Positions 1-16,269 of a stretch of DNA of 16,269 nt are shown one piece after another. This DNA comes from a virus. Below the pieces are notes generated by a model. It searched no databases. It was not told the origin of the DNA and saw nothing but the letters and a program-made list of their open reading frames with translations. The translations under genes were made by a program, and so were the position numbers. Where the stretch lies: the UHGV virus genome UHGV-0094181; one strand, given 5' to 3'. Numbering within the stretch: position 1 is the first letter of the stretch; every line of letters begins with the position of its first letter.

Positions 1-110
1 AAATTATCCTTATTATTTATACTAAGTTGGCATTATAAAAAAGCATTGCTTATCAATTTGTTGCAACGAACAGGTCACTATCAGTCAAAATAAAATCATT
101 ATTTGATTTC
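1..110. other. attL-type attachment site: lambda-like core/overlap (TTTATACTAA, about 16-25) followed by P' arm with IHF H'-like site (TATCAATTTGTTG, about 49-61) and three Int arm-type sites (AGGTCACTAT / CAGTCAAAAT / AAATCATTAT, 72-103)
   Basis: Sequence from about position 16 onward matches my recollection of the lambda attP core and P' arm; the 12-15 nt left of the overlap (AAATTATCCTTATTA) matches neither the lambda P arm nor canonical attB. Confidence 0.8.
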
Positions 111-1169
111 AATTTTGTCCCACTCCCTGCCTCTGTCATCACGATACTGTGATGCCATGGTGTCCGACTTATGCCCGAGAAGATGTTGAGCAAACTTATC
201 GCTTATCTGCTTCTCATAGAGTCTTGCAGACAAACTGCGCAACTCGTGAAAGGTAGGCGGATCCCCTTCGAAGGAAAGACCTGATGCTTTTCGTGCGCGC
301 ATAAAATACCTTGATACTGTGCCGGATGAAAGCGGTTCACGACGAGTAGATGCAATTATGGTTTCTCCGCCAAGAATCTCTTTGCATTTATCAAGTGTTT
401 CCTTCATTGATATCCCGAGAGCATCAACATGCAATGTTGTAGGTATGGCAATTTTTACGCCCGTTTTGCTTTGCTCGACATAAAGATATCCATCTACGAT
501 ATCAGACCACTTCATTTCGCATAAATCACCAACTCGCTGCCCGGTAACAACAGCCAGTTCCATTGCAAGTCTGAGCCAACATGGTGATGATTCTGCTGCT
601 TGATAAATTTTCAGGTATTCGTCAGCCGTAAGCCTTGATCTCCTTACCTCTGATTTTGCTGCGCGAGTGGCAGCGACCGGGTTTGTTGTTATATGGCCTT
701 CAGCTATTGCCTCTCGGAATGCATCGCTCAGTGTTGATCTGATTAACTTGGCTGATGCCGCCTTGCCCTCGTCTATGTATCCATTGAGCATTGCCGCAAT
801 TTCTTTTGTGGTGATGTCTTCAAGTGGAGCATCAGGCAGCCCCCTCCTTATTGCTTTAATTTTGCTCATGTAATTTATGAGTGTCTTCTGCTTGATTCCT
901 CTGCTGGCGAGGATTTTTTCGTAGCGATCAAGCCATGAATGTAACGTAACAGAATTATCACTGTTGATTCTCGCTGTCAGAGGCTTGTGTTTGTGTCCTG
1001 AAAATAACTCAATGTTTGCCTGTATTGCTTCAGTAATTGCTATCCTCCTGTCTCTGCCTAATCCAAACTCTTTACCCGTCCTTGGGTCCCTGTAGCAGTA
1101 ATATCCATTGTTTCTTATATAAAGGTTAGGGGGTAAATCCCGGCGCTCATGACTTCGCCTTCTTCCCAT
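99..1169 (-). CDS. int: Lambda-type integrase (tyrosine recombinase), 356 aa
   Basis: Translation MGRRRSHERRDLPPNLYIRNNGYYCYRDPRTGKEF... matches lambda Int as I recall it; sits next to att site; start overlaps xis 3' end as in lambda. Confidence 0.97.
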   Translation of the reverse strand: MGRRRSHERRDLPPNLYIRNNGYYCYRDPRTGKEFGLGRDRRIAITEAIQANIELFSGHKHKPLTARINSDNSVTLHSWLDRYEKILASRGIKQKTLINYMSKIKAIRRGLPDAPLEDITTKEIAAMLNGYIDEGKAASAKLIRSTLSDAFREAIAEGHITTNPVAATRAAKSEVRRSRLTADEYLKIYQAAESSPCWLRLAMELAVVTGQRVGDLCEMKWSDIVDGYLYVEQSKTGVKIAIPTTLHVDALGISMKETLDKCKEILGGETIIASTRREPLSSGTVSRYFMRARKASGLSFEGDPPTFHELRSLSARLYEKQISDKFAQHLLGHKSDTMASQYRDDRGREWDKIEIK

Positions 1170-1365
1170 TTCTGATCCTCTTCAAAAGGCTACCTGTTAC
1201 TGGTCGATTTAAGTCAACCTTTACCGCTGATTCGTGGAACAGATACTCTCTTCCATCCTTAACCGGAGGAGGGAATATCCTGCACTCGCGTACCCATCGA
1301 CGAACTGTTTCAAGGCTTCTTGGGCGTCGCTGGCGTGCGTTCCACTCCTGAAGTGTCAAGTACAT
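1147..1365 (-). CDS. xis: Excisionase, 72 aa
   Basis: Translation MYLTLQEWNARQRRPRSLETVRRWVRECRIFPPPVKDGREYLFHESAVKVDLNRP... matches lambda Xis; overlaps int start. Confidence 0.95.
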   Translation of the reverse strand: MYLTLQEWNARQRRPRSLETVRRWVRECRIFPPPVKDGREYLFHESAVKVDLNRPVTGSLLKRIRNGKKAKS

Positions 1366-1377
1366 CGCAAAGTCTCC

Positions 1378-1391
1378 GCAATTACACGCAA
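1378..1391 (-). promoter_or_regulatory. pI-like CII-dependent promoter element (TTGC-N6-TTGC on minus strand) inside xis 5' region
   Basis: Minus-strand TTGCGTGTAATTGC in the position of the lambda pI CII box. Confidence 0.55.
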
Positions 1392-1412
1392 GAAAAAACC
1401 GCCATCAGGCGG
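1391..1412 (-). terminator. Hairpin CCGCC-TGAT-GGCGG followed by T6CTT on minus strand (intrinsic terminator-like) at the orf55-like stop
   Basis: 5-bp GC stem, 4-nt loop containing the stop codon, then TTTTTTCTT on the transcribed strand. Confidence 0.5.
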
Positions 1413-1572
1413 CTTGGTGTTCTTTCAGTTCTTCAAATCGAATATTGGTTACGTCTGCATGTGCTATCTGCTCCCATATCATCCAGTGGTCATAGCAGTC
1501 GTTGAAGTCCTCTGCTTCGATAACCCTGTTGAATGGTTCTCCATTCCATTCACCTGTGACTCGAAAGTGCAT
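1405..1572 (-). CDS. 55-aa protein (MHFRVTGEWNGEPFNRVIEAEDFNDCYDHWMIWEQIAHADVTNIRFEELKEHQAA), resembles lambda orf55-type small protein upstream of xis
   Basis: Below ORF-track size cutoff; found by manual translation; ATG preceded by GGAG at about 8 nt; position matches the small ORF upstream of xis in lambda (recollection, not verified). Confidence 0.55.
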   Translation of the reverse strand: MHFRVTGEWNGEPFNRVIEAEDFNDCYDHWMIWEQIAHADVTNIRFEELKEHQAA

Positions 1573-1585
1573 TTATCATCTCCAT

Positions 1586-1610
1586 AAAACAAAACTCGCC
1601 GTAGCGAGTT
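1586..1610 (-). terminator. Hairpin AACTCGC-TACG-GCGAGTT followed by TTGTTTTAT on minus strand (terminator/attenuator-like) just upstream of the orf55-like gene
   Basis: 7-bp stem, 4-nt loop, U-rich tail on transcribed strand. Confidence 0.4.
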
Positions 1611-1679
1611 CAGATAAAAGAAATCCCCGCGAGTGCGAGGATTGTTATTCACCTTTGACGGCAAGTTGCAGGTTAGCCA

Positions 1680-1940
1680 TTACCGCACCTCCAGTCTCCA
1701 TACCGCCTGACCAATCCGGCTGGCATAGGTATCTTTGGATACTGCTCCGTCTTTAGCCAGCTCCATAAGAATTTTGCGCAAATCTGCCGAACGCCATTCC
1801 TCATCAGGAAATTCCTTCTCCATTGCCAACCGCAGATTCCAGGTTGCTATCGTGAATGGATATTCCCCGCCGAGAGCTTTCTCTTGCAGGGCAGAACGGG
1901 AACGCATCACCTGCAAAACCTTCTCTTTTACATCCATCAT
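1680..1940 (-). CDS. Hypothetical protein, 86 aa (start at ATGATG with AGGAGG RBS; ORF-track ORF extends further upstream)
   Basis: AGGAGGCAAA-ATG; start overlaps stop of upstream gene (ATGA); function not recognised. Confidence 0.6.
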   Translation of the reverse strand: MMDVKEKVLQVMRSRSALQEKALGGEYPFTIATWNLRLAMEKEFPDEEWRSADLRKILMELAKDGAVSKDTYASRIGQAVWRLEVR

Positions 1941-2494
1941 TTTGCCTCCTGCGGCGGTTCCGGTAGCGGCATCCAGTGTGATGGTATCCACGACGCACCT
2001 GGAATTATCCACCCATCATTAGCGTCAGGATGCCCCGGGATGTAAGTCGCCCATTTCATTCGCCAGTCACCTTTCCTGTCAAACTCCCTGGCAACAAGAA
2101 CGGCTGTTTTGGTATCCGGCATTCGCTCACTACAGCTTATCCAACCATCCGGAGTTACCGGCGCTGGCTGGGCGGTATAAAGCGGTGTTATATCTGCCCG
2201 AAAATTACATGCTTTATGCAGCCGCACCCACCGTTCGACTTCTGCTTTGTCAGAATACATACCAGTGAACGTGTTATATTCACGGTCAATTTGCGTGAAT
2301 GTTACCTTCCACGCCACCGGCTCTGCTTCCAGCGATGCCAGTGCAATCCGTGCCAGTTCCAGTTCCCGTTCAACCATCTCAAGAACAACTTTGCAGTCCT
2401 CACCTTCTTTGCTAGCACGTCCTTTCAAGTCTTCCAGATAACTAACGCTTTCGCGTGCATGGGAGATTAACTGTTCTTTGGTAAAAGTTGTCAT
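1937..2494 (-). CDS. Ead/Ea22-like N-terminal module fused to DUF551-like C-terminal domain, about 185 aa
   Basis: C-terminal DGWISCSERMPD...W..HWMPLPEPP pattern typical of DUF551 as I recall it; N-terminal ARIALASLEAEPVAW / TPLY..PAPV module shared with ORF 3083-3475; internal ATG with AAGGA RBS chosen over TTG start at 2584. Confidence 0.7.
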   Translation of the reverse strand: MTTFTKEQLISHARESVSYLEDLKGRASKEGEDCKVVLEMVERELELARIALASLEAEPVAWKVTFTQIDREYNTFTGMYSDKAEVERWVRLHKACNFRADITPLYTAQPAPVTPDGWISCSERMPDTKTAVLVAREFDRKGDWRMKWATYIPGHPDANDGWIIPGASWIPSHWMPLPEPPQEAK

Positions 2495-2495
2495 A

Positions 2496-2714
2496 TCAGC
2501 TTTCCTTGTACGGGTTAATTTTATTGTGTAGTGCGTTGAACGACGCCCATACCACGTCGTTATACAATTCAATAACTGGCTCAATTATTTTCCCGATTGC
2601 CCAGACAAAAATTAGCGGGGATATCGGTATCATCAACACGATAAACAGAATGAGAAACATGATTTCTATTGTCCTGCTTCTTCGCGGATATTCTTTTCTG
2701 AATAATGTAGGCAC
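2496..2714 (-). CDS. Small predicted membrane protein, 72 aa (GTG start), single hydrophobic helix IMFLILFIVLMIPISPLIFVWAIG
   Basis: AAGGAGA RBS 5 nt upstream of GTG; stop abuts next gene start; hydrophobic stretch visible in translation. Confidence 0.5.
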   Translation of the reverse strand: MPTLFRKEYPRRSRTIEIMFLILFIVLMIPISPLIFVWAIGKIIEPVIELYNDVVWASFNALHNKINPYKES

Positions 2715-2715
2715 A

Positions 2716-2904
2716 TCACTCTCCTTTAGTGCGCAAGTGGTTTTTCCAGCGGTTTTGCGCCGCGCTGGGTTTGTTAAGAAAACACATCACGATATCAGCC
2801 GTGTTTGTGAACAATCCCATTCTGCGGTTACTGAGTTTTAACCATTGCTGGACGCCGCGCGCGTTTCTACAGGTCAAAAGAATTTTTGCTTTACGGTTTT
2901 TCAT
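2716..2904 (-). CDS. Hypothetical small protein, 62 aa
   Basis: AGGAGA RBS about 8 nt upstream of ATG; start overlaps upstream stop (ATGA). Confidence 0.5.
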   Translation of the reverse strand: MKNRKAKILLTCRNARGVQQWLKLSNRRMGLFTNTADIVMCFLNKPSAAQNRWKNHLRTKGE

Positions 2905-3083
2905 CGTTTTGTTCTCCTGCGTTTGCGTTTCTTTGCTGCTCGTCGTGCCGCTGCAATACCGGTATGGCGGCGCTTTGGTGCCGGGATGATGTTGTCAGCC
3001 ATCAGGACATGTGGCTTTGCAATTAGCGCAGGAGCCCAAAAACGAGTCGGGTACGTTAACAAGCCGAAAAATGCCACACGCAT
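2901..3083 (-). CDS. Hypothetical small protein, 60 aa, hydrophobic N-terminus and very basic C-terminus (RRAAKKRKRRRTKR)
   Basis: GGAGGT RBS 5 nt upstream of ATG; TAATG overlap with upstream gene; composition unusual so coding status uncertain. Confidence 0.4.
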   Translation of the reverse strand: MRVAFFGLLTYPTRFWAPALIAKPHVLMADNIIPAPKRRHTGIAAARRAAKKRKRRRTKR

Positions 3084-3475
3084 TACTCACCTCCCTTACC
3101 CTGAAGCATGGCGGCGCGATAGGCGTTCCAGCCGACAGCTTTTCCGTGTTCAAACGCGCTGTCAAAGTCATCATCAATTTCCATCGCAGCGGGCACAGAT
3201 ACCGGCGCTGGCGGGGAGGCGTAAAGCGGCGTTACTTCTCGCAGCGGGTCGGCATAAGCATTGCCACTATCGAAGCTGACGTTGTTTTTTGCCCCGCCTC
3301 CTGACAGCAACCACGCCACCGGCTCCGCTTCGAGCGATGCCAGTGCGATACGCGCATTATTAATCAGGAGGCTATCAGCAGGAGATAAAACAACATGAGC
3401 GTTTCCCTCCGCATCAATTTCAGAATTCGTAATTTTTCTGAACAGCTTTGCCAGTTCTCTGGTAATAGTGCTCAT
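3083..3475 (-). CDS. Ead/Ea22-like protein, 130 aa
   Basis: Shares ARIALASLEAEPVAW and TPLYASPPAPV motifs with the N-terminal part of ORF 1937-2494; family assignment from memory of Ead/Ea22-like phage proteins. Confidence 0.65.
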   Translation of the reverse strand: MSTITRELAKLFRKITNSEIDAEGNAHVVLSPADSLLINNARIALASLEAEPVAWLLSGGGAKNNVSFDSGNAYADPLREVTPLYASPPAPVSVPAAMEIDDDFDSAFEHGKAVGWNAYRAAMLQGKGGE

Positions 3476-3744
3476 GGGCGAATCTCCGTCCTGCCACCAA
3501 GTAAGCGGATTGCCACTCGTTCCCGGAAGGTAAGCGGTCGATGGTGTCCGCGGGCATTAACAATTTCAGGCTTTCCATTAGGCGGATAATTGACCCTGAC
3601 CGATTGACCATCTAGCGCGTGAGAAGCCTCGAGTAGTGCTGACTTTAAGTGCGCAGGGCACTCTTTCTGCACCCACTCGCCGTCTGAAATGACACCTGCA
3701 ATCCCCTGAAGCATGCTGGCTAAATTGCTGAGATAATTTTTCAC
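3472..3744 (-). CDS. Hypothetical protein, about 90 aa (probable start at second GTG)
   Basis: AAAGGAGA RBS; ATGA-type overlap with downstream gene start at 3475; not recognised. Confidence 0.5.
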   Translation of the reverse strand: MKNYLSNLASMLQGIAGVISDGEWVQKECPAHLKSALLEASHALDGQSVRVNYPPNGKPEIVNARGHHRPLTFRERVAIRLLGGRTEIRP

Positions 3745-3746
3745 AT

Positions 3747-4187
3747 TCACTCTCCTTTACCGGTGCCATAGGCAGATAAGCACTCTTCAAATCCAGCCTG
3801 ATTATCCGTTTGACCAAAACTGAAGCCATGCTGAAGACCATGACGAAATGCGCTATCTTGCAATTTATCTGCGGTTTCGAGCTTCGCCTCCAGTTCTGCT
3901 ATGCGCTCTTCATAGCGAGCACCAACCGATACGGCTTTATGGAAGGCTTCGCACCACTTTGACGATTGCGCCTGCATCTTCTCCAGCTCATCCAGCAGCG
4001 CCAGCACGGTAGTGGGGTTTGCTGCGGAGTTCAGCGCGTTCAAGGCAGTGATATCTGCATCAAGCTGAGTTCCTTCTGCCAGTGAGATATCGAAAATGTC
4101 ATCAGGCGGCATAACACTAAGGCGCTCATGTGCGCCAACTGCTGCCGCTGCGATTTCACGCAGCGCCTGTTTGTCGATGTTTCTCAT
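3747..4187 (-). CDS. Ead/Ea22-like protein, 146 aa; N-terminal 68 aa nearly identical to ORF 4184-4711
   Basis: AGGAGG RBS 7 nt upstream; MRNIDKQALREIAAAAVGAHERL... N-terminus duplicated; start overlaps upstream stop (ATGA). Confidence 0.65.
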   Translation of the reverse strand: MRNIDKQALREIAAAAVGAHERLSVMPPDDIFDISLAEGTQLDADITALNALNSAANPTTVLALLDELEKMQAQSSKWCEAFHKAVSVGARYEERIAELEAKLETADKLQDSAFRHGLQHGFSFGQTDNQAGFEECLSAYGTGKGE

Positions 4188-4194
4188 TGGGCGG
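3999..4194. repeat. Direct repeat copy 1 (196 bp perfect match to 4523-4718)
   Basis: Aligned by eye: identical from cgccagcacgg... to ...cattgggcgg; one mismatch at 3998 just outside. Confidence 0.85.
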
Positions 4195-4711
4195 CCTCCT
4201 GGCGGTCTATGCGTTCAATTTCAGCCAGAATAAGTGCGCCAGCTTTTACTAAGTCGCGGCGTGCTCCTGATTGCTTCCACCAGTCAGGAGACCACGGCCA
4301 ATGTGCTGGAGTGGAGAAACCTTGGTTGTGCGCATGAATTGCGTAACAAGCCGCTGCATCTGCTAATTCGCTATTTTGATATGCGTTGTCATGTTCAGGA
4401 GTCCATCCTTCAACCGACTGTTGCCGCTGGCGTTCTGCTACCACATCAAGAATTGCGGGATTGAATGCGCCCCCCTCCAGTTCTGCTATGCGCTTCTCTG
4501 CGGCTTCCAACTCATCCAGCATCGCCAGCACGGTAGTGGGGTTTGCTGCGGAGTTCAGCGCGTTCAAGGCAGTGATATCTGCATCAAGCTGAGTTCCTTC
4601 TGCCAGTGAGATATCGAAAATGTCATCAGGCGGCATAACACTAAGGCGCTCATGTGCGCCAACTGCTGCCGCTGCGATTTCACGCAGCGCCTGTTTGTCG
4701 ATGTTTCTCAT
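4184..4711 (-). CDS. Ead/Ea22-like protein with DUF550-like C-terminal domain, 175 aa
   Basis: C-terminal EGWTPEHDNAYQ...HWPWSPDWWKQSGARRDLVKAGALILAEIERIDR resembles DUF550 as I recall it; N-terminus duplicated in 3747-4187. Confidence 0.7.
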   Translation of the reverse strand: MRNIDKQALREIAAAAVGAHERLSVMPPDDIFDISLAEGTQLDADITALNALNSAANPTTVLAMLDELEAAEKRIAELEGGAFNPAILDVVAERQRQQSVEGWTPEHDNAYQNSELADAAACYAIHAHNQGFSTPAHWPWSPDWWKQSGARRDLVKAGALILAEIERIDRQEAAQ

Positions 4712-4718
4712 TGGGCGG
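4523..4718. repeat. Direct repeat copy 2 (196 bp perfect match to 3999-4194)
   Basis: See copy 1; offset 524 bp. Confidence 0.85.
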
Positions 4719-4980
4719 TTCCTTCGTAACCGATGGCTTCTGCAATTTCAGCAAGTGTCTCTGCACTTTCACCCACTGGCTCATTCATCCAGTCGAAGGA
4801 AACAAGCTTACCGCCTTCGATAACGCCGATGTTGAAATCATCACTACCTTGTGTTTTCAGACCATGCTTGATTGCCTTATCGCGCTTATCGAAGTCAACG
4901 CCGTCTGTCGTGTATTCAACTCCATGGCCTTTCTCGTTGCACCACCAGTACTGCTGAATAACGATGTATGATTTGCTCAT
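4708..4980 (-). CDS. Hypothetical protein, 90 aa
   Basis: AAAGGAG RBS; ATGA overlaps at both ends (4977-4980 and 4708-4711); not recognised. Confidence 0.6.
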   Translation of the reverse strand: MSKSYIVIQQYWWCNEKGHGVEYTTDGVDFDKRDKAIKHGLKTQGSDDFNIGVIEGGKLVSFDWMNEPVGESAETLAEIAEAIGYEGTAQ

Positions 4981-5630
4981 GACTGCACTCCTTTGCGAAT
5001 CTGCTCCCTGAACAAGCGGGCTGAGACGATGATGTCTCTGATGCGTACTGATTTTTCGTCGAACTGCTCACCACCGTTTTTAATATGCGCATCCAGTTCT
5101 GCACTGTGATGCCGAATGAAAGCGTTGAGGTCATGCGCCCGCACTTCAGCCAGGAAATCGTCGGTGGCTGGGGTTGACTCTTGTGGTGACACAGCAACAC
5201 GAATGGCATCAAGTGCCGGGTCTGTATCTACTGTAGGAACCTTGATATAACCCAGTTGCACACCGTTCATGATGAACGTTCGACGGTCCTCACATGTCGC
5301 CTTCAGTCCCGCATTCTCAGCAGCCAGCGTATTGCGTTCATGAGCAAGTTTTTCTGTTTCTTCTTGCGCCAGTTTGTTGACCTGTTCAGCTACTTCCATG
5401 AGTTCGTTAATCACATTTATCTTTGCAGCCATCTTCGCGCATTTAGCCTCAAGGTTATCAATCGTGATTCCAGCAGAACGACACTCCCGCAACGCCGTTT
5501 CCAGTTTTGATTCAAGTTCACCGAACTTACGGACAAGATATTCAGCGTTTGTTTCGTTAACCTTTAAATCTCGTGGGATGCATTTACCTTTCAGAAAACC
5601 ATCCATCTCAATTAGTGACATTTGTTTCAT
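4977..5630 (-). CDS. Hypothetical coiled-coil protein, about 217 aa (start at ATG 5630; ORF-track GTG at 5648 less likely)
   Basis: ATG overlaps stop of upstream 54-aa ORF (ATGA); N-terminal heptad-like charged region. Confidence 0.6.
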
Positions 5631-5791
5631 TTTTTCCCACTCCGCCACATCGCATTCAGATGTTTGTTTTGATTTACTGACGGAAAAGAATTTCTCTTAA
5701 GCAATTCCTCTCTCGATGGCATTGGCTTTACGCGTTGGCGAATAATCATTTCTGCCGGAAGAATGCCGGGATTGTATGCAAGTCCTCTCAT
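5627..5791 (-). CDS. Unlisted small ORF, 54 aa ([54 protein letters not shown])
   Basis: Below ORF-track cutoff; GAGGA RBS 7-8 nt upstream of ATG; stop overlaps next gene start (ATGA). Confidence 0.4.
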
Positions 5792-5807
5792 GGTAAATTC
5801 CTCTTTG

Positions 5808-6122
5808 TTAATTTATTCGTATGCCTGCTCTTTCTTCATCGAGTTTTTTTAGCTTGTATCGCATAGCTCTTACTGAATAAATTGAGCGGCAGGTTGCAAT
5901 TGCTATTTCTTCTGCGGAGAACTTACCGAAAAGTGATACTTCGGCTCTTGTCCATCGTCTTCCACGAAGTCGGTTAACAATGTCAGCGCCAATCCTTGTT
6001 GCTTTTGCCATTACTGCTTTTTCAGTCCTTTCCAGTTTTTCAGCGATAACTTCAACTGGCATTGTCGCCGCTACTTCGCGCAAGAAATCGACTTCCCATT
6101 TCTCCCATGGAGTCTTTTTCAT
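5808..6122 (-). CDS. Hypothetical protein, 104 aa, with two internally repeated W-x2-E...helix-turn-helix-like segments (possible DNA-binding protein)
   Basis: Internal repeat visible in translation ([40 protein letters not shown] / [35 protein letters not shown]); weak RBS, 11 nt after upstream stop. Confidence 0.55.
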
Positions 6123-6133
6123 AGGCGATACCG

Positions 6134-6616
6134 TTATTTGATAAGAAGTGAAGGTTTCCCAACTTTGAGTTGAGCGCCGGGGATATTTATTCCTGCTTTT
6201 AGTTGGTGTTTGATTGCCAGTTTGTCGGCTTTAATTGTCGTTTCAAACTCAACGTATTCAGGAGGAAGGGCGCTTGAGTCGATGATTTCTACAATTTCTG
6301 ACGGTTTGCGGATTGTTACCTGGTGAATACCTGCTCGAATCTTTTTCTTGCCAACCATTTCAAGCGATGACGCTATATATGATTTGATGCTGTCAATCTT
6401 ATTTTGAATTACTGCGGCTCGCTCATTTAGTGACTTTGCCTCTTCCTTGAGGCGTTCAGCATAACCAGATTCATTTTTAATAATGGCAAGAAGTTGCTCT
6501 ATTTTATCGGTAAATTCTCCTTCCATGCCTTCTATTGTGTCAGCAATCATCTCTGGTTCTAAATCTGAATCCATCAATTTTGCGTATTCATTGGCTATTT
6601 CATATAGTTTGCTCAC
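6134..6616 (-). CDS. Siphovirus Gp157-like protein, about 160 aa (GTG start after GGAGG)
   Basis: Size, composition and position next to recT fit the Gp157 family as I recall it; no ATG in frame, GGAGG-N6-GTG. Confidence 0.6.
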   Translation of the reverse strand: MSKLYEIANEYAKLMDSDLEPEMIADTIEGMEGEFTDKIEQLLAIIKNESGYAERLKEEAKSLNERAAVIQNKIDSIKSYIASSLEMVGKKKIRAGIHQVTIRKPSEIVEIIDSSALPPEYVEFETTIKADKLAIKHQLKAGINIPGAQLKVGKPSLLIK

Positions 6617-7514
6617 TGGCAACCTCCAGTTTAGCTTTGCATTCTATGTAAATGGCTTGTACGTTCTGCTGCAATTTCATTCCAGATGTCAGGCGATATG
6701 CTTCTGCAAAATATCGCTTCAAATCATCCATCTTTTCTGCCTGAGCCATTTCATCACAAAGAAGTTGTGCTTTTTCCATTATTTCCTGCTGGCGTTTCCG
6801 TTCATCTTCGCGGATATCTTCCTCTGATTTGTGCGGCATAACTGGTTCAGTCCACACACCTTCTTCTTCGTTTAGTACGTGAATAGCACTATCAAGACGT
6901 GATGCCTTAGGCCAATACTTGCTTGCACGCTTTACGACCGTCTTTCGCGCCATCTCATTCCAGTGATTTACCCATGGTCCTTTATCGCTGAATGCTGCCT
7001 TGCTTGTTTTCCTTACAGCCTCAATTTCAGCCAGACTCATCTCTTCCGTTAGATAATCACCTGCTGGCGTCTTAACTGTGCAGTAAACGCCAACGATATC
7101 ACCACGATCACCGAAGGCGTTGTATTTATGGGTTGGTGCTTTATCAAGCCCGTTTGACTCATAGGTATCGTTAGCATGAACAAGTTTTGCCTGACCCCAT
7201 GAGATAACACCAGACTCCATTGCAATATGGAGCAATCCCATATAGCTGATATCAAGGCAAACCATGCCGTCGCGCGGAACCAGATAAGCCAGTTTGCTGG
7301 CCGGGTTTAAGGTGATGCCGATCGCCGCAACGTTGATGATAGCGTTCTGTGCGCTGGTCGGATTTGCCAGTGCTGTTTTAGCCAGGTAATCATTTTTCTG
7401 GAAATACTGAATTGCAAACTGGCTTTCCTTAGCCCATGTGACTGATTGGTCTGTAACCGCCCCAACAAAGAGCGGCTCTTGCTGTTTAACGAACTCAACA
7501 ATGCTCATGCTCAT
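6600..7514 (-). CDS. recT: RecT-family single-strand annealing protein, 304 aa
   Basis: Conserved core ...ITLNPASKLAYLVPRDGMVCLDISYMGLLHIA... typical of RecT/Redbeta-class SSAPs; follows gam. Confidence 0.88.
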   Translation of the reverse strand: MSMSIVEFVKQQEPLFVGAVTDQSVTWAKESQFAIQYFQKNDYLAKTALANPTSAQNAIINVAAIGITLNPASKLAYLVPRDGMVCLDISYMGLLHIAMESGVISWGQAKLVHANDTYESNGLDKAPTHKYNAFGDRGDIVGVYCTVKTPAGDYLTEEMSLAEIEAVRKTSKAAFSDKGPWVNHWNEMARKTVVKRASKYWPKASRLDSAIHVLNEEEGVWTEPVMPHKSEEDIREDERKRQQEIMEKAQLLCDEMAQAEKMDDLKRYFAEAYRLTSGMKLQQNVQAIYIECKAKLEVASEQTI

Positions 7515-7516
7515 CG

Positions 7517-7813
7517 TTACTGTCCCTCATCAATATCTGTTTGGTGGCGAGCAATTGTCTCTGCCATGTAGCGAATAAATTCAGCGGCCCTTTCCTGAAA
7601 CTCGACGTCATCATCGAATGCTTTGGAAATGGCATTCTTGCTGGCCCCGCGACGTTGCAACTCGTCAACGCACAACGATTCCAGTTTGCTCTGTGGCAAT
7701 CCTTTTTCGAGGTCATCAGCCAGTTCAGATTCACGCTCTTCTCTGGCTATTTGCTGATAATGGCGCGTCCAGTTCTGCGCCTCGATACGGTCTTGAACGA
7801 GATATGCAGCCAT
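7517..7813 (-). CDS. gam: Gam host-nuclease (RecBCD) inhibitor, short GamS-like form, 98 aa
   Basis: [41 protein letters not shown]...[11 protein letters not shown]... closely matches lambda GamS from memory; AGGAG RBS 7 nt upstream; a longer ATG-initiated ORF to 7942 exists without RBS. Confidence 0.85.
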
Positions 7814-7892
7814 AATAGGCTCCTGAAATTTGGTTGTGCGCTGCCCGTCTGCGATAGCCGGACGAGTAGGGGTAATGGGTGTTTGGTGTGGT

Positions 7893-8135
7893 TTACTTGC
7901 CGAGTGCCTTGTCGATGGCGGAACGAGCCATATCAAACTCATCTGTTTGACGGTCTGCTACTCTAACTACAGCCTGCAGAGCTTCCAGTAATTCAGGCGC
8001 TGCAGTAATGAGAGTCTTGTTTTCCTTGCTCGTCATTTCAAGTGGATATCCCTTTCCAAAGACTATGTGATGCTTGTTTCCCAAGCCCTCTTCATCCCAA
8101 AACCACGGACCGGGAGTTCCTTTAAATTCGCTCAT
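7893..8135 (-). CDS. Hypothetical protein, 80 aa ([11 protein letters not shown]...[10 protein letters not shown]), paralog of ORF 8802-9080
   Basis: AGGAAG RBS 8 nt upstream; shared N-terminal EFKGTPG.W and central AAP(E/D)LLEALQ motifs with the 92-aa ORF. Confidence 0.6.
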
Positions 8136-8138
8136 AAC

Positions 8139-8288
8139 TCACTTCCTGTGCCACGGAAAACCAATTGCCGCCTTCATATCGTTGTAGGCTGACATCCACA
8201 TTTCACTATCACCAATAAATCGGGCTATTACTGCTTTGTTCTGTGCAGCACGAAGCATCTGGTGATTAATGGCTATTTCATTGTGCAT
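8139..8288 (-). CDS. kil: Kil-like small protein, 49 aa (MHNEIAINHQMLRAAQNKAVIARFIGDSEMWMSAYNDMKAAIGFPWHRK)
   Basis: Below ORF-track cutoff; GGAGG RBS 5 nt upstream; lies between cIII-like gene and gam as kil does in lambda; IA.FIGD motif resembles my recollection of lambda Kil. Confidence 0.5.
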   Translation of the reverse strand: MHNEIAINHQMLRAAQNKAVIARFIGDSEMWMSAYNDMKAAIGFPWHRK

Positions 8289-8407
8289 AACGCCTCCAGT
8301 TGTTTCTTTGCTGCTCTGATTAATTGTTTAACTCGGCGTGATAATTCAGATTCGTGCGGGTAGAAAGCGGACATGACGCCGCTACCCGCGAGCTGAAAGT
8401 GCATCAT
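8273..8407 (-). CDS. cIII: cIII-like small protein, 44 aa (MMHFQLAGSGVMSAFYPHESELSRRVKQLIRAAKKQLEALCTMK)
   Basis: AAGGAG RBS 6 nt upstream of ATGATG; overlaps kil-like start by 16 nt as cIII/kil do in lambda; amphipathic P.ES.L.R....L region resembles lambda CIII core. Confidence 0.5.
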   Translation of the reverse strand: MMHFQLAGSGVMSAFYPHESELSRRVKQLIRAAKKQLEALCTMK

Positions 8408-8473
8408 GGGTAACTCCTTATATTTGATTGCATAACGAAAACGCCTCGAGTGAAGCGTTATTGGTATGCATAT

Positions 8474-8497
8474 AAAAAGGCCCTCACACTGGAGGGC
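8474..8497 (-). terminator. Intrinsic terminator-like hairpin on minus strand (GCCCTC-CAGTGT-GAGGGC then CTTTTTATA)
   Basis: 6-bp GC-rich stem with U-tract on the transcribed strand, upstream of cIII-like gene. Confidence 0.55.
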
Positions 8498-8592
8498 AAA
8501 GAAGATTTCCAATAATCAGAACAAGTCGGCTCCTGTTTAGTTACGAGCGACATTGCTCCGTGTATTCACTCGTTGGAATGAATACACAGTGC

Positions 8593-8805
8593 TTATTCGC
8601 GAGCTTTGAGCATGGCATCAGCAATAAAGTAGGCATCATCTGCTAATTCTTTGTACTGTGGTGAATTCTGTCCACCGCCAAAGGAATGTCCGTCCCATCT
8701 GCGCACTATTGCTGCCATAGCCTTAGCAGCGAAGTAATCACGTAATGTCGCATCACTTGCCATTTCTGGGCGTTTGATATCTGCTTCATAAAACTCGCAC
8801 ATCAT
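8593..8805 (-). CDS. Hypothetical protein, 70 aa
   Basis: GGAGGT RBS; ATGA overlap with upstream gene; not recognised. Confidence 0.6.
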   Translation of the reverse strand: MMCEFYEADIKRPEMASDATLRDYFAAKAMAAIVRRWDGHSFGGGQNSPQYKELADDAYFIADAMLKARE

Positions 8806-9080
8806 TCACCTCCCAGAGCCTTGCTGATTGCTGCCTTGGCTCGTTTGTATTCGGTTAACTCTCTGCACCCTTCGTCATGCTCGTAAAGGAAGACAAGCTC
8901 TTGCAGTGCTTCAAGCAAATCAGGAGCTGCTGCTATCAGTAGCGCATCCTCCCTTTCATTTCTTGTTGCTGCTTCAATGTATGTGTCACCAATCGTCACA
9001 CCATGGAACGTAGTCATCATCTCGTTGACGTTTCTAACCGTGTACTTCCATTTACCAGGCGTACCCTTAAACTCTTTCAT
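8802..9080 (-). CDS. Hypothetical protein, about 92 aa (MKEFKGTPGKW...AAPDLLEALQ), paralog of ORF 7893-8135
   Basis: GAGGTG RBS before ATG at 9080 (ORF-track GTG at 9086 less likely); paralogous motifs. Confidence 0.6.
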   Translation of the reverse strand: MKEFKGTPGKWKYTVRNVNEMMTTFHGVTIGDTYIEAATRNEREDALLIAAAPDLLEALQELVFLYEHDEGCRELTEYKRAKAAISKALGGE

Positions 9081-9102
9081 ATCCACCTCTGTTGTTTATG
9101 CC

Positions 9103-9128
9103 AAAAATAAAGGCCGACTATGCGGCCT
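9103..9128 (-). terminator. Intrinsic terminator on minus strand (AGGCCG-CATAGT-CGGCCT then TTTATTTTTGG) overlapping stop of the 156-aa gene
   Basis: 6-bp stem and U-tract; part of a repeated about 38-bp element (second, degenerate copy at 9631-9667). Confidence 0.6.
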
Positions 9129-9597
9129 AGTAGAATACCCAATTTTCTGTTTCTTGGTTGTGTCCAAAGTTATATTCAATATCTGGTGTTGATGTATCAA
9201 TATTCTTCATCCCATCAACAAGAGTTGATACAACAGCAAAATCTTGTTTGATTCTCATCAAATGGTATTTCTTCCGGCGCAATAAACTTTCAATGGCAAG
9301 TTTCTTCGTCGGGAACGCAAAAGATCTTTCTGCATTTTTTGCTACTTTCTTAATTGCATATCTATTTCTCCTTTGTTTCCATTCCTGTAACCACTGATTT
9401 GGTGCTGGTTTAAAATTAACAATCCAATGCGCAGGAACCAACCATGCATAATGCTCTGTCTGATGAAAAGCTATATATTGAAGTGCGAATATTTTGATTC
9501 CATCTTCTTCAACTGTCGCTTGGAATCTCCAGAAAACAGGCATTCCATCATGTTCAGTTTCTGATTCAGGAAAAGGTACGCTCCATGATTTTGTCAT
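9127..9597 (-). CDS. Hypothetical protein, 156 aa, visibly AT-rich gene (moron-like), no recognisable domain
   Basis: GAGGTGA RBS 5 nt upstream of ATG; own terminator immediately 3'; flanked by direct repeats. Confidence 0.7.
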   Translation of the reverse strand: MTKSWSVPFPESETEHDGMPVFWRFQATVEEDGIKIFALQYIAFHQTEHYAWLVPAHWIVNFKPAPNQWLQEWKQRRNRYAIKKVAKNAERSFAFPTKKLAIESLLRRKKYHLMRIKQDFAVVSTLVDGMKNIDTSTPDIEYNFGHNQETENWVFY

Positions 9598-9630
9598 ATC
9601 TCACCTCAAATAATTCAGTGCAGTGTTTAT

Positions 9631-9667
9631 TCTGTTGTTTATGCCAAAAGAAGGCCGACTATGCGGC
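9631..9667. repeat. Degenerate second copy of the terminator-containing repeat found at 9088-9127
   Basis: tctgttgtttatgccaaaag-aaggccgactatgcggc matches 9088-9127 except for a 2-nt indel and a stem-disrupting change. Confidence 0.75.
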
Positions 9668-9677
9668 ATAATTATTT

Positions 9678-9866
9678 TTAACTATCATCAATACATGGCA
9701 CTTTATTCCAGTCGATATCGTTTTTTGCCGAATCCCACAGGCCTTTCTTTTTGTACTTTTCTGAGCATGGAATGCAGATGTTGTAAGGCCTGCCAACCAT
9801 GTTTACAGATATTCTCTGCATCTCTTCAGATGCCAGAAAGTACCCACAGAATTGACATTTATGCAT
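9678..9866 (-). CDS. Small zinc-ribbon-like protein, 62 aa (CQFC ... CIPC)
   Basis: Two C-x2-C pairs 21 residues apart; GGGGTGA RBS; starts 3 nt after N stop. Confidence 0.65.
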   Translation of the reverse strand: MHKCQFCGYFLASEEMQRISVNMVGRPYNICIPCSEKYKKKGLWDSAKNDIDWNKVPCIDDS

Positions 9867-9869
9867 ATC

Positions 9870-10202
9870 TCACCCCTCATACAGTAGCTTACTGCCTAAT
9901 TTCATTTTCTGGCGACCAACACAAGTCACCCCCATTTCACTGCGTGGCTTGCTGTACCATGTGCGCTGATTCTTGTGCTCAATACGTTGCAGGTTGCTTT
10001 CAATCTGTTCGTGGTATTCAGCCAGCACCGTAAGGTCTATCGGATTCAGTGCGCTTTCTACTCGTGATTTCGGTTTGCGATTCAGCGATAGAATAGGGCG
10101 GTTAACTGGCTTTGCGCTTACCCCAACTAACAGGGGGTTTGCTGCTTTCCATTGAGCCTGTTTCTCTGCGCGACGTTCGCGGCGGCGTGTTTGTGCATCC
10201 AT
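9870..10202 (-). CDS. N: Antitermination protein N, 110 aa
   Basis: N-terminus MDAQTRRRERRAEKQAQWKAANPLLVGVSAKPVNRPILSL matches the lambda N arginine-rich motif and body; C-terminal 25 aa diverge; AGGAGA RBS. Confidence 0.95.
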   Translation of the reverse strand: MDAQTRRRERRAEKQAQWKAANPLLVGVSAKPVNRPILSLNRKPKSRVESALNPIDLTVLAEYHEQIESNLQRIEHKNQRTWYSKPRSEMGVTCVGRQKMKLGSKLLYEG

Positions 10203-10230
10203 CTGGATTCTCCTGTCAGTTAGCTTTGGT

Positions 10231-10446
10231 GGTGTGGTGGCTGGTAGTCTAGCTCCAGCTTGTTGAGTCTCATTCGGAGGGGTATAACCGGCACCCCAGC
10301 GATTTTTCCATGCGACAACGTGCGCGTTATGGCGGCCTTATCGCCCGCGGCTCCCCATCTCGTCCACGCTATTGCTAGCGTTGGGAGCGCTTCACCGCTC
10401 AACAGTAGGTAAGCACTTGCCAGTGACTAGCTGGCTTCACCACACC
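10231..10446 (-). promoter_or_regulatory. Structured GC-rich N leader: 9-bp long-range stem (GGTGTGGTG / CACCACACC) enclosing about 198 nt with two CTAG-containing hairpins (10240-10259, 10419-10435)
   Basis: Complementary segments read directly; lambda has a shorter RNase III-processed hairpin in the same place (recollection). Confidence 0.5.
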
Positions 10447-10470
10447 CCAAAGCCTTCTGCTTTGAATGCT

Positions 10471-10501
10471 GCCCTTCTTCAGGGCTAAATTTTTAAGAGC
10501 A
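10471..10501 (-). promoter_or_regulatory. nutL (boxB GCCCTGAAGAAGGGC; boxA-like TGCTCTTAA) on minus strand
   Basis: Exact boxB hairpin and near-consensus boxA between pL and N. Confidence 0.85.
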
Positions 10502-10533
10502 TCACCTTCATGGTGGTTAGTGCGTCCTGCTGA

Positions 10534-10613
10534 TGGCTTAAAATTACAAGAAAGATTGTATGTTGTAAACAAGAAGAATTGTAAAAAGAGGCGTGAAAAA
10601 CAAACTCCGTTGT
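10534..10613 (-). promoter_or_regulatory. pL / oL region with three 434-type 14-bp operators (ACAAGAAAGATTGT 10546-10559; ACAAGAAGAATTGT 10569-10582; ACAAACTCCGTTGT 10600-10613); transcript start near 10534
   Basis: ACAA-N6-TTGT sites typical of 434 repressor operators; sequence downstream of start (ATCAGCAGGACGCAC...) resembles lambda pL leader. Confidence 0.7.
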
Positions 10614-10740
10614 TTTTAAACGGAAAATAGTTTGTTTTTTGGTTATCGAGATTGAGGTGGGGATTACTGGTTGCAGGTTCCGACTACATCACCAACAAAG
10701 GATTTGGTTGATGTAAGTTGTTGCATACCTGGGATATTCA

Positions 10741-12015
<1,275 letters not shown>

Positions 12016-12023
12016 GACATTCC

Positions 12024-12055
12024 CGCTCTTACACATCCCAGCCCTGAAAAAGGGC
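12024..12055 (+). promoter_or_regulatory. nutR (boxA CGCTCTTACACAT; boxB GCCCTGAAAAAGGGC)
   Basis: Consensus boxA and boxB hairpin immediately after cro. Confidence 0.85.
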
Positions 12056-12115
12056 ATCAAATTAAACCACACCTATGGTGTATGCATTTATTTGCATACA
12101 TTCAATCAATTGTTA
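12056..12115 (+). terminator. tR1-like region (Rho-dependent terminator zone with ATGCA-TTTATTT-TGCAT hairpin) between nutR and cII
   Basis: Position and sequence resemble lambda tR1 as I recall it; no strong intrinsic U-tract. Confidence 0.45.
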
Positions 12116-12134
12116 TCTAAGGAAATACTTACAT

Positions 12135-12428
12135 ATGGTTCGTGCAAACAAACGCAACGAGGCTCTACGAATCGAGAGTGCGTTGCTTAACAAAATCGCA
12201 ATGCTTGGAACTGAGAAGACAGCGGAAGCTGTGGGCGTTGATAAGTCGCAGATCAGCAGGTGGAAGAGGGATTGGATTCCAAAGTTCTCAATGCTGCTTG
12301 CTGTTCTTGAATGGGGCGTCGTCGACGACGATATGGCTCGATTGGCACGACAAGTTGCTTCGATTCTCACCAATAAAAAACGCCCGGCGGCAACCGAGCG
12401 TTCTGAACAAATCCAGATGGAATTTTAA
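12135..12428 (+). CDS. cII: CII transcriptional activator, 97 aa
   Basis: MVRANKRNEALRIESALLNKIAMLGTEKTAEAVGVDKSQISRWKRDWIPKFSMLLAVLEWGVVDDDMARLARQVASILTNKKRPAATERSEQIQMEF matches lambda CII; ORF-track ORF extends upstream spuriously. Confidence 0.95.
   Translation: MVRANKRNEALRIESALLNKIAMLGTEKTAEAVGVDKSQISRWKRDWIPKFSMLLAVLEWGVVDDDMARLARQVASILTNKKRPAATERSEQIQMEF
12144..12157 (-). promoter_or_regulatory. pRE-like CII box (TTGC-N6-TTGC on minus strand) within cII 5' coding region
   Basis: Minus-strand TTGCGTTTGTTTGC at the position of lambda pRE -35. Confidence 0.6.
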
Positions 12429-12449
12429 CTGCTTTCTATGGAGTTAATT

Positions 12450-13250
12450 ATGGCAAAAAAACCTACACCAGACCAGGTAAAAAAGATTCGTTCCGGCATT
12501 ACCAAGAAAATACGGTTTGAGGTTTTCAAGCGCGATGGCTTCAAATGCCAGTACTGTGGGAGTTCTGCGCCAGACGTCATCCTTCATGTCGACCATATCA
12601 ACCCAGTTAGCAAGGGTGGCGATAACGACATGATGAACCTTATTACTTCTTGCGATAGTTGTAATGGCGGGAAAAGCGACAAACTGCTCAGCGATAACTC
12701 AATAATGGAAAAGCAAAGGCAGCAACTCCAGGAACTTAATACCAAGCGAGAGCAACTGGAGATGATGATCAAGTGGCGAGATGGTCTTAAGAGCCTAAAA
12801 GACGATGTTGTTGATATTGTCGCTACCAAAATTGACGACTGCATTGCACCATTTACTGTTAATGACAATGGGCGAAAATCTATCAAGAGATGGCTTCGAA
12901 TATATAAGCTTGAAGAAATACTCGATGCGATTGAGATTGCCGCAGACAAAAAACTCACCCAAGAAATAACCAATGAGCTTACTGGTGAATTCTTTGAGTA
13001 CATCCCTCGCATAGCAGCGACAAAAAGAAAACCGCCAAAAGAACAAAGGATTCTATACATCAGAGGAATCCTTAAAAACCGCATATATATCAATCAAAAC
13101 CATGTAATGAGTTATCTCAAGGCATGGCTTTCATACGACTTAGATCTCGATGAACTTACTGAGTTTGCGAAAACAGTACCTAACTGGACAACGTTCAAGG
13201 AGTGGGTATCTGAACGCATTCGTGAAGCTCAGGAAGAACTCCCGTACTAA
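12450..13250 (+). CDS. HNH endonuclease, about 266 aa (N-terminal HNH nuclease motif, C-terminal domain of unknown function)
   Basis: CQYCG...HVDHINPVSKGGDNDMMNLITSCDSCNGGKSDK is a textbook HNH (C-x2-C, H-x-D-H, N, C-x2-C-N); GGAG RBS 6 nt before ATG at 12450. Confidence 0.85.
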   Translation: MAKKPTPDQVKKIRSGITKKIRFEVFKRDGFKCQYCGSSAPDVILHVDHINPVSKGGDNDMMNLITSCDSCNGGKSDKLLSDNSIMEKQRQQLQELNTKREQLEMMIKWRDGLKSLKDDVVDIVATKIDDCIAPFTVNDNGRKSIKRWLRIYKLEEILDAIEIAADKKLTQEITNELTGEFFEYIPRIAATKRKPPKEQRILYIRGILKNRIYINQNHVMSYLKAWLSYDLDLDELTEFAKTVPNWTTFKEWVSERIREAQEELPY

Positions 13251-13261
13251 AGGTGGACAAA

Positions 13262-14149
13262 ATGGCACGTTCAAGAAATATCAAACCAGGCTTTTTCACC
13301 AATGATGAATTAGCTGAGTGTTCTCCATATGCCCGTCTCCTTTTTGCCGGGTTATGGACTATTGCTGACAAAGAAGGGCGGCTGGATGATCGCCCAAAGA
13401 AAATTAAAGCAATGGTACTGCCTTTCGATGATGTGGACTGCAATGATCTGCTTCAGCAGCTTCACAGTCACAAATTCATCAACCGATATCAGGTAAATGG
13501 CGGCTCATATATCCAAATCAATAACTGGAAAAAGCACCAGAACCCTCACTGCAAAGAAGCAGCCAGTGAGATACCAGAACCAGTAGAGAACAATAACAGC
13601 ACCATGCAAGTACAGTGCAAGGACGATAAAGAGGAAGAGAAGGAGGATGCCGAATCACTGCAAGTCATTGAAAACAATGAAGCACCAGAAAAGCACCATG
13701 CAAGTACAGTGCAAGAACCAGTAGAGAACAGTTTAAATCCTGCTGATTCCCTTAACCTGATTCCTGATTCCCTTAACCTGATTCCTGATTCCCTTTCTAA
13801 CACCCAAGCCGCTGACGCGACTTGTGAAGGGGGTGGGGCTGATGTCCATAAAATTTCAAGTCGCTATGCATTCGAAGGAAATATCGTTCGGTTAAACCAC
13901 AAGGACTACGAAGCATGGAAGCGCCTGTATCCGAACATTGACCTGAATTACGAGCTGGAAAGGCTGGATATCGAATTTAGCCATGAGAAGCCAAAGAACT
14001 GGTTTATCACTGCCAGCCAGAAACTCAGCTACCAGAACAAGCAGGCGTTATCCAGACCGGTACGCAAGGTTGCTAATGGACTTAAGGCTGAAAACTTTGC
14101 CGCCAAAGATTACGGGCAAACTGAAATGCCTTCATGGGCGCAGGAGTGA
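13262..14149 (+). CDS. Putative replication initiator / replisome organizer, 295 aa (occupies the lambda O slot)
   Basis: N-terminus MARSRNIKPGFFTNDELAE...RLLFAGLW...EGRL resembles phage replication-protein N-terminal domains as I recall them; followed by DnaC-like loader; contains iteron-like DNA repeats; AGGTGG RBS. Confidence 0.7.
   Translation: MARSRNIKPGFFTNDELAECSPYARLLFAGLWTIADKEGRLDDRPKKIKAMVLPFDDVDCNDLLQQLHSHKFINRYQVNGGSYIQINNWKKHQNPHCKEAASEIPEPVENNNSTMQVQCKDDKEEEKEDAESLQVIENNEAPEKHHASTVQEPVENSLNPADSLNLIPDSLNLIPDSLSNTQAADATCEGGGADVHKISSRYAFEGNIVRLNHKDYEAWKRLYPNIDLNYELERLDIEFSHEKPKNWFITASQKLSYQNKQALSRPVRKVANGLKAENFAAKDYGQTEMPSWAQE
13577..13798 (+). repeat. Iteron-like direct repeats inside the initiator gene: 16-17 bp repeat (13577-13592, 13715-13730), 24 bp repeat (13598-13621, 13692-13715), and a tandem 21-bp CTGATTCCCTTAACCTGATTC array (13743-13798); candidate replication origin
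   Basis: Repeats identified by eye; the 24-bp repeat is translated in two different reading frames, so conservation is at the DNA level. Confidence 0.5.
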
Positions 14150-14151
14150 AC

Positions 14152-14997
14152 ATGACGCTGGATGAAAAGATCTCCCAACTGGAGAAAAAACTTGCAGAAT
14201 TGAGTTCTCCGCCAATTGCTATCGAGCATACAGCTGTAGAAATTGGCACTGGCATCTGTGAAAAACATGGTGAGTTTGAGCAGCGTAACCGTTACTCGAC
14301 TGGGCCAATTAAGTTTGCCTCAAGACCTAGCGAATGCCCGGAATGCATGAGAGATGCGCTTATTCGGCTACAGGCGGAGAAGATTAAAAGCGACGAGGAA
14401 TCACGTAAGCGCAATGTCGAGTTTCTGTTGAATAATCTTGATATTCCTGAACGATTCAAGGGTTGCACACTACAGAACTACGAGCCAGTCAACGACGATG
14501 CAAAGAGAGTGCTCAGGGTGTGTCAGGCATACGCCAGCAAATGGCCTGAGAGGTTACAGAAAGGCGGTGGGCTGGTTATGTGTGGAAAGCCTGGTACTGG
14601 AAAGAATCATCTTGCACTGGCTATCGCCCGGCACGCAATTACGGAACATCAAAGCTCAGCTATTTTCACAACGGCGCTGAAAATTGCCAGAGAATATAAA
14701 TCAACATGGTCGAAAAACTCCACCCGCACAGAGGATGAAGTGATCCGACAGTTCACTAAACCTGACCTGCTAATTATCGATGAGGTTGGTGTGCAGTTTG
14801 GAAGCGAGGCGGAAAAGATGATCATGTTCGAAATCATCAACACCCGCTACGAGCGCATGAAGCCAACAATCCTGATTAGCAACCAGAGCAAAGATGAACT
14901 GTCTGCATTCATTGGTGAGCGTGTTATTGACAGGATGAATGATGGCGGCGGATGCACCCTTGCGTTTACATGGGATAGTTACAGGAGCAGATCGTGA
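14152..14997 (+). CDS. DnaC/IstB-like AAA+ helicase loader, about 281 aa, with N-terminal Cys-rich segment
   Basis: Walker A GKPGTGKNH and Walker B LLIIDEVG; AGGAG RBS; occupies the lambda P slot. Confidence 0.85.
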   Translation: MTLDEKISQLEKKLAELSSPPIAIEHTAVEIGTGICEKHGEFEQRNRYSTGPIKFASRPSECPECMRDALIRLQAEKIKSDEESRKRNVEFLLNNLDIPERFKGCTLQNYEPVNDDAKRVLRVCQAYASKWPERLQKGGGLVMCGKPGTGKNHLALAIARHAITEHQSSAIFTTALKIAREYKSTWSKNSTRTEDEVIRQFTKPDLLIIDEVGVQFGSEAEKMIMFEIINTRYERMKPTILISNQSKDELSAFIGERVIDRMNDGGGCTLAFTWDSYRSRS

Positions 14998-15284
14998 CTG
15001 GAAAAGAAATCATCCTGGAATATCTGAAAACTCATGAACAATTCTCCCCACATGAATTAGCTCTGATTACCGGAATACCAAATAACAGAATCGCTCAAGC
15101 AGCAAGGCATATGGTGAAACAAGGGTATTTGAGTGTTGTTGAGCGTAAGTGGAAGACGGTTATTTATGCAAAACGCAAAGTGAAGAAGGAGCCAATTAAA
15201 AGAAATCCAGATGGTACGGGGTGGGGATGTGCAAATCCAATGACGGCGTTTATTAATATGGCGCTTATGGAGGTAAGGCAATGA
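14994..15284 (+). CDS. ren: Ren-like protein, 96 aa
   Basis: MTGKEIILEYLKTHEQF...ITG...IAQAA...W.TVIY resembles lambda Ren (recollection); GTG start overlapping upstream stop (GTGA) after AGGAG. Confidence 0.65.
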   Translation: MTGKEIILEYLKTHEQFSPHELALITGIPNNRIAQAARHMVKQGYLSVVERKWKTVIYAKRKVKKEPIKRNPDGTGWGCANPMTAFINMALMEVRQ

Positions 15285-15309
15285 CCATCTACATCACTGA
15301 GCTAATAAC

Positions 15310-15342
15310 AGGCCTGCTGGTAATCGCAGGCCTTTTTATTTG
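15310..15342 (+). terminator. Intrinsic terminator (AGGCCTGC-TGGTAATC-GCAGGCCT then TTTTTATTT), tR2-equivalent position
   Basis: 8-bp GC-rich stem and U-tract on plus strand between ren and the downstream genes. Confidence 0.7.
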
Positions 15343-15370
15343 GGGGAGAGGGAATTGGAGGCTTTAAGAA

Positions 15371-15598
15371 ATGAGTACGATAGCTGAGCTTGTCAGTGCT
15401 AATTTTCGTGAAGAGTTGGTGCGTTGGTATCGGTATCATTCATCGTCCAGTTTGCCGATTGATGAGTTGTATGAGCATTCACCTGCTGCACGACGCTATC
15501 CGCGTGACCGTGTTCTTCGACGGTTGTTCAAACTCAACAATGAGTTTCAGCGCAACAGAATTATCCAGCAATTAGATTTGATGACTGATGATGAATGA
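15371..15598 (+). CDS. Hypothetical protein, 75 aa
   Basis: GGAGG RBS 9 nt upstream; 3' end overlaps ninB-like start; not recognised. Confidence 0.55.
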   Translation: MSTIAELVSANFREELVRWYRYHSSSSLPIDELYEHSPAARRYPRDRVLRRLFKLNNEFQRNRIIQQLDLMTDDE

Positions 15599-16013
15599 TT
15601 TCATTCTGCACGAAACCAATAAATCACAATTCTGGTTAGTTCTGAAACAAATCCTCTCTACCGGCAAACGCTGGCGAATCAAAATATCTGAGTACCGTGA
15701 GAAGCGTACATTGTCACAAAACAATCTGCTGTGGATGTGGAATGCAGAAATAGCCGCACAGTTATCTGCTGCTTCTGCTGAAAACTTCACGCCTGAAGAG
15801 GTTCATGAGTGGCTGAAAGATATATTTTGTCCGGCTAAAAGGGTGACGATTTTTAATATTACACGATGCGTTAAATCAACACGTCAGCTTGATATTGGAG
15901 ATATGCACAAATATCTGACCGATATTGACCAGTGGGCGCATCAGAAGGGATTACGACTAACCATTCCTGATAATTGCGAGTACCGGGATCTAAAGGAGAG
16001 GCAAGTAGAGTGA
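15588..16013 (+). CDS. ninB: NinB/Orf-family protein, 141 aa
   Basis: KRTLSQNNLLWMW motif resembles NinB RSLDQNRKLW motif (recollection); position after ren/tR2. Confidence 0.6.
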   Translation: MMNDFILHETNKSQFWLVLKQILSTGKRWRIKISEYREKRTLSQNNLLWMWNAEIAAQLSAASAENFTPEEVHEWLKDIFCPAKRVTIFNITRCVKSTRQLDIGDMHKYLTDIDQWAHQKGLRLTIPDNCEYRDLKERQVE

Positions 16014-16267
16014 CTATCAAATCAAATACGCCAGCACACGACAAGGACTGCTGGCAAACGCCGCTTTGGCTTTTTGATGCACTGGATATTGAGTTTGGAT
16101 TCTGGCTGGATTCGGCAGCGAGCGACAAAAATGCTCTGTGCGCTCACTGGCTAACTGAGGCTGACAACGCGCTCAATTCTGAGTGGATAAGCCACGGTGC
16201 AATCTGGAATAACCGTAAGCGTCGTCTGAGTACCGTCTGGTCCCGAATCCAGGATCCTGTAACTTAA
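16010..16267 (+). CDS. Short ORF (85 aa from GTG) with phage Dam-like N-terminal motif; lacks a (D/N)PPY motif before its stop, so possibly truncated or not a methyltransferase
   Basis: CWQTPLWLFDALDIEFGFWLDSAAS..NALC resembles the N-terminus of phage N6-adenine methyltransferases (recollection); AAGGAGAG RBS; stop at 16265-16267 close to window end. Confidence 0.4.
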   Translation: MTIKSNTPAHDKDCWQTPLWLFDALDIEFGFWLDSAASDKNALCAHWLTEADNALNSEWISHGAIWNNRKRRLSTVWSRIQDPVT

Positions 16268-16269
16268 GC

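Follow-up and report, generated by a model that had tools for sequence, protein, structure and literature searches.

Among the described systems closest to the locus reported here, Ea22 of phage lambda and the Ea22 variants V1-V3 of Stx phages belong to the Ead_Ea22 family and are encoded between the recombination genes and xis (PMC10834534, PMC7093339). Ea22, to which a pro-lysogenic activity is ascribed, has been described as a tetramer with a short N-terminal segment, a central coiled coil and unrelated, 'portable' C-terminal domains, in which the N-terminal and coiled-coil part forms a scaffold and the C-terminal domain is decoupled through a flexible segment, and its gene has been recognized as a mosaic (PMC10834534). 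A C-terminal K/R-G-E tripeptide has also been described (PMC7093339). These two studies deal with one ea22 gene per phage and with mosaicism of protein blocks, and they describe no tandem paralogs, DNA boxes or variable core (PMC10834534, PMC7093339). Another relevant case is the eaF/eaD junction of Salmonella phage P22 (GenBank L06296), in which the depositors annotated a 26-bp direct repeat (repeat1/repeat2) at the starts of eaF and eaD. A recent preprint further reports occasional fusions of EaE-related anti-OLD proteins to EaD/Ea22 and describes the region as a reservoir of fast-evolving anti-immunity genes (2026, 10.64898/2026.07.10.737580).

How such genes are assembled has been addressed by the established boundary-sequence model of lambdoid mosaicism, for which PMC3233612 cites Susskind & Botstein 1978 and Clark et al. 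2001. In this model and in that of relaxed homologous recombination (PMC3233612, PMC3945230), the joints lie at short conserved sequences at gene or domain boundaries. Phage recombinases of the Rad52-like type act on short and diverged homologies and need at least about 23-27 bp for pairing (PMC3945230), and De Paepe et al. 2014 described 100%-identical patches that are flanked by partly identical 'HR traces', with a Rad52-like recombinase nearby (PMC3945230).

The locus described here shares features with all of these systems. As in lambda and the Stx phages, its genes belong to the Ead_Ea22 family and lie between the recombination genes and xis; as in P22, adjacent early-left genes begin with the same boundary sequence; and as in the mosaicism models, an identical patch ends at short conserved boundary sequences near a recombinase gene. 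It differs from P22 in that the shared stretch is 196 bp rather than 26 bp and that both genes are members of the Ead/Ea22 family, whereas EaF is unrelated to EaD beyond MSNIDK. It also differs from the mosaicism models, where the partners of the exchange are two phages, since here the partners appear to be two genes of one genome, as in paralog conversion.

Results

Genomic setting of the two genes

The window, by which we mean the whole stretch of 16,269 nucleotides that was analysed (virus genome UHGV-0094181), represents the left arm and the immunity region of a lambda-like prophage. The genes that define this setting are:

99-1169, minus strand: integrase (int)
1147-1365, minus strand: excisionase (xis)
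1937-2584, minus strand: DUF551 gene
3747-4187, minus strand: ORF1, 146 aa, EaD-type Ead/Ea22 gene; core1 N-terminus, KMQAQ...RIAELE linker and EaD-like C-terminal part, ending ...GKGE*
4184-4711, minus strand: ORF2, 175 aa, Ead/Ea22 gene; core1 N-terminus, AAEKRIAELE and an all-helical C-terminal domain of about 95 aa (CTD2), ending ...RQEAAQ*
4708-4980, minus strand: 90-aa gene upstream of ORF2, ending ...EGTAQ* on the start of ORF2
6134-7942, minus strand: Gp157/RecT/Gam
6600-7514, minus strand: phage RecT-family single-strand annealing protein, a candidate catalyst of exchange at short homologies (PMC3945230)
9870-10202, minus strand: N-like gene
11064-11696, minus strand: cI-like repressor
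12075-12428, plus strand: cII
12438-13250, plus strand: HNH gene
14134-14997, plus strand: DnaC-like loader

The Ead pair lies between the recombination genes and xis/int on the same (minus) strand, about 2 kb from the RecT gene. This gene order, with int/xis, the Ead pair and Gp157/RecT/Gam, places the pair in the early-left 'ea'/exo-xis accessory region. ORF2 is the upstream gene, and its stop codon overlaps the start codon of ORF1 (ATGA). Relative to P22, ORF1 is the counterpart of EaD, with 69% identity between its C-terminal part and the C-terminus of P22 EaD, and ORF2 occupies the eaF slot. A tblastn search at E<1e-3 detected no homologues of P22 EaE and EaF in the window, where only parts of EaD and EaA were matched.

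The two proteins share an N-terminal module and diverge completely thereafter

Both proteins match the Pfam family PF13935, Ead_Ea22 (IPR025153), with 70.0 bits for ORF1 and 66.3 bits for ORF2 against a cutoff of 27, and the 69 residues that they have in common reach 57.4 bits when scored alone. Residues 1-63 are identical, residue 64 is L (CTG) in ORF1 and M (ATG) in ORF2, and residues 65-69 (LDELE) are again identical, with one synonymous change among their codons, after which the proteins diverge completely. An AF2 monomer model of ORF2 (pLDDT 86) is all-helical, with a predicted long helix at residues 58-82 followed by the helical C-terminal domain. CTD2 is the terminal domain of many PHROG families of very different lengths, none of which has an assigned function.

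An initial sequence-only reading of this DNA had taken one of the C-terminal domains to be DUF550-like. This assignment did not hold for ORF2, as its C-terminal domain gives no Pfam match even at E<=10, a fold comparison returned nothing significant, and hhalign against a real DUF550 protein (dATP-dGTP diphosphohydrolase, PF04447) gave a probability of 0.2%. The label 'HNH endonuclease' sits on the homologue of ORF2 in Escherichia phage Dewey, and ORF2, which has the same C-terminal domain, gives no HNH match. The PGAP label 'hNH endonuclease' is found on the neighbouring gene in the upstream EaE slot. These genes of the Ead/Ea22 region are given wrong labels by annotation pipelines.

An exact direct repeat covers the 5' ends of both genes

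In-register comparison of the window with itself at an offset of 524 bp confirms a 196-bp direct repeat without a single mismatch:

3999-4194, minus strand: repeat copy 1, 7 bp upstream and codons 1-63 of ORF1
4523-4718, minus strand: repeat copy 2, 7 bp upstream and codons 1-63 of ORF2

A repeat search extends the pair to 213 nt (3982-4194 and 4506-4718), with two mismatches in the extra 17 nt in register. On either side of these 213 bp the identity between the 524-bp units falls to background, and the 328 bp that separate the repeat copies have no similarity to the matching part of the other unit. No match was obtained in 200 shuffles in a paired 20-mer test, and chance cannot account for an exact match of 196 bp within 16 kb. 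The sequence-only reading is therefore borne out on its main observations, namely a perfect repeat of this length and position, two Ead/Ea22-like paralogs, a common start context, which extends 7 bp before the ATG, and unrelated C-terminal parts; its statement that the first 68 codons are shared with one substitution is essentially right. A simple duplication of the 524-bp unit is rejected, since the units are homologous over 213 bp only and not over their whole length.

The identical tract begins and ends in conserved boxes

Three short conserved sequences were found within the two genes:

4155-4190, minus strand: box A at the start of ORF1, CCAATGAGAAACATCGACAAACAGGCGCTGCGTGAA, a conserved boundary sequence and 5' anchor of the exchanged tract
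4679-4714, minus strand: box A at the start of ORF2
3982-4025, minus strand: box B of ORF1, GCAGCAAACCCCACTACCGTGCTGGCGCTGCTGGATGAGCTGGA, which codes for AANPTTVLALLDELE and contains the end of the exact repeat (position 3999)
4506-4549, minus strand: box B of ORF2, …GTGCTGGCGATGCTGGATGAGTTGGA; its first ORF2-specific bases (ATG, TTGGAA) show where the tract stops on its 3' side
3887-3907, minus strand: box C in ORF1, AGCGCATAGCAGAACTGGAGG, which codes for RIAELE; exact repeat of 21 nt and a further recombination joint
4474-4494, minus strand: box C in ORF2, AGCGCATAGCAGAACTGGAGG; exact 21-nt repeat

Box A consists of the Shine-Dalgarno sequence, the start codon and the first 11 codons (36 nt), and box B encodes AANPxTVLALLDELE, of which 24 nt are exact; between them lies a variable core of about 50-150 bp. 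In this gene family the three boxes are conserved down to synonymous sites. Across four unrelated core types from different loci box A is invariant, all synonymous sites included. A BLAST search with the 36 nt found it 100% identical in the Salmonella phages P22 and epsilon34 and many of their relatives, at the eaF/eaD junction, and also matched it in ES18 (97%) and an Enterobacter phage. The start of P22 eaD agrees with box A of the window at 36/36 positions apart from the AGA variant described below, and the 26-bp copy lies at the start of eaF. Since EaF shares only MSNIDK with EaD, box A is a property of the gene boundary and not of the protein family.

The identical tract starts 7 bp before the ATG, within box A, and ends inside box B. 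A short conserved sequence stands at the starts of otherwise dissimilar genes, and the tract ends fall on conserved sequences. Past the 3' edge ORF2 carries ORF2-type bases (TTGGAA, as in Dewey CDS0030). The 'AML' variant at this edge is also present in other ORF2-type proteins (P0008, P0009, P0028 and P0090) and is therefore a trait of the recipient allele rather than a new mutation. With exact lengths of 36 and 24 nt, boxes A and B are at or above the minimal pairing segment of 23-27 bp for recombinases of the Red-beta type (PMC3945230).

A close relative carries the same pair with different cores

The closest sequenced phage is Escherichia phage Dewey (PQ850600), which has the same two genes in the same order behind the 90-aa gene and followed by the same downstream genes. 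Its downstream gene, CDS0029, is 98% identical to ORF1. Its upstream gene, CDS0030, has the C-terminal domain of ORF2, as a different allele of about 85% identity, joined to a wholly different N-terminal core, core2 (…AAEKATKGRWAVEFDDEIYSTDG…). The two Dewey genes have exactly two blocks in common, box A (36 nt, CCAATGAGCAACATCGACAAACAGGCGCTGCGTGAA) and box B (24 nt at TVLALLDE, ACCGTGCTGGCGCTGCTGGATGAG); the 130-150 bp or so between these boxes cannot be aligned in Dewey, whereas in the window the whole interval, boxes included, is identical in both genes.

This comparison bears on the idea that an ancestral Ead gene was truly duplicated in tandem and that one copy then had its C-terminal half replaced, as the head-to-tail layout and the identical 5' ends of the genes would suggest. 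Such an origin is nevertheless barely credible, given that the 328 bp between the copies are dissimilar to the other unit, that both gene types are found independently with different cores in other phages, and that two events would be needed where one suffices. The sequence-only reading had left the choice between recent duplication and gene conversion; of the two, conversion is the better reading, and duplication is disfavoured by the collapse of identity outside the 213 bp and by the separate pair with divergent cores in Dewey.

Modules of these genes are reshuffled among relatives, and single-copy forms exist

Tandem Ead pairs with different cores recur in Dewey, L012/L013 and L014, and the orders of cores in such tandems include core2-core1 in Dewey, core1 followed by another core in two metagenome contigs, and core1 followed by a short core in an E. 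coli isolate. Among the best 120 homologues of ORF2, CTD2 is joined to at least 10 N-terminal types. Fusions at RIAELE are found in both senses: the N-terminus and linker of ORF1 on the C-terminal domain of ORF2 (P0003, P0025, P0035 and P0037), and core1-AAEKRIAELE on the C-terminal part of ORF1 (E. coli C 236-04A, L008, a 125-aa gene). Box C as a third joint accounts for both. Such shuffling of modules matches the published ea22 mosaics, with their common N-terminal and coiled-coil part and portable C-terminal domains (PMC10834534). The suggestion that a shared N-terminal module, putatively for targeting, carries exchangeable effector domains broadly agrees with that view of Ea22 (PMC10834534), but the N-terminus is itself a mosaic of box, variable core and box.

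The repeat had also been proposed as a substrate for deletion, with a comparison of copy number among homologous prophages as a check. In-silico removal of one 524-bp unit leaves 1177 bp, which align end to end with E. coli ET665 at 93% identity and without a gap, so that the proposal is plausible. In phage Louie and in E. coli LR536431 the 90-aa gene, which is kept in Dewey, Louie, LR536431 and ET665, is immediately followed by a single Ead gene with core1; Louie has another C-terminal part and LR536431 has a 14-aa linker insertion, and both match the deletion product in two blocks only. Of these relatives, Dewey has a tandem of different cores, and ET665, Louie and LR536431 have a single copy. 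Single-copy forms with the predicted junction exist in nature, as putative ancestors or deletion products. In mEp213 the same 146-aa EaD is preceded by a different Ead gene and not by the 90-aa gene.

A rare codon in both copies and a core that is nearly invariant in E. coli

Codon 2 is AGA (Arg) in both copies of the window and AGC (Ser) in every other locus that we fetched, and of 23 other core1 proteins just one begins with MRN. The presence of AGA in both copies and its rarity elsewhere favour homogenisation within the genome, an argument that relies mainly on one shared rare nucleotide, that is, a single informative site. There is both an unconverted pair in a close relative, Dewey, and a derived variant common to the two copies, as would be expected from conversion between paralogs.

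Core1 was found in 56 of 5,426 complete E. coli genomes (59 matching records). In about 20 of these records, from unrelated genomes, it is 100% identical to the window over 146 bp. Because core1 is so nearly invariant in E. coli, perfect identity is weak evidence of recency; the initial statement that it implies a recent event is weaker than it looks, and the exchange may be recent or older.

This near-invariance also opens another route to the same arrangement, in which two co-infecting or resident lambdoid phages recombined and a core1 EaD gene acquired, as its upstream neighbour, a core1-CTD2 gene that already existed as such (P0005/P0007 type, 175 aa, with the tail QEAAQ). The crossovers would have fallen in the 90-aa gene or box A on one side and in box A of the next gene on the other, and the two cores would be identical simply because core1 hardly varies in the population. 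Some other E. coli isolates (P0001, P0007, P0012 and P0014) have a single core1-CTD2 gene, and ORF2 could therefore have come ready-made by phage exchange. In L012-L014 a gene of this kind, equal in length and tail, precedes another Ead gene, the 100% identity of core1 in some 20 genomes is compatible with such import, and the C-terminal domain of ORF2 is a different allele from that of Dewey (about 85% identity), so that more than the core sets the two apart. However, both parents, or both genes of one parent, would have to carry the rare AGA at codon 2 (1/23 others), and identity would have to be exact through the 7 bp before the ATG, which vary at other junctions. We consider an assembly between phages the main alternative, but a rather unlikely one. 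Conversion within the genome and import from another phage are both homologous exchanges at the same boxes.

The tandem arrangement in other collections

Positions 1184-7711 of the window are 100% identical to a human-gut metagenome scaffold of 112,652 bp (ENA ERZ28577280, FENG15-1 scaffold_71, SAMEA3136763), which derives from a short-read metagenome assembly, and apart from this scaffold, one other contig of 10-20 kb is the only record of the exact ORF1 and ORF2 proteins. More than one copy of core1 occurs in 2 of the 59 matching records, where the located copies lie in different prophages (a third copy in ABWA45 was left out), and a search for two core1 20-mers separated by a gap of about 500 nt gave no match in IMG/VR, the GTDB representative genomes or the JGI metagenomes. 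With no second tandem of identical cores in the collections searched, the arrangement rests on one short-read assembly.

One may ask whether the assembler merged two co-existing phage strains via their shared boxes, so that the tandem is present in no molecule. The tandem comes from a single short-read scaffold of gut metagenome origin, a search of four collections brought no second case, and by our estimate the repeat exceeds the typical read length of that era. The shared boxes (24-43 nt), on the other hand, are shorter than the final k-mers of common assemblers, so that the core1-CTD2 and CTD2-core1 junctions need real read support. The core1-'AML'-CTD2 junction is independently present in P0008 and P0009, the scaffold is long (112 kb) and continuous, and a chimera of two strains would not be expected to carry AGA in both copies. 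Given the length of the boxes relative to k-mers, the independent junction and the shared AGA variant, such an artefact is very unlikely.

Discussion

The comparison of sequences suggests that the repeat is probably a real feature that was made by homologous exchange at conserved boxes. Within this reading we favour a gene conversion inside this genome, to which we give about an even chance. Under conversion, the ancestral state would have been like that of Dewey, with two adjacent, pre-existing Ead/Ea22 genes of unrelated cores. Pairing at boxes A and B, probably through the phage RecT or the host RecA as candidate enzymes, would then have led to replacement of the core of ORF2 by that of ORF1, as a patch replacement and most likely by intragenomic gene conversion. 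The expected outcome would be perfect identity over 196 bp, from just upstream of box A to inside box B. The resulting direct repeat would in turn make the C-terminal domain of ORF2 deletable by a single crossover, which would give the single-gene arrangement of other phages.

At the protein level, residues 1-69, common to both genes, may form part of the oligomerising scaffold described in the studies of Ea22. Because these N-terminal modules of 69 residues are identical, and in the light of the Ea22 literature (PMC10834534), ORF1 and ORF2 could form mixed oligomers through them and co-assemble while showing different C-terminal domains.

The feature is phage mosaicism of a familiar kind, in a gene family that is itself already known; it amounts to ordinary gene shuffling with no new mechanism or function. 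Its value lies in offering an unusually clear, base-resolved case of how a lambdoid accessory gene is rebuilt, in which the converted pair, an unconverted relative, single-copy relatives and reciprocal fusions can all be identified. The joints map to boxes of 21-36 nt whose sequence is unchanged between E. coli phages and Salmonella phage P22, which supports the boundary-sequence view for this locus. On a wider reading, the Ead/Ea22 locus could be a cassette-type diversification system, in which boxes A, B and C would be preserved as DNA sequences that serve specifically as joints for recombination, perhaps helped by the adjacent RecT module. We regard this as unlikely. If it were true, lambdoid phages would rapidly reshuffle the N-terminal core, the linkers and the C-terminal domains of a host-interaction or anti-immunity protein, and tandem copies with identical N-termini would co-assemble into mixed oligomers that present two C-terminal domains.

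The tails of the two proteins are also informative. The published C-terminal K/R-G-E tripeptide of Ea22 is present in ORF1 (GKGE*), whereas ORF2 lacks a +GE tail (QEAAQ*). In both genes the tail overlaps the ribosome-binding site of the gene that follows (AAAGGAGAG TGA ATG; CAGGAGG...CCAATGA), and the tails are presumably conserved because of this overlap. On this view, the '+GE' ending reported for Ea22 proteins appears to be, for the most part, a ribosome-binding site that serves the following gene.

C-terminal tails and the P22/lambda identity island

A K/R-G-E motif has been reported at the C-terminus of Ea22 proteins (PMC7093339). The window sequence for this motif is AAAGGAGAG, after which comes TGAATG (3744-3761); its codons therefore overlie the next gene's Shine-Dalgarno sequence and start. 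The other tail, QEAAQ and stop, is encoded by CAGGAGGCCGCCCAATGA (window 4185-4201), where the Ead gene that comes next has its ribosome-binding site and its overlapping start. In all loci examined, the tail type, K/R-G-E or QEAAQ, predicts the following gene.

A depositors' note in the P22 record L06296 (locus L020, 1884-1994) states that P22 eaD matches lambda 30168-30278, in ea22, at 98 of 111 bp. This island of identity begins where box B, the conserved block at TVLALLDE in Ead/Ea22 genes, ends (CTGCTGGATGAGCTGGA). It extends across the coiled-coil segment and is common, as DNA, to phages that are dissimilar elsewhere. Such a distribution is compatible with a role of this region as a shared joint for recombination.

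Shared modules in other genes of the window

Three further genes are concerned:
1937-2584, DUF551 gene
3083-3475, 130-aa ORF
4977-5648, minus strand, gene listed with a GTG start (223 aa)

The first two are a second instance of neighbouring ea genes with common N-terminal modules. They are connected by direct repeats of 43-45 nt with 81-89% identity (window 2153-2353 versus 3197-3355), and their products have in common the module 'ARIALASLEAEPVAW ... TPLY..PAPV'. The two products match different parts of P22 EaA, and in E. coli LR536431 a fusion joins the C-terminus of the 130-aa ORF to DUF551.

For the third gene, a 217-aa start rather than the 223-aa GTG start is used in the Dewey and Louie homologues and also in the metagenome scaffold gene call. 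The C-terminal ~60 aa of its product are common to Ead-type proteins of LR536431 and mEp213, and in the ORF2 homologue P0090 its N-terminus is joined to the C-terminal domain of ORF2.

HNH genes and HNH labels

HNH labels were found at two loci:
L001 (phage Dewey), 3285-3824
L019, 2665-3105

The Dewey gene, CDS0030, is annotated 'HNH endonuclease', and its product, an Ead/Ea22 protein, has its C-terminal domain in common with ORF2. ORF2, the CDS0030 relative that was scanned, gave no HNH match in the Pfam search. In E. coli, the PGAP label 'hNH endonuclease' sits on the adjoining gene, in the EaE slot, where a Cys/His-rich motif is present.

Two genes lie near cII in the window:
12438-13250, plus strand, HNH endonuclease gene, 270 aa (PF01844, E 1e-13)
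13253-14149, plus strand, ORF directly upstream of the DnaC-like loader gene

The location of the HNH gene is unusual: it separates cII from the putative replication-initiator gene, where it may represent a homing-type insertion. The ORF that follows matched no family in the Pfam search. It contains 2.5 copies of a 21-bp exact tandem repeat, CTGATTCCCTTAACCTGATTC (window 13743-13795), and several related, imperfect direct repeats of 27-47 nt (window 13560-14044), which look like origin iterons within a putative replication-initiator gene; the parallel that we propose is lambda O, likewise an initiator gene with embedded origin iterons.

Follow-up and report, generated by a model that had tools for sequence, protein, structure and literature searches.

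Four small genes between the recombination module and the Ea22-like genes of a lambda-like Escherichia coli prophage are separately shuffled mosaic cassettes

The window analyzed here is a 16,269-nucleotide (nt) stretch of the virus genome UHGV-0094181. On its minus strand, four small open reading frames (ORFs) were found where an earlier note on this DNA had placed them. In the direction of transcription, these are p104 (positions 5808-6122; 104 amino acids, aa), encoding a tandem helix-turn-helix (HTH) protein with two tri-helical units; p54 (5627-5791; 54 aa), encoding a DUF2737 protein; p217 (4977-5630; 217 aa from the ATG at 5630), a member of the family that includes HK97 gp37, HK620 HkaH and HK446 gp27 (Oad2); and p90 (4708-4980; 90 aa), encoding a stand-alone "SDDFN" alpha/beta domain (phrog_26897). 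A GTG at 5648 is an alternative start for p217 and would yield 223 aa; we used the 217-aa form because annotated homologs begin with MKQM. Conservation analysis showed that all four genes are coding, with dN/dS values of 0.06-0.5 against homologs.

The flanking genes, all on the minus strand, were also as previously claimed. Directly upstream of p104 is a Sipho_Gp157 gene ("Mu Gam-like end protection"; 6134-6616; Pfam 6e-38, phrog_253; gene call in L306). It is preceded by genes for a RecT single-strand annealing protein (6600-7514; Pfam RecT 3.6e-32, phrog_148 8e-90) and a lambda-type Gam, a RecBCD inhibitor (7517-7813; phrog_259 1e-50; PF06064 on the 98-aa gene call in L306). Downstream of p90, the stretch 3747-4711 contains two Ead/Ea22-like paralogs of 175 aa (4184-4711) and 146 aa (3747-4187), matching PF13935 at 5.6e-18 and 4.1e-19, respectively. 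They carry a 213-nt, 99%-identical repeat across junction and head, at 3982-4194 and 4506-4718.

In lambda, the exo-xis genes (orf60a, orf61, orf63, orf73, ea8.5 and ea22) occupy the same interval in the same early-left transcription unit and are likewise small accessory genes with effects on the interplay of phage and host. The content of our interval is unlike that of lambda, as the earlier note had stated: none of the four proteins matched the exo-xis families. It is not unrecognised, however, since all four belong to existing families (DUF2737 for p54; phrog_614/492/368 for p217; phrog_26897 for p90; phrog_11492/323 for p104). Searches of NCBIfam and PADLOC with the interval's proteins gave no meaningful matches, and Rfam detected no RNA family in the whole window. 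The genes lie in an accessory region, that of the early-left operon of a lambdoid phage; the anti-defence role suggested for that location is plausible.

Three ATGA overlaps are read on the minus strand, as claimed. The p54 stop overlaps the p217 start at 5627-5630, the p217 stop overlaps the p90 start at 4977-4980, and the p90 stop overlaps the start of the 175-aa Ea22-like gene at 4708-4711. AAAGGAG, coding for the ...RKG... end of p217, precedes the second overlap, and GAAGGAA precedes the third. At all three junctions, a stop/start overlap is combined with a Shine-Dalgarno sequence within the upstream gene; this combination was absent from the Gp157-p104 and p104-p54 junctions. The start of p104 lies 11 nt after the Gp157 stop, with no clear ribosome-binding site, and 16 nt separate p104 from p54, which has its own ribosome-binding site, AAAGAGGAA. 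The three overlaps are present, but the four-gene chain described in the earlier note is incomplete: p104 overlaps neither neighbor.

Such junctions are not peculiar to these genes. Each of the nine successive junctions from 5630 down to 2901 is an overlap with an embedded Shine-Dalgarno sequence; one measures 1 nt, and the other eight measure 4 nt (ATGA or GTGA). A DUF2737 gene overlapped the next gene by 4 nt in 175 of 178 distinct contexts. For comparisons with IMG/VR, we used the top-scoring 64-80 loci per query, samples that favor close relatives and contain some redundancy. Among the 64 top-scoring p90 loci, the upstream junction was of the ATGA type in 40, behind differing genes, the C-termini of which converge on ...Q[LI]R[KE]G.., encoded by AAGGAG. 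On the other side, 38 of 40 loci showed a 4-nt overlap of p90 with its downstream gene; where that gene could be read, it nearly always began with an Ea22-type head. ATGA overlaps with an embedded Shine-Dalgarno sequence are the standard junction of the operon, kept whichever genes adjoin. The coupling of the four genes that had been deduced from these overlaps is not supported, because the overlaps persist regardless of the partner, and they carry no information on stoichiometric complexes. They make the operon more compact, probably permit translational coupling and may double as joints for recombination. Such coupling is plausible, and it may entail some dosage linkage between neighboring genes.

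The p54 protein matched Pfam DUF2737 (PF10930) with an E value of 4e-30 (103.9 bits, cut-off 25), its residues 1-52 aligning to the 53-position profile, and phrog_1117 with 5.5e-37. Its homologs include HK446 gp28 (94% identity), P22 Orf56 (74%), HK97 gp38 and HK620 HkaI. The latter three occupy the same position as p54, with the recombination module on one side and the gene of the EaE slot on the other, and do not differ from it substantively. The dN/dS of p54 was 0.08-0.29. We found no mention of DUF2737 in the literature searched. In HK620, a terminator, tL3, is annotated in hkaI. A corresponding element is unsupported here: RNA folding of the p54 region was no better than that of shuffled sequences (z +0.4), and a minus-strand scan inside the four genes detected no terminator.

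The p104 protein matched phrog_11492 (5e-23) and phrog_323, "transcriptional regulator, D5-like" (7e-20), and its dN/dS against SEN22 was 0.08. An AlphaFold model (AF2; pLDDT 83.5) contains two three-helix bundles (helices 8-17/23-30/34-44 and 59-66/70-77/81-103). In this structural sense, the internal duplication of an HTH-like segment described in the earlier note stands, but the two halves show no significant sequence similarity. We rejected a duplication at the sequence level, the self-alignment score being 21 against a shuffle mean of 21.3 and the repeat-unit HMM giving the first unit -0.5 bits. In the family alignment, relatives of 152 aa carry a third unit. The best Foldseek matches of the model were bipartite HTH DNA binders, none of them significant, and the sequence yielded nothing significant in the PDB.

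Homologs of p104 were found with three types of recombination module (RecT/Gp157, YqaJ-type and DUF3799-type), in each case at the 3' end. Among the top-scoring IMG/VR loci, p104 was linked with Gp157/RecT in 79 of 79, the copies being 99% identical. The p104 gene travels with phage recombination modules at their distal end, where P22 has Abc1, and we infer that the protein is most likely a DNA binder that assists or regulates the module. P22 Abc1 is an HTH protein encoded beside the RecBCD modulator Abc2, and it triggers P4-dependent cell death and has a counter-defence phenotype (bioRxiv 10.1101/2023.04.06.535777). The two proteins are alike in size (104 and 94 aa), and both the distal location and, by prediction, the HTH fold hold for p104. 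A gene of phage Gally that is 99% identical to p104 was labelled "similar to P22 Abc1" by its annotators. Homology to Abc1, which this label suggested, was not established: BLASTP detected no similarity, hhalign gave a probability of 13.5% (E 0.002) over 36 columns, and the p104 repeat-unit HMM scored Abc1 at 12.7 bits, barely above the best of 4,000 shuffles (12.5).

The p217 protein matched phrog_614 (2e-51) and also phrog_492 and phrog_368. It has more than 7,659 homologs, and the identical sequence is present on human-gut metagenome contigs. A constant head at the N-terminus leads into a coiled-coil-like middle, and the C-terminal part is hypervariable. The first ~40 codons (5511-5630) encode the constant head. 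Among 144 relatives, 140 distinct sequences were found; in these, per-position identity was at least 0.92 at residues 1-35 and ~0.05-0.1 past residue 70, with a cliff at about residue 40-65. The head is under constraint at the protein level, because dS reached up to 0.5 yet dN was 0.03-0.05. The previous designation of p217 as a coiled-coil protein is backed only by weak, composition-type matches to coil segments of SMC, SbcC and Rad50 and by analogy with lambda Ea22. No significant match was obtained with the p217 sequence in the PDB.

The nearest characterized homolog is HK446 gp27 (HK446_027, recovered by tblastn and BLASTP), to which p217 is 45% identical over residues 1-214 (BLASTP, E 1e-48) and 62/64 identical over residues 1-64. 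According to an unreviewed preprint of July 2026, gp27 is Oad2 (OLD anti-defence 2), which directly binds and inhibits the P2 OLD nuclease, and gp27 by itself rescues OLD toxicity (bioRxiv 10.64898/2026.07.10.737580). OLD is an abortive-infection nuclease that responds to RecBCD inhibitors, Gam among them; P2 OLD is triggered by lambda Gam (bioRxiv 10.64898/2026.07.10.737580). The gp27 gene occupies the same slot right after DUF2737, and HK446_028 and HK446_027 overlap by 4 nt, as do p54 and p217. Both gp27 and p217 are encoded in operons with a RecBCD-modulating recombination module, and they share a TPATD(A/D)FLAEVRA patch and a ...Q[LI]RKG.. C-terminus. They differ in that p217 has a coiled-coil-like insertion of ~35 extra residues relative to Oad2 (175 aa) and a divergent C-terminal half. 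The window thus places one more variant of the Oad2 family beside a Gam/RecT/Gp157 module.

Judged from these sequence comparisons, an anti-defence role of p217 is plausible. Its most likely task is to neutralize a defence, of the host or of a prophage, that senses the Gam/RecT module of the phage itself, and its variable tail would set the target. We propose this counter-defence function because Oad2 inhibits the Gam-triggered OLD and the operon studied here encodes Gam. The Oad2 assignment comes from one unreviewed preprint, and p217 differs mostly in the part that likely confers specificity. The same preprint reports no OLD inhibition by the HK75 homolog, which shares 54% identity with Oad2 (bioRxiv 10.64898/2026.07.10.737580).

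Further likenesses of p217 extend to P22 EaE and to Ea22-like proteins. It lies in the slot of EaE, with which it has a TPATDAFLAE(V/M)RA patch and an RKGVQS C-terminus in common, and it follows the same head, coil and C-terminal-domain plan as Ea22-like proteins. In contrast, the head of EaE (MQQVKIY...) and those of Ea22 proteins (M[RS]NIDKQALRE...) differ from the p217 head. In some relatives, a p217-type head is fused to Ea22-type tails. However, p217 did not match Pfam Ead_Ea22 (PF13935) at E<=0.1, whereas the adjacent paralogs matched at ~1e-18; its only link to the Ead_Ea22 family is phrog_368, shared with these neighbors over the C-terminal part. Many p217 relatives are labelled "hNH endonuclease" and are without a precomputed Pfam domain, and p217 itself has no HNH match in Pfam or NCBIfam. 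The label probably spread from fusion proteins mentioned in the Oad2 preprint. Replacement of p217 by an HNH endonuclease in a WEM25 prophage was considered and rejected, since the protein is a member of the p217 family with a misleading name.

The p90 protein matched phrog_26897 over positions 1-90 of 90 (7.4e-59). In the family (46 sequences), S46-D-D-F-N50, W64 and M65 are invariant. The fold is confidently predicted and matches no solved structure; searches of the PDB with p90 and its profile, by sequence or fold, returned no relative. Pfam, NCBIfam and PADLOC contained no significant match. About a fifth of the best 150 proteins with the domain are fusions, typically with a head, a coiled coil, a linker and then the p90 domain, the heads being Ea22-like or Lar-like. 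The p90 protein is a free-standing copy of a small alpha/beta domain that is elsewhere the C-terminal module of Ea22-like coiled-coil proteins, and most likely it acts as an effector that binds other proteins. A fusion to dCMP deaminase in phage CRW-SP2 was set aside as a hint at nucleotide metabolism, as it is a single phage record. This domain and the tandem-HTH protein are two well-conserved uncharacterised modules, the former portable and without a solved structural relative, the latter at the end of the recombination module.

Next, we compared the interval across loci. In the 79 top-scoring DUF2737-seeded loci, the DNA homology profile split it into at least four blocks. The only block common to all (79/79, at the DNA level) spans window positions ~5805-5500 and corresponds to p54 plus the first ~40 codons of p217. 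The RecT-Gp157-p104 block was found in 8 of the 79 loci and the p90 gene in 1-3. Eight near-identical p90 copies had varied upstream genes. In two sets of top-scoring seeded loci, of 64 and 80, one locus each had all four families. Among 5,426 complete E. coli genomes, 1,406 matched some of the interval, and a single one covered at least 80% of it. On the grounds of the homology profile, the co-occurrence counts, the varied p90 neighbors and the genome coverage, we conclude that the four small genes are separately shuffled mosaic cassettes of a lambda-like E. coli prophage, not one system. The obligate co-expression and stoichiometric coupling of four genes asserted in the earlier note are not supported, as the genes assort independently across loci. 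Our overall reading, that the interval is the exo-xis/"ea" accessory region of the PL operon in a lambdoid E. coli prophage, with four real genes in separate cassettes, has a probability of roughly 0.7. Within it, p54 and p217 are the sole conserved dyad.

This dyad might be a functional unit of two genes, in which the small, basic p54 docks on, chaperones or regulates the p217 head and the overlap sets the ratio of the products. Such a unit is possible, if rather doubtful. The MKQMxLIEMDGF head was present in 55 of 57 p54-seeded contexts, the 4-nt overlap is nearly invariable, p54 and the head are co-conserved as a single DNA block, and both are under purifying selection. However, gp27 rescues OLD toxicity without a partner (bioRxiv 10.64898/2026.07.10.737580), P22 Orf56 is paired with the different head of EaE, and in p104-seeded contexts only 31 of 59 DUF2737 genes were followed by an MKQMxLIEMDGF-type head. 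Moreover, the adjacency could reflect a shared recombination anchor.

Instead of counter-defence, the genes could modulate the lysis-lysogeny decision, like Ea22 (pro-lysogenic) and orf60a, orf61 and orf63 (pro-lytic) of the lambda exo-xis region. The genomic position and early expression class are the same, and p104 is HTH-like. Lambda Ea22 consists of an N-terminal domain, a tetramerising coiled coil and a C-terminal domain (PMC10834534), and p217 and its neighbors have this plan. We nevertheless consider this explanation unlikely. The PDB searches were empty, p217 did not match the solved C-terminal domain of lambda Ea22 by sequence, and neither sequence nor fold likeness to that domain, Orf63 or Ea8.5 was detected. 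In addition, the hypervariability of p217 better fits an arms race than a conserved regulator, and its nearest characterized homolog is an anti-defence protein.

Extending the counter-defence role proposed for p217, the DUF2737 gene and the head/tail gene might form a cassette that determines counter-defence specificity, an idea to which we assign a low likelihood. The 40-residue head, perhaps with DUF2737, would dock onto some conserved element of OLD-class ABC-ATPase/TOPRIM sensors or onto a RecBCD-related trigger, and rapidly exchanged tails would redirect the protein to different guards (OLD, Gabija, PARIS or retron-type) that recognize the Gam/RecT module of the same phage. The p90 domain would add another interchangeable effector to this toolkit, used on its own or attached to tetramerising coiled coils. 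Whatever its targets, a family with a constant head and a hypervariable tail, so rich in distinct sequences, offers a concrete panel on which the specificity of anti-OLD-type inhibitors could be mapped.

The fusions of the p90 domain and the overlap of the p217 stop with the p90 start could also point to a split head, coiled-coil and tail protein, with p90 acting together with p217 as its detached C-terminal domain. This is quite improbable: p90 follows many unrelated genes, including those for P22 EaF-like proteins, a p217-like gene was present in only 6 of the 64 top-scoring p90 loci, and the p217 family is complete without p90, Oad2 having 175 aa.

Even less credible is an antitoxin function of p90, paired with p217 or the Ea22-like gene product as toxin. 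It is the source names of the identical protein and of many homologs that read "antitoxin", and p90 is a small gene overlapping both neighbors, but the identical protein is "hypothetical" in other RefSeq records. The family and structure searches described above gave no support, the domain also serves as the C-terminal module of larger proteins, and the neighbors vary freely, the opposite of a cognate toxin-antitoxin pair. Two database labels are misleading: that of the SDDFN domain as an "antitoxin" and that of Oad2-like proteins as an "hNH endonuclease".

A single coupled, stoichiometric unit of four interdependent parts for host takeover or anti-defence, for which the three ATGA overlaps and a recurring gene order speak, is hardly tenable and largely refuted by our comparative sequence data, given that p104 lacks an overlap, overlaps run through the whole operon whatever the partner gene, the homology profile is broken into blocks, the four families are so rarely together, and Oad2 alone is enough for the phenotype (bioRxiv 10.64898/2026.07.10.737580). 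The four-gene finding is ordinary lambdoid mosaicism and is not worth pursuing as one system. A loose preferred order of the four families does exist, recurring in phages Louie and Dewey, in the WEM25 prophage and in one IMG/VR contig. In the closest records, the p217 slot varies or an extra gene is present; the p217 variants of Louie and the WEM25 prophage are divergent (53% and 59% identity, respectively), and Louie has an additional gene between p104 and p54.

The minus strand of the window carries a long leftward operon, in which 4708-6122 holds four ORFs named here by protein length: p104 (5808-6122, 104 aa), p54 (5627-5791, 54 aa, DUF2737), p217 (4977-5630, 217 aa, counted from the ATG at 5630), and p90 (4708-4980, 90 aa). 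On the same strand, RecT (6600-7514) lies upstream of the four genes, a Sipho_Gp157 gene lies upstream of p104, and two Ead/Ea22-like paralogs lie downstream of p90. ATGA is read on the minus strand at 5627-5630, 4977-4980, and 4708-4711; the ORFs, overlaps, and flanks described in an earlier note were thus all found in place. A human-gut metagenome scaffold with the same prophage was 100% identical to the window's first 10,630 bases. Pairwise Nei-Gojobori comparison with diverged homologs gave dN/dS values of 0.08 (p104), 0.08-0.29 (p54), 0.50 (p217), and ~0.06 (p90), and by this conservation measure all four ORFs are real protein-coding genes, not non-coding sequence. By position, the interval corresponds to the exo-xis region of lambda, where the genes act as modulators of lysogeny and induction. 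Family searches found none of the lambda exo-xis gene families among the four genes, so the content does differ from lambda; it is not unrecognised, as the note had it, because p54 matches Pfam DUF2737 (103.9 bits), p104 matches phrog_11492 and phrog_323, p217 matches phrog_614, phrog_492, and phrog_368, and p90 matches phrog_26897. Every component is thus a member of a described family. The worth of the interval is modest and lies in the architecture of the Oad2 family, in a pair of database labels that lack support, and in two uncharacterised modules that are conserved.

The four genes had been proposed to form an obligately coupled chain. Up to 80 IMG/VR loci were fetched per seed protein, and all four proteins and the flanks were scored on them. 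In this sample, the four families occurred together in 1/80 p217-seeded and 1/64 p90-seeded loci; the p90-seeded loci (n = 64) contained p54 in 12, a p217-like protein in 6, and p104 in 4 cases. A nucleotide homology profile of window positions 3700-6700 against 79 DUF2737-seeded loci revealed a sole universal block (79/79), from ~5805 to ~5500, comprising p54 and the first ~40 codons of p217. A small homology island at 5200-5100 was present in 26 of these loci, the RecT-Gp157-p104 block in 8, and p90 DNA in 1-3. Upstream genes varied among eight p90 copies that were at least 99% identical. Part-matches to the interval were found in 1,406 of 5,426 complete E. coli genomes, and coverage of at least 80% in only one. 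Gene order is kept in the closest phages, Louie and Dewey, and in the WEM25 prophage, where p217 is represented by a divergent variant; in Louie, an additional gene separates the p104 and p54 homologs. This inserted 93-aa gene (Louie 4015-4296) is annotated 'replication initiation protein', and HK140 is arranged likewise. The insertions in Louie and HK140 show that cassettes can enter even at the 16-nt spacer between p104 and p54. Judged by the co-occurrence survey and the homology profile, the four genes are not one unit.

The overlaps do not rescue the proposed chain, since they are generic and p104 stands outside them: 11 nt separate it from Gp157 and 16 nt from p54, which has its own ribosome-binding site (AAAGAGGAA). 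From 5630 to 2901, all nine consecutive junctions overlap; the overlap is 4 nt at eight of them and 1 nt at the other, and a Shine-Dalgarno (SD)-like purine run within the last codons of the upstream gene precedes every one. The DUF2737 stop overlaps the next start in 175/178 distinct contexts. The p90 start forms ATGA with the upstream stop in 40/64 loci despite differing upstream genes, and a 4-nt overlap joins p90 to its downstream gene in 38/40 loci; an Ea22-type head (MSNIDKQALRE... or MTDITELAQ...) opens nearly all readable genes at that position. Unrelated proteins upstream of p90 converge at their C-termini on ...Q[LI]R[KE]G[AV].., which AAGGAG or GAAGGAG encodes in that frame, so the SD of the next gene constrains those residues. 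Ends of this kind include FAKQLREGADK, P22 EaE ends in AAQLRKGVQS, and the corresponding stretch in the window is 4977-5160. In this cassette array, ATGA overlaps are the generic type of junction. Co-transcription of the overlapping genes can reasonably be assumed and translational coupling at the overlaps is probable; a stoichiometric complex does not reasonably follow, as the junctions persist with differing partners. Their conservation also accounts for the frequent in-frame fusions of these modules. The two Ea22-like paralogs share a 213-nt direct repeat (99% identical, 3982-4194 and 4506-4718) that begins a few bases ahead of the ATGA and takes in the MRNIDKQALREIAAAA... head; it appears well suited as a substrate on which cassettes could be duplicated, deleted, or exchanged.

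The best characterised homolog of p217 is HK446_027 (BLASTP E 1e-48, 45% identity overall). The two proteins are identical at 62/64 N-terminal residues, have the patch TPATD(A/D)FLAEVRA in common, and both finish with ...RKG.., and p217 has a coiled-coil-like insertion of ~35 residues; HK446_027 also overlaps the preceding DUF2737 gene by 4 nt. P22 EaE, HK97 gp37, and HK620 HkaH occupy the same slot. HK446 gp27 is reported to be Oad2 (OLD anti-defence 2), recovered from a library screen, which binds the P2 defence nuclease OLD directly and alone suffices to relieve its toxicity and defence; according to the same source, RecBCD inhibitors, lambda Gam included, trigger OLD, and an HK75 homolog with 54% identity to Oad2 has no activity (preprint July 2026, 10.64898/2026.07.10.737580). 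The Oad2 family is related to P22 EaE and sometimes fused to HNH nucleases or EaD/Ea22 proteins (10.64898/2026.07.10.737580). The preprint numbering fits the HK446 record (gp33, Erf, gp31, and Abc2 are HK446_033 to HK446_030). In the window, a lambda-type Gam is encoded in the same operon as p217. Matches to p217 number over 7,659 in the protein database. Among the sampled loci, the head MKQM[ST]LIEMDGF was found on 144 proteins (140 distinct), and identity to p217 fell from at least 0.92 in residues 1-35 to ~0.57 in residues 46-65 and ~0.05-0.1 beyond residue 70. The head is conserved as protein (dN 0.03-0.05 while dS reaches 0.5). An arms race over specificity would fit this combination of a constant head and a hypervariable tail. 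From this pattern and the Oad2 homology, we infer an anti-defence role for p217, whose target need not be P2 OLD. An accessory-region reading of the location is reasonable, and the earlier guess at anti-defence functions gains support from homology for this one gene. Many Oad2/EaE-family proteins bear the NCBI name 'hNH endonuclease' and are without any HNH domain.

A protein identical to p90 is named 'antitoxin' at NCBI. We saw no basis for this: p90 had no significant match in Pfam, NCBIfam, or PADLOC, a search for PDB relatives returned none, and its neighbours vary. The antitoxin name extends to the SDDFN-domain family at large, and, like 'hNH endonuclease', it appears to have been propagated between records. 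When 1.84 billion representative proteins were searched with a profile, 362 p90 relatives came up, and 31 of the best 150 were longer than 150 aa. The family alignment showed an invariant SDDFN motif together with G40, L59, W64, and M65. Sequenced enterobacterial fusions consist of a head (in one case a Lar-type zinc ribbon), a coiled coil, a linker (AGFTVEGEPAP), and the p90 domain. In the Ackermannviridae Salmonella phage CRW-SP2 (OR464140.1, 940-1713), the last ~85 residues of a 257-aa dCMP deaminase are a complete SDDFN domain (42% identity), the sole such fusion among 50,697 phage records. By these fusions elsewhere, p90 is a portable module of the Ea22-like toolkit, in this case free-standing.

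The AlphaFold model of p104 (pLDDT 83.5) has two three-helix bundles, and 152-aa relatives add a third unit closely resembling the second. The duplicated HTH noted earlier thus holds as a structural feature of the model; as a sequence repeat it is not statistically detectable. A fold search with the model ranked bipartite HTH binders best (Pax paired domain, Tc3 transposase, LuxR-type), none significantly. p104 and its homologs (48-90% identity) directly follow the final gene in each of three types of recombination module: Gam-RecT-Gp157 in the window, Gam-SSAP-YqaJ in Salmonella, and DUF3799-exonuclease in Enterobacter and phage SEN22. We infer that p104 is a DNA-binding protein accessory to the recombination module. 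P22 abc1 occupies the same position, and a phage Gally gene 99% identical to p104 is annotated 'similar to P22 Abc1'; sequence comparison did not establish this homology. Abc1, an HTH protein of limited characterisation, sets off P4-dependent cell death and has a counter-defence phenotype (bioRxiv 10.1101/2023.04.06.535777). The p104 start, 11 nt past the Gp157 stop, has no recognisable SD upstream (6123-6136, minus strand, ...AAATAACGGTATCGCCT ATG), and the start of the p104-like gene touches or overlaps the preceding stop in SEN22 and in the relatives from Enterobacter and Salmonella. This arrangement suggests that p104 is coupled by termination-reinitiation to the final gene of the recombination module. 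At 7517-7942 (minus strand), a 141-aa ORF has a lambda-type Gam domain in residues 44-139 only; on the identical metagenome contig, the Gam gene is called as 98 aa (7517-7813). A single recombination module thus unites Gam, RecT, and Gp157 ('Mu Gam-like end protection') and with them two putative functions in end protection or related to RecBCD.

p54 shares 74% identity with P22 Orf56 and 94% with HK446 gp28, and has counterparts in HK620 HkaI and HK97 gp38. The HK620 record annotates a terminator, 'tL3', within hkaI. The same A/U-rich hairpin (AGGAAUU...AAUUCUU, then UUCC) lies within p54 (5686-5709, minus strand); it was not called by a terminator scan, and the region folds no better than shuffled sequences. 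The operon also contains two paralogous small genes of phrog_1273 (7893-8135 and 8802-9086, minus strand), which both begin M..EFKGTPG.W and are assigned PF27050 Phage_P22_Y8K6 on the identical metagenome contig.

Follow-up and report, generated by a model that had tools for sequence, protein, structure and literature searches.

The window analysed here, a 16,269-nt stretch of the virus genome UHGV-0094181, is part of a lambdoid, Dewey/P22-like prophage whose nearest phage is Escherichia phage Dewey (PQ850600). In its leftward early (pL) operon, four genes follow one another on the minus strand in the order gam, recT, gp157 and abc1-like (Table 1), with gaps of 2 and 11 nt and one 17-nt overlap between them; no internal terminator was found in this cassette. 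The gam, recT and gp157 genes all lie on the strand and at the coordinates given in the initial annotation, whose gene identities and chosen start sites are borne out by the profile matches and ribosome-binding sites described below. The order gam-recT-gp157 is common to eight related prophages that differ in their immunity, replication and ea genes, with the 104-aa abc1-like gene next in seven of the eight. Because this order is kept while the surroundings differ, we take the cassette to move as a unit.

Table 1. Features of the cassette and of other genes of the window that bear on its interpretation
Feature	Coordinates	Strand	Evidence or context
gam, lambda GamS-type RecBCD inhibitor, 98 aa	7517..7813	-	PF06064, GamS structures, AGGAG RBS
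recT, whole gene	6600..7514	-	
recT core, aa 1-222, RecT-family single-strand annealing domain	6849..7514	-	PF03837, TIGR00616
recT C-terminal domain, aa 223-304 + stop, helical tail of Gp157-linked annealing proteins	6600..6848	-	CTD identity comparison
gp157, Sipho_Gp157 family, 160 aa, proposed RecT partner	6134..6616	-	PF05565, GTG start + GGAGG
abc1-like gene, 104 aa, tandem helix-turn-helix	5808..6122	-	phrog_323
217-aa coiled-coil ORF, outside the cassette	4977..5630	-	AF2 all-alpha; no Pfam/NCBIfam nuclease match
HNH gene, sole nuclease-family ORF of the window	12438-13250		Rightward operon, between cII and O
ninB/orf-type recombination mediator, further recombination function outside the cassette	15588..16013	+	phrog_72, E=2.7e-34

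In a profile search, the Gam reading frame matched PF06064 over the full length of GamS (E=1.5e-50, 169.9 bits vs a cut-off of 25), the match covering residues 44-138 of the long open frame. The protein also matches the solved lambda GamS structures 2UUZ and 5MBV (E=2.8e-44 over 96 residues) and is 76% identical to lambda-type Gam by tblastn. The in-frame ORF extends upstream to 7942, and a 141-aa form beginning there had been put forward as an alternative. The Gam profile does not reach the first 43 residues of this form, which is not on record; the extension is probably not used. The 98-aa GamS-like form, preferred earlier for its strong internal ribosome-binding site, holds up: it starts at ATG 7813 with AGGAG 7 nt upstream, and exactly this product is found in 460 blocks of public assemblies.

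The annealing protein encoded by the next gene falls into a core and a tail. The core belongs to the RecT family (PF03837, E=3.6e-32, 112 bits vs a cut-off of 24; TIGR00616, 82.5 vs 52.65); its match to 7UB2, a solved RecT structure, is weak. The protein scores below the Rac RecT equivalog NF007351 (100 bits vs a cut-off of 296), with about 34% identity to Rac RecT. Compared with the cores of the phi80 (62%), PA2 and Vibrio phage 1.198.B RecTs, its core shows 62-77% identity. The C-terminal domain (CTD) is 47% identical to those of the Gp157-linked RecTs of HK639 and Klebsiella phage KO-TP1, vs 14-19% to those of Exo-linked RecTs. The tail of phi80 RecT, by comparison, shares 73% identity with the CTD of lambda Bet, and phi80 RecT matches the Bet CTD structures 8TFU and 6M9K, the latter of which we take to be the Bet CTD-Exo complex, at E=6e-32 and 2e-25; the RecT of the window matches neither structure. 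As judged from these alignments, the window RecT has a tail of about 80 aa that replaces the lambda-Beta-type, Exo-binding CTD.

Gp157 matches PF05565 end to end as a single domain (profile positions 1-162, E=6e-38, 130.8 bits vs a cut-off of 28.6). It starts at GTG 6616 behind GGAGG, overlaps the last 17 nt of recT and is translationally coupled to it. A search at E<=0.001 gives 7,853 cluster representatives of this large family, and nearly all of the 150 homologues listed are about 160 aa long. The AF2 model (pLDDT 83) consists of a long helix, residues 21-87, and a small beta domain, and only K38, K132 and G147 are near-invariant among 77 family members. Several public annotations start Gp157 14 codons too late.

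The 104-aa protein encoded downstream falls in phrog_323 (E=7e-20), the PHROG that also holds P22 Abc1 (2.1e-23) and Mu gp9 (5.2e-29). BLASTP finds similarity to Mu gp9 (5e-5) and no pairwise similarity to P22 Abc1, so that membership of the Abc1 family holds at the profile level only. Besides the seven prophages, all 80 IMG/VR loci have the gene after gp157, as do 5 of 13 species-level loci. The 217-aa ORF beyond it is predicted to be entirely alpha-helical with a long coiled coil (AF2, pLDDT 77). It belongs to the mosaic Ead/Ea22 type of protein, with a middle part that varies among relatives, and it is not conserved beside the cassette, its place being taken by other genes in related prophages. 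Homologues of this ORF carry the NCBI name 'hNH endonuclease', for which neither Pfam nor NCBIfam gives support. The initial annotation had suggested that one of these two adjacent proteins supplies a nuclease, a suggestion that did not survive: the 104-aa product was ruled out because it belongs to the Abc1/Mu gp9 family and has a tandem helix-turn-helix, and the 217-aa product was rejected as a hidden nuclease on account of its all-helical coiled-coil model, its mosaic, variable family and its lack of conservation next to the cassette.

Pfam, PHROG and NCBIfam scans covering almost every pL-operon ORF of at least 54 aa found no nuclease family. Searches by tblastn with lambda Exo and Rac RecE returned nothing in any frame of the window, not even remnants, and nothing in the eight related prophage loci, in the whole genome of Dewey or in the mEpX1, Gally and HK639 loci; the annotation of the complete Dewey genome lists no exonuclease. 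Among 94 further related loci (80 from IMG/VR and 14 species-level loci), none had Exo, YqaJ or RecE within 3 kb. These scans agree with the earlier statement that no RecE/YqaJ/lambda-Exo-like nuclease lies nearby. The module is thus not of the two-component exonuclease and annealase type (lambda Red, RecET, YqaJK), having neither an adjacent exonuclease nor a Bet-type CTD. Zheng et al. 2025 define a 'P22' functional class (Table 1 of PMC12315714), in which a contiguous early-left cluster encodes an anti-RecBCD function and an annealing protein but no nuclease or SSB, and the module fits this class. Such nuclease-less modules, 84 of 246 lambdoid Rec modules in that survey (Zheng et al. 2025, PMC12315714), or about one-third, have already been described and are common; the absence of an exonuclease is therefore ordinary and not new. 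The number of Chi sites in the window, zero against 0.4 expected, is uninformative.

The place that an exonuclease gene would take is filled by gp157. In lambda Red (gam-bet-exo) and phi80 (gamL-recT-exo), the genes have the same operon position and the same order of inhibitor, annealing protein and partner as in the window, but there the partner is a YqaJ-family 5'-3' exonuclease and the annealing protein ends in a Bet-type Exo-binding tail; both are replaced here. A nuclease also follows recT in PA2 (gamL-recT-exo-ssb) and Vibrio phage 1.198.B (recT-YqaJ-OB), and HK639 and KO-TP1 have gamL-recT-gp157-regulator. Gp157 thus occupies the exact position of the YqaJ/lambda-Exo gene in sister RecT modules. 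In other phages, the annealing protein that precedes gp157 is Sak4 or yet another one. In Firmicutes phages, either Gp157 or Mu Gam is found at one and the same place next to erf and sak4, and Gp157 usually lies upstream of the annealing protein (PMC8093625), so that the 'exo slot' is not universal.

The tail of RecT goes with Gp157 rather than with the annealing core. The RecT tail and the closest Gp157 are found in one and the same set of 24 phage records, and tail and Gp157 agree in 13 of 13 evaluable species-level loci from other species. In phage PdC23, an ERF-family protein adjoining Gp157 has a tail 57% identical (E=9e-15) to that of the window RecT. On the Sak4 and Vibrio annealing proteins that adjoin Gp157 no such tail was found, and an HMM built from three tail sequences gave no significant match to the annealing protein of Vibrio phage 1.148.O, YX3973 Sak4 or PMG1_00054, the last being marginal at 0.003. 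Among the loci compared here, the tail occurs solely beside Gp157, on RecT and Erf-family cores alike. Co-variation of this kind could reflect co-inheritance of one block of DNA; the Erf case argues against this.

Profile comparisons suggest that Gp157 is weakly Mu-Gam-like. Aligned by hhalign with six diverse Mu Gam sequences, the Gp157 family is colinear over 133 columns (P=4.8e-4), with a score of 29.5 vs a maximum of 23.5 in 62 shuffles, all of which it exceeds; the invariant K and G of the Mu Gam alignment fall on K132 and G147. Sub-threshold matches to PF07352, the profile of Mu Gam and Ku-like end-binding proteins, were seen in 16 of 77 family members. The Gp157 of the window has no Pfam match to PF07352, BLASTP finds nothing between Gp157 and Mu Gam, and the profile comparison was negative when Mu Gam was represented by one sequence or by a shallow alignment, turning weakly positive only with the six diverse sequences. 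Against PDB sequences the family profile returned coiled-coil noise only. The likeness to Mu gam is thus one of weak, colinear profile similarity, and the two proteins differ in PHROG (253 for Gp157, 491 for Mu Gam).

Because Gp157 holds the exo slot, and because the Beta-type CTD has been traded for a tail linked to Gp157, we propose that Gp157 is probably the docking partner of RecT. On this basis, we interpret the locus as an exonuclease-less four-gene cassette in which Gp157 would be the dedicated, non-catalytic partner of RecT and resection would be left to the host, a reading to which we assign a probability of roughly 60%. By homology to lambda GamS, Gam would block host RecBCD, allowing linear phage ends and rolling-circle tails to survive. 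Single-stranded substrate could then be supplied by the host, through RecJ acting together with RecQ or a different helicase while RecBCD is off, or arise at replication forks; reliance on a host nuclease, one of the two options offered in the initial annotation, would be the most plausible source of resection. RecT, as a member of its family, would anneal complementary single strands. Gp157, as a coiled-coil dimer distantly like Mu Gam and without catalytic activity, may engage or protect DNA ends and bring RecT to them, and the Abc1-like helix-turn-helix protein would be an accessory factor, as Abc1 is in P22. Extended to the Sipho_Gp157 family at large, the proposal becomes more tentative, and we think it possible rather than probable: Gp157 proteins would be non-catalytic partners, docking on a C-terminal module that annealing proteins (RecT, Erf and perhaps others) have for this purpose, and would replace the phage exonuclease in coupling the annealing protein to DNA ends. 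This would be a second kind of two-component phage recombinase, an annealase with an end-binder, that leaves resection to the host.

There are other ways to account for Gp157. It might be a second, independent anti-nuclease or end-protector of Mu Gam type that duplicates the role of lambda Gam, lies beside recT only through clustering of Rec genes and has no contact with RecT. PHROG 253 and Zheng et al. (PMC12315714) do label this protein type 'MuGam', anti-RecBCD; the weak profile similarity to Mu Gam is consistent with the label, and HK639 has been noted to carry two anti-RecBCD genes (Zheng et al. 2025, PMC12315714). However, a Gam-type gene (lambda Gam, GamL or the 103-aa type) lies upstream of recT in every version of the cassette, so that Gp157 as an anti-nuclease would be redundant everywhere, and this explanation accounts neither for an annealing-protein CTD that tracks Gp157 across RecT and Erf cores nor for the overlap of the recT stop with the gp157 start. 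We consider it unlikely. Distinctly more doubtful is that Gp157 is a cryptic, highly diverged nuclease that carries out resection and is in the exo slot for that reason. It does share position and translational coupling with the YqaJ/Exo genes of sister modules, and the order alpha-beta-beta-beta-alpha-beta of its model resembles a minimal PD-(D/E)XK core, which is our own reading and not a search result; a Foldseek search of BFVD placed five PD-(D/E)XK or exonuclease proteins among the best 50 (E 0.009 to 0.8). Those matches have low TM-scores, however, and half of the protein is one long helix. There is no Pfam nuclease match and no (D/E)xK motif in the family, and no acidic residue is invariant: D113 is D in 59 of 77 members and N in 15, D131 is variable and E59 is A in 5. 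The profile scores at background against lambda Exo and RecE (11-13) vs 25-31 against Mu Gam sequences.

An explanation just as improbable as a cryptic nuclease dispenses with end resection altogether: RecT would act on single-stranded DNA at forks only, and Gp157 and the Abc1-like protein would be regulators that have nothing to do with DNA ends. For lagging-strand recombineering with oligonucleotides, RecT or Beta is enough by itself, and both the 104-aa protein and the 'regulator' of the HK639-type cassette look like DNA-binding proteins. But the nearest phage, Dewey, carries a P22-like virion module, and phages of this headful-packaging kind have terminal redundancy and need recombination between their ends in order to circularise. 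The strict linkage of tail and Gp157 would also be unexpected for a mere regulator. It is very improbable, finally, that a partner nuclease is encoded elsewhere, whether by the HNH gene or by a gene outside the window. The window does contain this HNH endonuclease ORF, and some HNH genes have been accepted as Rec-module nucleases when contiguous with the module (Zheng et al., PMC12315714). This one, however, belongs to the rightward operon between cII and O and is absent from six of eight related prophage loci with an identical cassette, one other locus having an unrelated HNH_3 gene, and the complete genome of Dewey has no Exo, RecE or YqaJ gene.

What is useful here is neither the missing exonuclease nor the Gam-RecT-Gp157 gene set, which is already present in sequenced phages, but a testable hypothesis for Gp157, a family of thousands in phages of both Gram-positive and Gram-negative hosts. 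Gp157 and its proposed docking tail would mirror the solved lambda Beta-Exo pairing. If correct, the hypothesis would explain how many phages recombine without a nuclease of their own, could give recombineering tools with other host dependencies, and would be relevant to the question of why phage proteins that bind ends make phages sensitive to defences such as Gabija.

Dewey has the same four genes in the same order as the window, with 98.8% DNA identity over 87% of positions 4900-8200 and 98.5% over 71% of the whole window; the window differs in having a lambda/434-type integrase end and other ea genes. HK639 and KO-TP1 likewise combine a Gam-type gene, a RecT with the same type of tail (47%), Gp157 (63%) and a small DNA-binding-like protein, with no nuclease, but have GamL in place of lambda-type Gam and a 141-aa phrog_1680 'regulator' in place of the Abc1-like protein. 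The modules of HK140, mEpX1, Gally and Kapi1, recorded as SAP-4 plus MuGam with no nuclease (Zheng et al., PMC12315714), are 96-97% identical in DNA to the window across recT, gp157 and the 104-aa gene. This form is the commonest (77 of 80 IMG/VR loci) and differs in having, upstream of recT, a 103-aa protein (phrog_3486) with only a local Gam-like motif in place of lambda Gam. The arf-erf-abc1-abc2 module of P22 resembles the cassette as a nuclease-less Rec module of a P22-like phage with an Abc1-family accessory gene, in the same class of Zheng et al., but it has Erf for RecT and Abc2 for Gam, and no Gp157; according to the literature, Abc2 modifies RecBCD rather than blocking it. In phage Mu, gp9, which shares its PHROG with the 104-aa protein of the window, lies upstream of gam. 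We set this pairing aside as support for Gp157 being a Gam, as it is not conserved in Mu-like phages outside Mu. In the annotation of Dewey, Gam is entered as the long ORF and Gp157 in truncated form.

The gene content of the window is that of a lambdoid prophage early region (see table), and among sequenced genomes it is closest to Escherichia phage Dewey, a podophage of the P22-like type (98.5% identity across 71% of the window). Pfam scans bore out the initial annotation of three recombination genes as gam (PF06064, E=1.5e-50), recT (PF03837, E=3.6e-32) and a Gp157-like gene (PF05565, E=6e-38, end to end). Gam also matches the solved lambda GamS over 96 residues (E=2.8e-44). In NCBIfam, RecT exceeds the cut-off of TIGR00616 and lies far under that of the Rac RecT equivalog model. 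The two start sites proposed earlier were right as well. An AGGAG ribosome-binding site precedes the 98-aa Gam start, and this exact product occurs in 460 blocks of public assemblies, against no record of the 141-aa alternative. Gp157 starts at GTG 6616 behind GGAGG, overlapping the end of recT by 17 nt, and its homologues are nearly all 160 aa among the matches listed. Several GenBank annotations place this start 14 codons late; Gp157 is annotated from an internal ATG (146 aa) in the comparison loci from Dewey (L001 7163-7603), Gally (L002 4618-5058) and mEpX1 (L004 5710-6150). The upstream GTG is favored over this ATG by the ribosome-binding site, by the family profile and by homologues 160 aa long. 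The intergenic gaps of the cassette are 2 nt and 11 nt, and neither a minus-strand terminator nor a convincing promoter was found inside the block.

Features of the window, in whole-stretch coordinates
Feature	Coordinates	Strand	Remarks
Integrase and excisionase	left end of window
Leftward operon		-	N, cIII, kil, recombination genes, then variable 'ea' genes
Ead/Ea22-type ORF	3747-4187	-	adjoins next ORF
Ead/Ea22-type ORF	4184-4711	-
217-aa ORF	4977-5630		coiled coil
104-aa ORF	5808-6122	-	Abc1-like
gp157	6134-6616	-
recT	6600-7514	-
gam	7517-7813	-	98-aa product
Small paralogous ORF	7893-8135	-
Small paralogous ORF	8802-9086	-
N	9870-10202	-
132-aa ORF	10741-11139	-
C2/cI-type repressor	11064-11696
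Rightward operon			cro/cII, HNH gene, O, DnaC-like loader, ninB
HNH endonuclease, 270 aa	12438-13250	+	sole nuclease-family ORF; between cII and O

The unit has a fourth member, the 104-aa ORF, which comes after gp157 in 7 of 8 related prophages and in all 80 IMG/VR loci, as well as in mEpX1, HK140 and Gally. Its product has two helix-turn-helix repeats and belongs to phrog_323, which is common to P22 Abc1 and Mu gp9. BLASTP matched it to Mu gp9 (5e-5) and returned nothing for Abc1, so its likeness to Abc1 holds at the profile level. P22 Abc1 itself has no established function (PMC12315714).

The initial annotation saw no RecE, YqaJ or lambda Exo-like nuclease nearby, and this held. When nearly all leftward-operon ORFs of at least 54 aa and the rightward genes were scanned with Pfam, PHROG and NCBIfam, no member of the Exo, YqaJ, RecE or DnaQ families was detected. 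With lambda Exo and Rac RecE as queries, tblastn gave no match to the window, to the complete genome of Dewey, to eight related prophage loci or to the loci from mEpX1, Gally and HK639. The full Dewey annotation contains no exonuclease, and none lies within 3 kb of the cassette in IMG/VR loci (0/80) or in loci from other species (0/14). This absence is ordinary and already documented, and the cassette belongs to a known kind of module, because 84 of the 246 Enterobacteriales lambdoid Rec modules surveyed by Zheng, Casjens, Davidson, Amundsen and Smith (Genome Res 2025; PMC12315714) have no nuclease gene, P22 likewise lacks one, and Dewey already presents the same gene combination in GenBank. 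The survey lists HK140, whose RecT, Gp157 and 104-aa genes have ~96.5% DNA identity to those of the window, as 'SAP-4 with MuGam, no nuclease' and singles out HK639 for having both GamL and 'MuGam' (PMC12315714).

The suggestion that the 217-aa ORF might supply the nuclease did not survive: the protein is predicted to be wholly helical with a long coiled coil, its family is a mosaic with a variable center, and other genes take its position in related prophages. Database homologues (P0402, P0416 and others) are often named 'hNH endonuclease', a name that looks like a propagated misannotation: no Pfam domain is recorded for them, and the prediction for the window protein is all-helical. Some variants carry a Cys/His-rich central insert that is missing from the window copy. 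The HNH gene of the rightward operon looks like a mobile insertion. It is missing from 6 of 8 related prophage loci carrying the same cassette; both Dewey and one related prophage (L007) have it, and another (L008) has an unrelated HNH_3 gene there. The best NCBIfam matches of its HNH domain are IscB and Cas9 models.

Two module types contain RecT proteins whose cores (residues 1-222) are 62-77% identical. In one, found in phi80, Stx phage PA2 and Vibrio phage 1.198.B, a YqaJ-family exonuclease gene lies directly 3' of recT and overlaps its stop codon (the phi80 and PA2 enzymes are 86-88% identical to lambda Exo), whereas in HK639, KO-TP1, mEpX1 and relatives, as in the window, Gp157 occupies this slot. 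At residue 222 the two groups of RecT part abruptly: identity across the last 80 residues is 47% among Gp157-linked RecTs and only 14-19% between the groups. By sequence comparison, the Exo-linked tail is the lambda Beta C-terminal domain. Residues 180-254 of lambda Bet and the tail of phi80 RecT share 73% identity despite cores from different families, and phi80 RecT also matches both solved structures of the Bet C-terminal domain (8TFU and 6M9K, the latter its complex with lambda Exo). The window RecT matches neither entry.

The window-type tail tracks Gp157 and not the core. The annealing protein of Pantoea phage PdC23 belongs to the ERF family (PF04404, E=6e-44), and its C-terminal 46 residues match the window tail (57% identity, E=9e-15); the ERF gene is followed by an inserted HNH gene and then by a Gp157 that is 62.5% identical to that of the window. 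Among 50,697 phage records, the tail is present in 24, which are exactly the 24 with the closest Gp157 (at least 56% identity) and represent about seven lineages. In a one-genome-per-species collection, Gp157 lies directly downstream in 13/13 evaluable tail-bearing loci. Read by analogy to the Beta-Exo pair, the window-type tail would most simply be a docking site for Gp157.

A Gp157 that is itself a cryptic nuclease would fit its position in the Exo slot and its weak BFVD matches to PD-(D/E)XK proteins, but no acidic residue is invariant across the family: 15 of 77 members have N in place of D113, and D131 varies. It is also improbable that Gp157 is simply 'the' anti-RecBCD gene of such modules, since the slot 5' of recT always contains a Gam-type gene: lambda Gam, GamL or the gene for a 103-aa protein in which a Gam-like motif (DDDxx[FY]QE[KR]AAE; BLASTP 8e-5) occurs locally. 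PHROG curators and Zheng et al. label the Gp157 type Mu-Gam-like (PMC12315714), a likeness that our comparisons reproduced only partly. BLASTP of Gp157 against Mu Gam gave nothing, the window protein has no Pfam Mu Gam match, and a shallow profile comparison, the family profile against PDB sequences and three fold searches gave no support for Mu Gam. An hhalign comparison of the family with six diverse Mu Gam sequences was colinear over 133 columns (P=4.8e-4), pairing K132 and G147, near-invariant in the Gp157 family, with K138 and G153, invariant in the Mu Gam alignment. Its score of 29.5 compares with a maximum of 23.5 in 62 reversed or shuffled controls; single Mu Gam sequences scored 25-31 against 11-13 for lambda Exo and RecE. 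Sub-threshold PF07352 matches occur in 16/77 family members. In Firmicutes phages, Mu Gam and Sfi21 orf157 homologues alternate at one position beside erf and sak4, and Steczkiewicz et al. proposed an analogous function for them (PMC8093625). In the AF2 model of Gp157 (pLDDT 83), one helix of 67 residues is accompanied by a small beta domain.

We consider a non-catalytic Gp157 partner of RecT to be part of the probable mechanism, which as a whole we rate at about 0.6. Gam would turn off RecBCD and RecT would anneal complementary single strands, both by strong homology. Gp157, probably dimeric and end-associated, would bind the RecT tail, the single strands would be supplied by host enzymes or replication, and the Abc1-like protein would be an accessory. 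The comparative evidence suggests the RecT-Gp157 partnership, and we infer end binding by Gp157 and resection by the host. The available literature does not describe Gp157 as a RecT partner, the family name bringing descriptive mentions only; what is added here is a specific, testable role.

Several further observations concern the cassette in other genomes. The 103-aa protein (mEpX1 gp35, L004 7084-7395, minus strand), which may be a third kind of Gam, fills the Gam slot in 77/80 IMG/VR loci, the commonest cassette form. In PdC23 (L028 2015-3590) and Candidatus Erwinia dacicola (L119), an HNH_3 homing-type endonuclease gene is inserted at the exact junction of the annealing-protein gene with gp157, and phage Louie has an HNH feature at the RecT-Gp157 junction. 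In Pseudomonas phage PMG1 (L029 1758-2998), a 248-aa protein annotated 'exonuclease' has no Pfam match and overlaps the Gp157 gene start; its C-terminus weakly resembles the HK639 RecT tail (BLASTP 1e-4), and it may be an unrecognized annealing protein rather than a nuclease. Two ~1.9-kb contigs filed as Micromonospora and Streptomyces (L116, L117) contain RecT-Gp157 cassettes of enterobacterial type, the RecT core being 80% identical, most likely through contamination of those assemblies.

Elsewhere in the window, the two Ead/Ea22-type ORFs are identical over their first ~63 aa and then diverge, the product of either partial duplication in tandem or shuffling of modules within the ea region. 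The small paralogous ORFs lie on either side of the cIII-kil segment and belong to phrog_1273 (PF27050 in related loci); one is directly 5' of gam in all related prophages read. The 132-aa ORF just downstream of the repressor gene matched no family and has an internal, signal-peptide-like hydrophobic segment. Its true start is probably internal because it overlaps the end of the repressor ORF as listed, and it is possibly a lysogeny-expressed moron.

Follow-up and report, generated by a model that had tools for sequence, protein, structure and literature searches.

A probable processing and scaffold hairpin, with a cassette of probable tRNA-like ancestry, in the N leader of a lambdoid phage, one allele of a hypervariable slot

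In phage lambda, the leader of the N message is cut by RNase III at +88/89 and +197/198. In P1 and P7 (C4), P4 (CI) and N15 (CA), structured RNAs are cut from the 5′ leaders of early or immunity operons by RNase P. According to PMC5725501 (citing Wilson et al. 1997, 2002), a highly structured leader of about 200 nt separates nutL from the start of N in lambda, yet N that has bound nutL still represses translation of its own message, an autorepression modulated by RNase III; the processing of the N leader is the subject of Steege et al. 1987, as cited in PMC5371410. The nutL site is described as consisting of boxA, a spacer, boxB, and boxC (PMC2724277). In the rrn leaders, where the order is boxB, boxA, boxC, the last of these lies in the RNase III helix around 16S, and it has been proposed that the antitermination complex carries the 5′ strand of this helix to its complement (PMC8632103; PMC2724277).

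The stretch of DNA analyzed here (the window; 16,269 nt) comes from a lambdoid phage or prophage and holds its early-left control region, with the genes on the minus strand in the order pL, nutL, a 231-nt hairpin, the N ribosome-binding site, and N. The pL start lies at about 10534, as judged by homology to lambda ATCAGCAGG. The nearest database records are those of Sf101, HK633, Sf6, and HK446 (97-98% identity), and both nutL and pL are annotated in HK544 and Sf6 at positions that match the window. The original prediction had described a GC-rich, structured element between nutL and the N ribosome-binding site, and this placement holds, with the hairpin at 10223-10453, boxB at 10471-10485, the Shine-Dalgarno sequence at 10210-10214, and the AUG at 10202. 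The features of the region, all read on the minus strand, are as follows.

10493 to 10501, minus strand: boxA-like sequence of nutL, UGCUCUUAA, where HK544 has its annotated boxA, and inside the putative nutL of Sf6
10471 to 10485, minus strand: boxB hairpin of nutL, GCCCUGAAGAAGGGC, the same as the lambda-type boxB in the alignment
10223 to 10453, minus strand: whole leader hairpin, between boxB and the N Shine-Dalgarno sequence
10447 to 10453, minus strand: 5′ strand of the outer helix, GCUUUGG, partner of 10223-10229 (RNAfold; invariant in N leaders)
10438 to 10446, minus strand: 5′ strand of the inner helix, GGUGUGGUG, at the acceptor-stem position of the tRNA-like relatives (covariation across leader variants)
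10419 to 10435, minus strand: first hairpin, GCCAG-CUAGUCA-CUGGC, at the D-arm position, 2 nt after the 5′ strand (folding; variants)
10425 to 10429 and 10245 to 10249, minus strand: complementary motifs UAGUC in the first loop and GACUA in the last loop (sequence)
10386 to 10417, minus strand: second predicted hairpin, 13 bp with an internal loop (prediction, weakly supported)
10364 to 10384, minus strand: hairpin CCA-A-CGCUA-GCAA-UAGCG-UGG with a GNRA-type tetraloop (compensatory changes)
10260 to 10363, minus strand: central region of the cassette, where minimum-energy and alignment-consensus structures disagree
10240 to 10259, minus strand: last hairpin, GCUGG-AGCUAGACUA-CCAGC, at the T-arm position and abutting the 3′ strand (stem and flanks as in the T arm of the L120-type relatives described below)
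10231 to 10239, minus strand: 3′ strand of the inner helix, CACCACACC (RNAfold; covariation; variants)
10230, minus strand: bulged A followed by CCA, at the discriminator-plus-CCA position of the tRNA-like relatives (most leader variants)
10223 to 10229, minus strand: 3′ strand of the outer helix, CCAAAGC (RNAfold; leader variants)
10210 to 10214 and 10200 to 10202, minus strand: N Shine-Dalgarno sequence AGGAG and start codon AUG (sequence)
9870 to 10202, minus strand: gene for the N antitermination protein, 110 aa (matching regions in related phages are annotated N)

Alignment with the known N leaders showed that the flanks and the basal helix are homologous to the N-leader hairpin of lambda and 434. 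The flanks match those of lambda, 434, HK544, and Sf6, and the leader of HK544 and Sf6 is identical to that of the window throughout, whereas the 434 leader matches up to GCUUUGG and again from CCAAAGC with a different sequence in between. The lambda hairpin (121 nt; J02459, 35381-35501) occupies the same position, has the same flanks (GCUUUGG and ACCAAAGC) and the same bulged A, and its inner helix, GGUGUGUG paired with CACACACC, is homologous to GGUGUGGUG and its partner here. In contrast, the lambda interior of about 88 nt is unrelated to the 198-nt interior of the window, except for a short GACUAC near the 3′ strand, and the element differs from lambda in its multi-branched predicted fold and in its terminal hairpins with complementary loops. 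The estimate that the element is about twice as long as its lambda counterpart proved accurate, at 231 against 121 nt, with the leader 110 nt longer, and the element is likewise about double the length of the 434 hairpin. If the pL +1 is placed at 35582, the lambda cuts presumably fall between GCUUUGG and GGUG and between CACC-A-CC and AAAGC, which we take to be the site of the bulged A, where the outer helix meets the inner one.

The 9-bp long-range stem reported earlier for this region was located correctly (GGTGTGGTG at 10231-10239 and CACCACACC at 10438-10446 on the strand as given), and it forms the inner portion of a longer helix of 16 bp that contains one bulged A. This longer helix joins the sequence that directly follows nutL to one lying 8 nt upstream of the N Shine-Dalgarno sequence. 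RNA folding, which had been proposed as a check, retained this long-range helix in both constructs submitted to RNAfold, and the region as a whole folded with z = -4.6 and -3.4 relative to dinucleotide shuffles in the two constructs. The basal helix was predicted in 7 of the 7 length classes folded. Covariation was assessed on constructs of the two ends, from which the bulged base was removed to keep the 73-nt type in register, since the bulged A is missing from that type and present in most leader variants. Among nine distinct versions of the stem, 95.1% of cells pair, and both sides have changed in 8 of the 16 pairs (for example, G-C in lambda against U-A in 434); none of 500 shuffles reached the observed pairing, nor did shifted registers come close. 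Some leader variants replace the lambda-type stem altogether, with GGGAUUGGAUG/CAUCCAAUC or with AGUAGCGCG/CGCGUUACU. In other gene contexts, the outer flanks differ yet by inspection still pair, as AUGUUUUGG/CCAAAGCAU, GAACUUUGG/CCAAAGUUC, and GGGUUUGG/CCAAAGCC. These comparisons show that many leader variants preserve the structure of the basal helix.

The 5′ strand of the inner helix is a sequence that we take to be a variant of the boxC of lambda nutL (GGUGUGUG in lambda). The leader comparison shows boxC, so assigned, to be the 5′ strand of the helix, kept as a pairing partner and not as a sequence. This layout recalls that of the rrn leader, where a nut-type site is likewise followed by a long-range RNase III helix, with boxC as its 5′ strand, around a structured RNA. 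The enclosed RNA is 1.5 kb there against about 200 nt here, and the product is rRNA there and N mRNA here; we regard the parallel as an analogy of layout, not as a demonstrated homology.

The interior enclosed by this helix is highly variable among related phages. We gathered 115 loci by way of the N protein and 120 by way of the 3′ flank, and found at least 15 different interiors between GCTTTG and CAAAGC, in hairpins of 65, 73, 75-78, 82, 93, 108, 120/121, 126, 135, 146, 149, 161, and 231 nt. Therefore, the element of the window is one allele of a hypervariable slot; instead of the small insertion suggested earlier, which would have gone into the lambda sequence, we see the replacement of a whole cassette between identical flanks. 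Many of the other cassettes are short (65-82 nt) and resemble plain hairpins. Since the 135-, 146-, and 231-nt alleles have outer segments in common and differ in their centers, as do the 149- and 161-nt alleles, the slot forms a nested mosaic.

This particular cassette moves intact among phages whose boxB sequences and N-type proteins differ. Nineteen phage records contain the 198-nt interior at 100% identity, and its conservation is 93-100% among phages that differ in nutL and N type. The interior is also present at 98-100% identity, unannotated, in 60 of 5,426 complete E. coli genomes, at 69 places (1-3 per genome), and all copies in an inspected subset lie in an antiterminator leader or in a truncated prophage. 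The element is identical in Sf6, HK544, HK633, HK446, mEp213, mEp043, and Sf101, in whose records it is unannotated. As such, the possibility raised at the outset that this is simply the known, unmodified leader of a characterized phage is half right: the sequence is known, but it does carry additional conserved structure. Searches of phages, E. coli genomes, and plasmids for homologs of the interior returned only copies of the element itself. A metagenome search is uninformative, since its pattern of 17 nt proved too short: chance accounted for 28 of the 29 matching contigs.

Both predicted terminal hairpins were found (GCCAG-TGACTAG-CTGGC at 10419-10435 and GCTGG-TAGTCTAGCT-CCAGC at 10240-10259 on the strand as given), as were the complementary loop motifs, TAGTC at 10245-10249 and GACTA at 10425-10429. 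Among shuffled loops, about 2% show a 5-nt complementarity by chance. However, what is conserved is not the CTAG to which the original prediction had drawn attention: across 13 variants, the complementary 5-mers are conserved and CTAG is not. Specifically, UAGUC and GACUA are invariant in 13 of 13 distinct versions of the long allele, whereas four of the seven other loop positions vary (Fisher p = 0.015). Three of these versions, 5-7% diverged, come from phages in which either boxB or the N-type protein is different. In the first hairpin, the stem and UAGUC are invariant in the 13 variants and loop position C24 varies; in the last loop, GACUA is constant and three other positions are variable.

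A sister family built on the GGGAUUGGAUG stem, with interiors of 95-223 nt and including the 149- and 161-nt N-leader alleles, has a first loop GGCUGA and a last loop containing UCAGC, which form a 5-bp helix. This helix is paired in 125 of 125 cells among 25 distinct sequences. One of its pairs occurs as G-C (19 sequences), G-U (5), and A-U (1), and another as G-C (24) and G-U (1), while adjacent loop positions vary freely. Taken with the conserved 5-mers of the window element, the covarying loop helix of the sister family indicates that a predicted Watson-Crick kiss between the first and last loops is a recurrent feature of the scaffold, at the place that the D-loop/T-loop contact takes up in tRNA-like alleles. 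In the window element, the support for this kiss comes from conservation and from analogy with the sister family, not from covariation.

Some relatives in the same slot are tRNA-like. The L170 allele (93 nt) reads GGGGUGUGUAGCUCAGCAGGUAGAGC...CACCGGUUCAAGUCCGGUCACACC-A-CCA; it scores 34.8 bits against the Rfam tRNA model (RF00005; threshold 29), with an aberrant anticodon arm, and ARAGORN calls it a tRNA. A copy with 91% identity is annotated as tRNA-OTHER in two E. coli genomes, and the copy in strain AR_0058 lies after the nutL of a P22-type leader and before a small open reading frame and gene 24. For a further allele, L256, Rfam aligns the ACCA to the 3′ end of tmRNA in a weak match. The L120-type allele (136 nt) consists of a D arm, a long extra arm, an invariant arm of 5 bp with a 7-nt loop, a 4-nt linker, and a T arm, GCUGG-UUCGACU-CCAGC, which stacks on a 9-bp acceptor-like helix followed by A-CCA. 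In this cloverleaf, 96.7% of cells pair across 16 distinct sequences, and 10 of the 36 pairs have changed on both sides (0 of 500 shuffles did as well); the family has no Rfam match. The 5′ strand of the inner helix also forms the acceptor stem of this family. L120 elements are found in N leaders (BIS08P22), in late leaders between tR′ and the holin gene (HK75 and vB_EcoP-611R6), beside tRNA-Ile in Skate-like virulent Salmonella phages, and, in tandem with a second element, in lambdoid early-left leaders without N. In these N-less tandems, each copy has its own pairing leader and trailer flanks and is followed by a ribosome-binding site and a gene.

The window element and the L120 family share their first 20 nt, their last 22 nt, and the stem AAGCUGG...CCAGC. 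Because these ends are common to both, the two hairpins singled out by the original prediction fall at the D-arm and T-arm positions, and the tRNA-like relationship thereby gives them a structural meaning. The element scores 28.4 bits (E about 9e-4; span 10227-10448) against the L120 covariance model, R1, which aligns only the ends and treats the interior as an insertion. As in tRNA and in the tRNA-like domain of tmRNA, an acceptor-like helix leads to A-CCA, the first hairpin begins two nucleotides after the 5′ strand, and the last hairpin, of 5 bp, is stacked on the 3′ strand. Unlike in these RNAs, the acceptor-like helix has 9 bp, the core has 198 nt, and there is neither an anticodon arm nor a T- or D-loop consensus. 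Compared with L120, which alone has the extra arm, the anticodon-like arm, and the canonical T-loop, the window element has AGCUAGACUA in place of the T-loop UUCGACU and GCCAG-CUAGUCA-CUGGC in place of the D arm. Specifically, the L120 D arm AGCUC/GAGCU, its extra arm, the arm AUCGG-CAGCGCA-CCGAU, and the T-loop UUCGAYU do not occur in the window element, and the T-loop UUCRANY and D-loop GG consensus sequences are lacking from its two loops (the 10-nt AGCUAGACUA and CUAGUCA).

ARAGORN found no tRNA or tmRNA genes in the window, an Rfam scan of the whole window at gathering thresholds returned no family for the element, and a permissive Rfam scan of 10150-10560 (E up to 10) likewise identified no family, with no tRNA or tmRNA match. 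A tRNA-sized alignment at 10227-10297 scored 11.5 bits with mismatched pairs and was rejected. Colinear matches between the interior and L120 (6-9 nt, such as GCGCAC and ATGGAA) are individually insignificant and serve only as a lead. Since the element fails all direct tests for tRNA and tmRNA, we do not file it as a tRNA-like RNA, and the case for ancestry rests on the two ends. The ends that carry this signal are also the recombination flanks, a point against the ancestry. The window element is a probable descendant of a tRNA-like RNA gene in a pL leader that lost its T-loop and gained a new interior. More broadly, the inserts with a tRNA frame suggest that the classic lambda hairpin may itself descend from an embedded tRNA-like RNA.

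At 58% GC, the interior exceeds its flanks (about 37-56%) and is similar to other cassettes (53-59%). The earlier description of a GC-rich, structured element therefore stands as to composition but not as to an interior structured beyond random expectation, because the interior alone (196 nt) folded no better than shuffles (z = -0.42). The same pattern was seen in seven leader variants, with z of -3.5 to -7.0 for whole hairpins and -0.4 to +0.9 for interiors alone. Consequently, the low folding energy of the region comes from the basal helix. Within the interior, the core CGCUA-GCAA-UAGCG (10380 to 10367) has two pairs changed on both sides in diverged copies, from G-C to A-U and from C-G to U-A. 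The second predicted hairpin is disrupted in two single sequences and shows no compensatory changes among the variants. Several predicted pairs of the central region (helices 7 and 9) are broken in variants; the minimum-energy structure of these central ~100 nt was rejected as unsupported by the variants and at odds with the alignment consensus.

We hold with moderate confidence that the element is this phage's version of the lambda-type processing and scaffold hairpin of the N leader, and that its cassette is a compact, folded insert, descended from a tRNA-like RNA, that is probably set free by cleavage. On present comparisons, it is most likely a cis-acting module that would control N expression through processing and scaffolding, and the excised core may also act as a tRNA-like RNA. 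By analogy with lambda, the helix would fold the long leader back on itself and place the N ribosome-binding site close to the N/Nus complex bound at nutL. The same helix would be an RNase III substrate, as its homology to that of lambda implies, and a cut there would part nutL from the N message and set the level of N translation. Common to the cassettes is a scaffold in which an acceptor-like helix is followed after two nucleotides by a first hairpin, while a last hairpin stacks on the 3′ strand; their terminal loops show either the tRNA D-loop/T-loop pattern or Watson-Crick pairing, here of UAGUC with GACUA. Such a scaffold could hold a cassette tightly together, whatever its length, and so allow the basal helix to form; cleavage would then release the cassette as a separate, folded RNA about 210 nt long.

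It is possible, though we consider it doubtful, that the cassette is instead an independent RNA gene: a small RNA that mimics tRNA, is made from pL, is excised from the leader and acts in trans, for which the N leader is merely a convenient, early-expressed carrier site. It might then serve as a decoy or competitor for tRNA-binding host or defense factors, or function in competition between phages. The portability of its L120 relative across N leaders, late leaders, and a tRNA-Ile neighborhood, together with the covarying cloverleaf, fits this account, and so do the movement of the window cassette as a unit and its conserved kissing loops; indeed, the 93-100% conservation and the compensatory changes are more than a pure spacer would need, which favors a function of its own. 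However, the T-loop consensus and the D arm have been lost, neither ARAGORN nor the Rfam tRNA and tmRNA models recognize the element, many cassettes of 65-82 nt look like plain hairpins, and no complementarity of 11 nt or more was found elsewhere in the window. The same lack of antisense targets (at least 11 nt, within the 16-kb window), together with the absence of an Rfam C4 match in 10150-10560, led us to reject an antisense RNA of the C4/CI type, whose known members are antisense regulators with targets in the same transcript. Scans of both strands found no promoters or terminators inside the element, leaving an internal transcription unit or an antisense RNA unsupported.

The opposite account, in which the interior is neutral filler from lambdoid mosaic recombination, tolerated as long as the basal helix forms, seems to us distinctly improbable. 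Many unrelated cassettes of widely differing length, an interior that folds at shuffled level, and the lack of homologs elsewhere fit this account; the internal hairpin with compensatory changes, the loop 5-mers that persist amid varying neighbors, and a terminal-hairpin architecture that recurs in unrelated cassettes with a covarying loop-loop helix speak against it. Conservation and compensatory changes argue that the interior is more than filler. Neither is it at all likely to encode a small protein. Open frames do exist, and PQ850599 carries a hypothetical protein here; the open reading frame at 10220-10402 (minus strand, 60 aa) has, as first described, a TTG start, and inspection found no Shine-Dalgarno sequence before it, but it is not the only one inside, since the plus strand also has 10260-10412 (TTG, 50 aa) and 10310-10378 (ATG, 22 aa). 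The coding option was rejected in view of the TTG starts, the absence of Pfam matches, and a variant in one viral contig whose 1-nt deletion shifts both the 60-aa and 50-aa frames; moreover, the substitutions in diverged copies are compensatory at the RNA level. As to the enzyme, RNase P with a 3′ nuclease, cutting 5′ of G10446, is an unlikely substitute for RNase III as the main processor. RNase P does process leader-embedded regulatory RNAs in P1/P7 (C4) and P4 (CI), relatives in the same slot are called as tRNA, and the element offers an acceptor-like stem stacked on a T-like arm; by inspection, it also resembles tRNA precursors in the ACCA behind its 3′ strand and in having U/G at the predicted -1/+1 positions. 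Yet the stack is 9 + 5 bp against the canonical 7 + 5 bp, the T-loop consensus is missing, the predicted structure pairs the CCA with the leader, which should be an obstacle for RNase P, and the homologous lambda helix is processed in an RNase III-dependent manner.

A bolder and only tentative extension, to which we give a minor share of belief, is that the early leaders of temperate phages, including the N leader of lambda, carry embedded genes for tRNA-mimicking RNAs that are cut out at the boxC helix, the window cassette being a divergent member with a function in trans. The Watson-Crick kiss would then substitute for the elbow of the D-loop and T-loop, and the new core of about 150 nt would act in trans, possibly as a decoy for tRNA-directed host defenses or processing enzymes. 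If true, this would explain both the purpose of boxC and why the slot is hypervariable.

Databases already contain the sequence of the element, and what the hairpin does has been established in lambda. In the literature searched, the primary lambda papers aside, we found no description of the leader polymorphism, the scaffold, the tRNA-like relatives, or tRNA-likeness. For the window itself, the element can now be annotated as an N-leader processing hairpin with defined parts. The L120 elements constitute an unannotated tRNA-like family, backed by covariation, that extends over temperate and virulent enterobacterial phages and bears on phage tRNAs as a counter-defense. Altogether, these results indicate that the hairpin of the lambda N leader, a textbook regulatory RNA, is a hypervariable slot on a conserved helix, that this slot holds tRNA-like RNAs in related phages, and that the role of boxC and the presence of an RNase III site before N are now testable questions.

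Scaffold elements, each consisting of an acceptor-like helix with a first hairpin two nucleotides in and a last hairpin stacked on its 3' strand, can occur more than once at a single locus. We found two in tandem in lambdoid early-left operons that carry gam, a recT-like gene and an exonuclease gene and that lack N (loci L292, L242, L271, L256, L235 and L259). The leaders of these operons are approximately 580 nt long, and a separate leader/trailer helix (AUGUUUUGG/CCAAAGCAU) closes each element; at L256, ARAGORN calls the first of the two a tRNA-Ser. In L262, a long-type element (the type found in the window) is followed on the same contig, after a few dozen nucleotides, by a 135-nt-type element, which is flanked by GAACUUUGG and CCAAAGUUC and precedes AGGAGG and ATG.

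L292 1960-2570: N-less leader with two tandem scaffold elements
L262 7012-7137: second scaffold element, 135-nt type

Small ORFs accompany some leader elements. At two loci (L040 and L082), the 73-nt hairpin is separated from the N start by an inserted 44-codon ORF (MNNEALKEMIAKLLEDARRIQEVEPNAGTQSRIDEAMKLLKGE) that has a ribosome-binding site of its own. In the P22-type leader of an E. coli AR_0058 prophage (L297), the tRNA-OTHER element is followed by a hydrophobic ORF and then by gene 24. A degraded prophage of E. coli P276M (L004) has a deletion endpoint within its long leader element; the 91 nt that remain from the 3' end of the element are joined, a short way upstream of N, to a truncated pseudogene ("packaged DNA stabilization protein").

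L297 2610-2729: 39-codon hydrophobic ORF (MLEIITNPILGGAIITFAIGIGFTIWSEVDDWMWERKNK)
L004 4001-4091: remnant of the long leader element

Among the genome-contig matches (L005-L021 and others), assemblies that bear the labels Shewanella, Paenibacillus, Capnocytophaga, Pseudomonas, Enterococcus and others contain lambda sequence, with some of the matching contigs being about 48.5 kb; this is almost certainly contamination by laboratory lambda DNA.

Within the window, RNAfold pairs GCAUUCA, directly after boxB, with UGGAUGC, which begins with the UG of the N start codon and takes in the five bases that follow. This pairing is predicted in every leader variant folded; comparison does not support it, since a few natural variants disrupt it without compensation. 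Separately, the pL/OL region is closely preceded by a terminator-like hairpin, which is probably the repressor-operon terminator, comparable to the Timm feature annotated in HK544.

Window 10463-10469 with 10195-10201: GCAUUCA/UGGAUGC pairing
Window 10605-10625, minus strand: terminator-like hairpin with a T run

The 136-nt RNA family typified by L120, present in 92 phage records, is tRNA-like and supported by covariation; Rfam returned no match for it. Specifically, it comprises a 9-bp acceptor, a D arm, an extra arm, an invariant arm (AUCGG-CAGCGCA-CCGAU) and a canonical T arm.

L120 7896-8032: L120-type element
L327 (HK75) 1797-1932: L120-type element
L328 (Skate) 1797-1931: L120-type element
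L329 (BIS08P22) 1504-1640: L120-type element

One locus (L267) contains both this type and the long type. Altogether, members of the family occupy N leaders, the stretch of late leader that separates tR' from the holin gene, and, in virulent Salmonella phages, sites adjoining tRNA-Ile.

Follow-up and report, generated by a model that had tools for sequence, protein, structure and literature searches.

HNH genes that are conserved beside terminase genes have been described as working parts of the packaging machine and not as homing enzymes (Kala et al., 2014, cited in PMC12315714). According to the same source, the HK97 gp74 type of cos phages had first been annotated as a homing endonuclease and was later recognized as an accessory subunit. 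A second described system is Odn of phage ICP1, a T5orf172 nuclease fused to an iteron-binding domain derived from RepA_N, which cleaves the origins of the PLE satellite in an iteron-dependent manner (Barth, Nguyen and Seed, 2021, PMC8263062). Here, we analyzed an HNH gene that lies directly upstream of a replication initiator gene in a window of 16,269 nt, the virus genome UHGV-0094181. It belongs to a large, uncharacterized family that is spread over many bacterial phyla, in their phages as well as in their prophages. The features of the region are the following:

12135–12428, plus strand: cII gene, the upstream neighbour (Pfam Phage_CII, 1.7e-48; DNA about 98% identical to lambda cII)
12440–12443, plus strand: Shine-Dalgarno sequence GGAG, 6 nt 5' of the ATG at 12450, read from the sequence
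12450–13250, plus strand: HNH-CTD nuclease gene, 266 aa plus stop, member of phrog_16986 (ORF listing, sequence)
12546–12680, plus strand: HNH (beta-beta-alpha-Me) catalytic domain, aa 33–77, CxxC...DH...N...CxxCN (Pfam, family alignment, PDB profiles)
12696–12842, plus strand: long single helix, aa 83–131, with a REQLEMM..WR motif (AlphaFold helix, pLDDT about 90)
12864–13238, plus strand: all-helical, family-specific C-terminal domain, aa 139–263, with features like those of DnaD (DDBH2)
13262–14149, plus strand: replication initiator, 295 aa, N-terminal domain from MARSRNIKPG, internal origin (PHROG, family alignment)
13599–13712, no strand assigned: two identical 20-nt hairpin-forming repeats GCACCATGCAAGTACAGTGC at 13599–13618 and 13693–13712, just 5' of the iterons (repeat D2)
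13743–13795, plus strand: three iterons CTGATTCCCTT with a spacing of 21 nt, within the initiator gene (repeat families D3 and D4)
14134–14997, plus strand: DnaC/IstB-like helicase loader, third gene of the module (IstB_IS21, 1.9e-18; phrog_50, 5.7e-86)

The first-pass annotation had placed a 266-aa open reading frame between cII and a replication initiator, 21 nt behind the former and 11 nt ahead of the latter. The ORF listing and the sequence agree: the stop codon TAA of cII (12426–12428) is followed by 21 nt and the ATG at 12450, and the TAA of the nuclease gene (13248–13250) is followed by an 11-nt gap containing AGGTGG and by the initiator ATG at 13262. Both neighbours had also been named correctly, as is evident from the Phage_CII match and from the PHROG replication-initiation families. 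An alternative in-frame ATG is present 5' of 12450, at position 12438, and it is not preceded by a Shine-Dalgarno sequence. The near-identical phages Louie and Dewey encode a 99.6% identical protein, which is annotated as "HNH endonuclease" in their GenBank records in a form of 801 nt and 266 aa. A PHROG search aligned aa 11–259 with positions 1–248 of 248, i.e., the full length, of phrog_16986 (3.7e-151), a phage protein family without assigned function. The earlier framing of the gene as an insertion into the cII-O gap of lambda was misleading, because the entire replication module of this phage is of non-lambda type. DNA similarity to lambda, 434, and HK633 breaks off at about 12424–12429, at the cII stop codon, the initiator is no homolog of O, and the loader is DnaC-like and not P.

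The initiator matches phrog_17247 with 1.5e-191, and it is also similar to the replication-initiation families phrog_16167, phrog_12556, and phrog_1408. The iterons CTGATTCCCTT within its gene encode DSLNLIPDSLNLIPDSL, and the residues LIPDS are invariant from the initiators of E. coli to those of Pseudomonas. The hairpin repeats GCACCATGCAAGTACAGTGC would form stem-loops on the minus strand. They are kept in Louie, degenerate in HK639, yong1, and OW1E2, and absent from the L009 prophage. Because this prophage lacks the repeats yet retains the HNH-CTD gene, they are not required, and they were rejected as an obligatory target of the nuclease. No Rfam RNA families were found in the region 11000–14500 at E <= 0.1.

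The presence of an HNH motif, claimed earlier from the sequence, is confirmed by a match of aa 33–77 to the Pfam family HNH (PF01844; 1e-13, 51.6 bits versus a cut-off of 21.4) and by a family alignment of 40 sequences, in all of which C33, C36, D48, H49, N63, C68, C71, and N72 are invariant. These include the catalytic His of the DH pair, the structural Asn, and the Asn in the place of the metal ligand (Asn or His) that characterize HNH and His-Me finger nucleases (PF01844, PF14279; D48/H49/N63/N72), as well as the two pairs of a structural zinc site (C33-x2-C36 and C68-x2-C71). A loss of the catalytic residues, which had been named as an observation that would speak against the proposal, was thus not seen. 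The catalytic domain is also matched by HNH_5 of Pfam (3.4e-12). Judging from these similarities, the encoded protein is a two-part nuclease with an intact active site, and its N-terminal part is a zinc-bound HNH/HNN domain of the type seen in Cas9, IscB, and McrA.

The catalytic domain was compared with the HNH domains of IscB and Cas9 and with those of maturases of group II introns. These enzymes nick a single strand of an opened or hybrid duplex, and in group II introns the nick supplies the primer. The likeness is restricted to the domain level, and a RuvC domain, a guide RNA, and a reverse transcriptase are all lacking. The closest curated matches are guided_IscB and Cas9d. The better one, guided_IscB, covers only the HNH part (1.5e-16, 60.4 bits versus a cut-off of 175), the Cas9d match (2e-8) lies in the catalytic domain, and matches in a PDB profile search are confined to the HNH part as well (4h9d, IscB, Cas9). 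An RNA-guided enzyme of the IscB or Cas9 type was rejected in view of the sub-threshold score and the lack of a RuvC domain and of guide RNA parts. No curated NCBIfam name was obtained above threshold, the best candidate being the same IscB family. A known defence system was rejected also, because PADLOC yielded only generic, domain-level HNH matches (PtuB, ZorE, Cas9).

The catalytic domain is followed by the long helix, in which R100, Q102, M105, and W109 are invariant, and which possibly serves as a coiled-coil linker or as a dimerization element in the predicted structure. The remark that the C-terminal 190 aa are unrecognized is true for Pfam, NCBIfam, and PDB sequence searches, yet this part is a strongly conserved domain. 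Nine of its residues are invariant in the 40-sequence alignment, its motifs are IKxWL..EILDAI..A, FFxxIPxI, YxRGIxRNR, and W246, and the AlphaFold model is confident (pLDDT 91). In the homolog survey, the domain was found almost exclusively behind HNH, and the uniform HNH-CTD architecture extends over at least 1,400 clusters (50% identity). No NUMOD, IENR1, HTH, or similar DNA-binding module was detected in Pfam at E <= 0.01, and the C-terminal domain had no sequence match in the PDB.

The C-terminal domain may be described as at best DnaD-like, i.e., as resembling the domain of replisome organizers. DnaD/DnaB_2 (DDBH2) domains of Firmicute primosome proteins and of phage replisome organizers, and the N-terminal domain of SPP1 G39P, were used for comparison. 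In a profile-profile comparison, the similarity to DnaD/DnaB_2 had a P value of 7.2e-4 with a probability of only 26%; the reversed profile gave a P value of 0.28, and none of 30 shuffles reached the observed value. DnaB_2 (PF07261) was matched by only two of 19 C-terminal domain sequences, with a best E value of 0.031, which is below the Pfam threshold. The signature Trp of the DnaD motif YxxxIxxxW is not conserved: the aligned segment FFxxIPxI lacks it, and YxRGIxRNR has an Arg in its place. A further difference is that the domain is fused to a nuclease, while the DnaD/DnaB_2 domains are fused to a winged-helix origin-binding domain. A BFVD Foldseek search returned one significant match, which is unnamed, and weak matches to "replisome organizer" proteins (E > 0.1). 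Several other relationships were considered and rejected. The domain has no significant match to the Oenococcus DnaD-like organizer, and it is not shared with HK639 gp53, the yong1 178-aa protein, or the OW1E2 T5orf172 protein, which speaks against a domain swap. Long forms of 400–570 aa are not fusions with initiators, as their extensions are heterogeneous and without PHROG matches.

Full-length homologs in phages of Pseudomonas, Oenococcus, Komagataeibacter, and Vibrio are all encoded directly 5' of an initiator gene. The loci examined in genomes numbered 80 and covered more than ten phyla, and tight coupling was defined as a gap of –100 to +20 nt. The next gene encodes a replication initiator in 32 of the 35 tightly coupled loci, and an overlap of stop and start codons is frequent. 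The downstream initiators belong to several families, namely the type of the window, the DnaD-like phrog_1701, DUF1376 (phrog_3992), the O-like phrog_270/678, and phrog_20437, and therefore a single DNA target cannot explain the position of the nuclease gene. Pairwise identities average 41.9% among the nucleases and 12.3% among the adjoining initiators. The identities of the two proteins are positively correlated (Spearman 0.46), which fits an inheritance as one unit. Among complete E. coli genomes, the nuclease gene and the initiator allele of the window always occur together (18 of 18 genomes). The family is thus probably tied to the replication origin, and probably not a randomly inserted homing endonuclease. 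No paper on the nuclease family or on its synteny was retrieved by a full-text literature search; in the Oenococcus Krappator paper, the homolog is only listed among the replication genes under the name HNH endonuclease.

This distribution bears on the view that the protein is a general early nuclease without a relation to the origin, e.g., for host-DNA degradation, for anti-defence, or as a structure-specific resolvase, and that its position is just a permissive module boundary. In favour of this view, HNH domains are generic, and weak similarity was seen to PHROGs of the endonuclease VII type as well as to the HNH part of ZRANB3, a DNA annealing helicase and endonuclease. The boundary of the regulatory and the replication modules is variable indeed, and harbors an antirepressor gene or small ORFs elsewhere. 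However, a position at one and the same boundary in 32 of 35 loci from different phyla is far from random, PADLOC and NCBIfam offer nothing beyond the HNH domain, and phage Louie already has a RusA-like resolvase in the nin region. We regard a general nuclease as very improbable.

The explanation that we favour, albeit tentatively, is that the protein is an accessory nuclease of the replication-initiation module, which is brought to the initiator-origin complex and nicks or cuts the DNA there. The nuclease would be made together with the initiator from the early rightward operon cro-cII-HNH-initiator-loader, and the nuclease and replisome-organizer genes would represent an old, widely inherited two-gene unit. 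The C-terminal domain may find the initiator/helicase-loading complex or opened origin DNA and so bring the nuclease there, and the HNH domain may then nick or cut at the iterons, which lie about 0.5 kb downstream within the next gene. A likely purpose would be a nick or break that switches replication from the theta to the rolling-circle or the recombination-dependent mode, and thereby yields concatemers for packaging. A T5orf172 nuclease found in the slot before the initiator in other phages would be a possible functional analog. It should be noted that supercoiling aids the melting of a theta origin and would be relaxed by a nick, which speaks against an accessory role. A partner protein of the initiator had already been offered as one of two alternatives in the first-pass annotation. 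The synteny, the overlap of stop and start codons, the conservation, and the DnaD-like C-terminus agree with a partnership, and the finding that the initiator family works without the nuclease does not.

The N-terminal type of the initiator is present in 93 phage records. A full-length nuclease homolog is present in 31 records, and about ten of these have this type of initiator. Therefore, the gene is not universally present; universal presence had been proposed as an argument against mobility. Most phages with the initiator family lack the nuclease. The initiator family clearly works without it, and the nuclease is optional. The low frequency of about ten in 93 is a point against the accessory model. 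Another is the varied content of the slot, which can contain a KilAC antirepressor gene, small ORFs, or no gene at all. In E. coli OW1E2 it harbors a gene for a T5orf172 (GIY-YIG-like) nuclease. A direct exchange is visible in Pseudomonas phages F_ET2439sp/ET602 versus LC3I3, where the flanks are 94–97% identical and the place of the HNH gene is taken, precisely up to the initiator ATG, by a T5orf172 gene. Next to this junction, seven synonymous differences lie within 27 nt at the start of the initiator ORF, compared to about 3% elsewhere. In addition, some initiators carry an in-frame HNH insertion with one diverged and one identical flank, i.e., a mosaic, and the N-terminal domain of the initiator is joined to HNH in chimeras of E. 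coli 20AR0300 and Pseudomonas P27. The exchange and the mosaic insertions resemble mobile nucleases, which is another observation against the accessory model.

The main rival of the accessory model is a selfish or competitive nuclease that is aimed at the initiator or the origin, and this is a real possibility. It might be a free-standing homing endonuclease that cuts the initiator gene or origin of relatives without the nuclease and is carried over, along with the adjoining initiator DNA, when the cut is repaired, by intron-less homing or marker exclusion, so that the T5orf172 genes in the slot would be competing homing genes. The sporadic distribution within the initiator family and the exchange of T5orf172 for HNH fit this proposal, and the seven silent differences could mark a tract of co-conversion or else a target that is protected, within the invariant codons of MARxRNIKPG. 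The in-frame insertions with unequal flanks, the occasional decayed copies of the nuclease gene, and the arrangement of an N-terminal nuclease and a C-terminal helical domain, which is usual for free-standing homing enzymes, would also be expected, and the far higher similarity of the nuclease across phyla, compared to its neighbours, could reflect horizontal spread. However, homing needs homologous flanks and one target, whereas unrelated initiator families follow in the 32 of 35 loci, and the supposed targets lack the conservation that is seen in the putative DNA-binding domain. An empty-site allele, i.e., a near-identical genome without the nuclease, was not found among the compared genomes, and the E. 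coli gene and its initiator allele were seen in the same 18 genomes. No module of the NUMOD/IENR1 type was detected with Pfam. The uniform architecture of the at least 1,400 clusters and the active site that is intact in every aligned member argue for long-term selection. Of the earlier suggestion of a homing enzyme, the optional gene, the T5orf172 exchange, and the silent changes at the junction remain in its favour, and the lack of an empty site and the synteny with varied initiator families stand against it; we judge homing to be rather unlikely.

A weapon in the manner of Odn would use the organizer-like domain to lead the nuclease to initiation complexes or origins of rival phages, prophages, or satellites with related replication proteins as putative targets, would destroy these, and would spare its own origin by a linked, resistant iteron/initiator allele. 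Apart from the precedent itself (PMC8263062), the similarity to replisome-organizer domains, the chimeras of 20AR0300 and P27, and the T5orf172 nucleases in the slot point in this direction; the one of OW1E2 has matches in PDC-S57 and PD-Lambda-1, two families of candidate defence proteins. A gene of Bordetella phages annotated as "HNH endonuclease" matches the initiator N-terminus with its first about 119 aa, and no HNH domain was found in it by Pfam. The tight linkage to initiator and origin would be needed for a pair of nuclease and immune target. However, the C-terminal domain has no significant similarity to the initiator family, including the DNA-binding N-terminal domain of the cognate initiator (hhalign P 0.38), and therefore a mimicry of specificity of the Odn type is unsupported for the free-standing protein. 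Being part of the lytic early operon, the gene would give a lysogen no protection, and a conserved C-terminal domain is hard to reconcile with an arms race against fast-changing origins. An origin-directed weapon is thus distinctly improbable.

The accessory model can be extended to a so far unrecognized component of theta modules across phyla, which would dock on the initiator/loading complex with its organizer-like domain and nick a strand of the opened origin with its Cas9/IscB-type HNH domain, so that the 3' end or the break drives the switch from theta to rolling-circle or recombination-dependent replication. The T5orf172 nucleases of the slot and the HNH domains inserted into initiators would then be other ways to deliver the cut. 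We consider this extension unlikely. To our knowledge, the switch from theta to concatemer-forming replication is poorly understood in lambdoid and many other temperate phages, and a nuclease that is wired to the initiator would make this question directly testable. If, alternatively, the selfish or competitive reading is true, the Odn principle of nucleases that borrow domains of replication proteins against origins would be widespread and not specific for ICP1 and PLE, and it could help to explain the fast diversification and swapping of phage replication modules and iterons. With either reading, more than a thousand database entries named "HNH endonuclease" would gain a functional hypothesis based on context, and a new helical domain family would be defined.

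Free-standing homing enzymes of the type of T4 Mob and Seg, I-HmuI, and I-TevI likewise have an N-terminal nuclease and a C-terminal binding domain, are intergenic beside a conserved essential gene, and are sporadic, with alternative occupants of HNH or GIY-YIG type at one site. The nuclease family differs in that NUMOD, IENR1, and HTH modules and empty sites were not found, that its position is kept before unrelated initiator families across phyla, and that the protein is more conserved than its flanks. With Odn it shares the combination of a domain typical of mobile nucleases with a domain that may be related to replication-initiation proteins. Odn acts at iteron-containing origins, and its catalytic family, T5orf172, occupies the same slot in OW1E2 and F_ET2439sp/ET602. 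The building blocks are different, however, because Odn consists of T5orf172 and a RepA_N domain copied from its target, while HNH is combined with an at best DnaD-like C-terminus in the present family. Unlike Odn, the nuclease gene is coupled to the initiator of the same phage, and its C-terminus is unrelated to the initiator N-terminal domain, so that the free-standing protein does not have the Odn-like architecture of a nuclease with an initiator-homologous DNA-binding domain. This architecture is present at two related loci, L009 and L005, in the form of initiator::HNH chimeras.

The terminase-associated HNH proteins of the HK97 gp74 type are likewise encoded by small phage genes beside one class of DNA-transaction genes in many unrelated phages (Kala et al., 2014, cited in PMC12315714), and the argument from synteny holds in the same way for the initiator-linked family. 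The two types differ in their place in the phage program: genes of the gp74 type belong to the late operon and lie by terminase and cos, whereas the gene of the window is part of the early right operon, with cII before it and the initiator behind it. They also differ in that the nuclease of the window has a helical C-terminal domain of about 190 aa, which the gp74-type proteins lack.

The open reading frame (ORF) of the putative nuclease HNH-CTD, which consists of an N-terminal HNH domain and a conserved helical C-terminal domain (CTD), was found exactly where the first-pass annotation had placed it, 21 nt after the cII stop and 11 nt before the initiator ATG. The assignment of its neighbors was also confirmed: the upstream gene is cII (Pfam Phage_CII, 1.7e-48), and downstream follow an initiator, recognized by its matches to PHROG replication-initiation families, and then a DnaC/IstB-like loader. 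The ORF listing and the sequence yielded the following features:

12426-12428, TAA stop codon of cII, followed by the 21-nt spacer
12440-12443, GGAG Shine-Dalgarno motif, six nt 5' of the ATG at 12450
12450-13250, plus strand, HNH-CTD gene, 266 aa, TAA stop codon at 13248-13250
13262, initiator ATG, 11 nt past the HNH-CTD stop, with AGGTGG within those 11 nt

For an alternative in-frame ATG at 12438 the sequence offers no ribosome-binding site, and in GenBank the 801-nt form of the gene is annotated in phages Louie and Dewey, which are near-identical. The likeness to lambda stops at the cII stop codon. On the minus strand, the 3'-terminal part of cII contains a strong hairpin that resembles a terminator and has a T run (12377-12404); the DNA here is about 98% identical to records in which the lambda oop RNA is annotated at this place. 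The lambda oop promoter would presumably fall within the replaced region past the cII stop, and no promoter-like site was found in that region. A 132-aa ORF on the minus strand (10741-11139) lies just downstream of the cI-like repressor gene and overlaps it; because it contains an internal Met followed by a signal-peptide-like stretch, it may be a lysogen-expressed moron for a secreted protein or a lipoprotein.

The N-terminus had been described as a textbook HNH motif, and this was borne out by a Pfam HNH match (1e-13, residues 33-77). In an alignment of 40 sequences the zinc and catalytic residues, that is, two CxxC pairs (C33, C36, C68, C71) and D48, H49, N63, and N72, are invariant, and therefore the enzyme should be active. 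The motif is the HNN variant, as in Cas9, IscB, and McrA-type domains. Judged by its matches, the protein belongs to an existing family: it gives a full-length match to phrog_16986 (function unknown; 3.7e-151), and a word-indexed search retrieved 1,586 relatives at E <= 1e-5, which, among the matches listed, mostly have 245-290 aa and a query coverage of about 90% or more. A profile search with the CTD only, run against 1.84 billion representatives, retrieved 1,413 clusters (50% identity), and in nearly all matches listed the CTD starts near residue 74, directly after the HNH domain. The architecture is uniform across at least 1,400 clusters, and nine CTD positions are invariant in the 40-sequence alignment (R100, Q102, M105, W109, Y203, G206, I207, R211, W246).

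Long forms of 417-570 aa are found mainly in Bacteroidetes, Gastranaerophilales, Cyanobacteria, and Patescibacteria (loci L027, L031, L033, L035, L046, L048, L053, and L071, with match starts at 3001 or 2093; proteins P0126, P0157, P0165, P0186, P0191, and P0238). Their C-terminal extensions are heterogeneous, have no PHROG match, and are not initiator-like, and the genes downstream of them are often not initiators. The E. coli protein record P0087 (172 aa) is a frameshifted copy, identical over 117 aa and then continuing in the +1 frame, which shows that prophage copies of the gene can decay.

All distant full-length homologs in the phage collection lie directly upstream of an initiator or replisome organizer, often overlapping it:

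Pseudomonas JBD44, LC3I3, and P27, about 50% identity
Oenococcus Krappator27, 44% identity
Komagataeibacter phiKX1, 38% identity
Vibrio 219E41-type phages, 36% identity

A scan of one genome per species revealed at least 483 relatives, and 80 loci with 32-59% identity were examined, which cover Proteobacteria, Planctomycetes, Verrucomicrobia, Bacteroidetes, Acidobacteria, Cyanobacteria, Firmicutes, Patescibacteria, as well as an archaeal MAG. According to a simple ORF caller, 35 of the 80 were tightly coupled, i.e., a downstream ORF of at least 200 aa starts about -100 to +20 nt from the HNH stop. By phmmer, 28 of these 35 ORFs cluster with known phage initiators, and four more match replication-initiation PHROGs, resulting in 32 initiators; the remaining three are one methyltransferase and two of no known kind. 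The initiators are of several types:

Window type, phrog_17247/16167/5810
DnaD-like, phrog_1701/6251
DUF1376 primosomal, phrog_3992/9327
O-like/HTH_36, phrog_270/678/391
A further type, phrog_20437/2562

For 30 gene pairs, pairwise identity averages 41.9% for the nuclease versus 12.3% for the adjacent initiator, and the two are positively correlated (Spearman 0.46). The two genes therefore seem to behave as an old, partly co-inherited unit, with the nuclease as the slowly evolving partner. That HNH-CTD is an unrelated early nuclease is very improbable.

AlphaFold predicts the 183 residues of the CTD with a pLDDT of 91 as one helix of about 47 residues followed by seven shorter helices, a score that is weak evidence by itself because designed helical bundles do equally well. 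A 257-sequence CTD profile was compared by hhalign with a DnaB_2 alignment of PDB-verified DnaD sequences and 38 PF07261 proteins, and residues 124-189 aligned with the DnaD domain (P = 7.2e-4, probability 26%); the reversed control gave P = 0.28, and the best of 30 column-shuffled controls was no better than 0.015. The tryptophan of the DnaD family signature YxxxIxxxW is absent from the CTD, and Pfam DnaB_2 touches only two of 19 CTD members. We regard "DnaD-like" as a moderately supported lead, and not a family membership.

A presence/absence comparison, proposed by the first-pass annotation, revealed that the gene is not universal with the initiator family. There are 93 phage records with the initiator N-terminal domain and 31 with a full-length HNH-CTD gene, only about 10 of the latter with the window initiator type; the gene is dispensable for the initiator family overall. 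It is rare in E. coli (18 of 5,426 complete genomes), where it occurs in the same genomes as the window initiator allele, directly upstream wherever both are listed together. An empty-site allele was not found. The slot directly before related initiators has various other contents:

RSK1, nothing
Fyn8, KilAC antirepressor
41E34.2, NL, and LESphi2, small ORFs
HK639, 134-aa protein without assigned function
Hafnia phage yong1 (L003:2956-3492), 178-aa sliding-clamp-like fragment
E. coli OW1E2 prophage (L010:2296-2988), 230-aa T5orf172 (GIY-YIG superfamily) protein
Pseudomonas phage F_ET2439sp/ET602 (L091:1322-1720), 132-aa T5orf172 gene (Pfam 4e-16)

The yong1 protein, whose family has the PHROG label "RusA-like", weakly resembles the central domain of the DNA polymerase III beta clamp (Pfam 1.8e-4, TIGR00663 1.9e-7). 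The OW1E2 protein matches the candidate defense families PDC-S57 and PD-Lambda-1 (PADLOC). T5orf172 genes thus occupy the slot in two host lineages, E. coli and Pseudomonas. The cleanest exchange case is F_ET2439sp/ET602 versus LC3I3, which are 94% identical in the cII region and 97% in the initiator, with the T5orf172 gene in place of HNH-CTD and the replacement reaching precisely to the initiator ATG. Beside the junction, the initial 27 nt of the initiator ORF, encoding MARARNIKP, contain seven differences, all synonymous (L004:4731-4757 versus L091:1720-1746), against a divergence of about 3% in the remaining gene. Either a co-conversion tract or a nuclease target that is protected could account for this.

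Some initiators also contain an in-frame HNH domain, which follows their N-terminal domain and precedes the iteron-encoding linker. Examples come from the E. coli 20AR0300 prophage (L009:3001-4038) and Pseudomonas phage P27 (L005:4431-5513), both of which retain the upstream HNH-CTD gene. In 20AR0300, 458 nt replace window positions 13435-13742, with the right boundary exactly at the first iteron (13743). Bordetella phages, such as IFTN4 (L097:1801-2631), have a gene annotated as "HNH endonuclease" that matches the initiator N-terminus with its first 119 or so aa, but a Pfam search detected no HNH domain there. Just upstream of the three iterons, the acidic linker of the initiator contains two identical 20-nt hairpin-forming repeats, GCACCATGCAAGTACAGTGC (13599-13618 and 13693-13712, 94 nt apart), which occur in degenerate form in HK639, yong1, and OW1E2, and are missing from the 20AR0300 variant.

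The evidence pulls in different directions, toward a selfish or competitive nuclease and toward a functional link with the initiator or origin. The optional presence, the swap for a T5orf172 cassette within nearly identical flanks, the silent changes close to the junction, and the mosaic in-frame HNH insertions would fit a mobile nuclease, either a selfish homing endonuclease, which we regard as less likely than the reading favored below, or a weapon against rival origins, which is unlikely. However, sequence-specific homing would not be expected to yield 32 of 35 positions before initiators of unrelated sequence in more than 10 phyla, frequent stop/start overlaps, a uniform architecture with invariant catalytic and CTD residues over at least 1,400 clusters, or a CTD resembling a replisome-organizer domain. 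Based on synteny, overlap, conservation, CTD likeness, and the precedent of terminase-associated HNH proteins, we tentatively favor, at somewhat less than an even chance, that HNH-CTD is an accessory nuclease of the replication-initiation module. The CTD would carry the nuclease to the initiator/loader/origin complex, where the HNH domain would nick or cut the DNA, most plausibly for starting rolling-circle or recombination-dependent replication; T5orf172 genes and in-frame HNH domains might be other ways of supplying the same cut. Recruitment, substrate, nick versus double-strand break, and benefit we infer from anatomy and context.

By itself the gene is unremarkable, and it has been annotated before, albeit the family only as "HNH endonuclease" or "unknown function", and a full-text literature search found no description of the family, its CTD, or its synteny. 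Unexpected, and directly testable, are the cross-phylum pairing with initiators, the replisome-organizer-like domain, and the alternative nuclease cassettes at one site.

The catalytic domain is an ordinary HNH domain. IscB or Cas9 could be ruled out, as the match is confined to the HNH domain and stays below the cut-off, and a terminase-type HNH because the gene is in the wrong operon. Membership in the homing endonucleases is not established, since neither an empty site nor a recognized DNA-binding module of that class was found. The weapon model is Odn of ICP1, an origin-directed nuclease (PMC8263062); HNH-CTD falls outside its definition, because the CTD is unrelated to the DNA-binding domain of the neighboring initiator. 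A precedent for a functional tie is provided by the terminase-associated HNH proteins, which were long annotated as homing enzymes until, according to the account cited in PMC12315714, synteny led to their recognition as packaging subunits (Kala et al., 2014).
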